NCBI GenBank assembly: GCA_038883855.1
Contig: JAVZLH010000001.1
Coordinates: 128,001 to 192,000, forward strand
From: Candidatus Bathyarchaeia archaeon
Lineage (GTDB): Archaea > Thermoproteota > Bathyarchaeia > Bathyarchaeales > Bathycorpusculaceae
Length of the DNA: 64,000 nt
Direction of reading: 5' to 3'
Shown: positions 1 to 64,000 of the stretch, piece after piece
How the letters are laid out: every line of letters begins with the position of its first letter
How positions within the stretch are numbered: position 1 is the first letter of the stretch
The notes under the pieces: generated by a model
Database searches by the model: none
The model's input: the letters and a program-made list of their open reading frames with translations, nothing else
What the model was told of the DNA's origin: nothing
Program-made: the position numbers and the translations under genes

Positions 1-706
1 CCAAAACCAGTTCTGCTTCTGCAGGGGCATAGGCGTTTACATGTTCGCACGCGATTAGGCGGAGACCGCCGTCCATCAAAGTGTTTGCCACCTCAAACTC
101 GTTAACTCCAAAAGGAAGTGGTGAAGAGGCTACTAGCATAACTGCTGGATGTACACCAATGGAGATGGAAACATCCAAGTCTTTGCCTGCTTCCTTCGCC
201 ATGGACCATAATTTATAAAGGTGTCGTGGAACCAAGCGAATTGCTAAATGCTTCCTGTCCAAAAGTTGGAGGCGATGCACAGACACGTTTTCAATGGCGC
301 CGTCAAGGCTTCTGCCGTACACAACTGCTGAGGTTATGTATGGAGCAGCATCTCTTTCAAAATGGTGAAGGATTGGAATTTCTGACAAATCATTTTTAAC
401 AACTTCCTTAACCGGGCCGTCGCTTGCGATTTTTGGTTTTTTCGGTGAACGCCACGCCTCGATTAGCCTCTTATAGATTTCCTCTTCTTTGACTTTAAGC
501 GCCGCGCAAATCCTTTTACGAGTTCCACACACATTAGCAACAACTTTTGTCTTGTAGCCTTCAACGTTTTCAAACATGAGGATTGGGCCGTTGCTGTCGA
601 AGTTTTTCATAATGTAGGCCGCTTCAAACTGCGGGCTAACTTTATCCTTTATGTGTAGAATCTCCTCCTTTTCCTCCATCACTTTAAGAAATTCTCTTAG
701 GCTCAT
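1..706 (-). CDS. ubiD: UbiD-family (prFMN-dependent) decarboxylase, N-terminal part, runs off window start; possibly anhydromevalonate phosphate decarboxylase
   Basis: Manual translation of the - strand from ATG at 706: MSLREFLKVMEEKEEILHIKDKVSPQFEAAYIMKNFDSNGPILMFENVEGYKTKVVANVCGTR..., with later PILHHFERDAAPYITSAVV and ENVSVHRLQLL, a typical UbiD N-terminus. ATGA overlap with the upstream gene. Not in the ORF track because it is truncated. Confidence 0.85.
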   Translation of the reverse strand, partial: MSLREFLKVMEEKEEILHIKDKVSPQFEAAYIMKNFDSNGPILMFENVEGYKTKVVANVCGTRKRICAALKVKEEEIYKRLIEAWRSPKKPKIASDGPVKEVVKNDLSEIPILHHFERDAAPYITSAVVYGRSLDGAIENVSVHRLQLLDRKHLAIRLVPRHLYKLWSMAKEAGKDLDVSISIGVHPAVMLVASSPLPFGVNEFEVANTLMDGGLRLIACEHVNAYAPAEAELVL

Positions 707-1074
707 GTTGCTGTTCCCTCTTTTTCCGCCTCTGCGTGGACAACTTTTTCGATGAGTTTCATAAAAACTGATTGCGCCTGCATCTCGCTGACTTTTTCTA
801 AGTAGATTGATACTAGGGCTATTTTCCCCTTTCTTGACGCGATGTATTCAGCGAACATTCTGGCGGAAATCGCGTTTCTGTCGCCTAAGAGAACAGAAGA
901 TGATGGAAGGCCAAGCATGTCTTTGGGTTTTGGAACAGCTATTGCCAATGTTCCAAGCTTGTCTTCTCTCTCGCTTAAAAGGATTAGGCAAGCATTGCTT
1001 GTTTCCATGTAAACTGCCAGAAAATTTGTGTCTAACTCCACCATTTCGCCCTTAACGATTTTTGCTCGCTCCAT
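703..1074 (-). CDS. Proteasome assembly chaperone 4 (PAC4/PSMG4)-like protein
   Basis: LGTLAIAVP...PSSSVLLGD..AISARMFAEYIASRKGKIALVSIYL resembles the PSMG4 core (L.NLAVAM...PVSTSLLGD....S..LA.RLA.KT.KQVFVSYNL); similar size. Confidence 0.65.
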   Translation of the reverse strand: MERAKIVKGEMVELDTNFLAVYMETSNACLILLSEREDKLGTLAIAVPKPKDMLGLPSSSVLLGDRNAISARMFAEYIASRKGKIALVSIYLEKVSEMQAQSVFMKLIEKVVHAEAEKEGTAT

Positions 1075-1142
1075 CGCTTTTCTCCACTCCTTATATAGCC
1101 TACATATTCACTATTTATTGTTTTCAAAGGATGATGCCACGT

Positions 1143-1811
1143 ATGACCGAGAACAGAGCTGAAAAAATCTTGGAGATTTTGAGAAAAACCTTTACAATGC
1201 CAAGATGGATAACGTCGACGAAAGACGCGTTTAAAACGTTGATTGTCACGGTGATTTCCCAGAACACCAACGACAGAAACACCGCTAGAGCCTTCGAAAA
1301 ACTTTCGAAACAGGTTGAGATTACGCCCGAAGCCTTAGCGAACGCAGAGACAAGTCAAATCGAAGAATGCTTAAAAGTGGCTGGTTTATACAGAAACAAA
1401 GCCAAAACAATAAAGCAGCTTTCAAAAATAATCCTTGAAAAATTCAACGGCAACCTAAACACCATCTTGTCATTACCGCTTTCTAAAGCAAGAGAGGAGC
1501 TTCTTCAACTTCCCGGAGTTGGACCTAAAACCGCCGACGTTCTGCTGCTCTTTTACTCGGAAAAACCCACAATTCCCGTGGACACTCACGTCAACCGCGT
1601 GGCAAAACGCTTGGGTTTGGCGCCTCCGGATGGAGGTTACGAGCTGGTTCGCGGTTCTCTTGAATCGCTTTATAAATCTAAAGATTACTTGGCGGTTCAT
1701 ATACTGCTGATTTTGCTTGGCAGAAGATATTGTAAGGCGAGAAACCCATTATGCGAGGAGTGTCCTGTGAACACCCTTTGCCCGTCTAAACTAATGAGGA
1801 ACAAGGAATAA
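1143..1811 (+). CDS. nth: Endonuclease III (HhH-GPD DNA glycosylase, 4Fe-4S)
   Basis: ISQNTND, HhH LPGVGPKTAD, PVDTHVNRV, C-terminal CKARNPLCEECPVNTLCP cluster motif. Confidence 0.95.
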   Translation: MTENRAEKILEILRKTFTMPRWITSTKDAFKTLIVTVISQNTNDRNTARAFEKLSKQVEITPEALANAETSQIEECLKVAGLYRNKAKTIKQLSKIILEKFNGNLNTILSLPLSKAREELLQLPGVGPKTADVLLLFYSEKPTIPVDTHVNRVAKRLGLAPPDGGYELVRGSLESLYKSKDYLAVHILLILLGRRYCKARNPLCEECPVNTLCPSKLMRNKE

Positions 1812-1828
1812 TTCTCGTATGCAATGTT

Positions 1829-3136
1829 TTACTTGATAGTTGTGGGCTCTAAATTTTCTTCTTCGGCGAAAATCGGTATTTCCTTCATGTTCTTGTCAAG
1901 TTTAACTTTTCCAAAAGCAATTGTTGAAACGTTCTCAGAGACAGGTGTATAAATTTTAAGAGTTTTTCTAGCGAAGTCAACTTCATGTAAAATGCCTATT
2001 CCTAGAAACTTTCTTTTTTGATCATACAAAGCTGTAAGTAATCCTGCCTCCTCGCCTTTCCGAATGACGACAGCTTTCTTTTTGGTGAATTCCTCAATCT
2101 TTTTGATGTTGTCTTCGTTAACCCAGCGACCTCTCCCAACAACTATGCAAATTCTATCTGGTAACTCAGCAAAGTGTAATGGTTTCATTTCCAAAAGTTC
2201 GTAGACTTTTCTTGCATATCTAGCATTTCCTGAAGCTCTATCTAAACCAAGCAGCCAATCGTCCTCTATTTTCAGCCAGTTTATGGGAAAAGACTGCACT
2301 TTTGCATTTTTCAAGTATTTTATATATCCAAGCTCCCTCAGGCTTTTGCGTTTTTCCCTGTCCCTCTGCCTAATAGCTATGGGAGAATCAACAACAACCT
2401 TTCTGAACTTTTCAAGAGCATCTAACAGAGGTGTTAACTCGTCTTTTTGTTGGATGTAGAAAACAATATCGGGGTTAAGCTCTTCAACAAGCTTAACTTT
2501 GTAGCTTACCGCTTCTTCTCCCTCAACCCAACCATCAGTGTTTATAACGATGAACTCAGGGTTGTCTTCAATAATTTCCCTTTTTAATGCTACTAGTCCA
2601 TCAACCACTTTGGTTAGCGCTGCACTTGGAGATGTTACACCAACAAAGAAGGCATTTTTAAGTTCCAAATTAAACAGGTCAGTTACTGGCTTTGCGACAA
2701 AGGTATATGCAACTGTGCACGGTGGTCCTATATCGGATTGACCTAAATCCCCATCTAAAACCACAACTTTCCGTTTTTCCCTCAGTAAATTGTTTACTAG
2801 ATATGTGCAGAAACTAGTTTTTCCAGAGTCAACAGTCCCTAAAACCATTGCGACGGCTGGTCTTGCGTCAACCTTCGCGAGTTCTTCATAAGCGTTGTTC
2901 CATGAAGGAGGAATAGTGTTTCCATCAACCTCTTCAACGCTTGCGTTTTCTCCCAGCAAAATCTGAAAACTCGCCTTTTCTGTTACCATAAATGGTAGTC
3001 TTTTACCCTCTCTTATCACAACTTTGCTTGCACTTCCAAGAACTGAGCCGAAAACCTCAGCCTTACCGGATACGACTGTGACAGAAGCTGGGCCATCAAC
3101 CAGCAGTGTTTTGCCATTTTCAACTGTTCGATTCAT
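1829..3136 (-). CDS. Clp1/Grc3/Nol9-family polynucleotide 5'-hydroxyl kinase
   Basis: Walker A GTVDSGKTS, DGDLGQS, INTDGW; N-terminal beta-sandwich (LLVDGPASVTVVSGKAEVFG) as in Clp1/Nol9. Confidence 0.9.
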   Translation of the reverse strand: MNRTVENGKTLLVDGPASVTVVSGKAEVFGSVLGSASKVVIREGKRLPFMVTEKASFQILLGENASVEEVDGNTIPPSWNNAYEELAKVDARPAVAMVLGTVDSGKTSFCTYLVNNLLREKRKVVVLDGDLGQSDIGPPCTVAYTFVAKPVTDLFNLELKNAFFVGVTSPSAALTKVVDGLVALKREIIEDNPEFIVINTDGWVEGEEAVSYKVKLVEELNPDIVFYIQQKDELTPLLDALEKFRKVVVDSPIAIRQRDREKRKSLRELGYIKYLKNAKVQSFPINWLKIEDDWLLGLDRASGNARYARKVYELLEMKPLHFAELPDRICIVVGRGRWVNEDNIKKIEEFTKKKAVVIRKGEEAGLLTALYDQKRKFLGIGILHEVDFARKTLKIYTPVSENVSTIAFGKVKLDKNMKEIPIFAEEENLEPTTIK

Positions 3137-3773
3137 TCCTCTTCCCCCTCGGAAACATATGTCCGCTTCTTCCAGCTATCTTCATGGCAGACACAATATC
3201 CCTAACTCCCCTTCTATGCTTGTTGTCGCTTAGATAACGGTTTGTCCCCGCTTCACTTACACTTTCCAAAACAACATGCGGCGGCAAAGTCTCATCTAAA
3301 GCCTCTAAAAGCTTCTCCTTGTATGCGCGGACTCCATCGCCAACCTTTATAGAAACCGAAGTTGTCGGCGTCCTTTCAATGTTCTTCAGAAGGTCCTTAA
3401 TTTTTTCTAATGTTTCCTCCACGCTGAAACAGTTTTCTGTTTTTATAACTTTTCCATCAGCCAAAACAGCCAGACCGAAGACTTCGCCGGGATCTACACC
3501 TATAACTATTTTTTCGTAAGCTTCCCTCCCTTCAATGATTTGGACTGCTTGATTTACTATGGCTTCTGGCTCGGTGTTTTCTTGAAAAACTAGAATTTTT
3601 TCATGGTTTATCTGGTTTTTCTCCTTTTCCGTGGTTATAACCACCTTTATTTCTACCGGGATTGGTTCTTTCGGGATTAGACTTAAAAATGGTATGCTTC
3701 GCTTTTTCAACTCATTAACGATTAAATAGTATGCTTTCCCTGAAACCGTTGCCACCGCAATCTTCGCTTTCAT
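3120..3773 (-). CDS. RNase H-fold (YqgF/RuvX-like) putative nuclease with an N-terminal extra domain
   Basis: IVIGVDPG..FGLAV, IKVGDG, VSEAGT, DIVSAMKIA mirror the YqgF-type acidic residue layout; overlaps the kinase start. Confidence 0.6.
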   Translation of the reverse strand: MKAKIAVATVSGKAYYLIVNELKKRSIPFLSLIPKEPIPVEIKVVITTEKEKNQINHEKILVFQENTEPEAIVNQAVQIIEGREAYEKIVIGVDPGEVFGLAVLADGKVIKTENCFSVEETLEKIKDLLKNIERTPTTSVSIKVGDGVRAYKEKLLEALDETLPPHVVLESVSEAGTNRYLSDNKHRRGVRDIVSAMKIAGRSGHMFPRGKRNESNS

Positions 3774-3845
3774 ACAGCCTTTCCTATTTTTGGTTTTAAA
3801 CGCAAGACAAATTATTAGTTTCGCAACTTATATTCGTTGATGTGA

Positions 3846-4562
3846 ATGGAATTGCCGCTAGCCATCCCAACAGGTTGTAAATCCATCGACAAAGCCTTGG
3901 GCGGGGGCATACCGCTAGAAACTATTAGCTTAATTTATGGAGAGGCTGAAACTGGAAAGACTGCTCTAAGCATGCGATGTGCTGTGAATTGTGCAGAGAT
4001 TGGCTACAAAACACTTTTTGTTGATTGCGACGCCACATTCTCTGTGCAAAGGCTTTCTCAAATTACATCTGGAAAACTCAATAAAATTGCAGAATACATA
4101 ATTTTAATGAAGCCAAGCAACTTCCATGAACAGGGAATAGTGATAGATCATATGGCGGATTACATAACAAAAAACTTTGGGCTCGTGGTTTTTGATACAA
4201 TTACATCCCTTTATCGTGTTGAGGTTTCAGAAAATCCTAAAAACACATTTAGGCTAAACCGCGAACTGAACAGGCAAGTAGCGGCTTTAGCGCAAATTGC
4301 GAAGACGCACAAAATCGCAGTTTTGATGACAAGTCAGGTTCGAAATGTTTTTAATGATTCTGTTTATGTAGGAGTCGAGCCTGTTGGGACGAGAGTTTTA
4401 AAATTCTGGTCTGATGTGATAATTGCCATGAAACCTACTCAAAACTCCAAAATAATTGAGGCAGTAGTAGAGAAAGCTCCAAAAGAAGCCAAAAAGAAAA
4501 GCAAACCCATATGTTACTTAAAAATAGATGAAAATGGAGTACATGAGCATACCTTTCATTGA
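3846..4562 (+). CDS. radB: DNA repair/recombination protein RadB
   Basis: IPTGCKSIDKALGGG, GEAETGKT, VVFDTITSLYR, MTSQVR; RecA core only. Confidence 0.85.
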   Translation: MELPLAIPTGCKSIDKALGGGIPLETISLIYGEAETGKTALSMRCAVNCAEIGYKTLFVDCDATFSVQRLSQITSGKLNKIAEYIILMKPSNFHEQGIVIDHMADYITKNFGLVVFDTITSLYRVEVSENPKNTFRLNRELNRQVAALAQIAKTHKIAVLMTSQVRNVFNDSVYVGVEPVGTRVLKFWSDVIIAMKPTQNSKIIEAVVEKAPKEAKKKSKPICYLKIDENGVHEHTFH

Positions 4563-4578
4563 CTGTGAGGGCGTTTAT

Positions 4579-5079
4579 ATGCAACTAATCATTGAGGCTT
4601 TGCTATTTATATTCCCCGCTTATTGTGCAAACGCCTTACCCGTAATAACTGGCGGAGGCCTTCCGTTAGACTTTGGAAAACGTTTTATCGATGGAAGACC
4701 AATTTTTGGAAAAAACAAAACTTTTCGAGGTTTCTTTTCAGCACTGGCTGTTGGAACAGTTGTCGGTTTTGCAGAAAACGCCTTTTTCAATTATCCCAAG
4801 AATGTTCAAGGTTTTCAATTTGGTTTTCTATTGTCGTTTGGAGCTTTACTAGGCGACTTAATAGGTGCGTTTATTAAACGGAGACTTGGACTTGCACCTG
4901 GAGAACCATTGCCGATCATTGACCAAATCGACTTCATAGTAGGTGCTCTTTTGTTCGCACATTCTCTAGGAGTAGTTACTTGGGAGCTTACAGTTATTGT
5001 TCTAATAATAACTCCACCAATTCATTTGTTGACAAATTTTGCAGCCTATAAAATGGGTCTAAAAAATACGCCGTGGTAA
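4579..5079 (+). CDS. carS: CDP-archaeol synthase
   Basis: PAYCANALP, PLDFGK.F.DGRPIFGKNKTFRG, GDLIGAFIKRRLG, DQIDF, H...N...Y..GLK..PW. Confidence 0.95.
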   Translation: MQLIIEALLFIFPAYCANALPVITGGGLPLDFGKRFIDGRPIFGKNKTFRGFFSALAVGTVVGFAENAFFNYPKNVQGFQFGFLLSFGALLGDLIGAFIKRRLGLAPGEPLPIIDQIDFIVGALLFAHSLGVVTWELTVIVLIITPPIHLLTNFAAYKMGLKNTPW

Positions 5080-5083
5080 GATT

Positions 5084-5506
5084 TTATCCGTAATATAGTT
5101 TTGACTTTATAAGGTATTCTAGGGCGATGTAGGCTATCAAAAGAAGCGATATTCCCGCTAGAAACATCATGTAAGCTTGTCTTGGCTTGTAAGCGTATTT
5201 GGTGCTCTGATAAATAGATATTAAACCAATAACGCCGAGTGCGTAGAGAACCGGTACAACAATGTTTTCGGTTCCAAACTGCTCAGACAGCCCTGGATAA
5301 AGAAAGATAAAGCGTCCACCGTAATATACGGCTGGAAAAGGCTTCATTATTAAAGTGTAGAGGCCGCCTCCCAATAGGAAAACGGCGAAGGCAACAACGA
5401 TTACTGAAAGAGTTAACGTTGAGGGTTTTACTGTTGAAATGCGCTTGTATAACCTATTCATGGAATAAGGCAGTGAAGAAATTATTTTCTTAACTTTCAG
5501 AGGCAT
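5084..5506 (-). CDS. OST3/OST6/OSTC(DC2)-like oligosaccharyltransferase accessory membrane subunit
   Basis: Three TM segments with FLLGGGLY.LI..P, loop ending L.EQF.TE, LYALGVIG, C-terminal K.KL..G; resembles eukaryotic OSTC/DC2. Confidence 0.65.
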   Translation of the reverse strand: MPLKVKKIISSLPYSMNRLYKRISTVKPSTLTLSVIVVAFAVFLLGGGLYTLIMKPFPAVYYGGRFIFLYPGLSEQFGTENIVVPVLYALGVIGLISIYQSTKYAYKPRQAYMMFLAGISLLLIAYIALEYLIKSKLYYG

Positions 5507-5723
5507 CTTGGTTTTCTCCGGTTTTTGTTAGGTATTCCGCCACCTCTTTAGCCCATTCGCCTGTTAATGGATTTTTAACAATCTCCCTTAAATACTCTCC
5601 CCAAGAAATTTCTAAAGCCTTTTTCCAAACTGCATACTTTTTCTTGATGCTTTCGTAAGCCTTCATATGTAACTCGCAAAAGCCTTTATCAACTGCCTTT
5701 CTGCTGCAGATTTGGCATTTCAA
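5490..5723 (-). CDS. Small Zn-finger protein (CxxC...CxxH)
   Basis: MKCQICSR...GFCELH; overlaps the topA 3' end and the OST3-like start. Confidence 0.75.
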   Translation of the reverse strand: MKCQICSRKAVDKGFCELHMKAYESIKKKYAVWKKALEISWGEYLREIVKNPLTGEWAKEVAEYLTKTGENQDASES

Positions 5724-7800
5724 TTCTTTTCATCCTCTCCTCTTTTATTGGACATTTTGGGTTGAAACAGAGGTTCCATGGGCGCCTTCCTTTAATCTTA
5801 ACCTGAACCGTTGGCCAACCGCATCCGCGGCAGTTTTTACCAAGAGGTCGTACAGTGCCCTTCTGAGGTAGGGGGAATGAGGCTGAACACAATTTTTTGA
5901 AGTAGTTTGTGCAGCCGATAAATCGTTTGCCTGTTTTCCTCGAATAGAGTACCATGAGTTTTCCCGAGTTGCAGATTGGGCAAACGCCTATTGTTCTTTC
6001 TTCTAGTCTGGCTCTTTTTATGGCGTTGCTTAGTTGTTCGCCGATCACTTCCTCTTTTTCCTTCAACTTCTCTACTGCTGGTTTAAGGATTTCAACAGCG
6101 TCCACTAGAATGTTTTCTCTTTTCTCGTTGTTTAATTGAATCTTGTTCATTTTCTCTTCAAGTTCTTTTGTCAACTTGACGGAAACAACCGTCGGGCAAT
6201 ACTGTTTTAGAACTTCCATAACCTCAAAACCTAAGTCTGTGACAACCATCCTCTCGTCGCGGATATACTTTCTATCATACAAGGTCTGTATGATTTCTGC
6301 CCTTGTGGCTTTGGTTCCAATTTCCTCTTCTTCCATCCTCTTTAGGAGGCTGCCGGGGTTATATCGGGGAGGTGGTTTAGTGAACTTATCCTCTAGAATA
6401 ACTTTCTTAATAATGACCTCTTGTCCTTCCTTTATTTGCGGCAAAAGAACTTCCTCCGACCTCACGTGAGGTCCATAGAAACGCATCCACCCTTCCTTTA
6501 AGATTTGTCTTCCTCTCAAGTAGAAGTGGTGTCCGTTGACGTTAATGTGAACTTTCATGCTCTGTCTAATTGCTGGTTCTTCAAAAACCGCCATAAACCT
6601 CCTTACCACAAGATCCCATAGGTTTCTCTCTTGGTCGCTTAGAATTCTTTCTGGAAGATTCCCTGTTGGATAAATGGCTGGGTGGGCTGGGTCCTCTTTC
6701 TTTCCCTCTTTTGGTTTCAGTTCTGGTTTTGCGAGAAGTTCTGCTGCCAGCTTCTTGTATTCAGGGGCTTTGCCTAGGTTTTTCAGTATCTCCTCATAGT
6801 TTATTGTCGGCGGAAGTTTTTGGCTGCTTGTCCTCGGGTAGGAGATTAAAGCGTCTAGATAGAGGCGTTGGGCTATGTCCGAGGTTCGCATTGGCGTATA
6901 GCCAAATAGGCTGTAGGCTTCGCTTTGTAAAGTTCCCAAATCGAAGGGTGTCGGCGGCAGCTGCTGGAACTGTTTAACTTCAATTTTCTCTACTTCCCCA
7001 TTTTTCCCTTTACACTCACTTAATATCATGTTTGCTTCTCTTTTAGTTTCAATAACTTCCTTTTCATATTCAGCCTCGAAGGTTTTCCCGTCGATTTCGA
7101 TTTCAGCCTTAATCTCCCAGTATGGTGTGGGCACAAAACTTCTGATGGCTTTTTCTCTGGCTATGAGAAATCTTAAGGTTGGTCCCTGCACTCTTCCAGT
7201 GCTTAATGTAGCATATTTTCCGCTCCAATCCCTTGCGGCTATGGTTAAAGCTCGCGAGAGGTTTACTCCGTAAAGCCAATCCACTTCGTGTCTTGTCCGC
7301 CCAGCCTCTATTAACGCGAAATCAAGGTGGGGTAGCAGCTCATTATAAGATTTTTCCAGCTCCTCTTTGGTTAATGTTGAATACTTCATCCTCTTTGAGA
7401 CGCTTTCCTTGTTTCCACAAGCATACTTTAGTATACAGTATCCGATGATGCTTCCCTCTGTGTCATAGTCGCATGCGTCAATAAACATGTCCGCGTCTTT
7501 TGCCAGTTTAGAAATGGTCTCAAGCCATGTGCGGATTTGTTTTGCGCCTCTCTCGGCAAGGTATCTTGGCACCCACTTGAAGTTAAAGACCGGGTAATAG
7601 TTTCTTTCGCTTCTTTCTCCAGTGACAGTATATAAGTGGCCTATGGCTGGGACGACAACTATATCTCTGTCCCTTTTAGCCACATAGTAGGGCACACCGT
7701 TTTCTTCTTTTTTGCTTGTTTTCCCCTTCGCGTCAAGGGCTGAAGCTATTCTCTGCGCTGCATCTGGCTTTTCAGTTATGATGAGCGTATATTTTTCCAT
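5689..7800 (-). CDS. topA: DNA topoisomerase type IA
   Basis: TOPRIM ITEKP, DACDYDTEG, STGRVQGPTL, catalytic ISYPRT, GTKATRA, C-terminal Zn ribbons. Confidence 0.97.
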   Translation of the reverse strand: MEKYTLIITEKPDAAQRIASALDAKGKTSKKEENGVPYYVAKRDRDIVVVPAIGHLYTVTGERSERNYYPVFNFKWVPRYLAERGAKQIRTWLETISKLAKDADMFIDACDYDTEGSIIGYCILKYACGNKESVSKRMKYSTLTKEELEKSYNELLPHLDFALIEAGRTRHEVDWLYGVNLSRALTIAARDWSGKYATLSTGRVQGPTLRFLIAREKAIRSFVPTPYWEIKAEIEIDGKTFEAEYEKEVIETKREANMILSECKGKNGEVEKIEVKQFQQLPPTPFDLGTLQSEAYSLFGYTPMRTSDIAQRLYLDALISYPRTSSQKLPPTINYEEILKNLGKAPEYKKLAAELLAKPELKPKEGKKEDPAHPAIYPTGNLPERILSDQERNLWDLVVRRFMAVFEEPAIRQSMKVHINVNGHHFYLRGRQILKEGWMRFYGPHVRSEEVLLPQIKEGQEVIIKKVILEDKFTKPPPRYNPGSLLKRMEEEEIGTKATRAEIIQTLYDRKYIRDERMVVTDLGFEVMEVLKQYCPTVVSVKLTKELEEKMNKIQLNNEKRENILVDAVEILKPAVEKLKEKEEVIGEQLSNAIKRARLEERTIGVCPICNSGKLMVLYSRKTGKRFIGCTNYFKKLCSASFPLPQKGTVRPLGKNCRGCGWPTVQVKIKGRRPWNLCFNPKCPIKEERMKRIEMPNLQQKGS

Positions 7801-7941
7801 ACTTGCACAAACCACGTTAATGGGCGTTGAAGCGGCTGGTTTCCAGATTAAGCGTTATAGAGGAAATTAAAAGTTTCTATGCCAAACACCGGAGTTAAAG
7901 CTCTTAAGCAGAGGAATCTTCTAACAAAAATGATTAAGGGT

Positions 7942-8670
7942 TTATTCAAATCCTTCCACAAAGGCTCTAACGTTTTTGCCCAAAACCTTATGGTTGTAGC
8001 CTCCCTCTAGAACAGCGTACCTCCTTCCGCCGCAAACTCTCTCTGCAAAATCCTTTATAACTTGAGCTGTTTTGAAGTAATCACTAGTGCTTAGGACGCC
8101 GCCCCAATCCTGTTCATGACGGTCAAAACCAGCGGAAACAACTACAATATCACATTTAGGAATCGAACTCAAGAACTTCTCCAAATCATTAAAGAAGTTT
8201 TCTCTGCTTCCGTCTGCGATATGATGGTATAAAACCTTTGGAGAGTTTGCGAAGATGTTTGCTGTTCCATCTCCATAATGAAGGTCTATATCCAAAATAA
8301 CAGCCTTTGCAATTAACCCCTTCCTAAGCAATCTCTCAACAGAGACGGCAACATTGTTGAAGTAGCAAAACCCCCAGCAACTGTTTGGGCTGGCGTGATG
8401 TCCAGGCGGCCTTACAACCCCAAAGGCTGGTTCACCTTTCATGGCGCCTCCCACAGCCAGCAAAGCAACTTCATAAACTATGGGCGTGTTATTGATATGT
8501 TCTATGTGGCTTTTTCCATGAACAAGCGCCACATCATCATCCGTCGCCATTTCGGGTTCAACAACATCGAAGCCGCTTAACTCTTTCATGATGGATTCCA
8601 TTCGCCCCGGTGCAGCAGCTGGCTCGGATGAGTATACTCTGCAATAGTTTTTGTGAAAGACTATCTTCAT
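7942..8670 (-). CDS. Histone deacetylase/AcuC/APH-family deacetylase
   Basis: RPPGHHA, GFCYFNN, LDIDLHYGDGT, SAGFD, LEGGY. Confidence 0.92.
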   Translation of the reverse strand: MKIVFHKNYCRVYSSEPAAAPGRMESIMKELSGFDVVEPEMATDDDVALVHGKSHIEHINNTPIVYEVALLAVGGAMKGEPAFGVVRPPGHHASPNSCWGFCYFNNVAVSVERLLRKGLIAKAVILDIDLHYGDGTANIFANSPKVLYHHIADGSRENFFNDLEKFLSSIPKCDIVVVSAGFDRHEQDWGGVLSTSDYFKTAQVIKDFAERVCGGRRYAVLEGGYNHKVLGKNVRAFVEGFE

Positions 8671-8736
8671 CCGAGTCTCCTCCATCTATTTAAAAATACG
8701 CTTCATTCCTCTTTTAAATGCGTTGGCAAATGTTTT

Positions 8737-9591
8737 TCAGCCGAGGTGTGAAAGGATTTTTGAAGAAAGAGATTTGCGGAATGTTCGTTTCACCTTCTCT
8801 AATGGTTCTCCAATGATGGTGATTTTGTTTAAGTCACATGTTCCAAGACCTTTTTCCTCAGCTAAAACAAGGTGCTTAACCTCTTTTGGGTCTACACCCA
8901 TGACAGCAGCGCCGACAGCGTCAACTGCTACAGAGTCCACTCCAGCAATAACTAAATCCATTTCTACGGGATTTCCACTTGTTTCATGTCCTTCTCCAGC
9001 TATTATCCCGTCTATGACTGTTAGGCTTGGTGTGAGTAATGATGCTAAGTCAGCGATGTTTTTGCTGAGCCAGCCATTATGCATAGAGCCTTTAGAAGCC
9101 AATGCGCCCATCATGTTCTTTAAGCCTAATGTGACTGTTGCCATTCTGTGAAGCTTAAGCTTCGGGACGCTTATTATGATGCTTTGTAAGGCGGTTTTAG
9201 CCACTTTAACCTTCTTAAGCGCTAGTGGATTAGGCGGGTAAACTTCAACAAACTCGTCCTTGTTAAGGTCGACAAGTTTTACATTCCACCTTTCTGCAAC
9301 AGCGTCAACTCCCGCAACTCTGAAAGCTTCAAAAGTGTCCACAAAACCGCTTCCCTCACCTATAACAATATTTTCTACACCGCTTTCTTTCAAAAACTTT
9401 ACAACACCCTCTACTACTCTACTGTCGGTTGTGATGCCGGTTGAGGGATGCCTTGAGTTAATATAGTTAGGTTTAACTAAAATTGGCTTATCCGCTGAAA
9501 ATATGAAACTTAAGTCATGTTCAATCATTCTAAGAGCGTTAACTGTTATTTCTATTGGATTTTTTCCTTTTACAATGGCGACTTTGACCAT
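8737..9591 (-). CDS. DUF362-domain protein
   Basis: ILVKPN, TTDSRVV, IGEGSG, VPKLKLH...TLGLKNMMG, IDGIIAGEG, D.VAVDAV. Confidence 0.85.
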   Translation of the reverse strand: MVKVAIVKGKNPIEITVNALRMIEHDLSFIFSADKPILVKPNYINSRHPSTGITTDSRVVEGVVKFLKESGVENIVIGEGSGFVDTFEAFRVAGVDAVAERWNVKLVDLNKDEFVEVYPPNPLALKKVKVAKTALQSIIISVPKLKLHRMATVTLGLKNMMGALASKGSMHNGWLSKNIADLASLLTPSLTVIDGIIAGEGHETSGNPVEMDLVIAGVDSVAVDAVGAAVMGVDPKEVKHLVLAEEKGLGTCDLNKITIIGEPLEKVKRTFRKSLSSKILSHLG

Positions 9592-9705
9592 TTGAAAGCA
9601 CTAAAACTTTTAGGGTTTTTACGGCAATTTGAATCTTTCCTTAACAGAATAGGCAACCAATAAATATGCCGCAAACATTACTTTTCCTTTATTAAAGGGG
9701 GATTT

Positions 9706-9873
9706 ATGGTGCCCCAACGTGTTATTTGCCAAGGATGCGGTCACGTGTTGTATGAGGGGGTTGACCTTAAACCTCCCGACGAAATCCTCAATCAATATAA
9801 TGGAAAATGCCCAAAATGCGGCAAAAAGTTATCACTAATGCCAATCGATGTGGACGTAAAACCCATCAAATAA
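9706..9873 (+). CDS. Small Zn-ribbon protein (55 aa)
   Basis: Manual translation MVPQRVICQGCGHVLYEGVDLKPPDEILNQYNGKCPKCGKKLSLMPIDVDVKPIK*; GGGGG SD upstream; below the ORF-track cutoff. Confidence 0.85.
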   Translation: MVPQRVICQGCGHVLYEGVDLKPPDEILNQYNGKCPKCGKKLSLMPIDVDVKPIK

Positions 9874-9895
9874 ACGTTGCCGGGGGGAACAAAAC

Positions 9896-10329
9896 GTGAC
9901 GGAAAAATTTGAAAAACCCAACTTTACAACTTTCCTAAGTAAAATGCGAAAATGATAATTTTTGCAAGCTTTGAATTGCCCCTATGGTATAATTCCCGAA
10001 CAACCTATGATGCGCAACAGCGTGGGCATTTTCGACGTATCTCGCATGGAAGAATAAAATTGCTGGCGCTGACGCCATTCTTGATGTTGGCTATAGTATA
10101 GAAACTTCGAAATTCGCGACGATGAAGGAGAAGTAGGGAAGTTGGCTAGCGGAACATTTTAGCCGATTCTTAACTGCGGTATAGGAATGGGCTATATTCC
10201 AGCCCTCTAACGCTAAAAGGGAAAATCTTGTATGTAAAGATTCGGAACAAAAATAAAGGCGAAAATCGAAGCCTTTCCTTTCTACGACTCAGAGAGATGC
10301 GTGGTACAAGCGTAAGTTTCAGTAAATAG
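9896..10329 (+). pseudogene. gcvT: Glycine cleavage T-protein (aminomethyltransferase) remnant with stops, frameshifts and a large central deletion
   Basis: N-terminal relics LYNFPK*NAKMIIFASFELPLWY and RNSVGIFDVSRM; C-terminal relics GEVGKLASGTF*PILNCGIGMGYI and KIRNK/KAKIEAFPFYD. Confidence 0.8.
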
Positions 10330-10401
10330 GATATTGCGTATTCGCTTTCCACCGTAAGAATAATAAAATACTTCCATAATCTTGTAGGAGAGATGACCTA
10401 A

Positions 10402-12708
10402 ATGAAACTAACCGAAGCCGTAACACGAGGACGTATTGTTGCTGGACTAAAAAGTTTTGGCAAAATCCGCATAAAAATGGACCATGCATCATTGATGACT
10501 TATTCAACTTTGCTGCTGATCCTCTTCATCGCCTTTGCCGTACGCGCTTTCCCTCTTCGCTGGGAATTACAAAAAAATGTGATATCTCTCTCCGAGTTCG
10601 ACCCTTACTTTCAATATAGGCTAACAGAGCATATGGTGCAGTATGGTCTCCTGTCGCCTTACTGGCCTAAGCCATGGATTGACACTCAGCGTTGGTATCC
10701 AGATGGGCAGAACATGGCAATGTCATATCCAGCATTGCCCATGACCGCAGCAGCTCTCTATATTATTCTTTCAACTTTAGGTGTGAGAATTGAATTGATG
10801 AGTTTCTGCGCGATTCTTCCCGCAATCTTTGGTACTTTAGCATGTCTAATCATTTATTTTGTTGGAAAAGACATCGGGGGAAAATTCGCTGGCATGCTTT
10901 CAGCTCTCTTTTTAGCCTTAAGCTCCTCCTATATCCAAAGAACTTCTGTAGGGTTCTTTGACGATGAAACTATAGGAATGGTTGCCCTTTTATTGTTTAT
11001 TTTCATGTTTCTAAGAGCTATTGAAGAAGAAAGACCTGTCAGCTCAACCGTAAAATATTCGTTGGGCGCCGCCGCAGCACTAGCGTATTTCTGTTCCGGC
11101 TGGGGTGCATCATATTACCCAGTGGGTTTGACCGTTTTATTCGTTTTCGTGTTGATACTACTTAAGAGATACTCACAGCGTCTCCTCTTGTCATATAGCA
11201 TAACCTTTGGATTAGGATTGTTTGTTGCCATAAATGTTCCATATGTTTCAACAAGGTACTTAACATCGCAAGTTATAATGGCTGTTGCCGGAATCTTCAT
11301 ATTGCTTTTTATAAACGAGTTTCTCCGTGCCTTAACCACTACACGTTCAAAAGTTTTATGCATTATAATATCTTTGGCGGCGCTTGCGGGCGGTTTCGCA
11401 GTACTTTGGCACTTGGGTTATATGGAAGCTGTGGCTGGTAAGTTTCTTACTGTTATAAACCCTTTTCTGCGGGCAGAATCTCCCTTGTTCGAATCTGTGG
11501 CTGAGCATAGGATTTCAGCTTGGGGTTCCATCTACTACGAGTTTGGAATAGGATTAATCTTCTTTATAGCTGGTTTAGTATTCACCCTACGAAACCCTAC
11601 AAACAAAAATTTGTTCCTGCTTCTTTTTGGTTTAACATCCCTCTACTTTGCCTGCTCAATGGTGCGTTTACTCGTCATTTTGGCTCCCGCCTATGGTCTT
11701 CTGGCATCCGTTGGAGTTTTCAGCATTCTAAAACCTTTTAGCGCATTGATGATGGAACCTCAAAAAGTGTTTGCAAAAGCAAAGCATGGTTTAGATCGTG
11801 TCGGCAAAGAGTTCAGCGGGGCGGCTGTCTTCCTAATATTCATTATCTTAATGACAAACCTTGCCTTTTCACCGCAAACGGGCGGCATACCAAAAGTGTA
11901 CAGTCAAGCTTACGCTCCAGTTACAATCTCTGCTGGTAGCCTTCCCATAGCACCAAACGAGCCCGTACAGGAATGGTTCAATTTGCTTAATTGGTTAAAA
12001 AGCAACTTAGGATACAAGCATGAAAGCGAAAAAGTTGTTTGCAGCTGGTGGGACTATGGATATTGGCTGGCAATAATTGGTAATGTAACATCTCTTGCCG
12101 ACAACGCCACAATAAACAATACGCAAATAGAGAACATAGGATTTGTATTCATGGCTAATGAAACCGACGCATTAAAAATGCTAAAACTTTACAATGCGAA
12201 ATACATCTTAGTGTTCACAACCTTGTTTGTTGTGACGTATGGAGACTCTTGGTACGCATATTGGGCTGGCTACGGCGACGAGGGAAAGTGGATGTGGATG
12301 GCGCGAATTTCTGGTAAAGCGCAAACTCGCTTTCTTAACGGCGACGCCAACGGCGATGGAAAGACGGATGTTCCTAACTTGATAGATGAGGCTTCTTCGT
12401 GGGTTAACGAGACTAAATTTGGACAGTACAACGCTACTACAAGTAGATGGGAGTGGAACGATGCTGGAAAGAACTCCACAATTTACAAGCTGATGAGCTG
12501 GGGAAAACAGCGATGGTGCAACCAGAACGGCGCCACACCCGATGAGTCTGGCATTCAACCTGAATACTTTAAAGAAGCTTACTTTGCTGGCTTAGACTTG
12601 TCCGGTGATGAGGCGCTCAGCAGGTACGCAGTAGCTTCAGACCGTGCCTTGGTTCCTCTTGTGCTACTCTATGAAATTGACTGGCAAAAATACGGTTTAA
12701 GCCAGTAA
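10402..12708 (+). CDS. aglB: Oligosaccharyltransferase catalytic subunit AglB/STT3
   Basis: EFDPYF, GFFDDE, SVAEH, WWDYG, DNAT, GDEGKWMWMARI (eukaryote-type DK motif); multiple TM helices. Confidence 0.96.
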   Translation: MKLTEAVTRGRIVAGLKSFGKIRIKMDHASLMTYSTLLLILFIAFAVRAFPLRWELQKNVISLSEFDPYFQYRLTEHMVQYGLLSPYWPKPWIDTQRWYPDGQNMAMSYPALPMTAAALYIILSTLGVRIELMSFCAILPAIFGTLACLIIYFVGKDIGGKFAGMLSALFLALSSSYIQRTSVGFFDDETIGMVALLLFIFMFLRAIEEERPVSSTVKYSLGAAAALAYFCSGWGASYYPVGLTVLFVFVLILLKRYSQRLLLSYSITFGLGLFVAINVPYVSTRYLTSQVIMAVAGIFILLFINEFLRALTTTRSKVLCIIISLAALAGGFAVLWHLGYMEAVAGKFLTVINPFLRAESPLFESVAEHRISAWGSIYYEFGIGLIFFIAGLVFTLRNPTNKNLFLLLFGLTSLYFACSMVRLLVILAPAYGLLASVGVFSILKPFSALMMEPQKVFAKAKHGLDRVGKEFSGAAVFLIFIILMTNLAFSPQTGGIPKVYSQAYAPVTISAGSLPIAPNEPVQEWFNLLNWLKSNLGYKHESEKVVCSWWDYGYWLAIIGNVTSLADNATINNTQIENIGFVFMANETDALKMLKLYNAKYILVFTTLFVVTYGDSWYAYWAGYGDEGKWMWMARISGKAQTRFLNGDANGDGKTDVPNLIDEASSWVNETKFGQYNATTSRWEWNDAGKNSTIYKLMSWGKQRWCNQNGATPDESGIQPEYFKEAYFAGLDLSGDEALSRYAVASDRALVPLVLLYEIDWQKYGLSQ

Positions 12709-12712
12709 CGGA

Positions 12713-13576
12713 GTGGTAACTTGTTTGTTTCCAAAGGTTCCAGACCAACACAAGCCAAACAAGCCCTTGGTTCCAACAGGCTTAGGCGTAGTATATGTGA
12801 TATTAAGCGCAGCTTACCTTTTCCTGTTGCATTATTCGGTTGACACTGAAGAGGCTTTAACATTAGCTGCTTGCATATTGTTCGGCGGCTTTATGGGATT
12901 GCTTGACGATTGGATGGATTTAAGGTGGCGCTACAAAGCTTTTTTCCCGTTGATAGCTGCGATTCCACTTATTTCTTTGGCGACGAAACTCGGGCTTCGT
13001 ACGTCTATGGCTATTCCATTTCTTGGAACAATAGTCTTTGATAACTACTACTATTTTATGATTATTCCATTAATTGTAACGGTGACCACTAACACTGTAA
13101 ACCAGCTAGGTGGGTTGAACGGGTTGGAAACTATTTGCCCCTCTATAATCTTAATTGGGCTAATTTTCCTTTCAGGCTCTAACGCTGTTCTTTTATACTT
13201 CCCATTAGTTGTTTGGCTCATGCTTGCCTTTTTTAATTTTCAAGGAAAAATTTTTGTTGGAAACTCCGGGTCCTTTGCCATAGGGTTAACGATAGCGGCT
13301 TTTGCGATAATTGCTGATTTGAAGTCATTTTTGTTAATTGCACTTTTACCATATATCCTAAACTCTTCTTTGATTCTGTTAAATTATTTCTTTTTCAGAA
13401 CTAAGGCAAACGTCTCCTTTGACGGAAAGAAACTTTTTTCCGATCATAGAAGAAGTCTCATTACTCTTATCACTTATCATCGTCCTCTTACTGAACGCAA
13501 AATAGTAATAATAATCTCTGTTTTGGTTTCGTTGTCAACTTTTGCCGCATCAATATTCCAGTTGTTTATGACTTAA
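12713..13576 (+). CDS. aglH: Polyprenyl-phosphate GlcNAc-1-phosphate transferase (AglH/DPAGT1/MraY family)
   Basis: DQHKPNKPLVP, GLLDDW.DL.WRYK, TNTVNQLGGLNGLE, KIFVGNSG; directly after aglB; alternative TTG start at 12725. Confidence 0.8.
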   Translation: MVTCLFPKVPDQHKPNKPLVPTGLGVVYVILSAAYLFLLHYSVDTEEALTLAACILFGGFMGLLDDWMDLRWRYKAFFPLIAAIPLISLATKLGLRTSMAIPFLGTIVFDNYYYFMIIPLIVTVTTNTVNQLGGLNGLETICPSIILIGLIFLSGSNAVLLYFPLVVWLMLAFFNFQGKIFVGNSGSFAIGLTIAAFAIIADLKSFLLIALLPYILNSSLILLNYFFFRTKANVSFDGKKLFSDHRRSLITLITYHRPLTERKIVIIISVLVSLSTFAASIFQLFMT

Positions 13577-13655
13577 CCTGTATGTTGTTGTGCGACACAC
13601 AAAAGGCAAAAATCGTTTAGAGTGAGGCTAATCTTAGAGGTTAGAGGACAAGCTT

Positions 13656-14130
13656 GTGCACCAATTTAATGTAATGTGGGAAATCACCAGTTTGGTAGGA
13701 GTTAAACTGGATGTAAGGGCGAAGACTGAAGCAATCAATTTTGATGTCAAAGCTAAACTGGAAGAAAGCGAGGAGCGCAAGAGCCAGATGGTTGTTGTAG
13801 GCTTCCGCCTTTTTCTGGCAACTAAACCAAGTATTGTTGAAGTTTGAAATTGAGGGCACCGCAACTTTAGCGGGAAAGGGACATGGAAATAAACGAAATG
13901 CTGGAAATCGACCCAGAAACAAAAGTGCCCTATGTCTTTCAAAAATTTACTAACATGCCTTTACAGCAATTATTTGCTTTCAACAATTTTAGGCGCCCTC
14001 CACCACCCGTGATTTGTTATTCTCTAAAAGACAAGACGCGTCTGGAGAAGAGGTAAGCGTGGAAACGGGTGAAACTGGAACTGTAGGCGTTGAGGTTGCA
14101 ACGGAGGAAGTAAGTGTTTCTGAAAAATAG
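13656..14130 (+). pseudogene. Multiply frameshifted conserved hypothetical gene (SecB-like fold suspected)
   Basis: Coherent peptide pieces across frames: ...NFDVKAKLEE..VGFRLFLATKPSIV / KFEIEGTATLAGK / DMEINEMLEIDPETKVPYVFQK / IY*HAFTA / YLLSTILGA.PP / DLLFSKRQ...EK*. Confidence 0.7.
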
Positions 14131-14182
14131 TTTTCAGTAACATTTAATAGGAATAATTCTCTTCCGTTTAGAAACTGTTAAT

Positions 14183-14237
14183 GGCGGGTGAGTGGGCCTC
14201 CACCCGTTCCGCAATAAAACCCCGGAGTAGGAGGTGA
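14183..14237 (+). promoter_or_regulatory. Structured 5' leader of queT (candidate preQ0/preQ1 riboswitch-like pseudoknot with anti-SD)
   Basis: Stem GGCGGGTG(14183-90)/CACCCGTT(14201-08), 10-nt loop AGTGGGCCTC, A-rich AATAAAA then CCCC able to pair with loop GGG; CCTCC is complementary to the SD GGAGG. Confidence 0.4.
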
Positions 14238-14241
14238 AAAG

Positions 14242-14769
14242 TTGAAATTTGACAGTAGAGATTTAGCGTTGACAGCAGTTTTTGCCGCACTTTACGCTGC
14301 GCTGGTCATTCTTCTGGCGCCAATAAGTTTCGGGGTCTATCAAGTTAGGGTTGCTGACGCTTTACTTCCCTTATCAATGATATTTGGAGTTCCCATCGCC
14401 ATTGGGTCAAGCTTAGGTTGTTTGGTTGCGAATGTTTACGGCGGTTTAGGCGCCATCGACATTGTGGGCGGAGCGATTGCAAACTTTCTGGCATGTGTCT
14501 CAGCGTGGTATGTTGGCAGAAGTGGGTTTGCAAGTAGGCTTCTGGGAAGTTTTGTTGAAACACTGGTTATAACTGTAATTGTTGGTGGTTATTTGTCGTT
14601 AATATTTGATGTCCCCGTTGAGCTTGGATTGTTCGGCATTTTCGTCGGCTCTATCATTTCGATAAACATTTTAGGCTTTGCCCTTGAAGAAGTTTTACAA
14701 CGAAGCGGCGTATGGAAAAGGCACGCTGGAAAAGTTGCAACAAACATTGATGCGCATGGTACTACATGA
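14242..14769 (+). CDS. queT: QueT-family ECF S-component (queuosine/archaeosine precursor transporter)
   Basis: AVFAALYAAL...LAPISFG.YQVRVADAL..L, GCLVAN, G.IDIVGG; TTG start with GGAGGTGA SD. Confidence 0.88.
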   Translation: MKFDSRDLALTAVFAALYAALVILLAPISFGVYQVRVADALLPLSMIFGVPIAIGSSLGCLVANVYGGLGAIDIVGGAIANFLACVSAWYVGRSGFASRLLGSFVETLVITVIVGGYLSLIFDVPVELGLFGIFVGSIISINILGFALEEVLQRSGVWKRHAGKVATNIDAHGTT

Positions 14770-17443
14770 AGCGTTCCAGTTTTGTTAATCCTATTATTTC
14801 GTCGAAGTCTAAACCTAAAGCATCTAAAACCTGGTCGAATGTTGAGTGGAGATAGGCTATGTACTTGTCAACATCTATCTCGTTTTTTGTTGCCAACTCC
14901 ACCGGTTTAACATGGGGTTCGTTGACGACTTTCACGAAGCTTATTAAGTCGCCTGCTTTAGGCTCTACGCCTCCTTCTTTTAGAATTCTTGCTGCTTTAA
15001 CATGTTGAGGTGTTGTTTTTGTGTAACGTTCTGGCTCTTCGCCTAAGACCACGTTGAAGGCGAGTTCGTTTAGGCTTTCCCACTCGCGTCTTTTCAATCG
15101 CATGTAACAGTCGCGGATGTTTCGGATAATATCCTTTTTTGCGTCTTCGAAGTCTGCTGGAGTTTTCACGGCGGCTAAGCGTTCTTTCATTTTGTCGAAA
15201 GCCTTCTTGATAAACAGCGGTATGTGCCTCTTTTTGCCTGTCAACCCTTTCACGTCAACGCTTCCGTCCTCTAAAACTCCTAAATAATTCTTTTTTCTTG
15301 AGCTAAAAACTGCATATCGGTAAACCTTGTCCACATCCAAGCTCATTTTCAGTTCGCGTTCAGTCCACTCTCCCAACTCGCGGATTTGCTCTTTTGAAGG
15401 GTTCTTTAGGAAAACGCTGTCCGTGTCACCATAAAGCACTTTTATGCCCAACTCCTCCGCCCTATTAATTATTTGGGTTATTGCGTGTCTTCCAATGGCT
15501 GCTGTTGCCTCCGCAACTGGCGGGCAATATAAGTCGAAGGTTTCAGCCCCGAAGACTCCGTAGCTGGCGTTTAAAATTACCTTGAGGGCTCCTTGAATGA
15601 TGTTGTACCAGCTTCTCAACTCTGCCGTCAAAGCCTTGTCTTTAGATTTCGGCTTGTACCATTGTACTCGCAAATCTCTAAGTGAACCTATCAGAAGACT
15701 TTCTAAACCCCGCTTTTTTGTGCAGACCCAATGGGGTGTTCCTGGAACAAGGTTTGTGTGGCATTCTGGATGCGGACACAAAATGGACTGGTAGCCTAGG
15801 TTCCAAACTTTTATTATTGATGGGTATAGGCTTGGGAAATCCATTATGGCAACGTTGAAGTGGACGCCTGGGACTGGTTCAACAACTATGGCGCCCTTGT
15901 ACTTTTTGCCTTTAATTATGGCTTTTGTGGCTGTCTTGCCTTTTAAGGCCAGTATGTCTTCGGCGTTTGGGATGAGCATGTTTCTTCTGCGGTGTTCTCG
16001 GTGCATGAAATTTCTTATCCAGCGGGAAACTCCTTGGCGACTAACGTCTTCCATTGGCATGCTGCTGATTCTGGCTAAAACAAGGATAAGCTTCATCACC
16101 AGCTCATCTTCGAAGCTTGTAAGCGTGAATGTGATTTCAGCGTCTCTAAAACAGTATTGGGCAAGCTCAGTGTAGGTTAACTCTCCTATGCCCTTTTCTA
16201 GAGGTATCTTCTCCATTCCGACAAGGGCTTTGCCCACATCGTCGAGCGTAACATCTCGATAGCGGTTGTTGAAGGCGTAAATTTGGATTGAGCGGTTAAA
16301 GAAGAACTTGTAAAGGTCTATGTGGACACCATATTTTAGAAGACATACACGCCTACCTACATCTATTGGGACGTCGTCCCTTCTGAAACCGAAATTCTGC
16401 GCTCGATGAGCCAGATAACGCAGGTCAAAATCGTCGCCATTAAAAGTTACTACGAAGGGATAACTCCACAGAACATCAAAAATGGCTTTTATAAGCTTCT
16501 CTTCCGAATCAAAATACACAAGCTCCACACCAGCTGGTAAACGCTCAGCGCCTTCGCGGACCCCTTCCCGCCTTAAAAGTAAAACCTTCTTTTGTCCATC
16601 CGAACCATAAATTGAAGCGCAAACAACAGGGTAAGCAGCTTCTCGGGGGTCCGGCATTCTTGTTGGAACTGGCGTGTGCACCTCTATGTCGATGGCGGCA
16701 CGGTGAAACTTTGGAGCTGGATACTCCAGAAGCCTAGCCCACTGCTCAATATGTTCAAGCTCCTCTGGATGAGCGTCTCTAAATATTCCCTTTATTTTCT
16801 GGATGTTCTCCTCTACTTCTTCCAATCGTTTTGGAACCAGTTTGCCGTCTCTAACCTCATATATCATTCCCGGCCAAAGTTCACGGTCATAAATGTAGGA
16901 CTGGTAATACTTTATCTTGGACTCCCAAACTTTAATTGCCTCTGCTGGTATTGGGGTATCTGAAACTTTTGGGAAGTCCTCTGGGATTATGTCCCTTATG
17001 CATCCTGTTGGGCGTCCACCAATGGCTAACGGGTCTTTCGCCACTATTTTCGTTACTTTAACCATTTTATCTTGTAGCGGGTCAAACCTCTCTTCGAGTT
17101 CGAAATGGTCAAACCCTGGATGTTTTGTTAGGCGGTCTATTTTCTCAAGCTCGTATGGTGAGAGGTTTGTTAGGCAGTAGGGTTTATGTCCAGAATTGTC
17201 ATACCAAAAATAGATTTTCCCTGATGTTGGCTCGTAAAGTTTGATTAGGGCTTTTCCAGCTTTTCCGTCGTATGTGGCTGAAACAAAATATGAGGGCGGC
17301 AAGTTTTCAGGAGCCAACGGGGGAAAAGTACGCTGTCTTTTTTCTTTTTTTATGGCTTCTGTGAAGGGCAAGGCTTCCGTTTTGGCCTCTTCTTTGGGCT
17401 CTGCTCTTGGAAGCGAAAATTCGTCGAGACTTCTCTGCGCCAT
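14762..17443 (-). CDS. polB: Family B DNA polymerase (PolB1 type)
   Basis: Exonuclease motifs DIE, FNGDDFD, YCFRD; polymerase motifs DFPSLYPS, KVILNASYG, YGDTDS, KKNYLG; N-terminal WYD..GHKPYCL typical of PolB1. Confidence 0.96.
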   Translation of the reverse strand: MAQRSLDEFSLPRAEPKEEAKTEALPFTEAIKKEKRQRTFPPLAPENLPPSYFVSATYDGKAGKALIKLYEPTSGKIYFWYDNSGHKPYCLTNLSPYELEKIDRLTKHPGFDHFELEERFDPLQDKMVKVTKIVAKDPLAIGGRPTGCIRDIIPEDFPKVSDTPIPAEAIKVWESKIKYYQSYIYDRELWPGMIYEVRDGKLVPKRLEEVEENIQKIKGIFRDAHPEELEHIEQWARLLEYPAPKFHRAAIDIEVHTPVPTRMPDPREAAYPVVCASIYGSDGQKKVLLLRREGVREGAERLPAGVELVYFDSEEKLIKAIFDVLWSYPFVVTFNGDDFDLRYLAHRAQNFGFRRDDVPIDVGRRVCLLKYGVHIDLYKFFFNRSIQIYAFNNRYRDVTLDDVGKALVGMEKIPLEKGIGELTYTELAQYCFRDAEITFTLTSFEDELVMKLILVLARISSMPMEDVSRQGVSRWIRNFMHREHRRRNMLIPNAEDILALKGKTATKAIIKGKKYKGAIVVEPVPGVHFNVAIMDFPSLYPSIIKVWNLGYQSILCPHPECHTNLVPGTPHWVCTKKRGLESLLIGSLRDLRVQWYKPKSKDKALTAELRSWYNIIQGALKVILNASYGVFGAETFDLYCPPVAEATAAIGRHAITQIINRAEELGIKVLYGDTDSVFLKNPSKEQIRELGEWTERELKMSLDVDKVYRYAVFSSRKKNYLGVLEDGSVDVKGLTGKKRHIPLFIKKAFDKMKERLAAVKTPADFEDAKKDIIRNIRDCYMRLKRREWESLNELAFNVVLGEEPERYTKTTPQHVKAARILKEGGVEPKAGDLISFVKVVNEPHVKPVELATKNEIDVDKYIAYLHSTFDQVLDALGLDFDEIIGLTKLERFM

Positions 17444-17524
17444 AGTCGCCTTAACCTAACTTTTTGTTAATGGATAGGATAGACTAAAATCTTACTAAAC
17501 CTAGATTCTACGGCTGGGAAGAAG

Positions 17525-18877
17525 TTGCTTAAGGAAGCTTGGATGCTTGCAATTGAAACCCTAAGCTGGATGGAAACGCAAAAATTAAGCGAACGTCTAG
17601 CCTTGGCAAAAACTGTTAAGCAACTAGGCATAAGCGACGTTGACGCCATAAGATTTGCTCACGGACTTGTTTGCGAAACCGTTAGGCGCCGCAACCTAAT
17701 CGACAAGTTCATTAACAACGTTTTGAAGCCAAGGGCAATAAGCGAGTTAACCCAAGGCGTCCAAGCCTTTCTAAGGCTTTACGTTTATCAGACGCGAATA
17801 GCCAAAAACTGGTCGAAAATCGACATTGAAGAAGCCCAAAACATAGCCAAACTAGCCCGTGCAATTTTAGGATGGAAAACTCTCCAAAAAGTTGAACATG
17901 TGCTAGGCTTATTACTTACAGAGAATCCAGCGGCAATATTGAAGGATGTTAGCGACGAAGAAAGAATTGGACTTTTAACCTTCCACCCAACATGGTTTGT
18001 TAAGTACTGCACTAAACTTTTTGGCAGAAAAGAAGCTATAGCCTTGCTGGAAGCAAACGCAGAGCCGCCGCCAACATACATAAGAATAAACACGCTTAAG
18101 GCAACTGAAAACCAGATTCTCGAAAAACTCTCGCAAGAAGGAATACACGTTGAGAAAGTTGAGGGTTTAAAGTACGCCTACAAAGTTTTAGGCGCAAAAA
18201 AGCCTTTAACCAGAACAGCAAGCTTCCAAGAAGGCTTATTCTATATTCAAGACAAGGCAAGCTGTTTTGCCGCTGAAGCTGCAAATCCAAAACCAGGAGC
18301 AACTGTGCTAGACGTTTGTGCGGCACCTGGAGCAAAGACGACTTTTCTAGCGCAGTTAATGGAGAATCGCGGCTTAATTTATTCCATTGACTATTCACGG
18401 CGTAGGATGGATGTTTGGCAAAGCGAAGTCTCCCGTATGGGTGTAAAAATAGCCTTGCCTATTATAGCAGATGCGTGCAATCCGCTGCCAATAGTTCCTG
18501 AAGTGGACATGGTTGTGTTGGACCCGCCATGCACAAGCACTGGCGCCTTTGGAAAGCTTCCTTCAGCCAAGTGGAGGCTTACGCAGCGTTTCGTTGAGAA
18601 GATGTCTGAAATACAGTGGCAGATGATAAACAACTGTGCTGAAAAGGTTAAGTCTGGAGGCGTGTTGGTCTATTCGACGTGCAGCATAACAGTTGAGGAA
18701 AACGAAATGCTTGTTGAAAAGTTTCTTAAGTGGCATCCAGAATTTTCGCTAATGGAAATAACGCCTAACATTGGTTTGCCGGGTTTAAGGGGCATGGAAA
18801 AGTGCCAGAGGCTTTACCCGCACATACATGAATGTAACGGCTTTTTCATTGCAAAACTGTTAAAGAACAGAATCTAA
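17525..18877 (+). CDS. RsmB/NOP2/Sun-family RNA m5C methyltransferase with a NusB-like N-terminal domain
   Basis: IQDKAS, DVCAAPGAKTT, DPPCTSTG, YSTCSI..EENE, GFFIAKL. Confidence 0.93.
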   Translation: MLKEAWMLAIETLSWMETQKLSERLALAKTVKQLGISDVDAIRFAHGLVCETVRRRNLIDKFINNVLKPRAISELTQGVQAFLRLYVYQTRIAKNWSKIDIEEAQNIAKLARAILGWKTLQKVEHVLGLLLTENPAAILKDVSDEERIGLLTFHPTWFVKYCTKLFGRKEAIALLEANAEPPPTYIRINTLKATENQILEKLSQEGIHVEKVEGLKYAYKVLGAKKPLTRTASFQEGLFYIQDKASCFAAEAANPKPGATVLDVCAAPGAKTTFLAQLMENRGLIYSIDYSRRRMDVWQSEVSRMGVKIALPIIADACNPLPIVPEVDMVVLDPPCTSTGAFGKLPSAKWRLTQRFVEKMSEIQWQMINNCAEKVKSGGVLVYSTCSITVEENEMLVEKFLKWHPEFSLMEITPNIGLPGLRGMEKCQRLYPHIHECNGFFIAKLLKNRI

Positions 18878-19773
18878 CGTTTTCTTGTTTTCCCTAGTTT
18901 GCAGAGTAGTTCAAAAATTATTTTTGCTGCTTGAATAGCTGAAACGCCTTGGTCATAGTTTGGTGCAACTTCAACCACGTCAAAGCCTACCACACGGCTA
19001 TCGCAAAGGGCGCATAGAATATCAAGCAACGTGTGTGTTTCGATCCCTTCCGGTTCTGGGTTTTGCACTGCTGGCGCATAAGCGGGGTCTAAAACATCCA
19101 TGTCTACGGATAAATAGAGGCTTTCTATTCCAGCCAGTTCCTTATTCAACAACTTTACAATTTGCATGCTACCTTTTTTTCTGATTTGCTGTGCTGTGAA
19201 AAACTGTATGCCCGCCTCTTCTGCATATTTGAGTTCTTCTTTGCAGACTGCTCTTGTGCCCACTTCAATTATTTTTGCTGGCTTTGCCTCTTCGTTTATT
19301 CTGCGCATAAACGTTGTGTGAGAAAGTTTGAGTCCCATAAACTCGTCTCGAAGGTCAAGGTGCGCATCAAAACTCACAACAGCTGTTTTATTGGCTTTTC
19401 TGCCTAAGCCTTTAACTGCTCCCAAAGTTATTGTGTGTTCGCCGCCCATGACGACTGGCGTTTTTTCAGCTTCCAGAATTTCTTTAACAACAAGCCCGAG
19501 TCTTTTCATGGTTTCAGCAGTATCCATATATACGTGTAAATCGCCTAAATCGTGCAGTTGCAAATTTTCCACGTCAAAGCCAGCGCGGAAACTGTAGGTT
19601 TCAATGTTTAGTGATGCCTCCCTTATGGCGTTTGGACCAAACCGCGCTCCAGTTCTATAGGTGCTTGTGGCATCAAATGGAACGCCTAAAATTATGTAAT
19701 CTGCTTTTTCGAAGGGTTTTTGGAAACCGCTGAAAACATTGGATTGTGAAACGAAAATTTCGCGGTAACCCAT
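18874..19773 (-). CDS. speB: Agmatinase
   Basis: GVPFDATS.YRTGARFGP, GGEHTIT, DAHLDLRD, SVDMDVLDP..AP, DVVEVAP. Confidence 0.93.
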   Translation of the reverse strand: MGYREIFVSQSNVFSGFQKPFEKADYIILGVPFDATSTYRTGARFGPNAIREASLNIETYSFRAGFDVENLQLHDLGDLHVYMDTAETMKRLGLVVKEILEAEKTPVVMGGEHTITLGAVKGLGRKANKTAVVSFDAHLDLRDEFMGLKLSHTTFMRRINEEAKPAKIIEVGTRAVCKEELKYAEEAGIQFFTAQQIRKKGSMQIVKLLNKELAGIESLYLSVDMDVLDPAYAPAVQNPEPEGIETHTLLDILCALCDSRVVGFDVVEVAPNYDQGVSAIQAAKIIFELLCKLGKTRKR

Positions 19774-19833
19774 TTCTATTATTCTTCCTACACTTTGTTC
19801 CTAGAGGTATGCTCCGAGCTCTTTTTAAAATTT

Positions 19834-20335
19834 CTACTTCCGAAAGGCAAAACACAGCCTTGCCAAATAAGCGATGATGCCTAAAAGGAAGGATAAGCTG
19901 CAAAGTCCGTAGATAACAGTGTATTGGTAAGGAACCAGAATGTTAATGAAGGGATTTCCTTGCAGCGGATAAAAGGGCGCCATTTCCCCATAAAGAAACG
20001 AGTCTAAAAACACATGCGAATAAACTCCTACAAAAGACGTTAAAAATATCCTCTTAAAAGAAGTCTTCTGCGGAATTCTGAAAAACGCCATCTTTGCCAA
20101 ACAATTCCCTAAGCGGATAAACAACTGCTGTGACAAAAAATGCCAGAATTGACGCGCTTAAATATGAGTGGAAAAAACCGTGAAGCGGATAACCAGAAAC
20201 GCCAAAAAACACCACATAGAGCGGCTCCACGTCTGGAATGACGCTTGCTATTAGAAGTGCTGGCAAATCAAAAAATGTGAATAAGGCTAGACCTAACAAC
20301 AACGCTGGACCAAAATGGAATGGAGTAAAGGGCAT
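19834..20335 (-). pseudogene. Membrane-bound metal-dependent hydrolase (YdjM/DUF4184-like), split by one frameshift
   Basis: MPFTPFH...SVIPDVE...HGFFHS in one frame and SHVFLD...PFYP in another; the switch is near 20090. Confidence 0.75.
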
Positions 20336-20439
20336 AACCAAACCTTCTCTGCATAAATGTTGTTCCACTATTGACCAGTGACGGTATAATATTTATTAAT
20401 TTATTGCTGTTAATGCATTTGTTAAAAAGGGTGCAAAAC

Positions 20440-20793
20440 ATGGCGCTAAAATCTAAGCTTAAAATTGAAGGCAAGGGCATCGCAGCGTCCTTCATCTTTT
20501 ACGCTGTTGCTGGAATAATTTTCTTCATTGTTTTACCTTTAGCCTTTTTCCCACCCCACATTGGCATAATCGGAATCCTAAGTCTGCTCACAGCCTACGG
20601 CTTGCTAAAGAAAAGAGTTTGGGCAGTTTGGCTTGTTGTCATGTTATTCTTTATCAACACAACTTTTTCGTTGGTTACACTTTACTACTTTTTTCTGGGA
20701 GATATGCTCATTGAGGTGGGCGCGGCTGCATACTTAATTCTCACATGGATTTTCACAGCATACATCGTTGCAAAAAGGGAGACAATAAAGTAG
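20440..20793 (+). CDS. Small four-TM membrane protein
   Basis: Four hydrophobic segments, GLLKKRVWAVWL. Confidence 0.75.
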   Translation: MALKSKLKIEGKGIAASFIFYAVAGIIFFIVLPLAFFPPHIGIIGILSLLTAYGLLKKRVWAVWLVVMLFFINTTFSLVTLYYFFLGDMLIEVGAAAYLILTWIFTAYIVAKRETIK

Positions 20794-20803
20794 AAACTTC
20801 TCT

Positions 20804-21670
20804 TTAAGCAGCTTTCATTTCTCTTTTAAGGATATCGCGCATTTTCACTGCGTCCACATCAAGAACCGGGCTTTCGCTTATGATGACCGGGTTCAATTTG
20901 AACTCAGCTATAACTTTTGCTAGCATTTCAAAATCTGGGCCGTATTCGGCTTCCTCCATTGTGTGGTGTTGTTTCTCGCCTTTATCCGTGAATTCCACCT
21001 TCGTGAAGTGGCAATGCATATTTTTAACGGTTTCAGTTCCCAAGCGCTTTTCAATTTCCGCAACAACTTCACGAAAATCCTCAACAGTCTTGAAACGCCC
21101 CTTGCCCCTTGCGTGCAAGTGCGCCCAGTCAATGACCGGACTCGTTCGCTCAACTTCCTCGCAGAGGCCCAAAACTTCGTCTAAACTCCCAAATTGGGAA
21201 GGCTTGCCCATAGTTTCTGGGCCTAGTCTTACATTCTTAATTCCAAGCGTGCTCATGGCTTCAACAACTTCTTTTAAGGCCTCAATACATTTTTTAAAAA
21301 CATCTTTTGGCGCGTTTTTACCGTAAAACCCTGAGTGGAAAACCACTATGTATGATTTCAGCCAGTCGGCCGCGGTTGCGCCTGCAATTAAGCGTTGTTT
21401 ACTTGCTTCAACAACTTGTTTGTTCCCGCAAAAGTTTATGAAGTAGGAGCCATGGAGGCTTAGCAAGACATCAAATTTTTCTGCTTCTCGCCCGAGTTTT
21501 TCAGCCTCTTCCCTCTTTATCTGCGGTTTTACGCCCCATCGAACCGCTTGATATTCAAAGGCGTCAAGTCCCTCTTCCATAAGAAGTCTAGGGACGTCCG
21601 TTAAACCAGCTTTTCTAGCTCTAAAGGATGGAGGGACTCCGGCGGGACCGAATCTTGTACGGTTAGTCAT
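20804..21670 (-). CDS. nfo: Endonuclease IV (TIM-barrel AP endonuclease)
   Basis: RFGPAGVP, LSLHGSYFIN, VFHSG, GPETMGK..QFGSLDE, IDWAHLHAR, HCHFT, GEKQH, IISESP. Confidence 0.92.
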   Translation of the reverse strand: MTNRTRFGPAGVPPSFRARKAGLTDVPRLLMEEGLDAFEYQAVRWGVKPQIKREEAEKLGREAEKFDVLLSLHGSYFINFCGNKQVVEASKQRLIAGATAADWLKSYIVVFHSGFYGKNAPKDVFKKCIEALKEVVEAMSTLGIKNVRLGPETMGKPSQFGSLDEVLGLCEEVERTSPVIDWAHLHARGKGRFKTVEDFREVVAEIEKRLGTETVKNMHCHFTKVEFTDKGEKQHHTMEEAEYGPDFEMLAKVIAEFKLNPVIISESPVLDVDAVKMRDILKREMKAA

Positions 21671-21682
21671 TAATTTCCCTTT

Positions 21683-22516
21683 CTACCTTCTCTTAACTGT
21701 TCTGTGTTTGAAAGCTTTCCGCTTGTAGCCGCCGTAAAATAGAGTAGCTAAAGCCGAAATCCAAGCTGCAAGGTTCTGGAAAACCAGATACTTTCCAGCA
21801 CCATCTAACAGAGTTAATGGTCCAATCAAAGAGCCCACGGCGACCACAAAATCCCTAAATCCGGGCGCCACGGCAATTAGCGCGTTATTTATAGCTGAAA
21901 AAAACGCGCCTATAGGGGTGAAAAACTGTGCTGTGCCTTTGATGAAGTTGAGTAGTGAGGCGTTGCTTTGGTAGGTGCCAGCTATTGTGTGATAAATTAG
22001 ATTAGGATAAGCCAAGAGGGAAATTATGATTATGAGAGTTCCAAAAGTCAGCAGCAATGTTAAAGTGCTTTTTATTGCGGTTCTAGCGAAATGTATTTTT
22101 TGCCAAATGTAGGCTATTCCCTTAAATTTTAAAAGTCTCCTTTTCGCTCCATCAAAAAACCTCTTTAGAAGTCCCGTTTTCTGTTCTCCTTTTGTAGATG
22201 CCTTGGTCTTGGTTTTTAATGTTTCAGCGGGTTTTATCGTGAAGTAGCTTGTTAAACATATCCAGCTGAAAATGAGCGATAGGATGACGGCTGCGGGAAC
22301 TAGATGGAATATTGGGCTAATCGTTAAAACGAAATTCCAATCCGTGCCCGGAAATATGAAACTCCATTGTAACAGTCCTTTGTCTTCTACCCCTAAGCTA
22401 ATGGCATAAAGAGCAACCAGATACTCGGTTAAAATAGCTATCAAAATGAAAAGAATTATCGCAGCTGCTCCCTTTAGTGTGGTCCAACGAATGACCAGAC
22501 GTTTTTGAGTTACCAT
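21683..22516 (-). CDS. Hypothetical multi-pass membrane protein
   Basis: 277-aa ORF with several TM segments and basic loops; GGTGAG SD. Confidence 0.75.
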   Translation of the reverse strand: MVTQKRLVIRWTTLKGAAAIILFILIAILTEYLVALYAISLGVEDKGLLQWSFIFPGTDWNFVLTISPIFHLVPAAVILSLIFSWICLTSYFTIKPAETLKTKTKASTKGEQKTGLLKRFFDGAKRRLLKFKGIAYIWQKIHFARTAIKSTLTLLLTFGTLIIIISLLAYPNLIYHTIAGTYQSNASLLNFIKGTAQFFTPIGAFFSAINNALIAVAPGFRDFVVAVGSLIGPLTLLDGAGKYLVFQNLAAWISALATLFYGGYKRKAFKHRTVKRR

Positions 22517-22726
22517 CCCCGGTTCTCACCAGCGAATACATTAACCTCAATTACACTCTAATATGCGATTTTCTAACTAAAAAAGATGACTATGAAACAC
22601 TGGGTATATATTTTCACTCATAATTAGTTAGCCTCAACCTCTTTATTTAACGAATTAATTCAAAGCAGAGAGAGAACAAAACTGTGAATACTACTCAAGG
22701 GTGGAATGCATCTGTTGGCTTCATCC

Positions 22727-22864
22727 TTAGGAAAATGGGAACTCGTTTCCGCATTTTGGGCATTTAACCATGGAGCATTGTACGGAAGAGGGGCAGCCGG
22801 AGCAGGCAAATGCCCTGCCATATGTTATGTCAAAAGTGAAACCACATTTCGGGCATTTCACCAA
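22727..22864 (-). CDS. Small Cys-rich protein (two KCPKCG knuckles plus CxxC..C, 7 Cys)
   Basis: Manual translation (L/M)VKCPKCGFTFDITYGRAFACSGCPSSVQCSMVKCPKCGNEFPFS*; AAGGAG SD upstream; start could be TTG 22864, GTG 22861 or CTG 22885. Confidence 0.8.
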   Translation of the reverse strand: MVKCPKCGFTFDITYGRAFACSGCPSSVQCSMVKCPKCGNEFPFS

Positions 22865-23015
22865 ATGCTTGGAATGCGTGTTCAGCGTTTTTCGCTCCTT
22901 TTAAGTAAATCATGGTGGGAAATTTTAAAAATGTTTCTCATAACTCTAAAGTTGATTTACACAAGATTTATTAAATTATTGAGAGGCAAATTTGAAGTTT
23001 GAGACTGGGAAAGGG

Positions 23016-23999
23016 ATGCAGAGAAAAAACAAAGCAGAGCGGTCAGAGCTTTACAGGGACCGTGACGTACAAGTTTTGCTAGGCAAATTTTTAAGCGGAG
23101 AAATCAGCAAGCTTGAGCCCGTTTACGACTCACAGGTTGGTTACCGTTACCCAGCGGTTGAGGAGATAATTGGTGATGTTTCAAAGGTTATGCCTTTTTT
23201 GAACAAGCTTTATGAGGCTGGAATCTTAGAGCGAAAGCTTTACGATAAGGTTATTTATTGCCCAAAATGTGGTTCCGCAAACATTTCTGTTCGTTATTGC
23301 TGCCCCTACTGTAAGTCTTTTGATATCCAAAAAAGTTCCCTCATAGAGCATGTCAAATGTGGGTATATGGATGTGCAAGAGAGCTTCTTGAAAGGGACTG
23401 AGATGGTTTGTCCAAAATGTGGTGAGGAGCTTAAAACAGCTGATGTTGATTATAGGAAGGCTGGAATATGGTGCACTTGTAAGGTTTGCGGGAAAAGTTT
23501 TGACATTCCAGTCTCCGTGCACTTCTGTAGAAATTGCCATGAAAACTTCACTTTTGAAGACGCAAAAATACAGGATGTTTATGTTTACAGTCTCAATGAA
23601 GAAGTAAAGGGAGAGGCTCCGCTCATCTGGGTTTTGGTGACACAAATTCAGGAAATGCTAGTGGAGGATGGCTTTCATGTTGAAAGTCCAGCTTTTATTA
23701 AGGGCAAATCAGGTGCAAACCATAGGTTTGACATTGCGGCGTATAAGGACACTGCTGAAAAATTGATGGTTATCGATTTTGCATCTTCCGTTGAAAGTGA
23801 GATTTCAGAGCAGCCGGTTATCGCTCTTTTCGCCAAAATATTTGATGTTTCTCCTGAAAAGGCTTACCTGATTGCGGTTCCGAGGATTAATGAGAATGGT
23901 AGGAAGATGGCTGAGTTATATAATATTCAGATTATTGAGGCTAGGAATCAGAAGGAAGTTGTAAAGGCTCTAAGAGAGAAACTGAAAAATAACCATTAA
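23016..23999 (+). CDS. TackOD1-type multi-Zn-ribbon protein with a C-terminal PD-(D/E)xK/Mrr-like domain
   Basis: GYRYP winged-helix-like start; CPKC/CPYC/H..CG/CPKC/C..C/C..C array; GKSGANHRFDI. Confidence 0.8.
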   Translation: MQRKNKAERSELYRDRDVQVLLGKFLSGEISKLEPVYDSQVGYRYPAVEEIIGDVSKVMPFLNKLYEAGILERKLYDKVIYCPKCGSANISVRYCCPYCKSFDIQKSSLIEHVKCGYMDVQESFLKGTEMVCPKCGEELKTADVDYRKAGIWCTCKVCGKSFDIPVSVHFCRNCHENFTFEDAKIQDVYVYSLNEEVKGEAPLIWVLVTQIQEMLVEDGFHVESPAFIKGKSGANHRFDIAAYKDTAEKLMVIDFASSVESEISEQPVIALFAKIFDVSPEKAYLIAVPRINENGRKMAELYNIQIIEARNQKEVVKALREKLKNNH

Positions 24000-26716
24000 T
24001 CTATTATGAAAACCGCCATGTTGCCTCTTTCCGTGACTATTTTAACTGTGAATTTATCTTCTGGCAGTTTTACGCCTGCGAGGACGTATGTTGTTTCTTC
24101 TCCCGAGTTTATGAAAAGGTTGGCATTGTAACGTTCATGGTTTGTTTGGCTTATTACCCATATGGCTATGATATGCGTTGTTGAGGGGCTGGGGTTTTTA
24201 ATGTTGATGCTTACTCCGTCGATCGTTGCTTTTAGGGCGAAAAAGTCTACTTCTATGGTTGTTTGGTTCATGCTTGTTCCGTCATCTGTAAATTGTAAGC
24301 GAACTGTACCGTTGCCGCTGACGTAGTCTGCCAAGTTTTCAGTTATGCTGGTTGCGTAATAATTCCACTCGTTTGGCATGGGTTGGATTCCGCCGGTGTT
24401 GTTAAAGCCTGCGTCGCTGAAGCTTGCAGTTGCCCAATTATATGCTTTTATAAACCATTTTTCTGAGCCTTCGGTGGCATTGTATCTGAGGAGTATTTCT
24501 ATGCTTTGTATTTGGTTTAGCGGGTAGCTAAACAAGTCTATCACAAAGTCGTTGTTTACGTTAAGCCTATAAGTACCTAACACTGTTGCCTCATACTGTA
24601 TCCAGTCAACTTTAAACTCGAACGGCGTATCCGTAGTTTTTATACATTTAATTTTCAACTTCCACTCTCCAGCGGCATCTCTGAAGCGTGTTGGACTGGT
24701 GGTGACGGTCTGGTTTTCTATAGTATCCGTTATACCAATGGTATCCGCCATGTAACCGTCGCCACTCGTTGAGTAAGCGCCTATTTCATAATTGTAAAGT
24801 TGCAACGTTACGTTAACGTCTGTTGTGGTACAACTGAGGTCAACAGTCCATGTTAAACTGTCCCACGACACTGTATTAGATGCGCCCGTAAACTCAGCTT
24901 CAGCCGTGAACTCTGTTGGGGATCCAAAATTCATGAACTCGATTTCAAAACATTCATATGTGGTTGTTGCTGTGTTTGATGAAAACATAGTTGAGCCTAT
25001 CACCGTAAGTGTTGCCCCATCCCAGTGTATTGCGCCTAAGTCAAGAGCGGTTGTTTCTAAAACTGCCCCCAAAATTTTGGCATCCCCACTTATGTTGCGG
25101 GTGTTCGTTCGCAACTGAACCCACAAGTGAGCATATGCACCCATTGACACATAAGTCGTCCAGTTTGTTCCCCAACCGGTGGATATGGAGTATGTGTTAT
25201 AGTGTATTCTTCCAACGGTTGTTCCCCAAACTATTAAGCCTTTGTTTCCTGTTGGTTCCCAAGCGAAGTCGACGCATCTTGTGGTGGCTGAATCAACTGC
25301 ATCATCAACTTCATTAACTATGTGAACTCTTGTTGGTGGGTCTGCGGACATGTTGAAAGCCCAAGCGTTTAAATCTCCGAGGTCGTTAACTCCAGCATAC
25401 ATGACAAAATCGTTTTGTGAGTTTCCCGCGGGGTCGCGTTTTAAGACACTAAAGCAGGCATCGTTTCCTCCGTCTGGGTCTGGGTCAAAGGATACTCCAG
25501 CAGTCCAGTCATCGTCGCCTTGAATGTAGTATTTCCAAGCCATGCTGTTGGGTCCGTCTCCTGAAACAACCAATATTTTCTTGTAGTACGTGGAGTATTC
25601 AATTGCGATTGTTTCTCTTCCAACAGTTGTATATGAAGTGGATATTGTAGTCATTTTCTCCCATGAACTGCCATTCCATATTCCCGCAAATGTATCAGCA
25701 TTTGTGTCATCTTGAAATGCTAAAGCAATCTGATTAGACGCTGGTTGTGGGTTGCTTGCTAAACAAACAAATGATATGGTTGGATTTACTGAGGCAACTC
25801 CGGCAAAATCTATGTAATATTCGTCGCTCCACGCCGTGCCGTTCCAAATTTTATACCCTAAATCTTTTGTGGCCTCTGCAACAACAACATCATATACTAG
25901 TAATGCTCTGCCGCTTGCCGTTTCATAAGCTATGTCGTAGGGGCGTTGCGCACCAGTTGGCGCCGTTGTCCAAACTTGAGCGATATTGTTTGTGGCAATC
26001 CATTCTATACCGTTCCAAACGTAAGCGTCAAGGTAACCATCGTCAGAACAAGTTACAACGATCCTCTCAAAACTTCTCTCTTCCACGGGGCAAGAAGCAA
26101 CTCTAACAGTTCTAACGGGACTGCCAGCGTCTGGCATCTCAACTTGCGAACTCCAACCTGCCGCTTCTCCATTCCACGTCCTCAGTTTAGGCGTATTCAG
26201 AGAGGCTGTGCTGTCGCGGTAAACTATGAAGGCGTCGGTTTTTGCTGTTGTTGATGATGCTGAAACATAGGAACGGAAACGCATGTAAACATTGTCTTCG
26301 TTTTGTAAATCGGTTATTGAGCCTGAAACAAGCGTTGTATACCCAAAAAGAGCGTAAGTCGAGGGATTATATCTATAAGAAATTCCTCCAGTGCCTCCTG
26401 TAGTAAACTCTTCTCTGAAAGCTTCGTAAAAATCGTCAATATAGTGGGTGTCCGTGTAAGTGCCGCTTACCCTAGTTCCAACTTCGATTGTAAACTCTTT
26501 TTGAGCTGTGAACCACGGCGAACCAGCTATACGAGTGGCGTTGGTAATCTGCACTGTTTCTTGCATCCTTTCCAAATCCAACTGGTTCATTTGAAAACTC
26601 CAGAGAACGACATTGCCAACAATCATCACTATCAAAATTAAACTTAACATGATGACTATCACATTGCTTATGCCGCGTTTATCGCGTTTAAGGCGCCTTA
26701 TAATAGCCTCCAGCAT
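23996..26716 (-). CDS. Giant pilin-like adhesin with a class III signal peptide
   Basis: RRLKRDKRG|ISNVIVIMLSLILIV; C-terminal pilin end KIVTERGN; central Trp-rich (WNG..W) propeller-like repeats. Confidence 0.85.
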   Translation of the reverse strand: MLEAIIRRLKRDKRGISNVIVIMLSLILIVMIVGNVVLWSFQMNQLDLERMQETVQITNATRIAGSPWFTAQKEFTIEVGTRVSGTYTDTHYIDDFYEAFREEFTTGGTGGISYRYNPSTYALFGYTTLVSGSITDLQNEDNVYMRFRSYVSASSTTAKTDAFIVYRDSTASLNTPKLRTWNGEAAGWSSQVEMPDAGSPVRTVRVASCPVEERSFERIVVTCSDDGYLDAYVWNGIEWIATNNIAQVWTTAPTGAQRPYDIAYETASGRALLVYDVVVAEATKDLGYKIWNGTAWSDEYYIDFAGVASVNPTISFVCLASNPQPASNQIALAFQDDTNADTFAGIWNGSSWEKMTTISTSYTTVGRETIAIEYSTYYKKILVVSGDGPNSMAWKYYIQGDDDWTAGVSFDPDPDGGNDACFSVLKRDPAGNSQNDFVMYAGVNDLGDLNAWAFNMSADPPTRVHIVNEVDDAVDSATTRCVDFAWEPTGNKGLIVWGTTVGRIHYNTYSISTGWGTNWTTYVSMGAYAHLWVQLRTNTRNISGDAKILGAVLETTALDLGAIHWDGATLTVIGSTMFSSNTATTTYECFEIEFMNFGSPTEFTAEAEFTGASNTVSWDSLTWTVDLSCTTTDVNVTLQLYNYEIGAYSTSGDGYMADTIGITDTIENQTVTTSPTRFRDAAGEWKLKIKCIKTTDTPFEFKVDWIQYEATVLGTYRLNVNNDFVIDLFSYPLNQIQSIEILLRYNATEGSEKWFIKAYNWATASFSDAGFNNTGGIQPMPNEWNYYATSITENLADYVSGNGTVRLQFTDDGTSMNQTTIEVDFFALKATIDGVSINIKNPSPSTTHIIAIWVISQTNHERYNANLFINSGEETTYVLAGVKLPEDKFTVKIVTERGNMAVFIID

Positions 26717-27113
26717 GATTCCCCCTGTTCGTAACGACATCAACATGGTAGACTTCACCTGAAACCCAAGAACATGAAACATTTAGCCATCCATGCTCCT
26801 CCATTTCCAAGTGGAAGGGCGAACTGAAGAGTTGAGGAGTGCCGTTAACGTAAACCCTTGAAACGTCAATGGCGCCCTTACCAATGTTGCGGAGATAAAC
26901 CATTATGACGTTAGTGGAGTTAAACCAGACATCCTCTACCAAAAGGCGCTCGCTCATGTTTTCCCGAAGATTTGTTGTGACACCATATGTAGAAGTTGTG
27001 GCGATTGCCATGGCTGCTACAGCCACGACCATAAGCAAAAGATTGCTTAGAACTGGCGTTATAGCACGCTTATCGCAGAAAAATTTTCTAAACTTATCCT
27101 TCACCTTTTCCAC
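26688..27113 (-). CDS. Archaeal type IV pilin
   Basis: DKRA|ITPVLSNLLLMVVAVAAM, ERLLVEDVWF, YLRNIG, VYVNG, VVTNRGN. Confidence 0.9.
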   Translation of the reverse strand: MEKVKDKFRKFFCDKRAITPVLSNLLLMVVAVAAMAIATTSTYGVTTNLRENMSERLLVEDVWFNSTNVIMVYLRNIGKGAIDVSRVYVNGTPQLFSSPFHLEMEEHGWLNVSCSWVSGEVYHVDVVTNRGNHAGGYYKAP

Positions 27114-27114
27114 C

Positions 27115-27942
27115 TCACAAGAAAAGTTTTAGTGCCACATAACCGCACACCATCATTATAAGACTATGTTTTAACCCAGCGCTCATTGTTCCATCGCCCA
27201 TTTTCCCCGCCACCAGCCCGCTAAAAAATGCTTGGATTGCTGTCATGTGGAAAAATAACCGTTGCATCTCTTCCGCCGTCATCACGGCCGCGCCAAGCGT
27301 CGGCAGCCCCTCTATCGTCGCAAAAAAAGACTTGAAAAGAAGCATTATTGTGAACAAGAAAACGAAAAAAGCTACGTAAATTATTGCGATGTAAGGTCTT
27401 GTCCGTGTTCGGCGTTCCTTTTCTAACAAAAGAGTCGTCTCTATAAACTTGCCCATTGGGTCAAAGACTCTTTCAACATGTCCTCCTGAACGCCCAGCCT
27501 CAATAATCATGGGAACCGTTCTCTGCATCAAAACCGTGTTAACTCGCCTCCCCAAAGCTAAAAGGGCATCATCAAAACTCATTCCCCAAGAAATCTGCGC
27601 GGTCATTTTCCTCAACTCTACCGTAAGCGGTCCATAATCCCTTTTTGCAGCTTCCTCTAAAGCTTGAGGCAACGTCATGCCCGTTTGTTGAGCTTGAACA
27701 ATGCTTCTGAAAAGATCTGGTAAACGCTCATCAACAGCTTTCCTCCATCTATATTCAATGTAGGTTAATATGGAGGTGGGTGCAATGGCGATTATTGCCG
27801 CAAAAAAGACGAGTTCATCAAAAATTTTGCTACCCCAAAACATGAAGTATGCGAATAGAATCATGAAAACAGCTAACAAAACAGAGATTGCAAGCGCAAA
27901 TTTTTTAGTTTTCTTCTCTATTTTCGGCATTTCCGCTACCAT
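27115..27942 (-). CDS. Type II/IV secretion F-family (TadC/PilC-like) platform protein
   Basis: LPDLFRSI...TGMTLPQAL, YGPL..E, GLVAGKM. Confidence 0.9.
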   Translation of the reverse strand: MVAEMPKIEKKTKKFALAISVLLAVFMILFAYFMFWGSKIFDELVFFAAIIAIAPTSILTYIEYRWRKAVDERLPDLFRSIVQAQQTGMTLPQALEEAAKRDYGPLTVELRKMTAQISWGMSFDDALLALGRRVNTVLMQRTVPMIIEAGRSGGHVERVFDPMGKFIETTLLLEKERRTRTRPYIAIIYVAFFVFLFTIMLLFKSFFATIEGLPTLGAAVMTAEEMQRLFFHMTAIQAFFSGLVAGKMGDGTMSAGLKHSLIMMVCGYVALKLFL

Positions 27943-28919
27943 CGTGGTGATATAGCATCCAATATTACCAGAAATATTATGGCACCAACAGGGATTCCGA
28001 TGTAAGTAAGTAAGTTCAGCATAAGCTCAGAGCTTAAACCCTTAAGGAATTCTCCTCCAAGCATGGATATAACTGCCAACATTATCACCAAGAGAAGCGG
28101 GCCAGTCAATAGAATAGATATGTAAAACTCCGACAGAATAGATAGGGTGTCGGAGAACTTCTTAAGACTTATTCTTTTCAGTTTCATAAATTGTTTAGAT
28201 TTTTCACGTAAATATACGGCTAAATTACCGCCAGAATGTATTGTTGAAATAAAACCTTCAAGTGTTTCTCGAAATACTTCCGATGAGGAACGTTTTGATA
28301 CTTCTTCAAGAGCTGAAATCACGTCTAAACCGAAAAGATTTATTTTTCTAACAACCTCCCTGGCTTCATAAGAAATCGCCAATGGCACACTCATGTTTGA
28401 AAGCGTATAGAAAATTTTTTCCGGTGAAACCCCAGAGCTGGCGAGAATGGCCATATAACCTGTTGTAAACGGCAACTCATCTTCCAACTCTCTCTTGAGC
28501 TTGTCCGCACGATAGATTGGGTAAAAGTAAAATCCCATGATTGTGAATGCGAAAGCAAACAATCCTCCACCGCAACCATAAAGAAGCGCTGGCAAAACTT
28601 GCGTGTGAAAGGCAAGAATCCATAGGGATGAAACAAGAACACCAGTTGCAATGGTGATCAGCATCGCGGAAAAAACAGTTAAACTGACATAAGCCTTGAA
28701 ATTAACTTTTATCCCAGACTTATGCAGATTTTGGTCCAAATCTCTAAAAAGGGGCAAAACTCGATCTATTCTACCGCCTAAAAGTCGAAATGCCAAAGAA
28801 TGTGGTTTATTAAGCTCTATACTAGGCTTTTTCTTAGTTGCTTCCATTTTTCCCTTAAACAATGCTTTGACGCGGATAACAAGTTTCTTGACTTTTTCCA
28901 GAACTTTGTTTTCACTCAT
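27936..28919 (-). CDS. Type II/IV secretion F-family (TadB/PilC-like) platform protein
   Basis: ELPFTTGYMAILASSGVSP, GLDVISALE, TIHSGGNL. Confidence 0.9.
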   Translation of the reverse strand: MSENKVLEKVKKLVIRVKALFKGKMEATKKKPSIELNKPHSLAFRLLGGRIDRVLPLFRDLDQNLHKSGIKVNFKAYVSLTVFSAMLITIATGVLVSSLWILAFHTQVLPALLYGCGGGLFAFAFTIMGFYFYPIYRADKLKRELEDELPFTTGYMAILASSGVSPEKIFYTLSNMSVPLAISYEAREVVRKINLFGLDVISALEEVSKRSSSEVFRETLEGFISTIHSGGNLAVYLREKSKQFMKLKRISLKKFSDTLSILSEFYISILLTGPLLLVIMLAVISMLGGEFLKGLSSELMLNLLTYIGIPVGAIIFLVILDAISPRW

Positions 28920-30487
28920 TTTAATCCCATTATAGCCTTTTGGAATATACGGCTTGGGTTAGAGTAGTATTCGCGAATTATGTTGGCGACATCCATGTAG
29001 CGGCGTATTCCAGTGTGCACCATCCATTCCAAAACTGTTTTTCTTCTCTTCAGCTCACGGGTAACATCATCTTCTGTTATGCCCATTTTTTTTATGTGAG
29101 CCTCTATAAACGGGCTTTTTCCAACAGGGATAAGTCTATCTTCTTTTGGATTCCATCGGAAAATTTCTTCTGTCAATATTTCTCTCGTTTTCTGGTCTAT
29201 ACCCGCAATTTCAGTAGTTGTGAGGGTTCGTCTCACCGGTTTTCCTTCCACTTCTGTTCTTGCTACAACCATTATCACGTCGGTCATAGCTATTAGTGAC
29301 CGTGGAATATTCATGGGTTCAGATTCCAACCTATTTATGACGGCTTCAACCGATTCTGCATGTATTGTGCTCATTCCAAGGTGACCTGTTGCCATGGCTT
29401 GAAAAAGTGTGTATGCTTCTTCGCCTCTAACCTCGCCGACAATTATGTAGTCTGGTCTTTGTCTGACGGCCGCTTTTAATAAGTCGAAAAGGGTTATTGT
29501 CCCGCTCTTTTTGTCTTCATGTCCAAAGCCTAGTCTTGCAACTGATGGTATCCAGTTTTCGTGTGGAAGGTTAAGTTCTTGTGTGTCTTCTACGCTCACT
29601 ATTTTCATTTCTGGCTTTATAAACATGGATAAACAGTTTAGCATCGTGGTTTTTCCCGCGGCCACGCCTCCTGCAACCAGCAGTGAGGCTCTGTTCTCTA
29701 TGATATACCATAGGTATGCAGCCATTTCGGATGAAACTGTTTTGAAAGCTATCAAGTCTGATATTGTTAATGGGTCGACTCTGAAGCGTCTAATGGTGAA
29801 TGTTGAGCCTCTACGTGTGACTTCATTTCCATAGGTTAATTGTACGCGACTGCCATCTGGAAGAGAAGCGTCCAAAATTGGCGAGGCTATAGAAATATTT
29901 TTTCCAGCAAGATATGCTAAGCGTATTATGAACGAGTTTAGTTCAGCTTCGTCCTTGAAAACTATATTTGTTGGCAAGGACTCGTAGAGCCTATGCCAAA
30001 CATATAAGGGTATGTTTACGCCATCCGCCGATATATCTTCGATTAGGTGATCCTTCATTAACGGGTCTATTTTCCCATAGCCTATGAAGTCTCTGATGAT
30101 GTAGTAAGTGAGTTTGTCAACGGCCTCTGGCGGAACTTTTATTCGATATTTCCTAATTATTTCCTTAGTTTTTTCTTTGAGGTAGTTTTCGGCTTTTTCT
30201 CTGGTTTCGATATCCTTTAAGTTTACATCTACTTCTTCCATTAAGAGCGTCTTTATTTCTTTGAGGAGGTTTTCCTCTTCTTTTTTCAGCGTGGGCTCTA
30301 TGACTTCGTAGACTATCTTTTGGGTTTCTGGGTTTTTTACTATGGCGGCGTAGACGTATGGTTCTTGTATTGGGTAGATTTCCCGGAATACTGTTGGTTT
30401 CTTTCCTTCTTCCTTTATTATTATGTCTACTCCTGACTCTTGCTTTTCCAAAGGGGTTAGCCTCCTGGTTTTCGTTGGATTTTTCAT
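28916..30487 (-). CDS. Type IV pilus assembly ATPase (PilB/TadA/FlaI family)
   Basis: GYGKIDPLM.D..IEDIS, GGVAAGKTT, EDTQEL, RQRPDYIIVGEVRG.EA, TGH..MSTIHA. Confidence 0.95.
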   Translation of the reverse strand: MKNPTKTRRLTPLEKQESGVDIIIKEEGKKPTVFREIYPIQEPYVYAAIVKNPETQKIVYEVIEPTLKKEEENLLKEIKTLLMEEVDVNLKDIETREKAENYLKEKTKEIIRKYRIKVPPEAVDKLTYYIIRDFIGYGKIDPLMKDHLIEDISADGVNIPLYVWHRLYESLPTNIVFKDEAELNSFIIRLAYLAGKNISIASPILDASLPDGSRVQLTYGNEVTRRGSTFTIRRFRVDPLTISDLIAFKTVSSEMAAYLWYIIENRASLLVAGGVAAGKTTMLNCLSMFIKPEMKIVSVEDTQELNLPHENWIPSVARLGFGHEDKKSGTITLFDLLKAAVRQRPDYIIVGEVRGEEAYTLFQAMATGHLGMSTIHAESVEAVINRLESEPMNIPRSLIAMTDVIMVVARTEVEGKPVRRTLTTTEIAGIDQKTREILTEEIFRWNPKEDRLIPVGKSPFIEAHIKKMGITEDDVTRELKRRKTVLEWMVHTGIRRYMDVANIIREYYSNPSRIFQKAIMGLK

Positions 30488-30670
30488 GCATGATATAATG
30501 TGTAGCGAGTCTTAATAAGTTATATGCACGCCTAATCTTTAGGAAATCTCTTGAACCCCAAAACATAAAAAATGCTAAGCGCATTCAAAACCTAAATTTG
30601 ATAACTTCAAAAGCGTAGCTATTATTGGCATTACCATGAGAATAGTGAACCGACGGGTACTCTTAACAGT

Positions 30671-30748
30671 TTACTTGTATCTTGCCCTTCTCTTTTGCCT
30701 CTTCTTTTTCTGCCGTCGCATCCTTTTCTTTTTCCATTTAGCGCGAAT
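30671..30748 (-). CDS. rpl41e: Ribosomal protein eL41 (eS32), eukaryote-like, 25 aa; probable ATT start (in-frame GTG alternative at 30757)
   Basis: (I/M)RAKWKKKRMRRQKKKRQKRRARYK* versus human [31 protein letters not shown] SD 8 nt before the ATT. Confidence 0.88.
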   Translation of the reverse strand: MRAKWKKKRMRRQKKKRQKRRARYK

Positions 30749-30769
30749 ATCCCGCACACCCCATAATTT

Positions 30770-31369
30770 TCATTCTATTGTGGCATGTCTACGTCGTAAA
30801 TCCTCCTCTGTTCGCCCCATTCGATGCATCAACTCCACAACCAAACTATCTAGAAAAACCATGCAGTTGTTCTCAAAAACACTTCCAAGAGGAGTTAGGG
30901 GCTCGCGTTCGCCAATAATTTGCCTTGCTAGGTAATCTTCTTCTTTCGGCCACCCGGTTTTTGTTCTTCCTTTAATCGTAACTATATGGTCAGCCATTTG
31001 ACCTAGTGGAGATTCTGGAAAGGATGTTATAGCAATTACTGTTGCTCCAATTTCCTTAGCGGCTGCGCCCGCGGTTAGAACCATCTTTGTGGCACCTGTT
31101 CCTGAAATTGCTATAAGTAAGTCTCCTTTTTCCGCTGCTGGCGTGATGGTTTCACCTAGAAAGTAGACGTTGAAGCCAAGGTTCATTAGTCGTAACGCAA
31201 AGGCTCTTGCAACAAACCCGCTTCTTCCCATGCCTACAATGAAGATTTTTTTATTTTTTGCTTCAAGTAGAAGTTTAATTAGTTGCTCAACCTCTTTCTC
31301 GTTTAACTCTTCAATACTTTTTTTGATTCCGGTGATGATTTCTTCTGCCGCCGCCTTCAGCCATTCCAA
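30770..31369 (-). CDS. hxlB: 6-phospho-3-hexuloisomerase (SIS domain)
   Basis: GMGRSG, FALRLMNLG, GETITP, ISGTGAT, PLGSVFE, C-terminal RHATIE. Confidence 0.93.
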   Translation of the reverse strand: MEWLKAAAEEIITGIKKSIEELNEKEVEQLIKLLLEAKNKKIFIVGMGRSGFVARAFALRLMNLGFNVYFLGETITPAAEKGDLLIAISGTGATKMVLTAGAAAKEIGATVIAITSFPESPLGQMADHIVTIKGRTKTGWPKEEDYLARQIIGEREPLTPLGSVFENNCMVFLDSLVVELMHRMGRTEEDLRRRHATIE

Positions 31370-31438
31370 TTACTTCAAACTCCGAGAACCCATTACATTT
31401 TTCCCAGCATTAAAAGTCTTGCGGTTTCAAAGTGCCTT

Positions 31439-32221
31439 TTATTCCAAAAAGCTAAAGAGGGCTGGAATGCTGACACAAGTTAAGCGAACGTAAATTGCCA
31501 GTGTCAAAATTCCAACAGTAATAGCCAATAAAACAAAGTCGCCCTTATGCATTTTCAAGGTGTAAAGGTTTGTACGTTTTTTGGTGGCACCCCAAGCGCG
31601 TGATTCCATAGCTTCTGCCAATTCGAGGCTTCTGCGGATTGCGCTTACGATTAACGGCACAAGTATAGGAATATAGTTCTTTATTCTCTTAAGAAAGTTT
31701 CCGCGTTCCAACTCCAGTCCTCTTGCCTTTTGGGCGTCCATTATTGTTTGAGCTTCTTCAGCTAAAACTGGGACAAACCTGACGGCGGTTGTGAAGGCAA
31801 AAGAAAATTCGTAGGGCACTCGGGCTTGTTCTAGAGCTAAGCCTAGGTTGTCCGGTGATGTTGTTAGGAAAAATATGGAAAAGGACTCGATGAGCACTAT
31901 GAAACGCAACGTCATGGCAGCGGCATTTTCCAAACTCTCCGCTAATCCCTTCGCTCCAAAGTATGCAAACAAGAAGTTTGTTAAGAAAATTATTAGGGCC
32001 AAGAAAGTTGCACCTCGTAACGAGCGGAGCCACTCCCGTTGAACACCCGCCAATAATACAAAGGGAATCTGCATAACAAACAGCACTAGTAAAGGCAACA
32101 GTTCACCAAAAATTATGGCAACAACAAATATCACGCACACATATATGAATTTTATTCGCGGGTCTAAGTTGTGGATTGGTGAATGAACTTTGCGGAATTT
32201 GAGTCCGTCAAACACGCTCAT
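31439..32221 (-). CDS. ecfT: ECF transporter transmembrane T component
   Basis: SPIHNLDPRIK, RFVPVL.EE...I.DAQKARG, AEAMESR. Confidence 0.93.
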   Translation of the reverse strand: MSVFDGLKFRKVHSPIHNLDPRIKFIYVCVIFVVAIIFGELLPLLVLFVMQIPFVLLAGVQREWLRSLRGATFLALIIFLTNFLFAYFGAKGLAESLENAAAMTLRFIVLIESFSIFFLTTSPDNLGLALEQARVPYEFSFAFTTAVRFVPVLAEEAQTIMDAQKARGLELERGNFLKRIKNYIPILVPLIVSAIRRSLELAEAMESRAWGATKKRTNLYTLKMHKGDFVLLAITVGILTLAIYVRLTCVSIPALFSFLE

Positions 32222-33045
32222 TTAAACACCTTCTTCCCAAAATGGTTTAGCAAGATTTCTTGTGCTTCATAAACGTCAATAACTTCTTGGGGCAAATTCA
32301 AATCTCGAAGTTGAATGAATATTTGAGTTATTTGGGGCGGAACGATAGATGCATTGTATAGTATTTCGGTGTTTGTTAGAATCTTCTTCGCCTCTCCGTC
32401 GGCAACTATCATCCCATCTCGCATCAGTACAACTCTTGGGTTGCACTCTGCTACAAACTCAACATCATGTGTGACAATTATTGTCGTTTTCCCCCGGGTT
32501 TTCAGCTGCATAATAAATTGTCTTAACTTCTCCTTTTGCTGGTAATCTTGCCCTATTGTCGGCTCATCCAATATCAGTATCTTTGGATCCCACGCCAAAA
32601 CGGAGGCTAAAGCGACGCGTTTTCTTTCTCCGCCGCTAAGCATGAAGGGCGAAGTCTTTCTATACTGCGTCAAATCTAAGAGGTTTAGCGCCCACGTTAT
32701 CCTTCTCTCTATCACATCTTCTTTGAATCCAAAGTTTTTTAAGGCGAAGGCTATTTCATCCTCCACTGTTTCGCTAAATAACTGGTGGTCTGGGTTTTGG
32801 AAGACAAAGCCCACGTTTCTGGCTAGGGTTGCCACACTTACTTTTGTTGTTTCAACACCGTCAACAAAGACTCTGCCTTTCGTTGGCTTAAGAAGCCCGT
32901 TAAAATGTTTAACAAGCGTTGTTTTCCCTGCGCCGTTTTGTCCCATTATGGCAACAAATTCTCCATCATAGATTTTTAAGGACACTCCCTTTAATGCTTC
33001 TACGCCGTTTGGATATGTGAAATAGACATTTTCAACCTCAATCAT
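32218..33045 (-). CDS. ecfA2: ECF transporter ATPase
   Basis: GQNGAGKTT, FQNPDHQLF, LSGGERKR, DEPT. Confidence 0.92.
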   Translation of the reverse strand: MIEVENVYFTYPNGVEALKGVSLKIYDGEFVAIMGQNGAGKTTLVKHFNGLLKPTKGRVFVDGVETTKVSVATLARNVGFVFQNPDHQLFSETVEDEIAFALKNFGFKEDVIERRITWALNLLDLTQYRKTSPFMLSGGERKRVALASVLAWDPKILILDEPTIGQDYQQKEKLRQFIMQLKTRGKTTIIVTHDVEFVAECNPRVVLMRDGMIVADGEAKKILTNTEILYNASIVPPQITQIFIQLRDLNLPQEVIDVYEAQEILLNHFGKKVFK

Positions 33046-33892
33046 CAGATTTGAAAGCCTCCCGTATTAGCGCCGCCATTTCTTCGGAAGACAAGGGAAT
33101 TTTATTGCCTAATCTTACCCCCTCTTTCCTTAACATTTGATAAAGAAGCGTTGCTTTTGGAATTCCAACACCAATCAGTCTGGTTTCCTCTGAGCTTAAA
33201 ATTTGACGTGGTTCACCATCTATGGCTACCTTGCCGTTGTCCATTACGATTATGTGATCCGCGTATTTGGCAGTTAAATCCAGCCTATGCTCAACAAGCA
33301 CAACGGTTATCCCTAATTTCCTGTTGAGTTCATAAATCACGTCGAATATTTTCTTGGCAGTTAATGGGTCGAGAAAAGATGTCGGTTCGTCAAGAACCAT
33401 CACCTCTGGCTGCATAGCTAAAACTGAAGCAATTGCAACACGTTGTTGCTGTCCACCTGAAAGTTCGTATGGAGCTCTTTCCCTCAAATCATATATGCCC
33501 GTCAATTCCGTCGCCCAATCCACTCTCTTGCGAATCTCTTCTCTGGGAAATCCTAGGTTTTCAAGCCCGAAAGCCACATCCTTCTCGACGGACAGGGCGA
33601 AAAGCTGGTTTTCAGGGTTTTGGAAAACAAGGCCCACATGCTTTGCCAGTTCGTAGATTGGGTGTTTGGTGACGTCAAGTCCAGCGACTGTTATTTGACC
33701 TTTTAACTCGCCTTGGTAAAAGTGGGGAATCAACCCATTTAGGCATCGGCAGAGAGTTGTTTTTCCACATCCGCTTGGTCCAGTGATTAGGGTGAATTCG
33801 CCTTTCTCTATTTTTATGGAGACATCTACTATTGATGGTTTTGTTGCGTTTGGATAGGTGTATGTTAGGTTTTTTGCTTCAATTACGGCCAT
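33038..33892 (-). CDS. ecfA1: ECF transporter ATPase
   Basis: GPSGCGKTT, FQNPENQL, LSGGQQQR, DEPTS. Confidence 0.92.
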   Translation of the reverse strand: MAVIEAKNLTYTYPNATKPSIVDVSIKIEKGEFTLITGPSGCGKTTLCRCLNGLIPHFYQGELKGQITVAGLDVTKHPIYELAKHVGLVFQNPENQLFALSVEKDVAFGLENLGFPREEIRKRVDWATELTGIYDLRERAPYELSGGQQQRVAIASVLAMQPEVMVLDEPTSFLDPLTAKKIFDVIYELNRKLGITVVLVEHRLDLTAKYADHIIVMDNGKVAIDGEPRQILSSEETRLIGVGIPKATLLYQMLRKEGVRLGNKIPLSSEEMAALIREAFKSDD

Positions 33893-33951
33893 GCTTATGA
33901 TGCCTGCCCAGTTTTAAGCGGAGGTAATCTCTCTCATTTAAGAGTAGCTAC

Positions 33952-34947
33952 TTAATTGCGGCTAGAAAGCTTTTCTTTAAAAAGCCTTAAACAACGTTTA
34001 AGCCCAGCTTCAACGTCGCCAACACCATTAACTCCAGCGGCTGTTGAATGTCCACCGCCCATACCGCGTAGATATTCGCCTAAAGGTTTGGCTATATCTT
34101 TGCCCAAATGTATTCCAGTTGTCTCATGAAATTCTCGTGTGCAACGTAGGCTAATCTCTATGTTTTCGTTTTTTTGCCCAGCTACTACTGCAACGTGAGC
34201 GCCTAAATCCACTATGGCTCTAGCCGCCGAAGCTTGAAAGGCGCTAACATGAGAAAAGGCAAGTATCCATTCTCCAATCTTGAAAATTTTTGCTCTTCTA
34301 CAGGCCTTTAACCTTGCCACCCGCTCAGAAAAGTCCATGGGTAACGAAAGCAGATATAAGGCTTCTTGCGCGTTTACTCCGACATCGATGAGTTCTGCAA
34401 CGGCTTTCAGCGTGGATGAGTTGGCTAAAACAAAATGGCGCGTGTCAAAGGCTATGCCCAAAAACAACGCTTTCGCCTCTTTTTCTGCAGGCTTTACGCC
34501 AGCTTGTTTAAAGAAGTTGTAAATAATTTCGCAGGTCGAGGATGACTCTTCGTTTGTTATGCAGATTTTTGCCATTTTTTCCGTTTCAGGATGGGCTGCG
34601 TGGTGGTCTATAACAATTATCGGAGCCTTTGCGGTTTTCACTTTTTCAGCAAGATTATTCAACTGTTGAACAGTGTTTGTGTCAAGCAAAACTATGGCGT
34701 TCGCATTCTCCACATTTGGCTGAGTTTTCAACTCCATTGGCAAATGTTTCAAAAGGTGTTTTGACAAGCGACTTACTCCCTGTGCCGCTCCAATTTCAAC
34801 CTCCATTTTCGGTCTTAAACTTTTAAGCAAGTTCGCAAAGGCATATGCTGAACAGATGGCGTCTGGATCTGCGTTGTGGTGGCATAGCAAAACAACTAGT
34901 TTGGCATCTAATCCTTCAAGAAGTTTGGTTACTTCTGCGAATGACAT
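33952..34947 (-). CDS. DHH/DHHA1 phosphoesterase
   Basis: H.NADPDA, LLDT, IDHH, GI.FDT, GGGH..AAG. Confidence 0.92.
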   Translation of the reverse strand: MSFAEVTKLLEGLDAKLVVLLCHHNADPDAICSAYAFANLLKSLRPKMEVEIGAAQGVSRLSKHLLKHLPMELKTQPNVENANAIVLLDTNTVQQLNNLAEKVKTAKAPIIVIDHHAAHPETEKMAKICITNEESSSTCEIIYNFFKQAGVKPAEKEAKALFLGIAFDTRHFVLANSSTLKAVAELIDVGVNAQEALYLLSLPMDFSERVARLKACRRAKIFKIGEWILAFSHVSAFQASAARAIVDLGAHVAVVAGQKNENIEISLRCTREFHETTGIHLGKDIAKPLGEYLRGMGGGHSTAAGVNGVGDVEAGLKRCLRLFKEKLSSRN

Positions 34948-35240
34948 GGTAGATTCCTCAAATATTTTTCGGCAGATGCGAAGGCTTCCTTTACTGCTTC
35001 GTTAACGAGTTTTTGCACGTCAAAGTCTTTCATTAAGGGTGATAAAGTAACATCTACATCGATGGTTAACGTCATGGGCTTTGTGCCTTCAGCCTCAACG
35101 CTTATGTTCAGCGCTTCTATCCTCTTTAAGGAAACTTTCGACGTTACGTATTTCCGTGCAGCTTCCTCTGCAATTAAACACAATTCCTCAATTTGCTCGC
35201 TTGTCAACTCTGGTAGGCGCAGTTCCTCCACATTTTTCAC
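34929..35240 (-). CDS. DUF3194-family protein
   Basis: LPELTSEQIEELC.IAEEAAR...EAVKEAF; conserved position after pfdB. Confidence 0.75.
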   Translation of the reverse strand: MKNVEELRLPELTSEQIEELCLIAEEAARKYVTSKVSLKRIEALNISVEAEGTKPMTLTIDVDVTLSPLMKDFDVQKLVNEAVKEAFASAEKYLRNLPCHSQK

Positions 35241-35257
35241 CTAAGCAGATTTGGCAG

Positions 35258-35623
35258 TTAAGGCGCGGATAATGGGCGTAAGTCTTCTTGCAGTTTGGCT
35301 TGTAACTCCTTCAATTGAGTTCGCAGTCTCTCTTCCTGTTTTCCTAAAACTGTTGCCCTAGTGCTTAGAAGTTCCTTCCGCTCGCTTAACTCCGCGGTTA
35401 TTTTCGCCTTTTCAGTTTTCACCAAAAGCGTGCCAATAGCCTTGTAAATTACCGCGTCATCTCCTATTTTTTGCAGCTCGTTTAAGGCTTGCTCACTTTC
35501 CGTCAACTCAATTTCCACTTGTTGCTTTTGAGCCAGAACTGACTGAAGAGTCTGTTGAAGCTGCTGAAGCCTTAGTAGACGTTCTTGAACTTGAGGTGGA
35601 AGTTTCGAAAGTTCCTCACTCAC
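35258..35623 (-). CDS. pfdB: Prefoldin beta subunit
   Basis: LPPQVQ..L..LQQLQQ, YKAIGTLLVK hairpin, coiled coils. Confidence 0.95.
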   Translation of the reverse strand: MSEELSKLPPQVQERLLRLQQLQQTLQSVLAQKQQVEIELTESEQALNELQKIGDDAVIYKAIGTLLVKTEKAKITAELSERKELLSTRATVLGKQEERLRTQLKELQAKLQEDLRPLSAP

Positions 35624-35733
35624 TTACATACACTCCTGTTCTGCACAGCAATAGGCATAGCAGTTAATTAAGGGTTTTCTCAAAAACGTCGAAAACAAAA
35701 GGATTAATAAGCTTGCCACTAGATAAAGCATGA

Positions 35734-35985
35734 TCATTGCAGTTCCAGAACCTCGATAACGTTCATAATTGAGTTCATCCACCTTAAATAAGCATTTAAC
35801 GTAGCACGTAGAGCCACGGTGTCTTCTGCTTCCACCGTCAAAACCAGAAAGTTCTCTCTTTTTTTCATACTTGTCTTTGAACGGGCGGTGGCTGGCTTTT
35901 TAACCTCAGGCTCCAAAGCCTTAGCGAATATTTCTAGATGCTTTCTTGAGGGAAGCTTTAACTTGACAACAGCCTTCGCCTTCAA
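35734..35985 (-). CDS. pcc1: KEOPS complex subunit Pcc1
   Basis: ALEPE...RS, AED.VALRATLNAYLRW. Confidence 0.92.
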   Translation of the reverse strand: MKAKAVVKLKLPSRKHLEIFAKALEPEVKKPATARSKTSMKKRENFLVLTVEAEDTVALRATLNAYLRWMNSIMNVIEVLELQ

Positions 35986-35991
35986 TGGATT

Positions 35992-36561
35992 CTAACTCCA
36001 AATTGCATAGGATACTATGATTTGTGGGCCAATCTCTACCAATTCTGGCAGAAGTATAAAAGTGATGACTATTTCTTTTTGCGGATTAATTTTAATTTGC
36101 ATTGCTGCATCATATTTTCTATTAATTGCTTCTTTTAACGAGAAAACTGGTACTGCAAAAAAATCAGATAAAGCTTTTTCAAGTTTCTTAGCGATAGAAT
36201 TTTCTTGTGGTGAGGCTGCAACTACTATTGACTTTATCCTCCTCCCCCTCATTATTTCTCCTGCCAATTTTCTTCGAAATTTTGCGTGTCGCACGTAAAT
36301 GGTTGGTGGAACTTTTTCCAATCCCTCCGGTTTTACATTGAAAAACTGCAGTTTTCCAAGTCCGAATTTCCATCTTTCAATAATAATCGCTTTTTCAGCG
36401 CCCAACTCTACGGATTTTTCCGCTATTCCTTCTAGGCTTAGTTTGCCCCGGTTTATACGTATAGCGAAGGGTATATTGTAGCTTATCTCTCTGCAGAGAG
36501 TCCTCATGGTTTTAGTCGGTCTTCTCGATGTTGTTAAAAGAATACGCTGTTTATCAGCCAA
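35992..36561 (-). CDS. Brix-domain (Imp4-like) ribosome biogenesis protein
   Basis: ILLTTSRRPT...R, INRGKLSL, C-terminal EIGP. Confidence 0.88.
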   Translation of the reverse strand: MADKQRILLTTSRRPTKTMRTLCREISYNIPFAIRINRGKLSLEGIAEKSVELGAEKAIIIERWKFGLGKLQFFNVKPEGLEKVPPTIYVRHAKFRRKLAGEIMRGRRIKSIVVAASPQENSIAKKLEKALSDFFAVPVFSLKEAINRKYDAAMQIKINPQKEIVITFILLPELVEIGPQIIVSYAIWS

Positions 36562-36584
36562 TCTAAAATCACTTGGGTTGGAAA

Positions 36585-36881
36585 CTATTCTTCTTCCTCA
36601 ACAGCCTTCACTGCCTCTTCAACTGGCGCACCCTTAGCCACTCGCTTTGCAACCACTCCAAGCTTCGTACTCGGCGTATAAGCTCCGCCTGCAAACGTGA
36701 AGCCACATTTTCTACATTTCCAAACTCCCACGCTAACCCTCTTAACTTGTGGAAAACCACACTGGGGGCATGTATGCGGCTTCTTCATCTCCGTAACCAC
36801 TTTTATGTAACGTTTCCTAACGGTTGCGCCGTAACGGGGTCCAAGCCCGCGGGTTGGTCCAACCTTTTTTGTTCTTCCCAA
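36585..36881 (-). CDS. rpl37ae: 50S ribosomal protein L37ae (eL43)
   Basis: G.RYGATVRKR, CPQCG...VKR...GVWKCRKCG..FAGGAY.P. Confidence 0.97.
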   Translation of the reverse strand: MGRTKKVGPTRGLGPRYGATVRKRYIKVVTEMKKPHTCPQCGFPQVKRVSVGVWKCRKCGFTFAGGAYTPSTKLGVVAKRVAKGAPVEEAVKAVEEEE

Positions 36882-36888
36882 AGCAAAC

Positions 36889-37680
36889 TCACCATCCTAA
36901 TTTTTTGCGGATTTCGTTAGCCTTTTCCCTACCTATCATAACAGCCTCAAGCACTTGTTTCTGTGTGAAGTATCCGCTTCCGCCTTTCTGCACGGCGCAT
37001 ATGTTGCCGTCATCGTCAAAGGCTATGCTGAGCCTTGCATCCATCACTTGCTCCTCATCCAGCCACGGATCTACAACGAGCTCTTCATTTATTTTGGCAA
37101 AGGTAATCGTCACCGGATGTCTTCTGATTGGAATTTGAGTGTAACCCGGTTTTATTTTAATTTCATCTTTTTCAACTTCATATTTTGGCATTTTTGTATT
37201 CAGTAAAGCTGCCATGGCTGCAAGGGCTGATGCATCTATTAGATTTCCGTCGTGGTTCAACACATAGACATCCACGAAGATTACAAAGACTTTCTTTCCG
37301 GGCTCAATGCATAACTTCCCAACATCAATGGCCTTTGATTCCCTGATTCCACGGTCAACAATTCTGGCAAGTTCTATAGAGTTTTCGTCTGGGGGTCCAG
37401 GTTCAAAAGTTGGAGAAGCCAATGGTACTAGTTCTGCGTTGACTGTCAGGACACCTTCGTCTGGTGTGTCTGAGAATGGTTCGCCAATTTCGATTTTTGT
37501 TCCAACCATGACTTCTGTTTTTCCAAGGCAGACCCTTGCTGAACCTTCTGCACGCTCGATTATCCCTTGTTCAACTTTTATTTCGCGATAGTCTGTTAAG
37601 CCTCTCCCGTCTAAGCGTTTTCCTTTTGCAATTAACTGGGCTATCTGCCTCTGTTTCACGCGGGTAATCACTGTTGACAT
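36889..37680 (-). CDS. rrp42: Exosome subunit Rrp42
   Basis: RLDGR...DYR, AEGSA, FEPGPPDENSIELAR.VDRGIRES, DGNLIDA. Confidence 0.97.
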   Translation of the reverse strand: MSTVITRVKQRQIAQLIAKGKRLDGRGLTDYREIKVEQGIIERAEGSARVCLGKTEVMVGTKIEIGEPFSDTPDEGVLTVNAELVPLASPTFEPGPPDENSIELARIVDRGIRESKAIDVGKLCIEPGKKVFVIFVDVYVLNHDGNLIDASALAAMAALLNTKMPKYEVEKDEIKIKPGYTQIPIRRHPVTITFAKINEELVVDPWLDEEQVMDARLSIAFDDDGNICAVQKGGSGYFTQKQVLEAVMIGREKANEIRKKLGW

Positions 37681-38414
37681 TACTCTTCAACCTCCTTAAC
37701 TGATACGTACTTAGCCCTTAAGGCTTCCTTCTGCATAATGTAGATTTTTTTGCATCCTTCGATGGCTAGATTTACAGCTTTTTCAAACTCTTCTGGCGTC
37801 AGTATTCCATCCATCTGTAATAGTGTTATAACGTTTAGGTTTGGCATTAAAGCCACAGGCACATCCGCCGTTCCAATTTTATCCTCTTCATCCATCAGAT
37901 CCAACACTATTGTGTCATCAACTTTTCCAGCTGCGCATGCCACAACTAAATCTCGCATTGGAACACCTGCGTCGGCCAGTGCTAAGGATGCGGCGGTTAT
38001 GCTTGCGCACCTTGTTCCTCCGTCAGCTTGCAGAACCTCTATGAAAACATCTATTGCCGTGCGCGGGTAATATTCCAAGAAAATTGATGGTTCGATAGCT
38101 TCTCTGATAACCTTTGAAAGCTCTATTTCTCTCCTCGAGGGTGCTGGCGATTTGCGTTCTTGAACGGAGAATGGCGCCATGTGATAGCGACATCTTAGAA
38201 CTGTCCTATCTGGAAGCGCCATGTGTTTAGGGTGTAGCTCCCTTGGACCGTATACTGCGGCTAAAATCTTGTTTTTTCCCTGTTCAATATATGCTGAACC
38301 ATCAGCGTTTGATAAAGCGCCAACTTCAATTTTTATAGGTCTTAGCTCATCTGGTTTTCTGCCATCTAACCTTAAACCCTTTTTATCAATTAACTTTTCA
38401 ATTTTTTGGCTCAT
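37680..38414 (-). CDS. rrp41: Exosome subunit Rrp41
   Basis: [38 protein letters not shown]. Confidence 0.97.
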
Positions 38415-39117
38415 TTCTCATTCCCTCCCTTTTTGCTTTTTCTTCCCTTAACATTTGGACTATGCGGTCTGTTAAGCCGCTTGTATGAGATTCTTCCTCA
38501 ATCTTGCGAATTGCCATAATCGCTAACTGTTCATCTTCAAGATTCTTTCCAGTAACCAATATAATTCCATTAAGTCCCAAAATTATTTGGCATCCGGTCT
38601 CCTGTTTTATCATGGATATCATGGAGCCCTTTCTGCCTATAACTCTGGGAATCTTTGTCGGAGTTACCTTGACTATTTCTCCGCGGGTTATTTTCCCCAG
38701 TCCAGGCTCTCCAACAGTCAATTGAGGGTCGTGTGTCCTGTCATAGGCAACTATTTTCGCCACTATCAAATCTCCCACATCAAGAACCTGCGACAACTCA
38801 TCCTTTTGCGGTCTGAAGGGTCTTCCTAAAACATCTGAAGCCCTTAAAAGGGCTGAATACGGCGAATTTATGTCCACAACCCAACCGTTAAAGCCTACTT
38901 CCACAACTGTTCCTATAACAGTGTCTCCGACTCTTGGGATGTAAAAAGCCCTTAAGGCAACCACGTTGACTTTTTTGTCTTCATAATCAACTAGCCCAAT
39001 CCGTGAGGCATATATCTTGTTGTCTTCCTTGTAAGTGTTCTCTCCCGCTATGTAATCGCCTTCGGCAATTAAATCTCCAGGGGTTACAAGCTGTCTTCTT
39101 TCAAAAAATGTCGGCAA
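38398..39117 (-). CDS. rrp4: Exosome RNA-binding subunit Rrp4
   Basis: VTPGD, YIP.VGD.VIG, S1 domain, KH domain [14 protein letters not shown]. Confidence 0.96.
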
Positions 39118-39141
39118 ATTTATCACACACCATAACAATTA

Positions 39142-39831
39142 TTATGCGATTATCTTTGCTTCACCGCTTCCTTTGGTTACTTCCCCAAGTTTTTCAAGGA
39201 ATGGTCCATATAAACCTGCGGGCATTTCAAGAACTCCATACCATGAACCGTCCGCACGCCACTCTTCCCGTTTAATTGTCCCAAAAGCCTTTATTGTGCC
39301 GTAGGCTCTCGCTGAATACTCGGCTGGTATACGAACTCCTACAGATACTTGTTCTATTTTTAAGGGCAGAATTGAACGTAACAGTTTGATTATTTCTCTT
39401 GCCTGCTCCTCCACTGGCTTAAATGGGTCTATTGGATAGTGTATCTGTTCCATGGCATTTTCTATTCTCAGCGGCGGATGTGGAAGGTTTGTTTTGGGAT
39501 CAACCGCCTGCCGCGATATGAAGTCTATTATCTGTTTTCTTTTATCCTCAATCATTTTTCTTCGCTGCTCTGTTGTTAACTGAATTGTGCCTTTTTTGAG
39601 TATTATCTCCGCTATTTTAAGTGGGTCTGTTGTTCCAAAGGCTTTTTGCAAGTTTCCTTCCGCGACTTTTGTGCCTTTGTTTGCGTCTGAAAAAATTGTT
39701 TCGGTTACCAAAACTTCCGTTATTGATGAAATTTTTCCCATGCGGTAGTCTAGTGCCTTTTGAGGCTTTACGAGAACTTCGAAATGCTCATTATCCTTTA
39801 TCATGCGTGCAACTGTGTATTTTTCACTCAT
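39142..39831 (-). CDS. Ribosome maturation factor SBDS/SDO1
   Basis: HFEVLV, IFSDA.KG, FGTTD, QLTTEQRR, PHPP.RIE.AM. Confidence 0.96.
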   Translation of the reverse strand: MSEKYTVARMIKDNEHFEVLVKPQKALDYRMGKISSITEVLVTETIFSDANKGTKVAEGNLQKAFGTTDPLKIAEIILKKGTIQLTTEQRRKMIEDKRKQIIDFISRQAVDPKTNLPHPPLRIENAMEQIHYPIDPFKPVEEQAREIIKLLRSILPLKIEQVSVGVRIPAEYSARAYGTIKAFGTIKREEWRADGSWYGVLEMPAGLYGPFLEKLGEVTKGSGEAKIIA

Positions 39832-39838
39832 CAGCCTT

Positions 39839-40567
39839 TCACTTGCCAGAACCTAACGCTTTTACATAGCCCTCAATTTTTTCATCGCTTAACATTTCCA
39901 TTTTCTTTGTTGCTGATGGGATGACTGCAATCTTTATTCTGATGGGCAGTTGCCTTGCCTCTAAAGCCTTTATCAAGCATTTTACAGCAAGTTTTATGGC
40001 TTCTTCAAGTTTCATGTCTTCGCGGTACTCGTCCTTCAAAACTGAGAGTACGGTTTCTCTTCCAGCGCCCACGGCTGTTGCTTTATACCCTCTATAAGTT
40101 CCGCTTGGGTGAGTGTAAAAAACCCTGTTTCCAGTCTTGTCAACTCCGCCAAAAATTATTGAAACTCCGAAGGGTCTCACGCCCGCATGCTGAGTGTAAA
40201 GCTGTTTGATATCGCATGTTCTTTTTGTTACAACTTCCACGTCTATTGGTTCGTCATATGTTAATCTGTTGCTTTGAGCGTAAATCCGCGCTTGGTCTAT
40301 CAAAATTCTTGCGTCGGAGCTTAAACCAACTATCGCCGCTCCAATATGCTCGTCAATCTTGAAAATTTTCCAGGAGTATTCTGCCTCCTCTAGAGGCTCA
40401 ATATTTTCCTCAGCTCCCAAAACAACTCCTTCAGAGCAACGCATCCCCAAGATTGTTGCTCCACGGTTAACAAGCTCCATTGCGTATTCTACTTGGAAGA
40501 GTCGCCCATCTGGCGAGAAAACGGTTATAGCTCGGTCATATGCTCCTGGCGCTGCAAATACAGACAT
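39839..40567 (-). CDS. psmA: Proteasome alpha subunit
   Basis: YDRAITVFSPDGRLFQVEYA, GVRPFGVS. Confidence 0.97.
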   Translation of the reverse strand: MSVFAAPGAYDRAITVFSPDGRLFQVEYAMELVNRGATILGMRCSEGVVLGAEENIEPLEEAEYSWKIFKIDEHIGAAIVGLSSDARILIDQARIYAQSNRLTYDEPIDVEVVTKRTCDIKQLYTQHAGVRPFGVSIIFGGVDKTGNRVFYTHPSGTYRGYKATAVGAGRETVLSVLKDEYREDMKLEEAIKLAVKCLIKALEARQLPIRIKIAVIPSATKKMEMLSDEKIEGYVKALGSGK

Positions 40568-40618
40568 TAACTACCAACCTCCACTATGCCTTATCCACTT
40601 GCAGACTTTCATATGACA

Positions 40619-40662
40619 ACTAAACTAAAAACCTTTTCCTTAAATCTCACTTTTAGTTTAGT
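40619..40662. promoter_or_regulatory. 12-bp perfect inverted repeat overlapping the psmA-operon BRE/TATA
   Basis: ACTAAACTAAAA (40619-40630), 20-nt spacer, TTTTAGTTTAGT (40651-40662); the - strand reads GAAAAGG-TTTTTAG. Confidence 0.45.
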
Positions 40663-40798
40663 CTTCTACTTTCGTTTTCGGAAGATTTTGTCTTCGTTGT
40701 TGTATTCACCATTGACATCTTCAAAGCTCCAAAGCTATGTCGATGCGTCCACAAGAGCTAAAAGGATAATAGTAGATGATTTACGAAGAGGAAATTTG

Positions 40799-41493
40799 AT
40801 GAAGTATGAAATAAAATACAAGCCGTCTTATTCTATGCTTGTGGTAAACCTGGAGCCAAACGAGAGTTTAGTTGCTGAGTCGGGTGCAATGACATACATG
40901 GACCCGAATATTGAAGTTCACACGAGAAAAAGGGAAACAAGTCTCTTAGGCACCTTAGGTCTAGCGATTTTTGGACGCCAATCCTTTTGGGTAAACGAAT
41001 ACACTGCGAGAAACGGCGCTGGAGAAGTTGCATTCGTTTCTGCACCAATAGGTGACATTGAAAAACTGGAAATCAAGCCAAATCACGGCTATGTCATACA
41101 GAAAGCCGCTTACGTAGCCTCCACAGATAACGTGGATTTAGACGTTAAATGGGAAGGTTTCACAAGAGGCTTGTTCGGACAAGGCTTGTTCATGATAAAG
41201 GTCACAGGCGACGGAATGCTGTTCATAAACACTTTGGAGCCATAGACAAACACATCTTACAGCCTGGTCAATCAATAATTGTTGACAACTTTCACCTGGT
41301 GGCTTTCAGTAGCACATACAACTACAAAGTCACAAAATTCGGCGGATTAAAAGAAACAATTCTCGGCGGAGAAGGCTTGGTGGTGAATATCGAGGGTCCG
41401 GGGGAAGTTTACATTCAGACGAAAAATCTGGGAGAGTTTGTCGAGTGGCTTTGGACTTTGATTGAGCCTCGAGTGAGAGCGAGGGCACGCTAA
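40799..41493 (+). pseudogene. TIGR00266/AIM24-family gene with a single frameshift
   Basis: MKYEI...AESGAM...F.N.Y..GQGLF then FGAI...VDNFHLVAF...GGEGLV...GPG.VYIQT; one T missing at about 41233 (ACTTTGGAG). Confidence 0.82.
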
Positions 41494-41512
41494 AATAAGG
41501 TATGCATGAAGG

Positions 41513-41928
41513 TTGAATCTGAATAGAGAATTCATAAATGCCATATTTGCTGAGATTAGAAAATTTCGCTTGTGCAGTCCAAGACGGATGATTTTCTGGC
41601 TGAACTCGAAGCATATGATATTGAAGAGCGCTATCCAAGAAGCTTTGAATTATACGAGGAATACAGCCATAGACCTATCGCGGATACGATTAGAGTAAGC
41701 AGAGAAAACTTTGGAAAAGCCACATCTACTGCCAAAAGACAATTACTTGATGAGGTTGAAAGATAGGTCAAAAGCTTTTGTAGTTGGTTGGAAGAAACCA
41801 AAAATCTTGGCGCTACGATAGCTTATTACATTGCAGTTAGTCTCAAAGGCTTGCTTTTCGGAATTCCAGCAGGCGTGCAAATAGCACAGTTGTTTTGCGC
41901 CATACTGGATAAACAAGTTAAAGAGTAA
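41513..41928 (+). pseudogene. Disrupted hypothetical gene (one frameshift plus an in-frame TAG)
   Basis: LNLNREFINAIFAEIRKF / QSKTDDFL...LLDEVER*VKSFCSWLEETKNL...LLFGIPAGVQIAQLF...KE*; the frame stays open about 54 codons past TAG 41764-66. Confidence 0.6.
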
Positions 41929-42135
41929 CACATGCCAATTTCTGTTAGGAAAAGTTTTGTAGTGCGAAAACCGAGAAAAATGATCTTTTGGGCTTTTCTG
42001 TGATTTTGGCTTTTAATTTTATTTATGGTTTAAAGTTAGTTGGAATTATGATGGATTGTTTAGACTGGTTGTATGGAATTTTTTTGCGTAAGATATTTTA
42101 ATTATGCTATCGTAATAAATAAGATACTGTAGGGA

Positions 42136-43953
42136 GTGAAAGAAATGTCCAAAACTAGACTTCAACATCTAACCACAATAACCATCATCCTCGCTTCAAT
42201 CATGCTCGGGTTCTACAAAACTCCACTTTCAAGCGCGTTTGCACCCACCGAAAACGCCAATCCAAGGATACTTTATTGGCCTGCTCCCCAAATATGGCAA
42301 ACAGAAGATGGGCATACGGTGTGGAGTTCCGGAGGCATCGACGCAACAAGCATCTCATGGTCTCCTTCTGGAAAACTGCTATTGATAGCTGGTGACCGTT
42401 TTGCAGTGATTAATACAAGCACTTTCTCGCCGATTTACGAGTTTTGGAATCAGTGGGGCTATATTGATAATTTTGTTATTTCACCAGACGACTCCAAAAT
42501 ATTCTATGTTAACACAAGTGGTGCAGTTGCTCCTTTCTCCTTAATATATTCAATGAGCTTGAATGGCTCCAATCCAACCCTTATAACCTACGTTAATAGC
42601 AGCTCCTCATGCGTCCCCACTTTCGTTGACTTGTCAAGCGATGGCACAACATTAATCTGCACAGAATTCGCAGAGAACTATTCTTCGTATCCCTACACCC
42701 ATTTAAGTCGCATCTGGAAAGTCAACCTAGAAACAAACGAGAGATCACTGTTTCTGGAGCTTGAGGGACCAGACAACCAGATTTTCAGCGTTAGATTTTC
42801 GCCATCAAACGACAAAATAGCCTTCACGACATATGATGGCGTTTGGACCATTAACTCTGACGGAACCAACCTAACTAAGATAGCTGATATTTCAGAAAAT
42901 AGCGTTGCAATGTATCTAAATTGGGTGTCGAATGGAACAATGCTAACATATACGGAAGTTAATTACACAGAAAGGTATACTTATAATCCGTATATAAACG
43001 ACCAAAGCTGGGTTAACAGTAGCGTAATAGCAGTAAATGTTGATGGAAGCAACAAGCGCACGATTTTTTGTGGAGCCAAATGTTGGACATGGTCACCTCT
43101 CAACGACTCTATAGCCGCCTTTATTAAACCGCTGAGCAGGGACGTTCCATACCTTATAGACTTAAGCCTTCCAATATCCTCCAACCCAGACAGCGACGGA
43201 GACGGCATACCTGACCGTGAAGAAATCTTCTGTGGATACTTTAACCCGCTGGACCCTACAGACCTCTACAAAGACTATGATAATGATGGCTTGTCCAACT
43301 TGGAAGAGTACGAGTTTAACATAAACCGGACTGGTTCTGGAGCCTATCCATTGTATCCTCTGGGTCCAGATTGCGATAACGATGGGCTTAGCGACGGCGT
43401 TGAAATCAAAGTCTTTAAAACTGATCCGACAAGGGCTGATACTGACGGTGATGGCATAAGCGATGGTCTTGAGGCTGCAGCAACAGGATTAAATGCGTTC
43501 ATTTCTGTTTTGCCTGAAGGGTGGATTCGCATGCAGCTTCAATGGTCAAACAAGACAATGTACGTTTCAACAAACTCCTCCGTGCTTGGTGTGGTTTTCA
43601 ACTCTACGGACATGGCTTTAAGCATCTCTGTAGGCGGTCCAGACGGCACCGCGGGCATAGCCAACATAACCATACCCATAGAAATGATAAATTCTCTTTC
43701 TGCAGTTAGCGTTACATTGGACAATCAGCCCATAGACTTCCAAATAAACCAAGTCGGCAGCAACGCCCAAATCTACGTAGAATACCACCACAGTTTCCAC
43801 GAGTTAACAGCGCATCTGCAAGGCGGCGGTGGCGGTGGCATCGGCGGCGTGGACTTGACGGTTTTCATGAGTTACTGGTGGGTAATATTGTCAGTCGCTA
43901 TCGTAGCGGTTGCATCTGTGATAGCGGCAATGATTGTGAGACGTGGACGATAA
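42136..43953 (+). CDS. Secreted, membrane-anchored protein: TolB/PD40-like propeller, DxDGDG Ca-binding repeats, Gly linker, TM anchor
   Basis: Signal peptide; WSPSG, ISPDDSKI, FSPSNDKIAF; DSDGDG, DYDNDG, DCDNDG, DTDGDG; GGGGGGIGG; TM followed by RRGR. Confidence 0.85.
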   Translation: MKEMSKTRLQHLTTITIILASIMLGFYKTPLSSAFAPTENANPRILYWPAPQIWQTEDGHTVWSSGGIDATSISWSPSGKLLLIAGDRFAVINTSTFSPIYEFWNQWGYIDNFVISPDDSKIFYVNTSGAVAPFSLIYSMSLNGSNPTLITYVNSSSSCVPTFVDLSSDGTTLICTEFAENYSSYPYTHLSRIWKVNLETNERSLFLELEGPDNQIFSVRFSPSNDKIAFTTYDGVWTINSDGTNLTKIADISENSVAMYLNWVSNGTMLTYTEVNYTERYTYNPYINDQSWVNSSVIAVNVDGSNKRTIFCGAKCWTWSPLNDSIAAFIKPLSRDVPYLIDLSLPISSNPDSDGDGIPDREEIFCGYFNPLDPTDLYKDYDNDGLSNLEEYEFNINRTGSGAYPLYPLGPDCDNDGLSDGVEIKVFKTDPTRADTDGDGISDGLEAAATGLNAFISVLPEGWIRMQLQWSNKTMYVSTNSSVLGVVFNSTDMALSISVGGPDGTAGIANITIPIEMINSLSAVSVTLDNQPIDFQINQVGSNAQIYVEYHHSFHELTAHLQGGGGGGIGGVDLTVFMSYWWVILSVAIVAVASVIAAMIVRRGR

Positions 43954-44629
43954 GAGGGAAGCAAAATTGCGGAAAGCTGTAGCGTTTACGACAACCATAC
44001 TATTTTTACTCTGCATAACATTCGTTTATGCTGAGGTGCAAGTGGGCATCAAAGTTGGCGACTGGGTAAGATGTGACTACGTTTCCGGTGGCACTTTGCC
44101 AAGCGATGCGCCCCAGTGGGTTAAAGCAGAATGCTTATCAGTTACAGGAACAACTGCAACATTACGTGTAACAACCCACTTCAGCAGTGGAACGGAACAA
44201 ATTGAAATTATGACGTTGGATGTCACCAGCGGCACGGGAAACGCGACTTTTCAAGCACTTATACCAGCAAACTCGAAGACTGGAAACACCATTCAAGTTA
44301 TAGGAGGAGGTAGTGTGACGATTGCTGGCGAGAAGACCGAAACCTATGCGGGAACAAGCAGAACAGTTGTCTACGCAAGCTTAACGCGGGGGGATGTGCA
44401 GTTCAGCTATTGCTGGGATAAAGAGACAGGAGTTCTCGTGGAAATAACTTTAACCCAAGGCTCCACATCAGCCACTTATAGAGCAACTAGCACAAACATT
44501 TGGCAAGCGTCATCGTCAAACCCTTTGCCAATGCCAAGTCTACCAGTAGAAATGCTTTCCATTAGCATCTCAGTAATAGTGGCAATAGCTATAGTGGCGA
44601 CAGCGATAATCTACACTAGGCACAAATGA
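43943..44629 (+). CDS. Secreted, C-terminally anchored Thr/Ser-rich surface protein
   Basis: Signal peptide, VGIKVGDWVR.DY, WDKETGVLVE, C-terminal TM plus RHK. Confidence 0.8.
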   Translation: MDDKREAKLRKAVAFTTTILFLLCITFVYAEVQVGIKVGDWVRCDYVSGGTLPSDAPQWVKAECLSVTGTTATLRVTTHFSSGTEQIEIMTLDVTSGTGNATFQALIPANSKTGNTIQVIGGGSVTIAGEKTETYAGTSRTVVYASLTRGDVQFSYCWDKETGVLVEITLTQGSTSATYRATSTNIWQASSSNPLPMPSLPVEMLSISISVIVAIAIVATAIIYTRHK

Positions 44630-44645
44630 AGTTAACAGATTAAAA

Positions 44646-44684
44646 GGGGTTCACTGAACCCTAATTTTCGCTTTCCCACTTTTT
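44646..44684 (+). terminator. Possible terminator (hairpin plus T-rich tract)
   Basis: GGGTTCA-C-TGAACCC palindrome 17 nt after the stop, followed by ATTTT/CTTT/TTTTT, in a convergent intergenic region. Confidence 0.35.
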
Positions 44685-44778
44685 GAATTATCCGCCGTAA
44701 GAGAAGTCAAGTTATTTCGAAACGACAGAAATTTTCTCCACTTTTATGGTTTACTCTCTAAATACGGTGGTTTAGTTT

Positions 44779-45198
44779 TCAGCCTTCCCAGTCTAGAAGT
44801 CTTTTTTCTCCTTCAATTTTTTTGATGTCTGTTATGTCTTGGGTTACTTCAAGGGTTCCTAAATATTTCCCGTTTTTGTCTCTCACCGCAAAGTATCTGA
44901 TGTGTATTAGGCGATTGCCTATTTGAATCCAGAATTCTGCCACATCCTTCTCGCCTTTCTTAAATGCTTCGAGGATTCTGTTAACTACGTGGACGCTCTT
45001 CTGCGGGTGGCATAACTGCACTTTTCTTCCAATAACCGCCTTTGTTCTCACGAAAATTCTTTTTTCAGCCTTGTTAAAGTATTTGACAGTGTCATTTGCG
45101 TCCACGAACGTTATGTCTACTGGAAGAGTATCCAGTAAGGCTTCAATTTCCTCTTTTGAAAGAGTCCCGTTTTCAAACTGCAACGTTCCTTCGGGCAT
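44779..45198 (-). CDS. Stand-alone PAS domain (type found at the C-terminus of DUF438/hemerythrin proteins)
   Basis: LDTLPVDITFVD, RIF.RT..VIGR.VQ.CHP.KS, FWI, IRYFAVRD..G.YLGTLEVTQD. Confidence 0.88.
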   Translation of the reverse strand: MPEGTLQFENGTLSKEEIEALLDTLPVDITFVDANDTVKYFNKAEKRIFVRTKAVIGRKVQLCHPQKSVHVVNRILEAFKKGEKDVAEFWIQIGNRLIHIRYFAVRDKNGKYLGTLEVTQDITDIKKIEGEKRLLDWEG

Positions 45199-45211
45199 AG
45201 TTACAACTTCC

Positions 45212-46402
45212 TCATAATTTTTCTTCTTTAATCTTCTTGGCTAAAACTTTACCTAACTCAATTATCTGCGTTATATCCTTATCCGTGGGTGGACCATTTA
45301 TTTCCAACGCTCCAACAACTTCAATCTTCGTCTGCCCAAGCACTTCCTGAACATGTTTTACGGCACCTCCGCCCCAACCATAAGAGCTTAAGACTACCAC
45401 AAATTTCAGCGGCGGCTTCAAAGCCTTAACCAGATAGGTTGCGTATACGGCTAGTGGATGTGCACCGCCTAACGCTGTTGGTGCGCCCAAAACGATGGCT
45501 TTAGAATCCACTAAGTCTTTTGCTATGTCGCCAACATCGGCTGAAACAAGATTGTAAAGTGCCACTTCAATGCCTTCTGAAGCTAGGGTTTCCACCATTG
45601 GCTGTATCATCTTCTCTGTGCTGTTCCACATCGTCACATAAACTATTGTTGCCTTACTCTTTGTCTCCCCATTTGCCCACTTACGGTAGGCTGTGAGGAT
45701 GCGCTCTGGATTTCTGTGAATTGGGCCGTGGCTGGGCGCTATTAGACTGATTTTTAAGTCTTTTATTTTTTCTAGGGCTTTTTGCGCCATAACCCTGAAA
45801 GGCATCATTATTTCACCCCAGTAGCGTTGGGCGTGAACAAGCAAATCATCAACCTCATCATCATACAGTGCTTTCGCCAAATGTGACCCGAAAAAGTCGC
45901 ATGGAAACAGTATGGCGTCTTCTCTTAAATAAGTGAACATTGTTTCTGGCCAATGGAGCATTGGGGCTTCGATAAACTGGAGAGTTTTGTCTCCTAGACT
46001 TATGGTTTCTTGATCTTTAACAGCTATTATCCGTTCCTCTGGCACTTTGTAAAATGTTTGAGCCATCCGTGCGCCTTTGCTTGTAGCTACAAGCTTTGCT
46101 TTTTTATTCATAGCCATTACGTACGGTATTGCTCCAGCGTGGTCTGGCTCCGCGTGGTTCATCACCACATAATCAATTTCACCTGGGTCAACAAGCTTAC
46201 GTATTTTCTCCTCTAACTCTTTTTCAAAGCCTGGGTTAACAGTGTCAATTAACATCTTTTTGTCTTTGCCAATTATTAGGTAAGCGTTGTAGCTTGTTCC
46301 CTTCGGTAACGTTATTAATGCATCGAAAATTCTTCGGTTCCAGTCTCTGACACCTACCCAGTAAACGTTTTCAGATATTTTTTCAATGTTCCTCCAACTC
46401 AT
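45212..46402 (-). CDS. fprA: Flavodiiron protein (FprA/A-type flavoprotein)
   Basis: GTSYNAYL, NHAEPDHAG, LHWPETM, CDFFG.H, PSHGP, flavodoxin domain SYGWGGGA. Confidence 0.95.
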   Translation of the reverse strand: MSWRNIEKISENVYWVGVRDWNRRIFDALITLPKGTSYNAYLIIGKDKKMLIDTVNPGFEKELEEKIRKLVDPGEIDYVVMNHAEPDHAGAIPYVMAMNKKAKLVATSKGARMAQTFYKVPEERIIAVKDQETISLGDKTLQFIEAPMLHWPETMFTYLREDAILFPCDFFGSHLAKALYDDEVDDLLVHAQRYWGEIMMPFRVMAQKALEKIKDLKISLIAPSHGPIHRNPERILTAYRKWANGETKSKATIVYVTMWNSTEKMIQPMVETLASEGIEVALYNLVSADVGDIAKDLVDSKAIVLGAPTALGGAHPLAVYATYLVKALKPPLKFVVVLSSYGWGGGAVKHVQEVLGQTKIEVVGALEINGPPTDKDITQIIELGKVLAKKIKEEKL

Positions 46403-46485
46403 GGTTATGCCTCGATTTGATATTACTATTGTAATAAAGCATATTTATGCCTTTCTACACAATACATTCCCTCGGAGAACAAAAA

Positions 46486-46884
46486 ATGTCACTACCATGC
46501 GAAATAGCAGTAAAATGCTTGCTCCCTGCGGTCAGAGCCCTCCTAGCCAAGGAACTCACCGCCAAACACAACCTGAAACAGTCAGAAGCGGCAAAACGGC
46601 TGGGAGTAAGTCAACCAGCCATAAGCCTATACCAAAGAAAAATCCGCGGAAAAGCCATAAACCTAGAAAAGGACCCGGATATTGTTGAACAAATAGAAAA
46701 CCTAGCAAACGCCCTAGCCGAGGAAAATCTAGCCTACAAAGACTTTATCCAAACGTTCTGCGAAATCTGCAGAAAAATAAGAGCTAAAGGGCTCTTATGC
46801 AAGATGCACAAAACCATGGACCCGTCTATCGACACGGAAAAATGTGGATTATGTTTGGCCACAAGTTCAATAAAATGCGCCTAG
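46486..46884 (+). CDS. HTH transcriptional regulator with a Cys-rich C-terminus
   Basis: PCE...LPAVRA..A..L, Q.EAA..LGVSQPAISLY...RG, CEIC, CKMH, CGLC; divergent from fprA. Confidence 0.85.
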   Translation: MSLPCEIAVKCLLPAVRALLAKELTAKHNLKQSEAAKRLGVSQPAISLYQRKIRGKAINLEKDPDIVEQIENLANALAEENLAYKDFIQTFCEICRKIRAKGLLCKMHKTMDPSIDTEKCGLCLATSSIKCA

Positions 46885-46929
46885 TAACGTCTTTATTAAT
46901 GCTGAACCTTAACCATTAATATAAAGCTG

Positions 46930-47439
46930 GTGGCTGTTAAAATGGGGTATTCAGCCGTCTGGAAAGTTCTCGAAGAAATGATTACAGACTTGCGAAAAAA
47001 GGGGCTGACAGTTCCAGCGGAAGTTGTAAATGATTTAAAATCTGCGAAAACGCTAATTAAAATCTTGAAGGCTGACCCAACGCACGGGGAAACGGTTCAA
47101 AAAATCGAAGAGTATCTTGGAAACGTTGAGTCTTACCTGATCTCTGAAGGAACGAAGAATTTTGGAGACAAATACACTAGTGAGTGGCTTAAGCGGCTTG
47201 ATGAAGCTGGAAAAGCACCCTTCGCTGAAGAAGAGGAAGAGGTAAGGTTTGTTCCTGGGCTTCCGCGGGAGCAAAAGTGGGTTCGCGTTAAGCCTTCAGC
47301 CGAGTTACCGATTGAAAAGCTGAAATCTATAGCTGAAGAGTCAAATCTCTCATACAATGTTCAAAGTGATGGTTACCTGCTTGTTTACGGCGAAGAAAAT
47401 CGCATAAAAGAATTTGTTAAGAAAGTAGCTATAAAATAG
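46930..47439 (+). CDS. DUF2096-family protein
   Basis: WKVLEEMITDLRKKG..VP..V..DL.SAK; F.PG.P....WVRV. Confidence 0.7.
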   Translation: MAVKMGYSAVWKVLEEMITDLRKKGLTVPAEVVNDLKSAKTLIKILKADPTHGETVQKIEEYLGNVESYLISEGTKNFGDKYTSEWLKRLDEAGKAPFAEEEEEVRFVPGLPREQKWVRVKPSAELPIEKLKSIAEESNLSYNVQSDGYLLVYGEENRIKEFVKKVAIK

Positions 47440-47580
47440 GAGATTAAGGCTCAAAATAGCGTCGAAAGTTTACATAACCGTTAAAATCTTCCTCTAGACA
47501 ATAATTTATTAAAAATTGGAGGAGACAATGTAAGTTAATATAGTTGCAGCGTTCCAGAAAAGGGTGAGGGCGCAAACTGA

Positions 47581-50500
47581 ATGCCCTACATTAAAAAAAT
47601 TGAGATTAAAGGCTTCAAATCCTTCGGTCCGCAAACCGTTAAAGTAGTCTTGGATAAGGGCTTCACAGCTATTACTGGACCAAACGGAAGCGGGAAAACA
47701 AACATTGTCGACGCTGTTTTGTTCGCTCTTGGCGAGTTAAGCACGAGAAGGCTTCGTGCTGAAAACGCTGCTAAACTCATTTTTCACGGTTCTGAGAAGG
47801 CTGGTTTAGAGAAGGCGAAGATGGCTAAGGTCGTAATTCAGTTTGACAACTCGGATGGCAGGATGCCTGTTGACACAAACACAGTAACAGTCTCGCGAGA
47901 GGTTTACAGAAACGGTCAAAGCATTTATAGGCTTAATGGTAGACGAATTTCTAGAGCATATATTTTGGAAATTCTGTCTATGGCAGGTATAAGCAGCACA
48001 AGCCAAAACATTATCCCGCAAGGCACGATAACCCGCCTGACCGACATAACCCCTCCAGAACGTAGGAAAATAATTGAAGACTTAATTGGAATAGCCCAGT
48101 ATGACGCTGAAAAAGCTGAGGCTGAAGAAAAGCTTCGGATGGCAGACATATCCATCCGCACGGCTATGGGCAGAATAGACGAGGTTCAGAAGAGACTAGA
48201 TGATTTAGAGAGGGAGCGCAATGAGCTCTTGAGGTTCAATTTTATACACAATGAAATAAAAAAGTTTGAATCTGTCAAAATTTCGCATGAAATGGCGCAG
48301 ATACAGAAAAAGTTGGAGGAAAACTCCTCACAAGCAGACAAAATTAAAATCAGAGTTGAAAAATTAAGGCAATTGCGTGAGGGATATCGGTCAAAGAGAA
48401 GGGAGATCGAAGGAGAATGGCGGAAGCTAAGCTCCGAAATAGTTGAAGAGGGTGGCTCCCAAGTTTTAAAGGTTCAAATTAGAATCGGCGAGCTGAAATC
48501 AAAACTTACAGAGTTGACAACGAAAATAAGTTCTGGTAAAGCAAGCCTCGAGAGCTTAAAACGTGTTAGAGAAAACAACTTACAACAATACCAGTCTATA
48601 AGAAAAGAAATTAGCGAAAACCACCTAAAAATAAGAAAACTGAAAAAAGAGTTTGAGAGTATTCTAAACCAGATAAACCAAAAACAGTCCGAGCATGATG
48701 CTCTTGCACGAGAAACAGCTTTACTCTGGGAAAATATTGGAGAAAACAGCAAGAAAATCCGTGAGATGGAACTTCAACTTGAAAACAACTATAGACGGCT
48801 CACAATATTAAGGTCTGAACAGGCAAAAAGCCAAACAGCCATTAAACTTCGTGAAAGAAGACTTAAAGACTTAACTGATAGGAAAGAAAGATTCGCTTCA
48901 ACGCTTTTAGAGCTGGAAAAGTCCTTTGCAGAACTGGAAAAAGTGCAGAAGGAGCAGAAAGCCCAGCTTAAAAATCTTGAGAGGCTCATCGATAGGAGAA
49001 TAGCCCAGAAAGAAGCCATCGAAAAAGAAATAGACCAAGCAGGTAAAATAGCTGATTCCGCTCGAGAAGCAGTCATCGAATTTGAAACACAAAGAGAACT
49101 CGCGGAAACCGTGGCTTCAGAAGAAAAAGCTCTTAAAAGCATAGAAGAACTAGGCGAGTTAGGTGTAATTCCAGGAGTTTACGGAAGACTACGCAACCTA
49201 ATCAAAATGGATAAGGCTTATGAAAGGGCTATGGAAGTGGCTGCAGCCGGATGGCTCGACGCCATAGTGGTCAAAGATTTTGACGCTGCCTTCACATGTG
49301 TAGAGACTTTACGAAGGATGAAGCTTGGAAGAATAAAGATAATACCGCTTCAAGGAACACCCCCAACCAAACCAATAAAAATTCCATCCATAGAAGGCGT
49401 CAACGGAGCAGCTTCCGCCTTCGTCAAATGTGAGAAATCCTATGAGCCAGCTGTTCAATTCGTGTTCGGCGACACAGTAATAGTTTCAGACGACAAAACT
49501 GCCTTTACACTATCAAATGAAGGTTACCGTGCAGTTACAGTGAACGGAGACTTGTACGAGCCGGGCGGAGCCTTCGAAAGCGGCTATTACAGGGCTCCAA
49601 TAGATTTCTCCGCAATCATACCAAGCGAGGCAGCCATCAAAAGCCTTGACGAGGCCGTGAGAGCCCTCCAGCAGCACCTTGCCCAGAGAGATATGGACTT
49701 GGCAACTTTTGAGGAGGAAATAGACAGAACTCGCGTGGAAATTACCCGTCTCTCAGAAGCCATAACCACGTTGGACAGGGAAATAGCAAGGGTTAAGAGG
49801 AGTATTAAGAGGACCAAAGCCAACTTAAGGCGAGTAGACCATTTTATACAGCGTTATCAAAGTGAAATAGAAAATGAGAAAGCGCAGATGTGGCTTCGAA
49901 GAGCAGAAGGCAGTTCAATCCAAAAGGAGATACAAAAACTCCGAAGCGAACTTATCAGCTTAAGGCGAAAGACAGATCCAGGGCACATTCAAGAACTGGA
50001 GGCAAAAAGGGAGAAGCTTGCAGAAGAGATAATCACTTTGAGACAGAAACTTGGCGCTGTCCAAACAGAGATTTCGACGCTTCAATCCCAGTTTGACAAC
50101 GTTTTAAGAGTTGGATACAAGAATGCGAAGATTCAACTTTCAAAGGTTGAACAACAGCTAAAACAGGTGGAGAAGGAAGTTGAGGACGCGCTCAAAGAAA
50201 GAGAATCGCTGAAACAAGAAATTTCTGAACTGGAAAAAAGCCGCATCGAACTTTCAAAAACAGTCTTTTCCGCAAGAGAAGAAGCGAAGAAATTTACAAG
50301 CCAAATAGACGAAATAGACAAGGAACTCCGCAAACTTGACGCAGAATACGAGCAAGCCGACCGCCTGTTCAATCAACTTCAACTCAGCATACAGACGTCA
50401 CTTTTGCAACTTGAACAGTGCCGAAGTAGACTCAGGCAGCTTGGCTACGAACAACCCCTAGAAGTAACGCAGAAACAGGTTGAGGAGGCTGAAACCTCCA

Positions 50501-51135
50501 TTAAAATGATGCAGTTTGAACTCGAAAGAATTGGTGCAGTGAACCAGCTTGCCCTTTCCCATTATGCAGAGCAAATTTCACGGTATAAGGAACTTTCCAT
50601 GCGGCTAAACGAGCTTGAAAGAGAAAAACAAGCCATAGTTAACTTTATGGAGGAAATTGAACGCAAAAAACGCAAAGTATTCACAGAAGCCTTCGAAAAA
50701 ATCAACCAAAACCTTGGAAAATACTTTTCAAAACTTACAGGAGGTGGAAACGCGACAATGAAACTCGAAAACCCAGATGAACCCTTCCAAGGCGGAATTG
50801 AAATGATTGTCCAGTTTCCAAACAAGCCTTCTATAGTTGTAAGCGGAGCCAGTGGAGGAGAACGTTCGGTTGCTGCTGTAGCCTTCATATTCGCCATCAA
50901 GGACTTCAGCCCAGCATCCTTCTATATTCTGGACGAGATAGACGCTCATCTTGATGCTTTTCACGTTTCAAAACTCGCCGACTTACTGCTTGAAGAATCG
51001 GAGAAAAACCAGTTCATAGTAATAACCCTAAAGCCAGAGATGGTGAACAAGGCGCAGAAGGTTTATGGAGTTTATGAGCGGAACGGCGTCTCCAACATAA
51101 TTTCAGCAAAGTTCTTGGAGGTGCCTTCGAGCTGA
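47581..51135 (+). CDS. smc: Chromosome segregation protein SMC
   Basis: GFKSF, GPNGSGKTN, hinge GVYGRL, SGGERS, LDEIDAHLD; long coiled coils. Confidence 0.97.
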   Translation: MPYIKKIEIKGFKSFGPQTVKVVLDKGFTAITGPNGSGKTNIVDAVLFALGELSTRRLRAENAAKLIFHGSEKAGLEKAKMAKVVIQFDNSDGRMPVDTNTVTVSREVYRNGQSIYRLNGRRISRAYILEILSMAGISSTSQNIIPQGTITRLTDITPPERRKIIEDLIGIAQYDAEKAEAEEKLRMADISIRTAMGRIDEVQKRLDDLERERNELLRFNFIHNEIKKFESVKISHEMAQIQKKLEENSSQADKIKIRVEKLRQLREGYRSKRREIEGEWRKLSSEIVEEGGSQVLKVQIRIGELKSKLTELTTKISSGKASLESLKRVRENNLQQYQSIRKEISENHLKIRKLKKEFESILNQINQKQSEHDALARETALLWENIGENSKKIREMELQLENNYRRLTILRSEQAKSQTAIKLRERRLKDLTDRKERFASTLLELEKSFAELEKVQKEQKAQLKNLERLIDRRIAQKEAIEKEIDQAGKIADSAREAVIEFETQRELAETVASEEKALKSIEELGELGVIPGVYGRLRNLIKMDKAYERAMEVAAAGWLDAIVVKDFDAAFTCVETLRRMKLGRIKIIPLQGTPPTKPIKIPSIEGVNGAASAFVKCEKSYEPAVQFVFGDTVIVSDDKTAFTLSNEGYRAVTVNGDLYEPGGAFESGYYRAPIDFSAIIPSEAAIKSLDEAVRALQQHLAQRDMDLATFEEEIDRTRVEITRLSEAITTLDREIARVKRSIKRTKANLRRVDHFIQRYQSEIENEKAQMWLRRAEGSSIQKEIQKLRSELISLRRKTDPGHIQELEAKREKLAEEIITLRQKLGAVQTEISTLQSQFDNVLRVGYKNAKIQLSKVEQQLKQVEKEVEDALKERESLKQEISELEKSRIELSKTVFSAREEAKKFTSQIDEIDKELRKLDAEYEQADRLFNQLQLSIQTSLLQLEQCRSRLRQLGYEQPLEVTQKQVEEAETSIKMMQFELERIGAVNQLALSHYAEQISRYKELSMRLNELEREKQAIVNFMEEIERKKRKVFTEAFEKINQNLGKYFSKLTGGGNATMKLENPDEPFQGGIEMIVQFPNKPSIVVSGASGGERSVAAVAFIFAIKDFSPASFYILDEIDAHLDAFHVSKLADLLLEESEKNQFIVITLKPEMVNKAQKVYGVYERNGVSNIISAKFLEVPSS

Positions 51136-51839
51136 CAGCTTCCTCAACAATCACCAAAAAACCTTTTTACTTTCGTCCACCGTGGAACATTCTCTTTGAT
51201 TTTCACAGGCTTGAGAGGCTTACTCCATGGAACATTAACATAGCTTATCTGCTGGCATCCTTTCTAGAAGAGATGGAGCGCATTGGGCAAATTGATTTCA
51301 GAGCTTCTGGCATAGCTTTAGACTCCTCAGCCCTCATATACTTGATGAAGTCAAAGCTTCTGCTCAAACTTGAGGAACCTCCACCGCCACCGAAACCTCC
51401 TAAAGAATTTCTGCCGCCGCCTCTTTTTCTTCCGCTCCGACATGAATTGACATCAACAACTATAAGGCAACTACTGGAAGTCCTAGACGACGTTTTAAAG
51501 GGAGAAAAGCTGTTGCGTCTCGAAAAGGCTGTTTCAGAGCCCGTACTGCCTGCTCCCTCAGAGGTTCTTCCGCAATTCGAATTGTATTTGATGGAAATTG
51601 AGCTGCAGATGGAGAAGCTTTACAACTCTCTTGTGGAGAGAGTGAAGGGTGCTGGAATAATAGAGTTTTCATCGTTGATAAAGGGGATGGAGCGGCTGGA
51701 AGCCATCCGCACTTTCATTCTCCTATTATTTTTGGCGCAAGATTTGAAAGTGAATTTGTGGCAAGATGAAAAAACAGAAGAAATATACATAACAGTCGGG
51801 GATTTTAGCGTTGCAAGAAGTGGAAAAGCAGAAACCTAA
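51132..51839 (+). CDS. scpA: Kleisin ScpA (CTG start inferred)
   Basis: The frame extends 47 codons upstream of ATG 51273 through PPWNILF...LTPWNINIAYLL..FLEEM; CTG overlaps the smc TGA; GGAGGTG SD 8 nt upstream; C-terminal FILLLFLAQ..KV.LWQ. Confidence 0.88.
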   Translation: MTASSTITKKPFYFRPPWNILFDFHRLERLTPWNINIAYLLASFLEEMERIGQIDFRASGIALDSSALIYLMKSKLLLKLEEPPPPPKPPKEFLPPPLFLPLRHELTSTTIRQLLEVLDDVLKGEKLLRLEKAVSEPVLPAPSEVLPQFELYLMEIELQMEKLYNSLVERVKGAGIIEFSSLIKGMERLEAIRTFILLLFLAQDLKVNLWQDEKTEEIYITVGDFSVARSGKAET

Positions 51840-52386
51840 CCCTGACGAGAGGCTCCAGCACGATTTGATTCTGTTGGAAGCCGCCCTATACGTTGCAGGT
51901 CGTCCACTAAACATAAACGAATTATGCTCTATTTTAAAGACGCGCTCTAAAAACAAGGTTAAGAAGCTTGTAAAAACACTTATGCAAGAATACGCAAGCA
52001 GAAAAACGGCTCTCGAAATTTTAGAGTTGAAAGACGAGAGATATGTTTTGCAGTTAAAAGCCGAGTTTACACCTCATGTTCGAAAGCTTGTGAATAGACC
52101 GTTGCTTTCCATAGGTCCGCTTAAAACATTGTCTTACATAGCCTATAGGCAGCCGGTGTCCCAAAAGCGGGTTATTGAAGTGCGGGGTCACCACGCTTAT
52201 GGGCATATTAAACTATTAAAGGAGATGGGGCTTATTGCTAGCGAAAGAGGCGGACGTTCAACAATTCTTCGAACAACCGAATACTTCGCAGACTACTTCG
52301 GTTTAAGCCACGACATAGCCGCAATGAAAAAAGAGTTAAAAAATGTGTTCAAAGACTTTGCGAAGAAGGAAAACTTTCAATCCTAA
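51811..52386 (+). CDS. scpB: SMC-Scp complex subunit ScpB
   Basis: LEAALYVAGRPL, LKTLSYIAYRQPV, TT.YFADYFGL. Confidence 0.95.
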   Translation: MQEVEKQKPNPDERLQHDLILLEAALYVAGRPLNINELCSILKTRSKNKVKKLVKTLMQEYASRKTALEILELKDERYVLQLKAEFTPHVRKLVNRPLLSIGPLKTLSYIAYRQPVSQKRVIEVRGHHAYGHIKLLKEMGLIASERGGRSTILRTTEYFADYFGLSHDIAAMKKELKNVFKDFAKKENFQS

Positions 52387-52459
52387 AATGGAGATAGATT
52401 TATATGCCAAATAACTGTGATAGTGAACACTAACATAACATGTTGAAAGTGAAATAGAA

Positions 52460-52858
52460 ATGTCGGTTTGGCACGGAGACCTACATAAGAAAAAGCCTTC
52501 AGGAGGCAGAAGAAGACCCTACAGAGGAAAAAGAAAATTTGAAGAAGGCTCATTCCCGGTTGAAACAATATTGGGCGAGACAAAAAGGAAAGTGGAAAAA
52601 ACTAGAGGCGGAAACATAAAAATCAAAGTTTTAAGCGACAAATACGCATGTGTAACAGATCCAAAAAGCGGAGAAACAGTCAAAACCGAAATCCTAAGAG
52701 TTGTTAAAAACCCAGCCAACATTGACTATGACCGCAGAGGTGTAATAACCAAAGGCGCAGAAATAGAAACCCCCTTAGGGTTGGCTAGAGTTAGATCCCG
52801 CCCGGGACAAAACGGAGTCATAAACGCAGTTTTGATAAGCAAGGAAGAAAAAGCTTAG
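52460..52858 (+). CDS. rps8e: 30S ribosomal protein S8e
   Basis: K.SGG..R..R.KRKFE.G, RGGN.K, NPAN..Y.RRGVITKGA.I, SRPGQ.G.INAVL. Confidence 0.97.
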   Translation: MSVWHGDLHKKKPSGGRRRPYRGKRKFEEGSFPVETILGETKRKVEKTRGGNIKIKVLSDKYACVTDPKSGETVKTEILRVVKNPANIDYDRRGVITKGAEIETPLGLARVRSRPGQNGVINAVLISKEEKA

Positions 52859-52861
52859 GCT

Positions 52862-53164
52862 TCATTTATTTGACGGTTGCTGGCTTCGGATTTTTTGAAG
52901 AGTTTTCGCAATCTTTTTGATGGTTTTGTCTTTGGACTCGCTTTTCTCTACGAGAAGCATTCCAGTTTTCAGCCAAGGTGTCTTCGGGTAGCTGACATCC
53001 AAAACAACTTCATATTCCAAACCAAGCTTCTCAACAGCATCCCTGATCTCCGTGATCTTTGGAGATGGCACAGCCAAACTTTTTGGAATTCGCCGCCCCT
53101 CGCCTCTAGTTTTTGTCGAATCAAAGTAGGCTGGCCATATAATTATTTTCTCTTGTTTGCGCGT
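52862..53164 (-). CDS. srp19: Signal recognition particle protein SRP19 (ACG start inferred)
   Basis: (T/M)RKQEKIIIWPAYFDSTKTRGEGRRIPKSLAVPSP...YPK.PW..G; no in-frame ATG/GTG/TTG between the upstream stop and the WPAY motif. Confidence 0.9.
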   Translation of the reverse strand, partial: TRKQEKIIIWPAYFDSTKTRGEGRRIPKSLAVPSPKITEIRDAVEKLGLEYEVVLDVSYPKTPWLKTGMLLVEKSESKDKTIKKIAKTLQKIRSQQPSNK

Positions 53165-53183
53165 GTTCTCACAACCTCTTTAA

Positions 53184-54938
53184 TTATTTATGAGCGTAAT
53201 AAGCCGTTAATTTCTTGTTAACTCTATCAATTCTGACGAAGCCAAATCTCTCAAACTGTATTATGGTGTTTGGCTTTAGCCTGTTACAGGCGCTTTCAGC
53301 TATTCCTTCGGCTGTTGTGGCGTCTGGCATCATAACTTGGCATGGCATATCTTCCCCAACTGGTATCCAATGGATTAGCTTCGCCTTAGCTTTCTTCGCT
53401 TCCTCGTAGGCTTCACTAACAAATTGTGCTTCAGCGGAATATGAGCTTACATTTACTACTTTTACGTTAAAAAGCTCCATGAGACGCACTAACTCTTCGC
53501 CTTTCGCGTCGGCAGCATCTCTCCTCGTAATCCAGAGCTTAATAGAGCTGTCTTCTTTGGGCTTTATGGTGTATTCTCTGAAACCCCTCTCTGGATGTTC
53601 CGGATGCAAATTCAGCCTTACCTTAAAAGGCTTTGGAACACCCTTAACAGTCAACTCTATTGGATCTTGCACAAAAAAGTATCTGTTAACTGCTGGGTCG
53701 AGGATTTTGCGGTTGTAAGCGTACAGGTTCTCCCAACTTAAAACAACATCTGAAGTTTTGGGTCCAACTTCAATTATCAATTTTTTAATAGCTTCAGGAG
53801 TTATTCCCCGTCTTCTCAAGGCAGCAAAGGTTGCGAGGCGAGGATCATCCCAATCCTTGTAGAGGCCTTCTCTAATCCCTTGAACAATTTTTGACTTGCT
53901 TAAGGCTGCGCCTGTAATTTTTAATCTCCCGTAATGTATGGCTTCTGGATACTTCCAACCAAAATATTTGTACATATACTCTTGTCTAATCATGTTTGTG
54001 AGGTGCTCTTTTCCCCTTATTATGTGGGTTATGCCCATGAGGTGGTCGTCTATGCCGCAAGCGAAATTATATAGGGGCCATACATGGTATTTGCTTCCAA
54101 CTCGTGGATGCGGATATTTGTCGCTGTCTATTACTCTTAGGGCTGGCCAGTCTCTAACCGCTGGGTTCGGATGGTTCAAATCAGTTTTTACCCGAAGTAC
54201 CGCTTCACCTTCTTTATAGTCGCCTTTAAGCATGTGTTGCCATTTTGCAAGTTGTTCTTCTGGTGGCAAATTGCGGCATTCACAAGGTTGATTAGCTAGG
54301 ATTTTCTTTCTGAAGGCTTCTGGTCTGCATGTGCATACGTAGGCGTTTCCGTCTTTCAACAGTTTTTCCGCATGCTCATAATATATGTGGATTCTGTCGC
54401 TTTGAATGTATTCCTCATCTGGCTTGCATCCAAGCCACGCTAAGTCCTCTCTAATACGGTCGTAAAACTCTAAAACAGGTCTCTTCAATTTTGGGTCCGT
54501 GTCTTCGAAGCGTAGGATGAACTTGCCCTTATACATGCGTGCGTACTCGTGGCATAATATTATGGCTCTTGCTGAGCCCAGATGCAGAACGCAGTCTGGG
54601 TTGGGCGAGAAACGCGTTACAACTTTGTCATACTTTTCAACGTTTGGAAGAGGCGGAAGACGCTTTTCCTCTTCGGTTTTCTCCTCTTTTGTTAGTGTTT
54701 CAGGCCACTTTTCCTCGATGATTTTCCTCTGTTCGTTTAGCGTTAACTTGTTGACTTCCTCAACTATTTTATTGATGAGAACTGACAGTTCCTTAACCTT
54801 TGTTTTAAGCTCTGGTTTTTCCGCTAAAATTTTTCCGATAACCGGGCCTGCTTGGGCTTTGCCATCATGCTTAACAGCGTTTAGTAAAGCGTTTTTTCGA
54901 ATAATTTCTTTGAGTTCAACGTCTTCTTCGAGTGGCAA
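53184..54938 (-). CDS. gltX: Glutamyl-tRNA synthetase
   Basis: TRFSPNP...LHLGS, RFEDTDP, NPAVRDW, IIRGKEH, LSKS, QFERFGF. Confidence 0.97.
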   Translation of the reverse strand: MPLEEDVELKEIIRKNALLNAVKHDGKAQAGPVIGKILAEKPELKTKVKELSVLINKIVEEVNKLTLNEQRKIIEEKWPETLTKEEKTEEEKRLPPLPNVEKYDKVVTRFSPNPDCVLHLGSARAIILCHEYARMYKGKFILRFEDTDPKLKRPVLEFYDRIREDLAWLGCKPDEEYIQSDRIHIYYEHAEKLLKDGNAYVCTCRPEAFRKKILANQPCECRNLPPEEQLAKWQHMLKGDYKEGEAVLRVKTDLNHPNPAVRDWPALRVIDSDKYPHPRVGSKYHVWPLYNFACGIDDHLMGITHIIRGKEHLTNMIRQEYMYKYFGWKYPEAIHYGRLKITGAALSKSKIVQGIREGLYKDWDDPRLATFAALRRRGITPEAIKKLIIEVGPKTSDVVLSWENLYAYNRKILDPAVNRYFFVQDPIELTVKGVPKPFKVRLNLHPEHPERGFREYTIKPKEDSSIKLWITRRDAADAKGEELVRLMELFNVKVVNVSSYSAEAQFVSEAYEEAKKAKAKLIHWIPVGEDMPCQVMMPDATTAEGIAESACNRLKPNTIIQFERFGFVRIDRVNKKLTAYYAHK

Positions 54939-54960
54939 GTGCTTACACTCTTAAGGGTGT

Positions 54961-56031
54961 TTAAATTTTCCTTTTAATCAAGAACTCTGCGAAGGCTTTT
55001 AGTTTTTCCTTTGCTTCGGAGGCTGGCAAAATTTTTTCCACTTCCCTCCAGCTTTCCTCTACAATTTTTGTTGCGAAATGCTTCGCGTATTCGATGGAAC
55101 CGTATTTCTCCATTAGTGCTATGGCTTCTTCCCGCAGTTTTTGGTCTGAAGTATGCATGTTAAGTATTTCTATAAGCCTTCTCTTGTCCTTGGAATTTGC
55201 GACTTTCAGCGTGTGAATAACTATTAGGGTTCTTTTTCCTTCAGTTATGTCTTTTCCGCGTCCGCCCTTTTTTTCTGCAAACTCTTCTCCTGTCAAGTCA
55301 AGGATGTCGTCTTGCATTTGAAAGGCTACTCCTATACTTTCGGCGAAATGACCAATTTTCTCTACTTGTTCTGTTGCGGCGTCAGCTAAAACAGCAGCCA
55401 TTTTAGCAGCCATTCTAGCCAAGGTTCCAGTTTTGTAAGCGCACATCTGCAAATACTCTTCCTCGTTTATCTCGTTCGCGTTTGCTAGGCCTTTATGCCA
55501 AGCTATGTCCATTGCTTGTCCAAGGCTCAAGTTAATCATTTCTTGCACGTAAACCTCGTAGATTTTGCAAAGTTTTTGTGGCGAAACTTTATCCTTGTTT
55601 TTTATTAGCGGCAGAAGCGGTAGATAGTACATAGCGTTTCCAGCGTTTATGGCTATGTCTAAACCGTAGATTTTGTATGAGCAGGGCTTTCCTCTGCGGT
55701 AGTCTGAAGAGTCTTCTATGTCGTCTATGATTAGTGTCCCGTTGTGGATTACTTCTGGAATTATGGCGAAGTCTAGGAAGTCCTCTGGGTTTTTGCCGAA
55801 CGCCTCGCAGACCAGAAGAAATAGGGATGGGCGCCACCTTTTCCCACCTCTGTCGAGGAACTCCCAGATGGGCTCTGCTACGGCTTTGTTTAATGTTTCT
55901 AGGTTGTAGGCGTATCTCGGCGGGTTAAGTTTGAAAAGAATGGCTTCTTTGGAAATTTTTCTGGGAATGTATTTTTCGATGGTTTTGTCGATTAAGGTGG
56001 CTTTTTCCTCAAGAAGTTTTTCAATATCCAA
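54961..56031 (-). CDS. Polyprenyl (geranylgeranyl) diphosphate synthase
   Basis: GGKRWRP, DDIED...RRG, GQAMDI, KTG, FQMQDDILD, GKDI.EGK.T. Confidence 0.93.
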   Translation of the reverse strand: MDIEKLLEEKATLIDKTIEKYIPRKISKEAILFKLNPPRYAYNLETLNKAVAEPIWEFLDRGGKRWRPSLFLLVCEAFGKNPEDFLDFAIIPEVIHNGTLIIDDIEDSSDYRRGKPCSYKIYGLDIAINAGNAMYYLPLLPLIKNKDKVSPQKLCKIYEVYVQEMINLSLGQAMDIAWHKGLANANEINEEEYLQMCAYKTGTLARMAAKMAAVLADAATEQVEKIGHFAESIGVAFQMQDDILDLTGEEFAEKKGGRGKDITEGKRTLIVIHTLKVANSKDKRRLIEILNMHTSDQKLREEAIALMEKYGSIEYAKHFATKIVEESWREVEKILPASEAKEKLKAFAEFLIKRKI

Positions 56032-56034
56032 AGC

Positions 56035-57141
56035 CTAGCATCTCCCTCTTTTGGCGTAATCTTCTATGTTAAAGCCTCTAGTCCGCAGCCATTCCGCTGT
56101 TTTGCCAGTTATCACAACTGGTGCTTTCTGTAAATCTTTAACGGTTTTTGCGCCTACAAGAAACATAGTGTTTCTCAATTCCTCAATTAAAAATGAAAGT
56201 ATGTTTTCAGTTTCTTCGGCTCCTCCTTTAACTGCCGCTTTCAATATAGGGTGGGAAAGGCTTGTTAAGCTTGCACCTAAGGCTATAGCTTTCGCCATGT
56301 CCATGCCGCTGCGCACTCCACCAGACGCGATCACGGGTATTTTTACTGTTTGAGAAACTTCAACGACGCTTATGGCTGTGGGGATGCCCCAATCCCAAAA
56401 AGCTTCGCCGAGTATGCTTTGAAACTTGTTTTCTTTCTCTTTTGCTCTATGGTATTCTACGGCAGCGAAGCTTGTGCCTCCGCTTCCGCTCACATCTATC
56501 GCCTTAACTCCAGCATCTTCAAGCTTTTTCGCCTCTTCAGCAGCTATTCCAGCACCCGTTTCTTTCGCAATTATTGGAACATCCAACTTTTCGGCTAGTT
56601 CGCTGATTTTTTCCAGCACTCCTTTAAAGTTTGTTTGTCCTTCTGGTTGTACGGCTTCCTGTAGCGGGTTTAAATGCACTGCCAAAGCATCTGCGTCAAT
56701 CATCTTTATTGCTCTTTCGATTTCCTTTTTTTCATAGCTTCTTGCGAGCTGTACGCCTCCAATGTTTGCGATTAGGAAGGCTGTGGGCGCCTTTTTTCTT
56801 GCTATCGCAAATGTTTCATCAAGCCTCTTGTCTTCTATCGCCGCGCGTTGGCTTCCAACTCCCATTCCAAGTCCAAGTTTTTCAACAGCCTCGGCTATTG
56901 CGGCATTTATTTTTGTCGCCTCTTTTGTTCCTCCTGTTATTGCTCCCACTATGAGGGGTGCAGAAAACTTGTGACCTAGAACGGTTGTTGATAGGTTTAT
57001 TTCTTGTTTGTCGATTTCCGGCAGAGCTTTGTGGATTAGATAAACTTCCTCAAACCCTGTTGTAGCCTTTTTTGCTTGAACATCGTGGTTTAGGGAAATG
57101 CGAATATGCTCTTCCTTACGTCTTTCTGTTTCTTTAGCCAA
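56035..57141 (-). CDS. fni: Type 2 isopentenyl-diphosphate delta-isomerase
   Basis: RKEEHI, GVGSQR, HLNPLQE.VQPEG, KETG.G, GGTSFAAVE, WGIPT, ASGGVRSG. Confidence 0.96.
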   Translation of the reverse strand: MAKETERRKEEHIRISLNHDVQAKKATTGFEEVYLIHKALPEIDKQEINLSTTVLGHKFSAPLIVGAITGGTKEATKINAAIAEAVEKLGLGMGVGSQRAAIEDKRLDETFAIARKKAPTAFLIANIGGVQLARSYEKKEIERAIKMIDADALAVHLNPLQEAVQPEGQTNFKGVLEKISELAEKLDVPIIAKETGAGIAAEEAKKLEDAGVKAIDVSGSGGTSFAAVEYHRAKEKENKFQSILGEAFWDWGIPTAISVVEVSQTVKIPVIASGGVRSGMDMAKAIALGASLTSLSHPILKAAVKGGAEETENILSFLIEELRNTMFLVGAKTVKDLQKAPVVITGKTAEWLRTRGFNIEDYAKRGRC

Positions 57142-57143
57142 AA

Positions 57144-57959
57144 TTACTCCTTCTCTATAAGTGTGCCTTCAACTTCTTCTTTTTTAAGAGCCTTATAAAT
57201 GTAGTTTGGCTTAGAAGCATTGACGATTAACACAGGTATTCCGTTTTCTATTGCTGGTATAAGCTCGGCTATTTTACTAAACATTCCGCCAGTAACGTCA
57301 CAAGCGGTTGACTTACCTATTTTGTTTTGGAGCCTCTTAAGCTCTTCTAACGTTAGGTGGTTGAACATTTTAGCGTTTTTTCTAACCTTTGGGTCATCAT
57401 CATACAATCCGTCTACGTCAACACCGATTATAATACGCTCTGCATTAAGCCTCGTAGCAATGGTTGAAATTTGCTGGTCGCCGGAAAGAATTGTGAAGCC
57501 CAACTTTGTGTCCAAGACTGCATCGCCATAGAGAACTGGAAGAAAGCCCATGTCTAACAGCATCCTTAACGGTGTGTCCTCAAAACATTTTATTCTTCCA
57601 CCTTCTGTCAACATGCATGATGAGGGCGTTATGCTCACCGCTGGAATTCCCTGCCAAACCAAAGCGTCCATAAATAAACCGTTAAGAACAGTCATTATGT
57701 GGTGTGTTTCAGCGAAACCAATCCGCTGTGCTTCCTCTTTGAAACCGTCCTTTATGGCGTATTTTTGGGCTACTGGATGACCGAAGCTTCCGCCGCCATG
57801 CACTATTATCAAGTTTTGAACATCTGCCTTCTTTATTTCTATGGCTATCCTGTTCATCACTTCTGTTCTTGCCTTCATCTCTTCGTTTTTGTCCGTTATC
57901 ACGGAGCCGCCGACTTTCAAAATTGTTGGTTTAAGCGGTTTCAATTCTAACACCTTCAT
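57144..57959 (-). CDS. ipk: Isopentenyl phosphate kinase
   Basis: LKVGGSVITDK, HGGGSFGH, LYGD, LSGD, DVTGGM..K. Confidence 0.93.
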   Translation of the reverse strand: MKVLELKPLKPTILKVGGSVITDKNEEMKARTEVMNRIAIEIKKADVQNLIIVHGGGSFGHPVAQKYAIKDGFKEEAQRIGFAETHHIMTVLNGLFMDALVWQGIPAVSITPSSCMLTEGGRIKCFEDTPLRMLLDMGFLPVLYGDAVLDTKLGFTILSGDQQISTIATRLNAERIIIGVDVDGLYDDDPKVRKNAKMFNHLTLEELKRLQNKIGKSTACDVTGGMFSKIAELIPAIENGIPVLIVNASKPNYIYKALKKEEVEGTLIEKE

Positions 57960-58917
57960 CCGTTTTTCTAGCTATAAATGGTCTTCCTCCAGCCCTTTGA
58001 ATGGCTTCCACAACCTTTTCAATCTCCTCGCTTCTTGTTAATGCAATCATACATCCGCCGCCTCCAGCCCCTGTTAATTTCGCGCCTAAAGCCCCAGCCT
58101 TTCGCGCTGCGCTTATAAGCCATTCTAATGAATCGTCTGAAACACCTAACCCATAAAGCAACGCGTGATTGATGTTCATCAATTCCCCAAGTGTTTCCAA
58201 GTCGTTGTCTTTTAATGCATCAACAGCCCTAAGAACAAGTTCTCTCGCAGCGTGCATCATAGGCTCTATAACGTGGGGATACTTGTTCTTGATATCCCGT
58301 ACTTTTTCAACTTGAGTGCGTGTAGACCTTTCCACGCCAGTATAGCCTATAACCAATGGGATGTCAGCCTCAACTTCAAGGGGTTTAAAACCAGTATCCA
58401 TCTGAAACAAAAGTGTTCCTCCAAAGGTTGAAATTGCTGGGTCTATTCCCGAGGGGGAGCCATGCACTATTTTTTCAGATTGAAAAGTTATGCGGAAAAC
58501 TTCCTCTTTCGACAGTTCTACGCCTAAAAAGGCGCTGACAGCCTTGGTGACCGCGGCTACCACAGCGGCGGAAGATCCTAAACCAGCGGCAACGGGAACT
58601 GTTGAGTTAATTTCAATGTTTAAGCCAACTTTTTCTCCACGTTTTTCCATGACTTTTTCTACTGCCAGCTTGATTGGTTCAAACTTCATTATGGCTTCTC
58701 TGAAGTCGCCATGTTCAACTTTGAAGTTGCCGTTATCAAAGTATCCAGACAAGTTAAGGTTTGTTGAGTGTAGGTAAAGCTTTTTGTCACTGCGGCTTTC
58801 AACTTTTGCATAGGCTCTTCTATCTATGGCGGTTACTATGGCTGGTTCGCCGTATACAACAAAGTGTTCTCCGAAAAGTATCACTTTCGCCGGGGCTGAG
58901 GCAACGACACCCATCAT
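57931..58917 (-). CDS. mvk: Mevalonate kinase
   Basis: SAPAKVILFGEHFVVYG, P.AAGLGSSAA, HG.PSGID, KLTGAGGGG. Confidence 0.96.
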   Translation of the reverse strand: MMGVVASAPAKVILFGEHFVVYGEPAIVTAIDRRAYAKVESRSDKKLYLHSTNLNLSGYFDNGNFKVEHGDFREAIMKFEPIKLAVEKVMEKRGEKVGLNIEINSTVPVAAGLGSSAAVVAAVTKAVSAFLGVELSKEEVFRITFQSEKIVHGSPSGIDPAISTFGGTLLFQMDTGFKPLEVEADIPLVIGYTGVERSTRTQVEKVRDIKNKYPHVIEPMMHAARELVLRAVDALKDNDLETLGELMNINHALLYGLGVSDDSLEWLISAARKAGALGAKLTGAGGGGCMIALTRSEEIEKVVEAIQRAGGRPFIARKTDEGVRIETA

Positions 58918-58923
58918 CCACCA

Positions 58924-59775
58924 CTATTTTTTGAAGCAGACGGCAGCATACCCAACAACACTTGAGTAGTCGCCAATTATATCTCCACTTGTCTTATAAC
59001 ATAACACTTTTGCCTCTTTAGCCCCCAAAAGTTTTGAAGCAACAATCAAAGCGGCTATCGGACCGTAGCCGCAAGCAGTAATGTGATGCGTTTCAATTGT
59101 TGAGTAGAATTTGTCTTCATTCATTTCTTCAACTGCTTCCAGAGCGGCTCTATCTTTCCTCTCCGCACTTTTCTGCGGCTCATAATGCGTCATGTCGGAA
59201 GACGCTATAACCACCGCGTTTTTACCAGCCAAAACCTTAGCCACAGCCTTACCAACTTCCTTAGCTGAAGACAAATCCTGCATCAAAAAACAGATCGGCA
59301 CTATTTTGATTTCTGAGCCATAAAGGTACTGGAGAAAGGGAAGCTGAACCTCAATTGAGTGTTCAAAACGGTGAGCGGAGTCATCAACATCAACAATACG
59401 TGATTCACGAACAATCTGGTTGGCTGTTTCACCGTCAACTTCCACATCGCCCAAAGGAGTACGCCAAAAACCCTCATTCATAACAGCCAAAGCACTGCCA
59501 TAACCAGTGTGGTTTGGACCAAAAATGACAGCGACATCTGGCTTGCCGTCACAAGCAAGCGAGTAATAGGCGTGGGCTGCCACTGGACCAGAAAACATGT
59601 AACCAGCATGGGGACAAACTAAACCAGTAACCCTTTTCAAACCAGTTTTAACAACAGCTGGAATTTTTCCGGGACCAAACTCGTGGAGAAAACAATTTTC
59701 AACCTGTCTTTTCAGCGACTCGGCGTTTCCCTCGTAGAATGCTCCAGCTTGTGTGGGACGCCGAACCTTCGCCAT
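58924..59775 (-). CDS. MEMO1/AmmeMemoRadiSam protein B family
   Basis: R.P..AG.FY, PHAGY.FSG, GPNH, EHSIEVQLPFLQ, ASSDMTHY, CGYGP, VGYA. Confidence 0.93.
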   Translation of the reverse strand: MAKVRRPTQAGAFYEGNAESLKRQVENCFLHEFGPGKIPAVVKTGLKRVTGLVCPHAGYMFSGPVAAHAYYSLACDGKPDVAVIFGPNHTGYGSALAVMNEGFWRTPLGDVEVDGETANQIVRESRIVDVDDSAHRFEHSIEVQLPFLQYLYGSEIKIVPICFLMQDLSSAKEVGKAVAKVLAGKNAVVIASSDMTHYEPQKSAERKDRAALEAVEEMNEDKFYSTIETHHITACGYGPIAALIVASKLLGAKEAKVLCYKTSGDIIGDYSSVVGYAAVCFKK

Positions 59776-59779
59776 TTTG

Positions 59780-60472
59780 TTAGGTTTCCTCCTCCTTTGA
59801 GATTTTAGCTTCAAAATCCTCTATGGTTAAGGGTAAATCCTTGTCTGGAGGCAGTTCGCCCCTTTCTCTCAAAATCTGTCTTGCCAACAACCAGTAAATC
59901 ACAGCTAAGGCGCGTCTGCCCTTATTGTTTGTTGGAATAACTAGGTCTACCCCTGAAAACTCGTTGTCCGTGCTGCATAATGCAACAACCGGTATGCCGG
60001 CTGCCGAAGCCTCCTTAACAGCTTGGAAATCCGCCCTCGGATCAGAAACTATCAAAACTTCGGGTTCAATGCGGTTTGGATAAAGCGTGTTTGTCAAAAG
60101 TCCTGGTATAAATCGTCCAATTATCGGAGTTGCCCCTGTTACTTCGCAGAATTTCTTAACCGGCTCTTGAGCGTACAGTCTGGCGGCGGCTGCGGCAATT
60201 TTTGCTGGTTCGAATCTGGCTAGAAACTTTGCAGCCACCCTTATACGTTCATCAGTTTTTTTCACGTCTAAAACGAATAGGCCGTCTGGTCTAACACGGT
60301 AAATGAAGTTTTCCATGTCTCCGGTTTTCATGCGTGTTCCAATGTGTATGCCCGCAGATAATAAGGCGTCTCGCTGCATCAGCAACTCTTCTTCTGCAAT
60401 CCCTTCGGTTTCTTCCTCGGAGCTACTTTCGCTTTTCGTCTCTTTCTTTTCTTTATCCTCAGCCATTTTCAT
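59780..60472 (-). CDS. rps2: 30S ribosomal protein S2
   Basis: [44 protein letters not shown]. Confidence 0.97.
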
Positions 60473-61731
60473 CTCCCCAGAATCTTTTTAAGATCAGCCA
60501 TTTTAGCCCTATCTTCAAGAAACTCTTCTATCCTTATCAACTCGTTTATCTTCGCAATCCTCGCCCCTTCAACAATTCCCGTTTTTATTATCGGGCATCT
60601 GAAGGCTACAGCCAAATGGGCTATGTGCCAGTCGCATGTGTCGCCTGAACGGTGGGACATTGTTGGCACGTACCCATTCCTTTTAGCCAAATCCACTGTT
60701 TCCAAAGCGTCTGTGATTGTGCCCACCTGGTTTACTTTTATTATGATGGCGTTGGCTGCACCTTTTTCTATTCCGCGGCTTAATCTCTCGCTGTTTGTTG
60801 CAAACAGGTCGTCGCCGCAAATCAAACATCCCTTAACCTTCTTTGTTAGTTCCGCAAAGCTTGCGAAGTCTTCTTCCTGGAAGGGGTCTTCAACATACAA
60901 TAAATTATATTTTTTTATAAGCTCCAAAATGTACTCCAACTGCTCTCCTGAATCGCGTTTTTTCCCCTCTCTTGCGTAGTCATAAACTTTTCCCCTTTTA
61001 TTCCATAGCGAGGATGCAGCAACATCGATACCAATACCGCATTTGAATCCAAGCTCATTGCCAACTTCTTCGCATGCCTTAGTTAAAACATCAAGTGCCT
61101 CTAAGTCTGTTATGTTGGCAACCCATGCTCCTTCGTCGCTTTTTCCACCGCTAAACAGTTCATTCTTCTCTTTTAACATGATACCAGCTTTTCTATGAAT
61201 TTTGGCGTTGGCAATAGCTGCCTCTAAGAAGTTTTCAGCTTCGTAGGGAAGGGCTAGAAATTCTTGGAAGTCTGGTGTTTTCCCCCTAGTGTGTTTTCCA
61301 CCGCTTATTACATTTCCAAGAGGATATGGGAGTTCGTTGGCGATGTACCCTCCTAAGTATTGAAAGAGAAGAATGCCGTAAGAGTTTGCGGCTGCCTCCG
61401 CGGTGGCTAGGGAAATGGCGAACGCCGTGTTTCCACCTATAACTCTAAAGTCCTTTGAACCATCTATTTCGTGTAGCATCCGGTCAATTTCATATTGGGA
61501 ATCGGCGTTCAAACCTATTAATTCAGGAGCTATTAACTCTTCAACTTTTTCTACGGCCTTGTCCACACTTCCATCCGGATAGTAGACAACTTCAGCTCTG
61601 CCGCGGCTTTCTCCAGCTGGTGCGGACGCTCTTCCAAACCCGGATGTTGTTGTTACGTCAACCTCGATTGTTTCTTGCCCTCGGCTAAGGAAAACTTTTC
61701 TGGCAATTATATCTTCAATGATTGTTGACAT
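60469..61731 (-). CDS. eno: Enolase
   Basis: SRG..T.EV, GGKH, QEF, DEG, IDVAAS, EDPF, GDDL, IKVNQ.GT, SHRSG, IKTG. Confidence 0.93.
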
Positions 61732-61757
61732 GCTTTCACTTCTCTACTATGTTATCC

Positions 61758-61985
61758 CTAGTATGTTTTAACCTCTTTTCGTTTTTCAGCCTCTTCATAA
61801 AAGCGGAGAACCTCGTCGATAATTTCCACATGTGATAGTAACATGCGCCTACAACAGTATCGTTTAAACCCTAGGCTGTCTAAAACCTCGCTTGCGCTTT
61901 CTCCTGCTTTAGTCCTTCTGGCAAACTCTTCCCATTTATCTCCAATCAATTTACCACACGTGAAACATCTTACGGGTATAATCAT
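61758..61985 (-). CDS. rpoN: RNA polymerase subunit N (Rpo10)
   Basis: [12 protein letters not shown]...LD.LG..RYCCRRM. Confidence 0.97.
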
Positions 61986-62003
61986 CCATCCACCTCCCTC
62001 TTT

Positions 62004-62417
62004 TCATCTATAGCTTTTCTGGTCTCTGGCCCGCGCGCCGGGTCCGCCAAACTTCTTTGGTTCCTTCCGTCTTGGATCTCCAGCGAGTAACGTTCTGTCA
62101 TATTCCGTAAATATCCTTTTTAGCTGTGGACTTTTTTTGTTCCACTCCCACAGTCCCCTTGCAATTGCCATTCTTGCGGCTTCCGCTTGGCCCATGTAGC
62201 CTCCTCCATAAACTTTTACATCTATATCCAATTGTTTCCAAATTTCGTCTCCAGCCTGTATGAGGGGTTCCAAAATTTTCTCACGTGCAACTTCCGGCTC
62301 AAAAATTTCTATGGGAACTTTATTTATGCATACTCTTCCGACTCCAGGCTTAATTAGGGCGCGTGCTATCGCCGTCTTCCTTTTTCCGCTTACCGCTAAA
62401 ACTTTTTTAGTTGTCAT
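62004..62417 (-). CDS. rps9: 30S ribosomal protein S9
   Basis: [44 protein letters not shown]. Confidence 0.97.
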
Positions 62418-62419
62418 AT

Positions 62420-62872
62420 TTATCCTCCAGAGCTCCATCCGATTTCCTTTGCAAGTTCCTCAATCGTGAAGTAAGAACATGATAACTTTTTGGCTTGGGC
62501 GTCCATTATGGTTTCCATTTTTTTATCCTTAAGTTCTTCAGGTATTCCGATAAACACTTTAAGTCTTTTAAATGCTTGTTTTCCTTTTGGTTGTTTGTAG
62601 GGAAGCATGCCTCTAACAGTTCTCCTAACTATCCTGTCTGGTCTTTTATGATGAAACGGTCCTTTTTTCGAGGATCCAACTTCAAGAAATTCTTTAGCTT
62701 CCACAAATTTACTTTTTTTCTTCCCCGAAAGCACAACCTTTTCCGCATTCACGATTATGATTTCTTCTCCGTTTAACAAGCGTTTAGCAATCGTGCTTGC
62801 CATTCTGCCGAGGATTAAGCCCTCAGCATTTATTATTGTGGCTTGTTTGCTTGTTGACTCCATTTGCTTCAC
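62420..62872 (-). CDS. rpl13: 50S ribosomal protein L13
   Basis: [32 protein letters not shown]. Confidence 0.96.
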
Positions 62873-63240
62873 CCGATTATCTTTACGTTTGAACCCTTAG
62901 GGTTTTTCTTGACAAGCTCAAAAACGGATAAACACTTGCCCTTTACAGCCTTTATTTTTTCTTTTGCTGTTTCCGAAAAAGCGAAAGCTGCCACAGTAAT
63001 TGAATGGTCTATTTTGCCTGCGCCCAGAACTTTGCCCGGAACCACCACAGTTTCATTTTCTTGCGTATACCTATTTAAGTGACTTAAGTTCACAGCTATG
63101 CCTTTTCTTCTAGGCTTAGAAAGTTTTTCTGCAATTTCACGCCAGATGTTAGCCTCTTTTTCTTTACTTTGCTTTTTTAGTAAACGGATAAGCTTTGTAA
63201 GCTCTGGATTTGTTTTTTCAGTATTCTTCACCATTTTCAC
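62869..63240 (-). CDS. rpl18e: 50S ribosomal protein L18e
   Basis: TNP.L..LI..L, VNL..LNR, VVVPGKVLGAG, NPKGS.VKII. Confidence 0.96.
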   Translation of the reverse strand: MKMVKNTEKTNPELTKLIRLLKKQSKEKEANIWREIAEKLSKPRRKGIAVNLSHLNRYTQENETVVVPGKVLGAGKIDHSITVAAFAFSETAKEKIKAVKGKCLSVFELVKKNPKGSNVKIIG

Positions 63241-64000
63241 CCTTCACATAATTTTCTAATTCCATCAGTTGCTTGTCCAGTATTTTGACGGCTTCTGTGA
63301 TTATTCTCTCTGGTGGCAACGCACCTGTGGATTCTAAATTAAATATGAAGGTATTTTCTTCCCAACCAACGCTTATGGCTGGAGGTTTCTGCGGGCACGC
63401 GTCAACGCAATCTTTACATAGAGTGCAAGCCATCAAATCACGGACTTCGATGCTTTTTTCTTTCTTAACCAGAACTCTCCTTGGGCAGATTTCGACGCAT
63501 TTCCCACAAGCATCGCATTTTTCGCTGGCGACTTCTATTTTTGGGAAATATTTATATGCGCACATCGAGACCGGCTGCCATTTTGCATGGTTTTTGCCTT
63601 TTCCCAGCCTTGCGTATGCTTCAAACTTTAGTCTTTGTCCCTTTGCAAGTTTTACGATTGGAATTTTATCGCTCACCGGCACTATGTTGGGATTTTCTGA
63701 GATTAAGTCTCCAGAATAAACAGTTTTAGTGCCTTCCCTTGCCTCTACATCCAGTGTAAGTGTAACCCGACATAGGTTACATCCAAACTCGCTTTTACAA
63801 GGGCACTCCTCCGGCGGGTTATAGCCCTCCAGATCTGTTTTCAGCGGAATTAAGCCAAGCCTGTGGGCTATAATTTCATCTTGAAGTATGGAGGAATTGT
63901 CAATTATCATAACATCGTCTATTGCCATTACGTGGACTTCAGAAATTATCGCTCTTCTCAAAGCGTTTATGAATGGGACATCAACTCCTTGAATGAGTAG
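63218..64000 (-). CDS. rpoD: RNA polymerase subunit D (Rpo3) with a ferredoxin-like Fe-S insert; the 5' end lies beyond the window
   Basis: NALRRAIISEV, NSS...DEIIAHRLGLIPL, HAKWQP, CDACGKCVEICP / CTLCKDCVDACP. Confidence 0.96.
   Translation of the reverse strand, partial: LLIQGVDVPFINALRRAIISEVHVMAIDDVMIIDNSSILQDEIIAHRLGLIPLKTDLEGYNPPEECPCKSEFGCNLCRVTLTLDVEAREGTKTVYSGDLISENPNIVPVSDKIPIVKLAKGQRLKFEAYARLGKGKNHAKWQPVSMCAYKYFPKIEVASEKCDACGKCVEICPRRVLVKKEKSIEVRDLMACTLCKDCVDACPQKPPAISVGWEENTFIFNLESTGALPPERIITEAVKILDKQLMELENYVKGENGEEY

What the first reader, a model, noticed from the sequence alone, without database searches (positions are those of the whole stretch)
14143..14244. Candidate archaeal preQ0/preQ1 riboswitch upstream of queT
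Seen: a TATA-like TTTAATAG at about 14143 implies a leader of about 70 nt. The leader is a GC-rich island in AT-rich DNA: P1 GGCGGGUG/CACCCGUU, loop AGUGGGCCUC ending in C, then UCCGC-AAUAAAA-CCCC, where CCC can pair with loop GGG to form an H-type pseudoknot with an A-rich L3. CCUCC (14197-14201) is complementary to the SD GGAGG (14230-34), giving a mutually exclusive SD-sequestering fold. Established: bacterial queT/COG4708 genes are commonly controlled by preQ1 riboswitches; preQ1-I has this stem/loop/A-tract/pseudoknot layout; archaea use preQ0 to make archaeosine; validated archaeal riboswitches are very few. Inference: a new deazaguanine-sensing RNA controlling precursor salvage. The sequence does not match the preQ1-I consensus base for base.
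Basis: partly seen in the sequence, partly recalled or inferred. Interest (0 to 1): 0.8.

Follow-up and report, generated by a model that had tools for sequence, protein, structure and literature searches.

The report
Archaeal queT leader riboswitch candidate
A short, highly conserved RNA in front of an archaeal 7-deazaguanine precursor transporter gene folds into a pseudoknot that hides the ribosome-binding site, and it looks like an undescribed riboswitch class, probably sensing preQ0.

Summary
The sequence features are all present as described. The leader 14181-14235 is a real structured RNA, conserved far beyond the gene it precedes.

- **Conservation:** I collected 287 distinct copies. 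A model built from them hits 53 of 61 related genomes, 31 of 151 genomes of the same phylum and 24 of 151 of a second archaeal phylum.
- **Fold:** Covariation supports a closing helix P1 (GGCGG:CCGCC) and a pseudoknot between loop CCUCC and the Shine-Dalgarno GGAGG. The pseudoknot has many compensated variants, such as CUCGCA:UGCGAG.
- **Genes controlled:** The first downstream gene is queT in 252 of 267 pattern-found loci. In the others it is queC, a queE-like radical-SAM gene or an unknown membrane protein.
- **Known families:** No Rfam 15 family matches, and six literature searches found no description.

Best reading: a new translational OFF riboswitch for a 7-deazaguanine, most likely preQ0. 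Ligand binding is untested.

The parts
14143..14150 (+). TATA-like box (TTTAATAG) of the queT promoter; predicted transcription start about 14170-14176
   Evidence: Sequence. Across 155 distinct upstream regions a T-rich box peaks at -35..-28 from P1, preceded by an A-rich stretch at -40..-36. The window's box lies at -40. The transcription start itself is inferred from the recalled archaeal TATA-to-start spacing and is not mapped.
14181..14187 (+). P1 5' strand (A U [G] G C G G). The window's copy has a G14183/A14213 mismatch flanked by U-A and A-U pairs.
   Evidence: Positions. Covariation: column 5/41 GC 123, GU 7, AU 4, CG 2, UA 2; column 4/42 UA 77, AU 18, CG 5. In the model-found set: GC 30, AU 10, CG 4, UG 3, UA 2, GU 2, CA 1.
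14188..14191 (+). Junction J1 (GUGA). G6 and U7 are near-invariant; positions 8 and 9 are always purines.
   Evidence: J1 words in 287 distinct copies: GUGA 243, GUAG 21, GUAA 11, GUGG 11, and 1 mis-parsed row.
14192..14195 (+). P2 5' strand (GUGG). It pairs with CCAC at 14200-14203. It is an optional local hairpin whose upper two pairs compete with the pseudoknot (a possible anti-anti-SD).
   Evidence: 96.4% pairable but only 1 compensatory cell in A1. U11:A20 is U-A 257, G-C 13, U-G 6 of 287. P2 is absent in minimal variants such as L229.
14196..14201 (+). Pseudoknot 5' strand / anti-SD (G CCUCC)
   Evidence: Pairs with 14230-14235. In A1 the PK columns are 94.7% paired, with 7 of 9 pairs changed on both sides. 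Variant helices are listed.
14202..14208 (+). A C (P2 3' end, or a weak PK extension to G14227 U14228) followed by the invariant junction J2, CCGUU
   Evidence: CCGUU is conserved in model-found copies that the pattern did not force. The PK extension is 84.3% paired with 5 compensatory cells.
14209..14215 (+). P1 3' strand (C C G C [A] A U)
14216..14229 (+). Linker L3: A-rich tract, near-invariant (C)CCCGG at 14220-14225, then AGUA
   Evidence: AAA(C/A/U)CCCGG is kept in nearly all copies, including divergent ones. Its role in docking or a ligand pocket is inferred.
14230..14235 (+). Shine-Dalgarno GGAGG(U), which is the pseudoknot 3' strand
   Evidence: It lies 7 nt upstream of the TTG start.
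14242..14769 (+). queT (175 aa, TTG start), the regulated gene
   Evidence: Pfam PF06177 QueT, E 8.1e-27, 94.7 bits against a cut-off of 33.7. ORF.

Best explanation
Window 14181-14235 is the aptamer plus expression platform of an undescribed riboswitch class in the 5' UTR of queT.

**Fold (shown).** The RNA forms an H-type pseudoknot.
- A 5-7 bp helix P1 (GGCGG:CCGCC) closes a loop.
- The loop's CCUCC pairs with the mRNA's own Shine-Dalgarno GGAGG.
- About 20 invariant unpaired nucleotides lie around the P1/pseudoknot junction: GUG after P1, CCGUU before the P1 3' strand, and AAAnCCCGG in the linker.

**Mechanism (inferred).**
- Those invariant nucleotides form a pocket for a free 7-deazaguanine base, most likely preQ0. 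In archaea preQ0 is the base that tRNA-guanine transglycosylase inserts on the way to archaeosine.
- Ligand binding locks the pseudoknot, hides the SD and shuts off translation of the importer.
- In other genomes the same switch would shut off queC and queE-like synthesis genes.
- Without ligand the SD is free. In many copies this state is helped by a local hairpin (GUGG:CCAC) that holds part of the anti-SD.

**Status of each step.** Shown: conservation, P1 and pseudoknot covariation, the gene association, and the absence from Rfam. Inferred: ligand identity, OFF polarity and the transcription start.
For: **1. Conservation beyond the protein.**
- The leader is near-invariant upstream of QueT proteins 32-95% identical to the window's.
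- Counting pattern and model hits together, 29 of 30 protein-found loci carry it.

**2. Distribution (model R1).**
- 53 of 61 relatives.
- 31 of 151 genomes sampled from the phylum.
- 24 of 151 from the phylum of G204.
- One strong copy per genome, as in the window's own.

**3. Covariation.**
- P1 plus pseudoknot is 95.1% paired, against 84.7 +/- 0.5 in shuffles (0 of 500 reach it) and 48-57% when partners are slid.
- 9 of 15 pairs change on both sides.
- Non-SD-like compensated helices exist: UUUCCGAC:GUCGGAAG, CUCGCA:UGCGAG, GUCUCUU:GAGAGAC, CCACC:GGUGG, and ACAUCUC with GAGAUGU.
- Matching each loop to its own tail gives a mean helix of 6.57, against 6.19 +/- 0.07 for permuted tails (0 of 200 reach it).

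**4. Regulon.**
- The first downstream gene is QueT in 141 of 147 genome loci and 111 of 120 metagenome loci.
- The exceptions with enough DNA are:
  - queC-queT (L070);
  - queE-like rSAM then QueC or a GATase-QueC fusion (L092, L241, L354);
  - unknown or ECF-S-like membrane proteins, one followed by QueC (L060, L353, L268).
  - Sources.
- 13 of 14 QueC genes in the 61 relatives lie directly behind a motif-led queT (coordinates compared by eye).

**5. Physiological context.**
- G000 has a TGT-family gene (E 7.7e-85).
- It has no real QueC, QueD or QueE match, so it depends on salvage.
- QueF, which makes preQ1, is found in 1 of 61 relatives.

**6. Promoter.** A TATA signal 28-35 nt upstream of P1 places the motif at the mRNA 5' end.

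**7. Known families.** No Rfam family matches at E <= 10 in the window or E <= 5 in 20 other loci.
Against: - No ligand binding, transcription start or expression data exist. No RNA run holds the locus.
- The window's single sequence does not fold better than shuffles (z 0.16).
That hairpin evaluates at -11.3 kcal/mol, against -10.0 for P1+P2.
- The window's own P1 has a G/A mismatch.
- Most core columns of A1 were fixed by my search pattern, so their invariance there is by construction. Only the model-found and protein-found copies test it.
- Part of the pseudoknot's 'both sides changed' count comes from one coordinated insertion (CCUCC to CCUCCC with GGAGG to GGGAGG) inherited by many relatives. 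Cells count sequences, not events.
- The loop CCUCC equals the 16S anti-SD word (recalled), so the core 5 bp alone would pair with any SD.
- The pocket, the ligand and the OFF direction rest on analogy with bacterial preQ1 switches.
- queT-queC operons in genomes without QueD or QueE leave CDG as a possible ligand.
- G000 is only 85% complete, so its missing genes are weak evidence.
Confidence: 0.72

Rival explanations
1. It is the same riboswitch-like RNA, but the natural ligand is not preQ0. Candidates are 7-carboxy-7-deazaguanine (CDG), preQ1, the archaeosine base, guanine or another purine.
For: - Many copies head queT-queC operons in near-complete genomes where QueD and QueE were not found. 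That suggests CDG is the imported compound.
- Bacterial queT genes are under preQ1 switches (PMC11625349 section 6; PMC5372724 passages).
Against: - QueF, needed to make preQ1, was found in 1 of 61 relatives.
- The motif also heads queE-like-queC operons and queT in genomes without QueC. The product common to all these contexts is preQ0.
- A general purine sensor would be expected in front of purine genes. None was seen among 267 pattern-found loci.
Confidence: 0.13
2. It is a protein-dependent leader. The conserved pseudoknot is an operator for an RNA-binding protein, for example the tRNA-guanine transglycosylase or an unknown repressor, and not a small-molecule sensor.
For: - Nothing here shows small-molecule binding.
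- The RNA is G-rich and compact.
- TGT enzymes can act on mRNA hairpins: I saw only the search listing of PMC1950534, a paper on virF mRNA modification by TGT.
Against: - No conserved candidate protein gene accompanies the motif; its neighbours other than que genes vary.
- The motif spans two archaeal phyla with the same about 20 invariant unpaired bases. That is typical of metabolite pockets.
- Its regulon mirrors the bacterial preQ1 riboswitch regulon.
Confidence: 0.08
3. It is a ligand-independent structure: a constitutive translation attenuator, an RNA thermometer or an mRNA stability element that merely masks the SD.
For: - SD masking by a complementary CCUCC is the simplest reading of the helix.
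- Some hosts come from hot springs (the labels of runs, which held only a small share of the stretch).
Against: - A masking hairpin needs no P1, no invariant GUG / CCGUU / AAAnCCCGG and no long-range pseudoknot topology.
- These elements are kept across 287 distinct copies, while the helix sequences themselves drift and compensate.
- The restriction to queT, queC and queE-like genes argues for pathway-specific sensing.
Confidence: 0.05

Closest known systems
preQ1-II riboswitch (Rfam RF01054, COG4708/queT motif)
   Same: - It sits in the 5' UTR of queT.
- It acts on translation only.
- The whole SD is buried in a pseudoknot helix next to the presumed pocket (PMC11625349 section 6, read).
   Different: - The covariance model does not match.
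- Per the review, class II is limited to Bacillota, is an HLout pseudoknot with four helices including an embedded P4 hairpin, and uses U-A-U triples.
- This RNA is G/C-rich, has no hairpin in its linker and occurs in archaea.
- The expected natural ligand here is preQ0 rather than preQ1.
preQ1-I riboswitch (Rfam RF00522, types 1-3)
   Same: It has the same H-type order of elements: a P1 of about 5 bp, a loop carrying the 5' strand of the second helix, an A-rich linker after P1, and a 3' strand that overlaps the SD (PMC11625349 section 8, read).
   Different: - The covariance model does not match.
- The core here is about 53 nt, against about 34 nt (recalled).
- The loops are long, and the conserved GUG, CCGUU and CCCGG blocks have no counterpart.
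- The second helix is 5-9 bp and is the SD pairing itself.
Other SD-sequestering H-type pseudoknot riboswitches (SAM-II, SAM-V, guanidine-III; recalled)
   Same: A compact pseudoknot in which ligand binding closes the 3' tail onto a hairpin loop and masks the ribosome-binding site.
   Different: - None matched in the Rfam scans.
- The gene context is different.
Archaeal riboswitches described so far (fluoride/crcB, TPP; recalled, not checked here)
   Same: Cis-acting metabolite sensors in archaeal 5' UTRs.
   Different: - Those are archaeal members of classes first defined in bacteria.
- Apart from two bacterially labelled records (L104, a full copy whose label is unverified, and L108, dropped as a chance match), this motif was found only in archaeal records, and it is not in Rfam 15.

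Membership tests
preQ1-I (RF00522) | Scores against the family covariance model | tested here: not met
   The cmscan at E <= 10 over window 13900-14400 gave 5 unrelated weak matches, none on 14160-14241. Twenty further loci scanned at E <= 5 gave 2 unrelated matches.
preQ1-I (RF00522) | H-type pseudoknot: short P1, A-rich L3, 3' tail pairing to the loop | tested here: met
   P1 plus loop:tail pairing is supported by covariation, and an A-rich tract follows P1. The match is in topology only. Sizes and conserved bases differ.
preQ1-II (RF01054) | Scores against the family covariance model | tested here: not met
preQ1-II (RF01054) | Located upstream of queT (COG4708) with the SD inside a pseudoknot helix | tested here: met
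   QueT by Pfam. QueT is the first gene in 252 of 267 loci. SD pairing.
preQ1-II (RF01054) | Four helices with an embedded P4 hairpin (HLout) and U-A-U triples in the pocket | tested here: not met
   The linker between P1 and the SD is 12-25 nt with no conserved hairpin. The core is G/C-rich. Base triples cannot be tested with these tools.
preQ1-III (RF02680) | Scores against the family covariance model | tested here: not met
Riboswitch (general) | Conserved structured RNA in a 5' UTR with covarying helices and invariant unpaired core | tested here: met
Riboswitch (general) | Controls genes of a single metabolic pathway across lineages | tested here: met
   The controlled genes are queT, queC, queE-like, a GATase-QueC fusion, and ECF-S-like membrane proteins next to QueC.
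Riboswitch (general) | Direct, selective binding of a metabolite that changes RNA structure and gene expression | not testable with these tools
   This needs in-line probing or ITC and reporter assays.

The most novel reading that the evidence does not exclude
This is a fourth structural class of 7-deazaguanine riboswitch and the first one native to archaea, spanning Bathyarchaeia and other Thermoproteota and reaching an Asgard-labelled phylum. It would be tuned to preQ0, the archaeosine precursor, rather than preQ1. It would act purely on translation by folding the Shine-Dalgarno into its aptamer pseudoknot. It would mark a widespread dependence of sediment and hot-spring archaea on scavenged preQ0 or CDG made by other organisms.
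Probability: 0.6. Interest if true: 0.92.

Novelty: new variant of a known kind. Interest (0 to 1): 0.85.

Why it matters
**For riboswitch biology.**
- By my recollection, very few riboswitches are validated in archaea, and those belong to classes first defined in bacteria.
- The 2024 family review lists three preQ1 classes and does not contain the word 'archaea' (listing; sections 3, 6 and 8 read).
- A compact core of about 55 nt with clear covariation, a one-pathway regulon and hundreds of natural variants is directly testable with a synthetic RNA and commercially available preQ0.
- If confirmed it would add a new aptamer fold for 7-deazaguanines. It would also give a natural SD-dependent translational switch for archaeal genetics.

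**For archaeal physiology.**
- QueC was found in only 13 of 61 relatives.
- QueD and QueE were not found in four near-complete queT-queC genomes.
- This suggests that many Bathyarchaeia cannot make the archaeosine precursor and instead import it, or import CDG and finish the pathway with QueC. That is a cross-feeding dependency regulated at the RNA level.

Tried and rejected
**Fold models tried and not supported.**
- Single-sequence folding is not informative (z 0.16).
I keep it only as a possible alternative conformer.
Eight or nine copies lose the Gs without any change in the C-run.
- P2 (GUGG:CCAC) as a required helix is rejected. It has 1 compensatory cell in A1 and is missing in minimal variants. 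I keep it as optional.
- A helix between CCG of J2 and CGG of the linker was drawn but never counted. I dropped it because L206 and L208 lose GG while keeping CCG.
- A tRNA acceptor/D-arm mimic was considered by eye and rejected, because the two helices would need the same bases.

**Weak or chance hits dropped.**
- The weak model hits L209, L210 and L152 (13-19 bits) match only the 3' half. L210's match follows protein-coding-looking sequence (my reading by eye of the DNA; no ORF or family call was made). L209's match lies in AT-rich sequence just upstream of a TTG-led reading frame. L152 is known only from its aligned row.
- L108 (Antarcticimicrobium) was dropped before A1 and before all counts as a chance pattern match. 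It has no SD and no QueT.
- L271 was mis-parsed by the regex. It accounts for the single 'GCUU' J1 row.
- L232 was not parsed.

**Data sought but not obtained.**
- RNA-seq: no RNA holder is listed for the locus.
- Supplementary files of papers were not opened.

**Literature searches.** None returned a description of this motif. The library lacks most subscription journals.
- riboswitch + preQ0 + archaea + QueT
- riboswitch + Bathyarchaeota
- 'archaeal riboswitch' + preQ1
- 'preQ0 riboswitch', 'preQ1-IV', 'preQ0-sensing', '7-deazaguanine riboswitch' or 'archaeosine riboswitch'
- riboswitch + archaeosine + 'archaeal genomes' + 'structured RNA'
- riboswitch + Thermoproteota
- A term search inside bioRxiv 10.64898/2026.10.21.760802
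Full report
**What is in the window.**
- The ORF at 14242-14769 (TTG start) is a QueT transporter (Pfam PF06177, E 8.1e-27).
- Upstream lie TTTAATAG at 14143-14150 and a G+C-rich stretch at 14183-14235. That stretch is 64% G+C, against 34% for the preceding 100 nt.
- Alone, the sequence folds no better than shuffles. MFE is -19.3 kcal/mol, z is 0.16, and 113 of 200 shuffles fold at least as well.
- No Rfam 15 family matches it even at E <= 10.

**Conservation.**
- I searched 61 genomes (the window's own plus 60 relatives) with the QueT protein. 54 have a match.
- In the 30 loci fetched, the roughly 60 nt before the start codon are almost identical, even where the proteins share only 32-45% identity.
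  - Of the 80 rows listed with titles, 67 carry Bathyarchae*/Bathycorpusculum names.
  - Three are Methanomethylicota or Methanomethylicus, five are labelled Nitrososphaerota or Nitrososphaeria, and two are 'uncultured archaeon'.
  - One is labelled Promethearchaeati. One is a Krumholzibacteriaceae-labelled MAG that holds a full copy (L104).
  - One, Antarcticimicrobium (L108), is a chance match that I dropped.
- Over all loci there are 287 distinct copies.

**Covariance model.** I built a model (R1) from the 141-sequence alignment A1.
- It finds one strong copy in the window's genome (73 bits) and one noise-level hit (13 bits, E 0.29).
- It finds copies in 53 of 61 relatives.
- It finds copies in 31 of 151 genomes drawn from the phylum.
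- It finds copies in 24 of 151 genomes of the phylum of G204, the genome whose record is labelled Promethearchaeati.
- Among the 61 relatives, the 7 genomes without a QueT match also lack the motif. Only G054 has QueT without a model hit.
- By comparing coordinates by eye, 56 of the 57 model hits abut a QueT match. The other is a 20.5-bit hit.

**Structure: helix P1.** Two helices are supported. The first is P1, GGCGG:CCGCC.
- Four of its pairs were fixed by my pattern and say nothing.
- The next pair outward is GC 123, GU 7, AU 4, CG 2, UA 2 and unpaired 3. The one after is UA 77, AU 18, CG 5, UG 3, GU 2, GC 1 and unpaired 35.
- In the 52 model-found copies the first of these two outward pairs is GC 30, AU 10, CG 4, UG 3, UA 2, GU 2, CA 1.

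**Structure: the pseudoknot.** The second helix pairs the loop with the SD.
- In the window, C14201-G14230 through C14197-G14234 pair, plus G14196/U14235.
- P1 and this helix together are 95.1% paired in A1. Column shuffles give 84.7 +/- 0.5% (0 of 500 reach the observed value), and slid partners give 48-57%. Nine of 15 pairs change on both sides.
- The helix drifts and compensates. Variants include:
  - CCUCCC:GGGAGG
  - CACCUCC:GGAGGUG
  - UUACCUCC:GGAGGUAA
  - GUCUCCC:GGGAGGC
  - CCACC:GGUGG
  - UUUCCGAC:GUCGGAAG
  - CUCGCA:UGCGAG
  - GUCUCUU:GAGAGAC
  - CCCAUC:GGUGGG
  - (all), and ACAUCUC opposite GAGAUGU in L301, read by eye from the rows
- Each loop forms a longer helix with its own tail than with permuted tails: 6.57 against 6.19 +/- 0.07, with 0 of 200 permutations reaching it.
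- Caveats: these counts are of sequences, not evolutionary events. One coordinated insertion contributes many cells.

**Structure: what is not supported.**
It also tolerates 15 A/C mismatches at its top pair.
- A local hairpin, GUGG:CCAC (P2), is usually possible (96.4%). It shows a U-A to G-C exchange in 13 of 287 copies.
- P2 is absent in minimal variants such as L229, which reads GCGG-GUG-GCCCAU-CCGUU-CCGC.
- The upper pairs of P2 use the same Cs as the pseudoknot, so P2 may act as an anti-anti-SD.

**Structure: the invariant core.** The parts that stay constant even in divergent copies are unpaired.
- GUG follows P1.
- CCGUU precedes the P1 3' strand.
- AAA(C/A/U)CCCGG lies in the linker.
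- I take these as the likely pocket. This is inference.

**Promoter.**
- In 155 distinct upstream regions, A is enriched at -40..-36 and T at -35..-28 relative to the first P1 base.
- 92 TATA-like words start in the -35..-31 bin.
- With the usual archaeal spacing (recalled), transcription would start a few nucleotides before P1.
- No RNA data were available.

**Genes controlled.**
- Among the 147 genome loci (27 of the 30 protein-found loci plus the 120 of the pattern scan), 141 have a QueT-like first ORF. Two are cut by the locus end, one is the chance hit, and three differ.
- Among 120 metagenome loci, 111 have QueT first. Five are cut and four differ.
- The seven loci that differ are:
  - L070: QueC (E 6e-63) then QueT.
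  - L092: a radical-SAM protein, then a GATase-QueC fusion, then DUF2848. The radical-SAM protein's best NCBIfam hits are five QueE models (E 4e-30, below their cut-offs).
  - L241 and L354: a QueE-like radical-SAM protein, then QueC.
  - L060: a 277-aa membrane protein with no Pfam or NCBIfam hit, then QueC. It has only a language-model lead to ECF S components (0.93).
  - L353: a weak ECF S-component match.
  - L268: an unknown 245-aa protein.
  - Sources.
- All 39 model-found copies that I fetched have QueT directly downstream. So do 13 of 14 from the second phylum; the other is cut.
- L018 shows motif-queT-queC-queT.
- In the 61 relatives, true QueC occurs in 13 genomes. By coordinates, 13 of the 14 QueC genes lie just behind a motif-led queT.

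**Pathway context.**
- G000 (85% complete) has one TGT-family gene with a DUF5591 domain (E 7.7e-85 and 1.3e-15).
- For QueC it has only a 24-bit partial PP-loop match. It has no QueD match and no QueE-like match better than E 4e-4.
- Four near-complete genomes with queT-queC lack QueD and any convincing QueE.
- QueF was found in 1 of 61 relatives.
- By established knowledge (recalled), archaea insert preQ0 into tRNA to make archaeosine, and they do not need preQ1.
- The regulon (importer, QueE-like, QueC) and this physiology point to preQ0 as the most likely effector, with CDG as the main alternative.

**Mechanism proposed.**
- When the 7-deazaguanine pool is high, the ligand binds at the P1/pseudoknot junction and the linker docks. 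The SD stays paired with the loop, and translation of queT or of the operon is blocked.
- When the pool is low, the 3' strand is released and ribosomes initiate. In many copies the P2 hairpin then captures the anti-SD.
- The OFF direction follows from the fact that the covarying, conserved fold is the SD-sequestering one. It also matches feedback logic and bacterial preQ1-II (PMC11625349 section 6).
- None of this has been shown experimentally.

**Comparison with known families.**
- Topologically the RNA resembles preQ1-I: P1, a loop strand, an A-rich linker and a 3' strand at the SD.
- Functionally it resembles preQ1-II: queT control with the SD buried in a pseudoknot.
- It matches none of the three family models.
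- It is larger than class I and lacks the embedded hairpin of class II. It has a different, G/C-rich conserved core.
- Apart from the unverified L104 label and the dropped chance match L108, all 80 listed records are archaeal, whereas class II is limited to Bacillota per the review.
- Six library searches and one in-paper search found no description of it. The library does not cover most subscription journals, and supplements were not opened.

**Verdict.**
- This is a strong candidate for a new archaeal riboswitch class for a 7-deazaguanine precursor.
- My confidence levels: that it is a conserved structured cis-regulatory RNA, about 0.97; that it is a metabolite riboswitch of the deazaguanine pathway, about 0.85 (the preQ0 reading, 0.72, plus the other-ligand rival, 0.13); that the ligand is preQ0 and the switch is OFF, about 0.6.

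Noticed in passing
Relatives G010, G018, G046, G052 and others; L018:273-2022: Thirteen of the 14 QueC genes in the 61 relatives sit in motif-queT-queC operons. QueD and QueE were not found in four 97-100% complete genomes of this kind. This suggests import of 7-carboxy-7-deazaguanine (CDG) and a one-step finish to preQ0.
   Followed up: partly
L092:4492-7415: The motif heads an operon of a QueE-like radical-SAM protein, a 483-aa GATase-QueC fusion and a DUF2848 protein. No QueD was found in that genome (G207, completeness unknown).
   Followed up: partly
L060:5727-6557 (-), L353:502-792 (-), L268:246-980 (+): The motif precedes membrane or unknown proteins with no Pfam or NCBIfam family. L060 has a language-model lead to ECF S components (0.93) and is followed by QueC. 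L353 has a weak ECF-ribofla_trS match. These are candidate new deazaguanine precursor transporters.
   Followed up: partly
L104:4503-4554 (G205): A record labelled Krumholzibacteriaceae bacterium (a 1.3 Mb genome) carries a full motif with QueT and an archaeal-style TATA box about 35 nt upstream. It may be a mislabelled or misbinned archaeal sequence, or a transfer to a bacterium.
   Followed up: no
L008:1330-1498 (G054): This is the only relative with QueT but no model hit. Its leader keeps GGCGGG...CCGCC-UUUACCCC, lacks the loop anti-SD, and has a separate CCUCCGC/GUGGGGG hairpin next to the start. It may be a rearranged variant. The congener G157 (L236) has an unrelated leader.
   Followed up: partly
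L211:501-575 (G121:C1:9319-9393): A weak second model hit (27 bits) lies in a genome that also has a canonical copy. It shows a GUCGG...CCGAC helix, then CACAAAACCCCGAU and an SD, upstream of a 214-aa membrane protein with no Pfam family.
   Followed up: partly
window 14014-14147: A 38-aa ORF (14014-14130) has a C-terminal end (...EEVSVSEK*) that looks conserved, by eye, in the upstream regions of several relatives. An inverted repeat at 14112-14147 (UUUCUGAAAA / UUUUCAG) overlaps the start of the TATA-like box (14143-14150). The region 13580-14130 has no confident gene.
   Followed up: no
G010:C1:412019-412519; G024:C37:56778-57228: Two motif-led QueT matches are reported with in-frame stops (2 TGA and 1 TAG). 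They could be pseudogenes, alignment artefacts or recoding.
   Followed up: no
window 10402-13576 and 14762-17443: The neighbouring genes are an STT3/AglB oligosaccharyltransferase (768 aa), a family-4 glycosyltransferase (287 aa), and, convergent with queT, a family B DNA polymerase (893 aa). The stop codons of queT and polB overlap by 8 nt (14762-14769).
   Followed up: partly

Follow-up and report, generated by a model that had tools for sequence, protein, structure and literature searches.

In bacteria, infC starts with AUU, and in plant organelles the editing of start codons needs site-specific PPR/DYW factors; we know of no such editing factor in archaea. For archaea, a review gives the allowed starts as AUG, GUG and UUG and describes how aIF1 of S. 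solfataricus discriminates against AUU in vitro (PMC4705826). This discrimination counts against near-cognate initiation in the lineage described here. In H. volcanii, ribosome profiling assigned near-cognate codons to about 30% of the putative sites of alternative initiation, and the authors set these sites aside (PMC7261190). In yeast, every one-base variant of ATG is reported to initiate except AAG and AGG (PMC2909995). Our literature search found no report of archaeal genes that start with ACG; the matches listed for ACG starts all concerned eukaryotes, their viruses or plant organelles.

The SRP19 gene described here lies on the minus strand of the window, by which we mean the whole 64,000-nucleotide stretch of DNA that was analysed, from a hot-spring archaeon of the Bathyarchaeia. 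Read from an ACG at 53164-53162, its coding sequence occupies 52862-53164 and comprises 100 codons and a TAA stop (52864-52862). The frame, which runs from stop to stop over 52862-53179, is closed by an in-frame TAA (53182-53180) five codons before the ACG. After this TAA the codons read AGA GGT TGT GAG AAC ACG CGC AAA CAA GAG and continue AAA ATA ATT ATA TGG CCA GCC TAC TTT GAT. They include a Shine-Dalgarno (SD)-like AGAGGT (53179-53174), of which GAGGT (53178-53174) is a 5-nt match at a spacing of 10. In this genome the SD signal lies at -12 to -8, and SD spacings are about 7 to 10. A glutamyl-tRNA synthetase (GluRS)-like gene lies upstream on the same strand (53184-54938), and 19 nt separate its TAA stop (53186-53184) from the ACG. 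The original prediction had put an ACG at the expected Met position of SRP19, with a GAGGT upstream and a TAA five codons above, and all three proved correct to the base.

The first canonical start in this frame is a TTG at 53077-53075; upstream of it there is no ATG, GTG or TTG. A gene finder restricted to these three codons would shorten the product to 71 amino acids, as had been predicted for standard annotation, and the shortened protein would be without the IIWPAYFD..GRR part, which is the conserved N-terminal third. The full frame matches the Pfam SRP19 family (PF01922) over residues 13-96 of the stop-to-stop translation (E 2.3e-23), scores 83.2 bits against a cut-off of 25, and covers profile positions 1-94 of 95. 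It is open and 89% identical to its same-genus relatives. Compared with two ATG-bearing sister species, the synonymous/non-synonymous codon differences are 17/13 and 15/13, and between the sisters themselves they are 19/14. The coding frame shows no sign of decay.

We searched for SRP19 in 41 genomes, namely this genome (G000) and 40 relatives, and found matches in 40. Thirty loci were cut out, so that 29 of the 39 relatives with a match were compared. In every one of these 29 relatives, the column that holds ACG in our genome is the start codon (27 ATG, 1 TTG and 1 GTG), and all 29 share the N-terminus M/L/V-RKQ[DE]K..IWP.YFD. Both other species of the genus start with ATG. Among 11 SRP19 loci from metagenomes, the motif was present in six, with five ATG and one TTG in the ACG column; the locus with TTG has a further ATG five codons downstream. 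ACG is therefore found in one species only, as the sole ACG among 35 SRP19 genes. The start codons of the relatives suggest that it arose by a T-to-C change of an ancestral ATG that is private to this species. It follows from its isolation that the site has not been tested by selection for long, which weighs against its use as a start.

Other core genes start with ACG throughout the class, and this is why we believe that the ACG of SRP19 is most likely a real, unrecognized start codon that gene finders miss. HflX (contig C2, 70935-72197, minus strand; compared with loci L241-L270 and L298-L377) starts with ACG in this genome. At the level of the order, the motif was present in 28 of 30 loci, with 27 ACG and 1 ACC in the start column. 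Across 80 species-representative genomes, almost all of them titled Bathyarchaeia or Bathyarchaeota and overlapping with the order-level set, we counted 73 ACG, 1 ATG and 2 ACA; two genomes have GAA and CAG in doubtful alignments. The outgroups (Nitrososphaerales and Caldarchaeum records, of Nitrososphaeria type) have TTG in both cases. GGAGG stands 9-10 nt before the HflX ACG, and in at least eight genomes an in-frame stop directly precedes it. At two loci (L366 and L368), CTG ACA replaces ACG, which is the same pattern as at the scpA start of our genome.

DnaG primase (contig C7, 21363-22562, plus strand; loci L211-L240) gave a similar result. The motif was present in 25 of the 30 loci cut out, and the start column contained 21 ACG, 4 ATG and no other Thr codon, with AGGAGGTG 7-9 nt upstream. 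In four of the 21 loci with ACG, an in-frame ATG precedes it by two codons and falls within the SD or next to it. As ACG accounts for only 18% of the Thr codons in this genome, its strict retention at DnaG points to selection on the codon itself. The relatives share ancestry; counts across them consequently overstate independence, and any formal test of this retention would be inflated. Each of the three genomes compared shows ACG at the start of RpoK, and the ATA start of FdhD is common to this genome and G001 of the same genus. A second private ACG was found in G000_02215, a thiolase-like/DUF35-like protein of 500 amino acids (contig C6, 39831-41384, minus strand), for which six of six relatives have ATG (L271-L275). 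By these comparisons, near-cognate starts are a property of the class Bathyarchaeia and not a quirk of this genome.

Two further genes of the window had been cited together with SRP19 as starting at near-cognate codons. One is scpA (51132-51839, plus strand). Its CTG start was borne out, with its place corrected to 51132-51134, where it overlaps the TGA stop of SMC (51133-51135) as CTGA. An SD, GGAGGTG (51117-51123), precedes it at a spacing of 10, and the first canonical start, the ATG at 51273, lies 47 codons after the CTG. All three species of the genus share CTG AC[A/G]. Of the 30 loci cut out, another 23 carry the motif, and these have 21 ATG, 1 GTG and 1 TTG one codon later. We take the comparison with these loci to indicate that the CTG start is real and as old as the genus. 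The start column of scpB was too variable among the relatives to be read; at L042 and L048, ACG occupies the column that holds the scpB ATG in five other relatives, within a region that is otherwise too variable.

The other gene is eL41 (30671-30748, minus strand), which has 25 codons and a stop when read from an ATT at 30748-30746. The ATT does lie in the Met column, as had been claimed, but a GTG in frame three codons above it (30757-30755), inside an SD-like GGGGTG, offers an alternative start. Among 27 loci with the motif, the Met column contained 17 ATT, ATC or ATA (here called ATH), 8 ATG, 1 TTG and 1 shifted ATG. In 13 of the 17 ATH loci, ours included, a GTG or TTG is found in frame 1-5 codons upstream, inside an SD-like GGAG[C/T]GTG, and this codon may be the start there. 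The other four (L063, L072, L074 and L086) have no in-frame canonical start. At L063, which belongs to the same-genus genome G002, the upstream GTG of eL41 is separated from the ATC by a TAA, which leaves ATC as the only possible start. Judged by their distribution among relatives, the three cases differ in age: the SRP19 start is as old as the species, that of scpA as the genus and that of eL41 as the order.

How common are such starts? We compared G000 with 749 kb of same-genus G002 and 1.6 Mb of G010 from another genus, pairing genes as reciprocal best hits of stop-to-stop frames. In a plain count, the alignment extended past the first canonical start by at least 10 codons in 60 of 813 genes. 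This number is inflated by conserved leaders and shadow open reading frames, and it was therefore replaced by a filter based on synonymous change. The filter kept genes with protein-like conservation upstream of the first ATG, GTG or TTG, with a minimum of 8 identical residues, an identity of one half or more and a minimum of 4 synonymous differences. In G000, 21 of 772 genes passed it; the numbers for G010 and G002 were 8 of 772 and 10 of 564, respectively. Twelve of the 21 genes in G000 could be placed at a near-cognate codon, 11 by SD spacing and one, which encodes an AN1 zinc finger, because the codon falls in the ATG column of its partner. Six start with ACG (DnaG, HflX, RpoK, G000_02056, G000_02215 and SRP19), five with ATH (FdhD and the AN1 zinc finger with ATA, G000_00021 and G000_02089 with ATC, and G000_02503 with ATT) and one with CTG (scpA). 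No AAG or AGG start occurred among the 12, and AAG is a codon three times commoner than ACG in this genome. The remaining nine were MetRS, one gene frameshifted at a homopolymer, two that are truncated and five frames that are probably not genes or were left unclassified.

An SD match of at least 5 nt was found in 8 of the 12 near-cognate genes, compared with 196 of 813 genes overall (binomial 0.002); the AN1 zinc finger had no SD match. Coupling to an upstream gene was not clearly enriched among the 12: an upstream stop lay within 30 nt in 6 of them, compared with 33.5% of 263 background genes (binomial 0.18), the distances being 19 nt for SRP19 and -4 nt for scpA. An automatic pick of SD plus near-cognate codon, whose search range was too narrow, found 6 near-cognate genes, and three decoy sets of codons gave 2, 1 and 0. 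It missed HflX, DnaG, scpA and others, which were placed by a wider SD scan and by eye. The SD-anchored codon table was noisy, with 4 ACG against 2 ACA, 1 ACC and 1 ACT. A search for the AN1 zinc finger in the relatives was rejected, as its matches were paralogues of about 290 amino acids and not orthologues. In the frame of MetRS (contig C20, 4391-6109, minus strand), an essential gene, the codons ahead of codon 35 include neither a canonical start nor any codon one base away from ATG; a GTA that it shares with G002 aligns with a GTG of G010 and lies only 4 nt after a GGAGG.

The census partly supports what the original prediction had to say about the genome as a whole. Frequent TTG starts are borne out genome-wide: the 135 canonical starts of G000 that are backed by an SD of at least 5 nt comprise 73 ATG, 44 TTG and 18 GTG, and TTG accounts for 33 of 108 such starts in G002. 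Near-cognate starts are indeed systematic in that they recur and stand behind an SD, but they are not specific to this genome, since HflX and DnaG have ACG across the lineage. A generally low codon stringency, which had been offered as the cause, does not fit. The set of codons is narrow (ACG, ATH and CTG, without AAG or AGG) and only 12 of 772 genes are affected; thus, stringency is not generally low.

An altered aIF1, which had been suggested, is not indicated either, and the initiator tRNA looks ordinary. In both G000 and G010 its anticodon is CAT, and the stem of the anticodon arm has the usual GGG:CCC. We found 23 tRNAs in G000 and 34 in G010, and none of the Met, Thr, Ile, Leu or unassigned tRNAs listed for G000 has the anticodon CGT. 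The alignment of aIF1 (contig C6, 45361-45690) with its M. jannaschii counterpart (4mo0, E 2.4e-34) runs from end to end and reveals no obvious oddity. The 3' end of the 16S rRNA was not found in the three genomes with the search pattern used, and the anti-SD was therefore taken from the upstream motif of 142 genes with a shared ATG.

Based on these observations, we propose a model for how SRP19 is made. We believe that the ancestral ATG became ACG by a recent T-to-C change confined to this species, and that SRP19 stays expressed because the lineage may be able to initiate at ACG, AUU/AUC/AUA and CUG when an SD places the codon in the P site. The 30S subunit would bind the AGAGGT 10 nt upstream, possibly on leaving the GluRS stop 19 nt before the ACG. 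Met-tRNAi (CAU), carried by aIF2, would pair with A1 and G3 and tolerate the C-A mismatch in the middle. The product would be Met-Arg-Lys-Gln-Glu-Lys..., probably made at a lower rate than from AUG. The codon, the orthology of its column with the start codons of relatives, the SD and its spacing, the contig-backed sequence, the intact frame and the deep ACG of HflX and DnaG are observed. That ribosomes start at this ACG, that Met is inserted there and that the yield is reduced we infer from these features, and we put the probability that SRP19 is translated from the ACG at about 0.6. A point against the model is that NCBI table 11 lists TTG, CTG, ATT, ATC, ATA, ATG and GTG as starts but not ACG; the CTG of scpA and the ATT of eL41 do appear in this list.

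A different possibility is that SRP19 has lost its start. The protein would then be made, if at all, from the near-cognate codons ATA ATT ATA (53146-53138, minus strand), which encode the first residues of the Pfam domain, or from the TTG at 53077, or the gene would be an early pseudogene, as yet free of further damage. The private nature of the ACG speaks for this possibility, and with the starts of table 11 the open reading frame from the ATA at 53146 would encode 94 amino acids and keep the entire Pfam domain. Additionally, SRP19 is dispensable in Haloferax, so that loss of expression might be tolerated, and the genome has other lesions, namely two homopolymer frameshifts and two truncated genes. 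However, the ATA at 53146 has no SD at a usable distance, the nearest GAGG being 28 nt off, and a start there would leave out RKQ[DE]K, which all 29 relatives retain. The gene shows no excess of non-synonymous change relative to the sister pair, and both the SD and its spacing to the ACG are preserved. Lastly, the lineage keeps ACG at the starts of HflX and DnaG. We therefore regard a lost start as unlikely.

C-to-U editing of the mRNA would let initiation itself remain canonical. As in plant organelles, ACG would be converted to AUG, and CUG to UUG. Among the odd starts ACG leads with 6 of 12, such a change would make both ACG and CTG canonical, and the strict retention of ACG at DnaG, to the exclusion of every other Thr codon, would also be expected. 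A cytidine-deaminase-fold gene (PF00383) was found once in each of the five relatives searched. The profiles PF00383 and PF14437 had no match in G000, whose bin is 85% complete, and its copy of the gene lies at the end of contig C10, cut by the contig end. On the other hand, C-to-U editing is not able to repair the ATT, ATC and ATA starts (5 of 12, plus eL41). The ACGs of SRP19 and G000_02215 are recent and stand in different contexts, which a site-specific factor would not cover in advance. By our reading of its motifs, the deaminase is probably a nucleoside cytidine deaminase; it is a single open reading frame of about 150 amino acids, a length at which no extra domain is visible. Our literature search found no archaeal mRNA editing. 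Thus, we consider editing very unlikely. A mixed arrangement, in which C-to-U editing acts on the ACG and CTG starts and the ATH starts are a separate phenomenon like that of infC, seems to us just as improbable.

Lastly, the C at 53163 might stem from a faulty assembly or consensus, or from a minor allele, with ATG as the true codon of the organism. We checked the site with Logan contigs. Two of them (X1 record 7, depth 13.6, and X4 record 31, depth 7.1) match 53060-53430 over 371 nt with no difference. X1 and X4 are two samples of one study, and one of them may be the source of the window. Contigs of a second study (X2 and X3) also span the ACG; each differs at three places, one of which may be 53163, and they speak neither for nor against the C. 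Over 50600-52100 of the window, X1 and X4 also contain contigs of a second, closely related organism, whose variants at 51127-51139 agree with the SMC-scpA junction as it stands in G002; the depth figures given above therefore mix two species. None of the runs listed for 50500-54000 is recorded as RNA; two labelled metatranscriptomic contain only 7% of its words and are probably DNA. The assembly is a metagenome bin of 24 contigs. On contig C1 near 196940 (plus strand), a succinyl-CoA-synthetase-like gene is cut from its start where seven A have become six relative to G002, and on contig C2 near 41360 (plus strand) the same has happened to a small membrane protein where five T have become six; these two changes may be either assembly indels or real frameshifts. 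Although an error at 53163 could be suspected in a bin with at least two such homopolymer indels, from samples that contain a close relative and of which one may not be independent, we find it highly improbable, because contigs built independently from two samples are identical around the site, the change is a substitution and not a homopolymer indel like those seen elsewhere in the genome, and the same T-to-C change at the start of G000_02215 and the ACG of HflX conserved in 73 assemblies are a pattern that is no error.

If ACG, together with ATH and CTG, works as a start in Bathyarchaeia, the archaeal set of AUG, GUG and UUG is incomplete, and gene finders that rely on ATG, GTG and TTG would cut short, over-extend or miss a small number of core genes in each genome of the class. 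Those affected here would include SRP19, ScpA, HflX, DnaG, RpoK, FdhD and eL41. Eukaryote-like machinery would then use the near-cognate set of eukaryotes under the guidance of an SD, and this would give a handle on proofreading by aIF1/aIF2 compared with eIF1/eIF2. The class-wide ACG of HflX would point to a selected translational throttle. SRP19 would offer a datable event, a change of ATG to ACG within one species in a gene that is otherwise intact. Were editing the true explanation, archaea would gain their first known case of mRNA editing, one that parallels plant organelles.

How do these starts compare with known systems? The non-AUG starts of eukaryotes and their viruses, such as the ACG of yeast ALA1 (PMC2909995) and that of AAV VP2, are alike in using a codon one base away from AUG. 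They are presumably also alike in that the codon is read by Met-tRNAi on machinery of the e/aIF2 type, with a lower output to be expected. The usable set reported for yeast leaves out AAG and AGG (PMC2909995), as does the set found here in Bathyarchaeia. In contrast, eukaryotic starts are found by scanning and context, whereas those described here are placed by an SD on a polycistronic archaeal mRNA. The rare starts of bacteria (infC with AUU, and the CTG, ATT, ATC and ATA of table 11) resemble ours in that a weak codon is led by an SD; some of the bacterial ones are conserved for regulation. The CTG of scpA and the ATH of eL41 fit the rare bacterial list, but ACG falls outside table 11. Additionally, the rare bacterial starts involve IF3 where the archaea considered here have aIF1/aIF2. 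Editing of ACG to AUG in plant chloroplasts and mitochondria shares with SRP19 a genomic ACG where homologues have ATG, but such editing is not able to account for the ATH starts. The near-cognate sites of H. volcanii are unverified extras as reported (PMC7261190), whereas in Bathyarchaeia such a codon appears to be the sole start of conserved genes. Finally, unlike in the eukaryotic cases, core genes of Bathyarchaeia would have no start other than ACG, and the codon is retained throughout the class.
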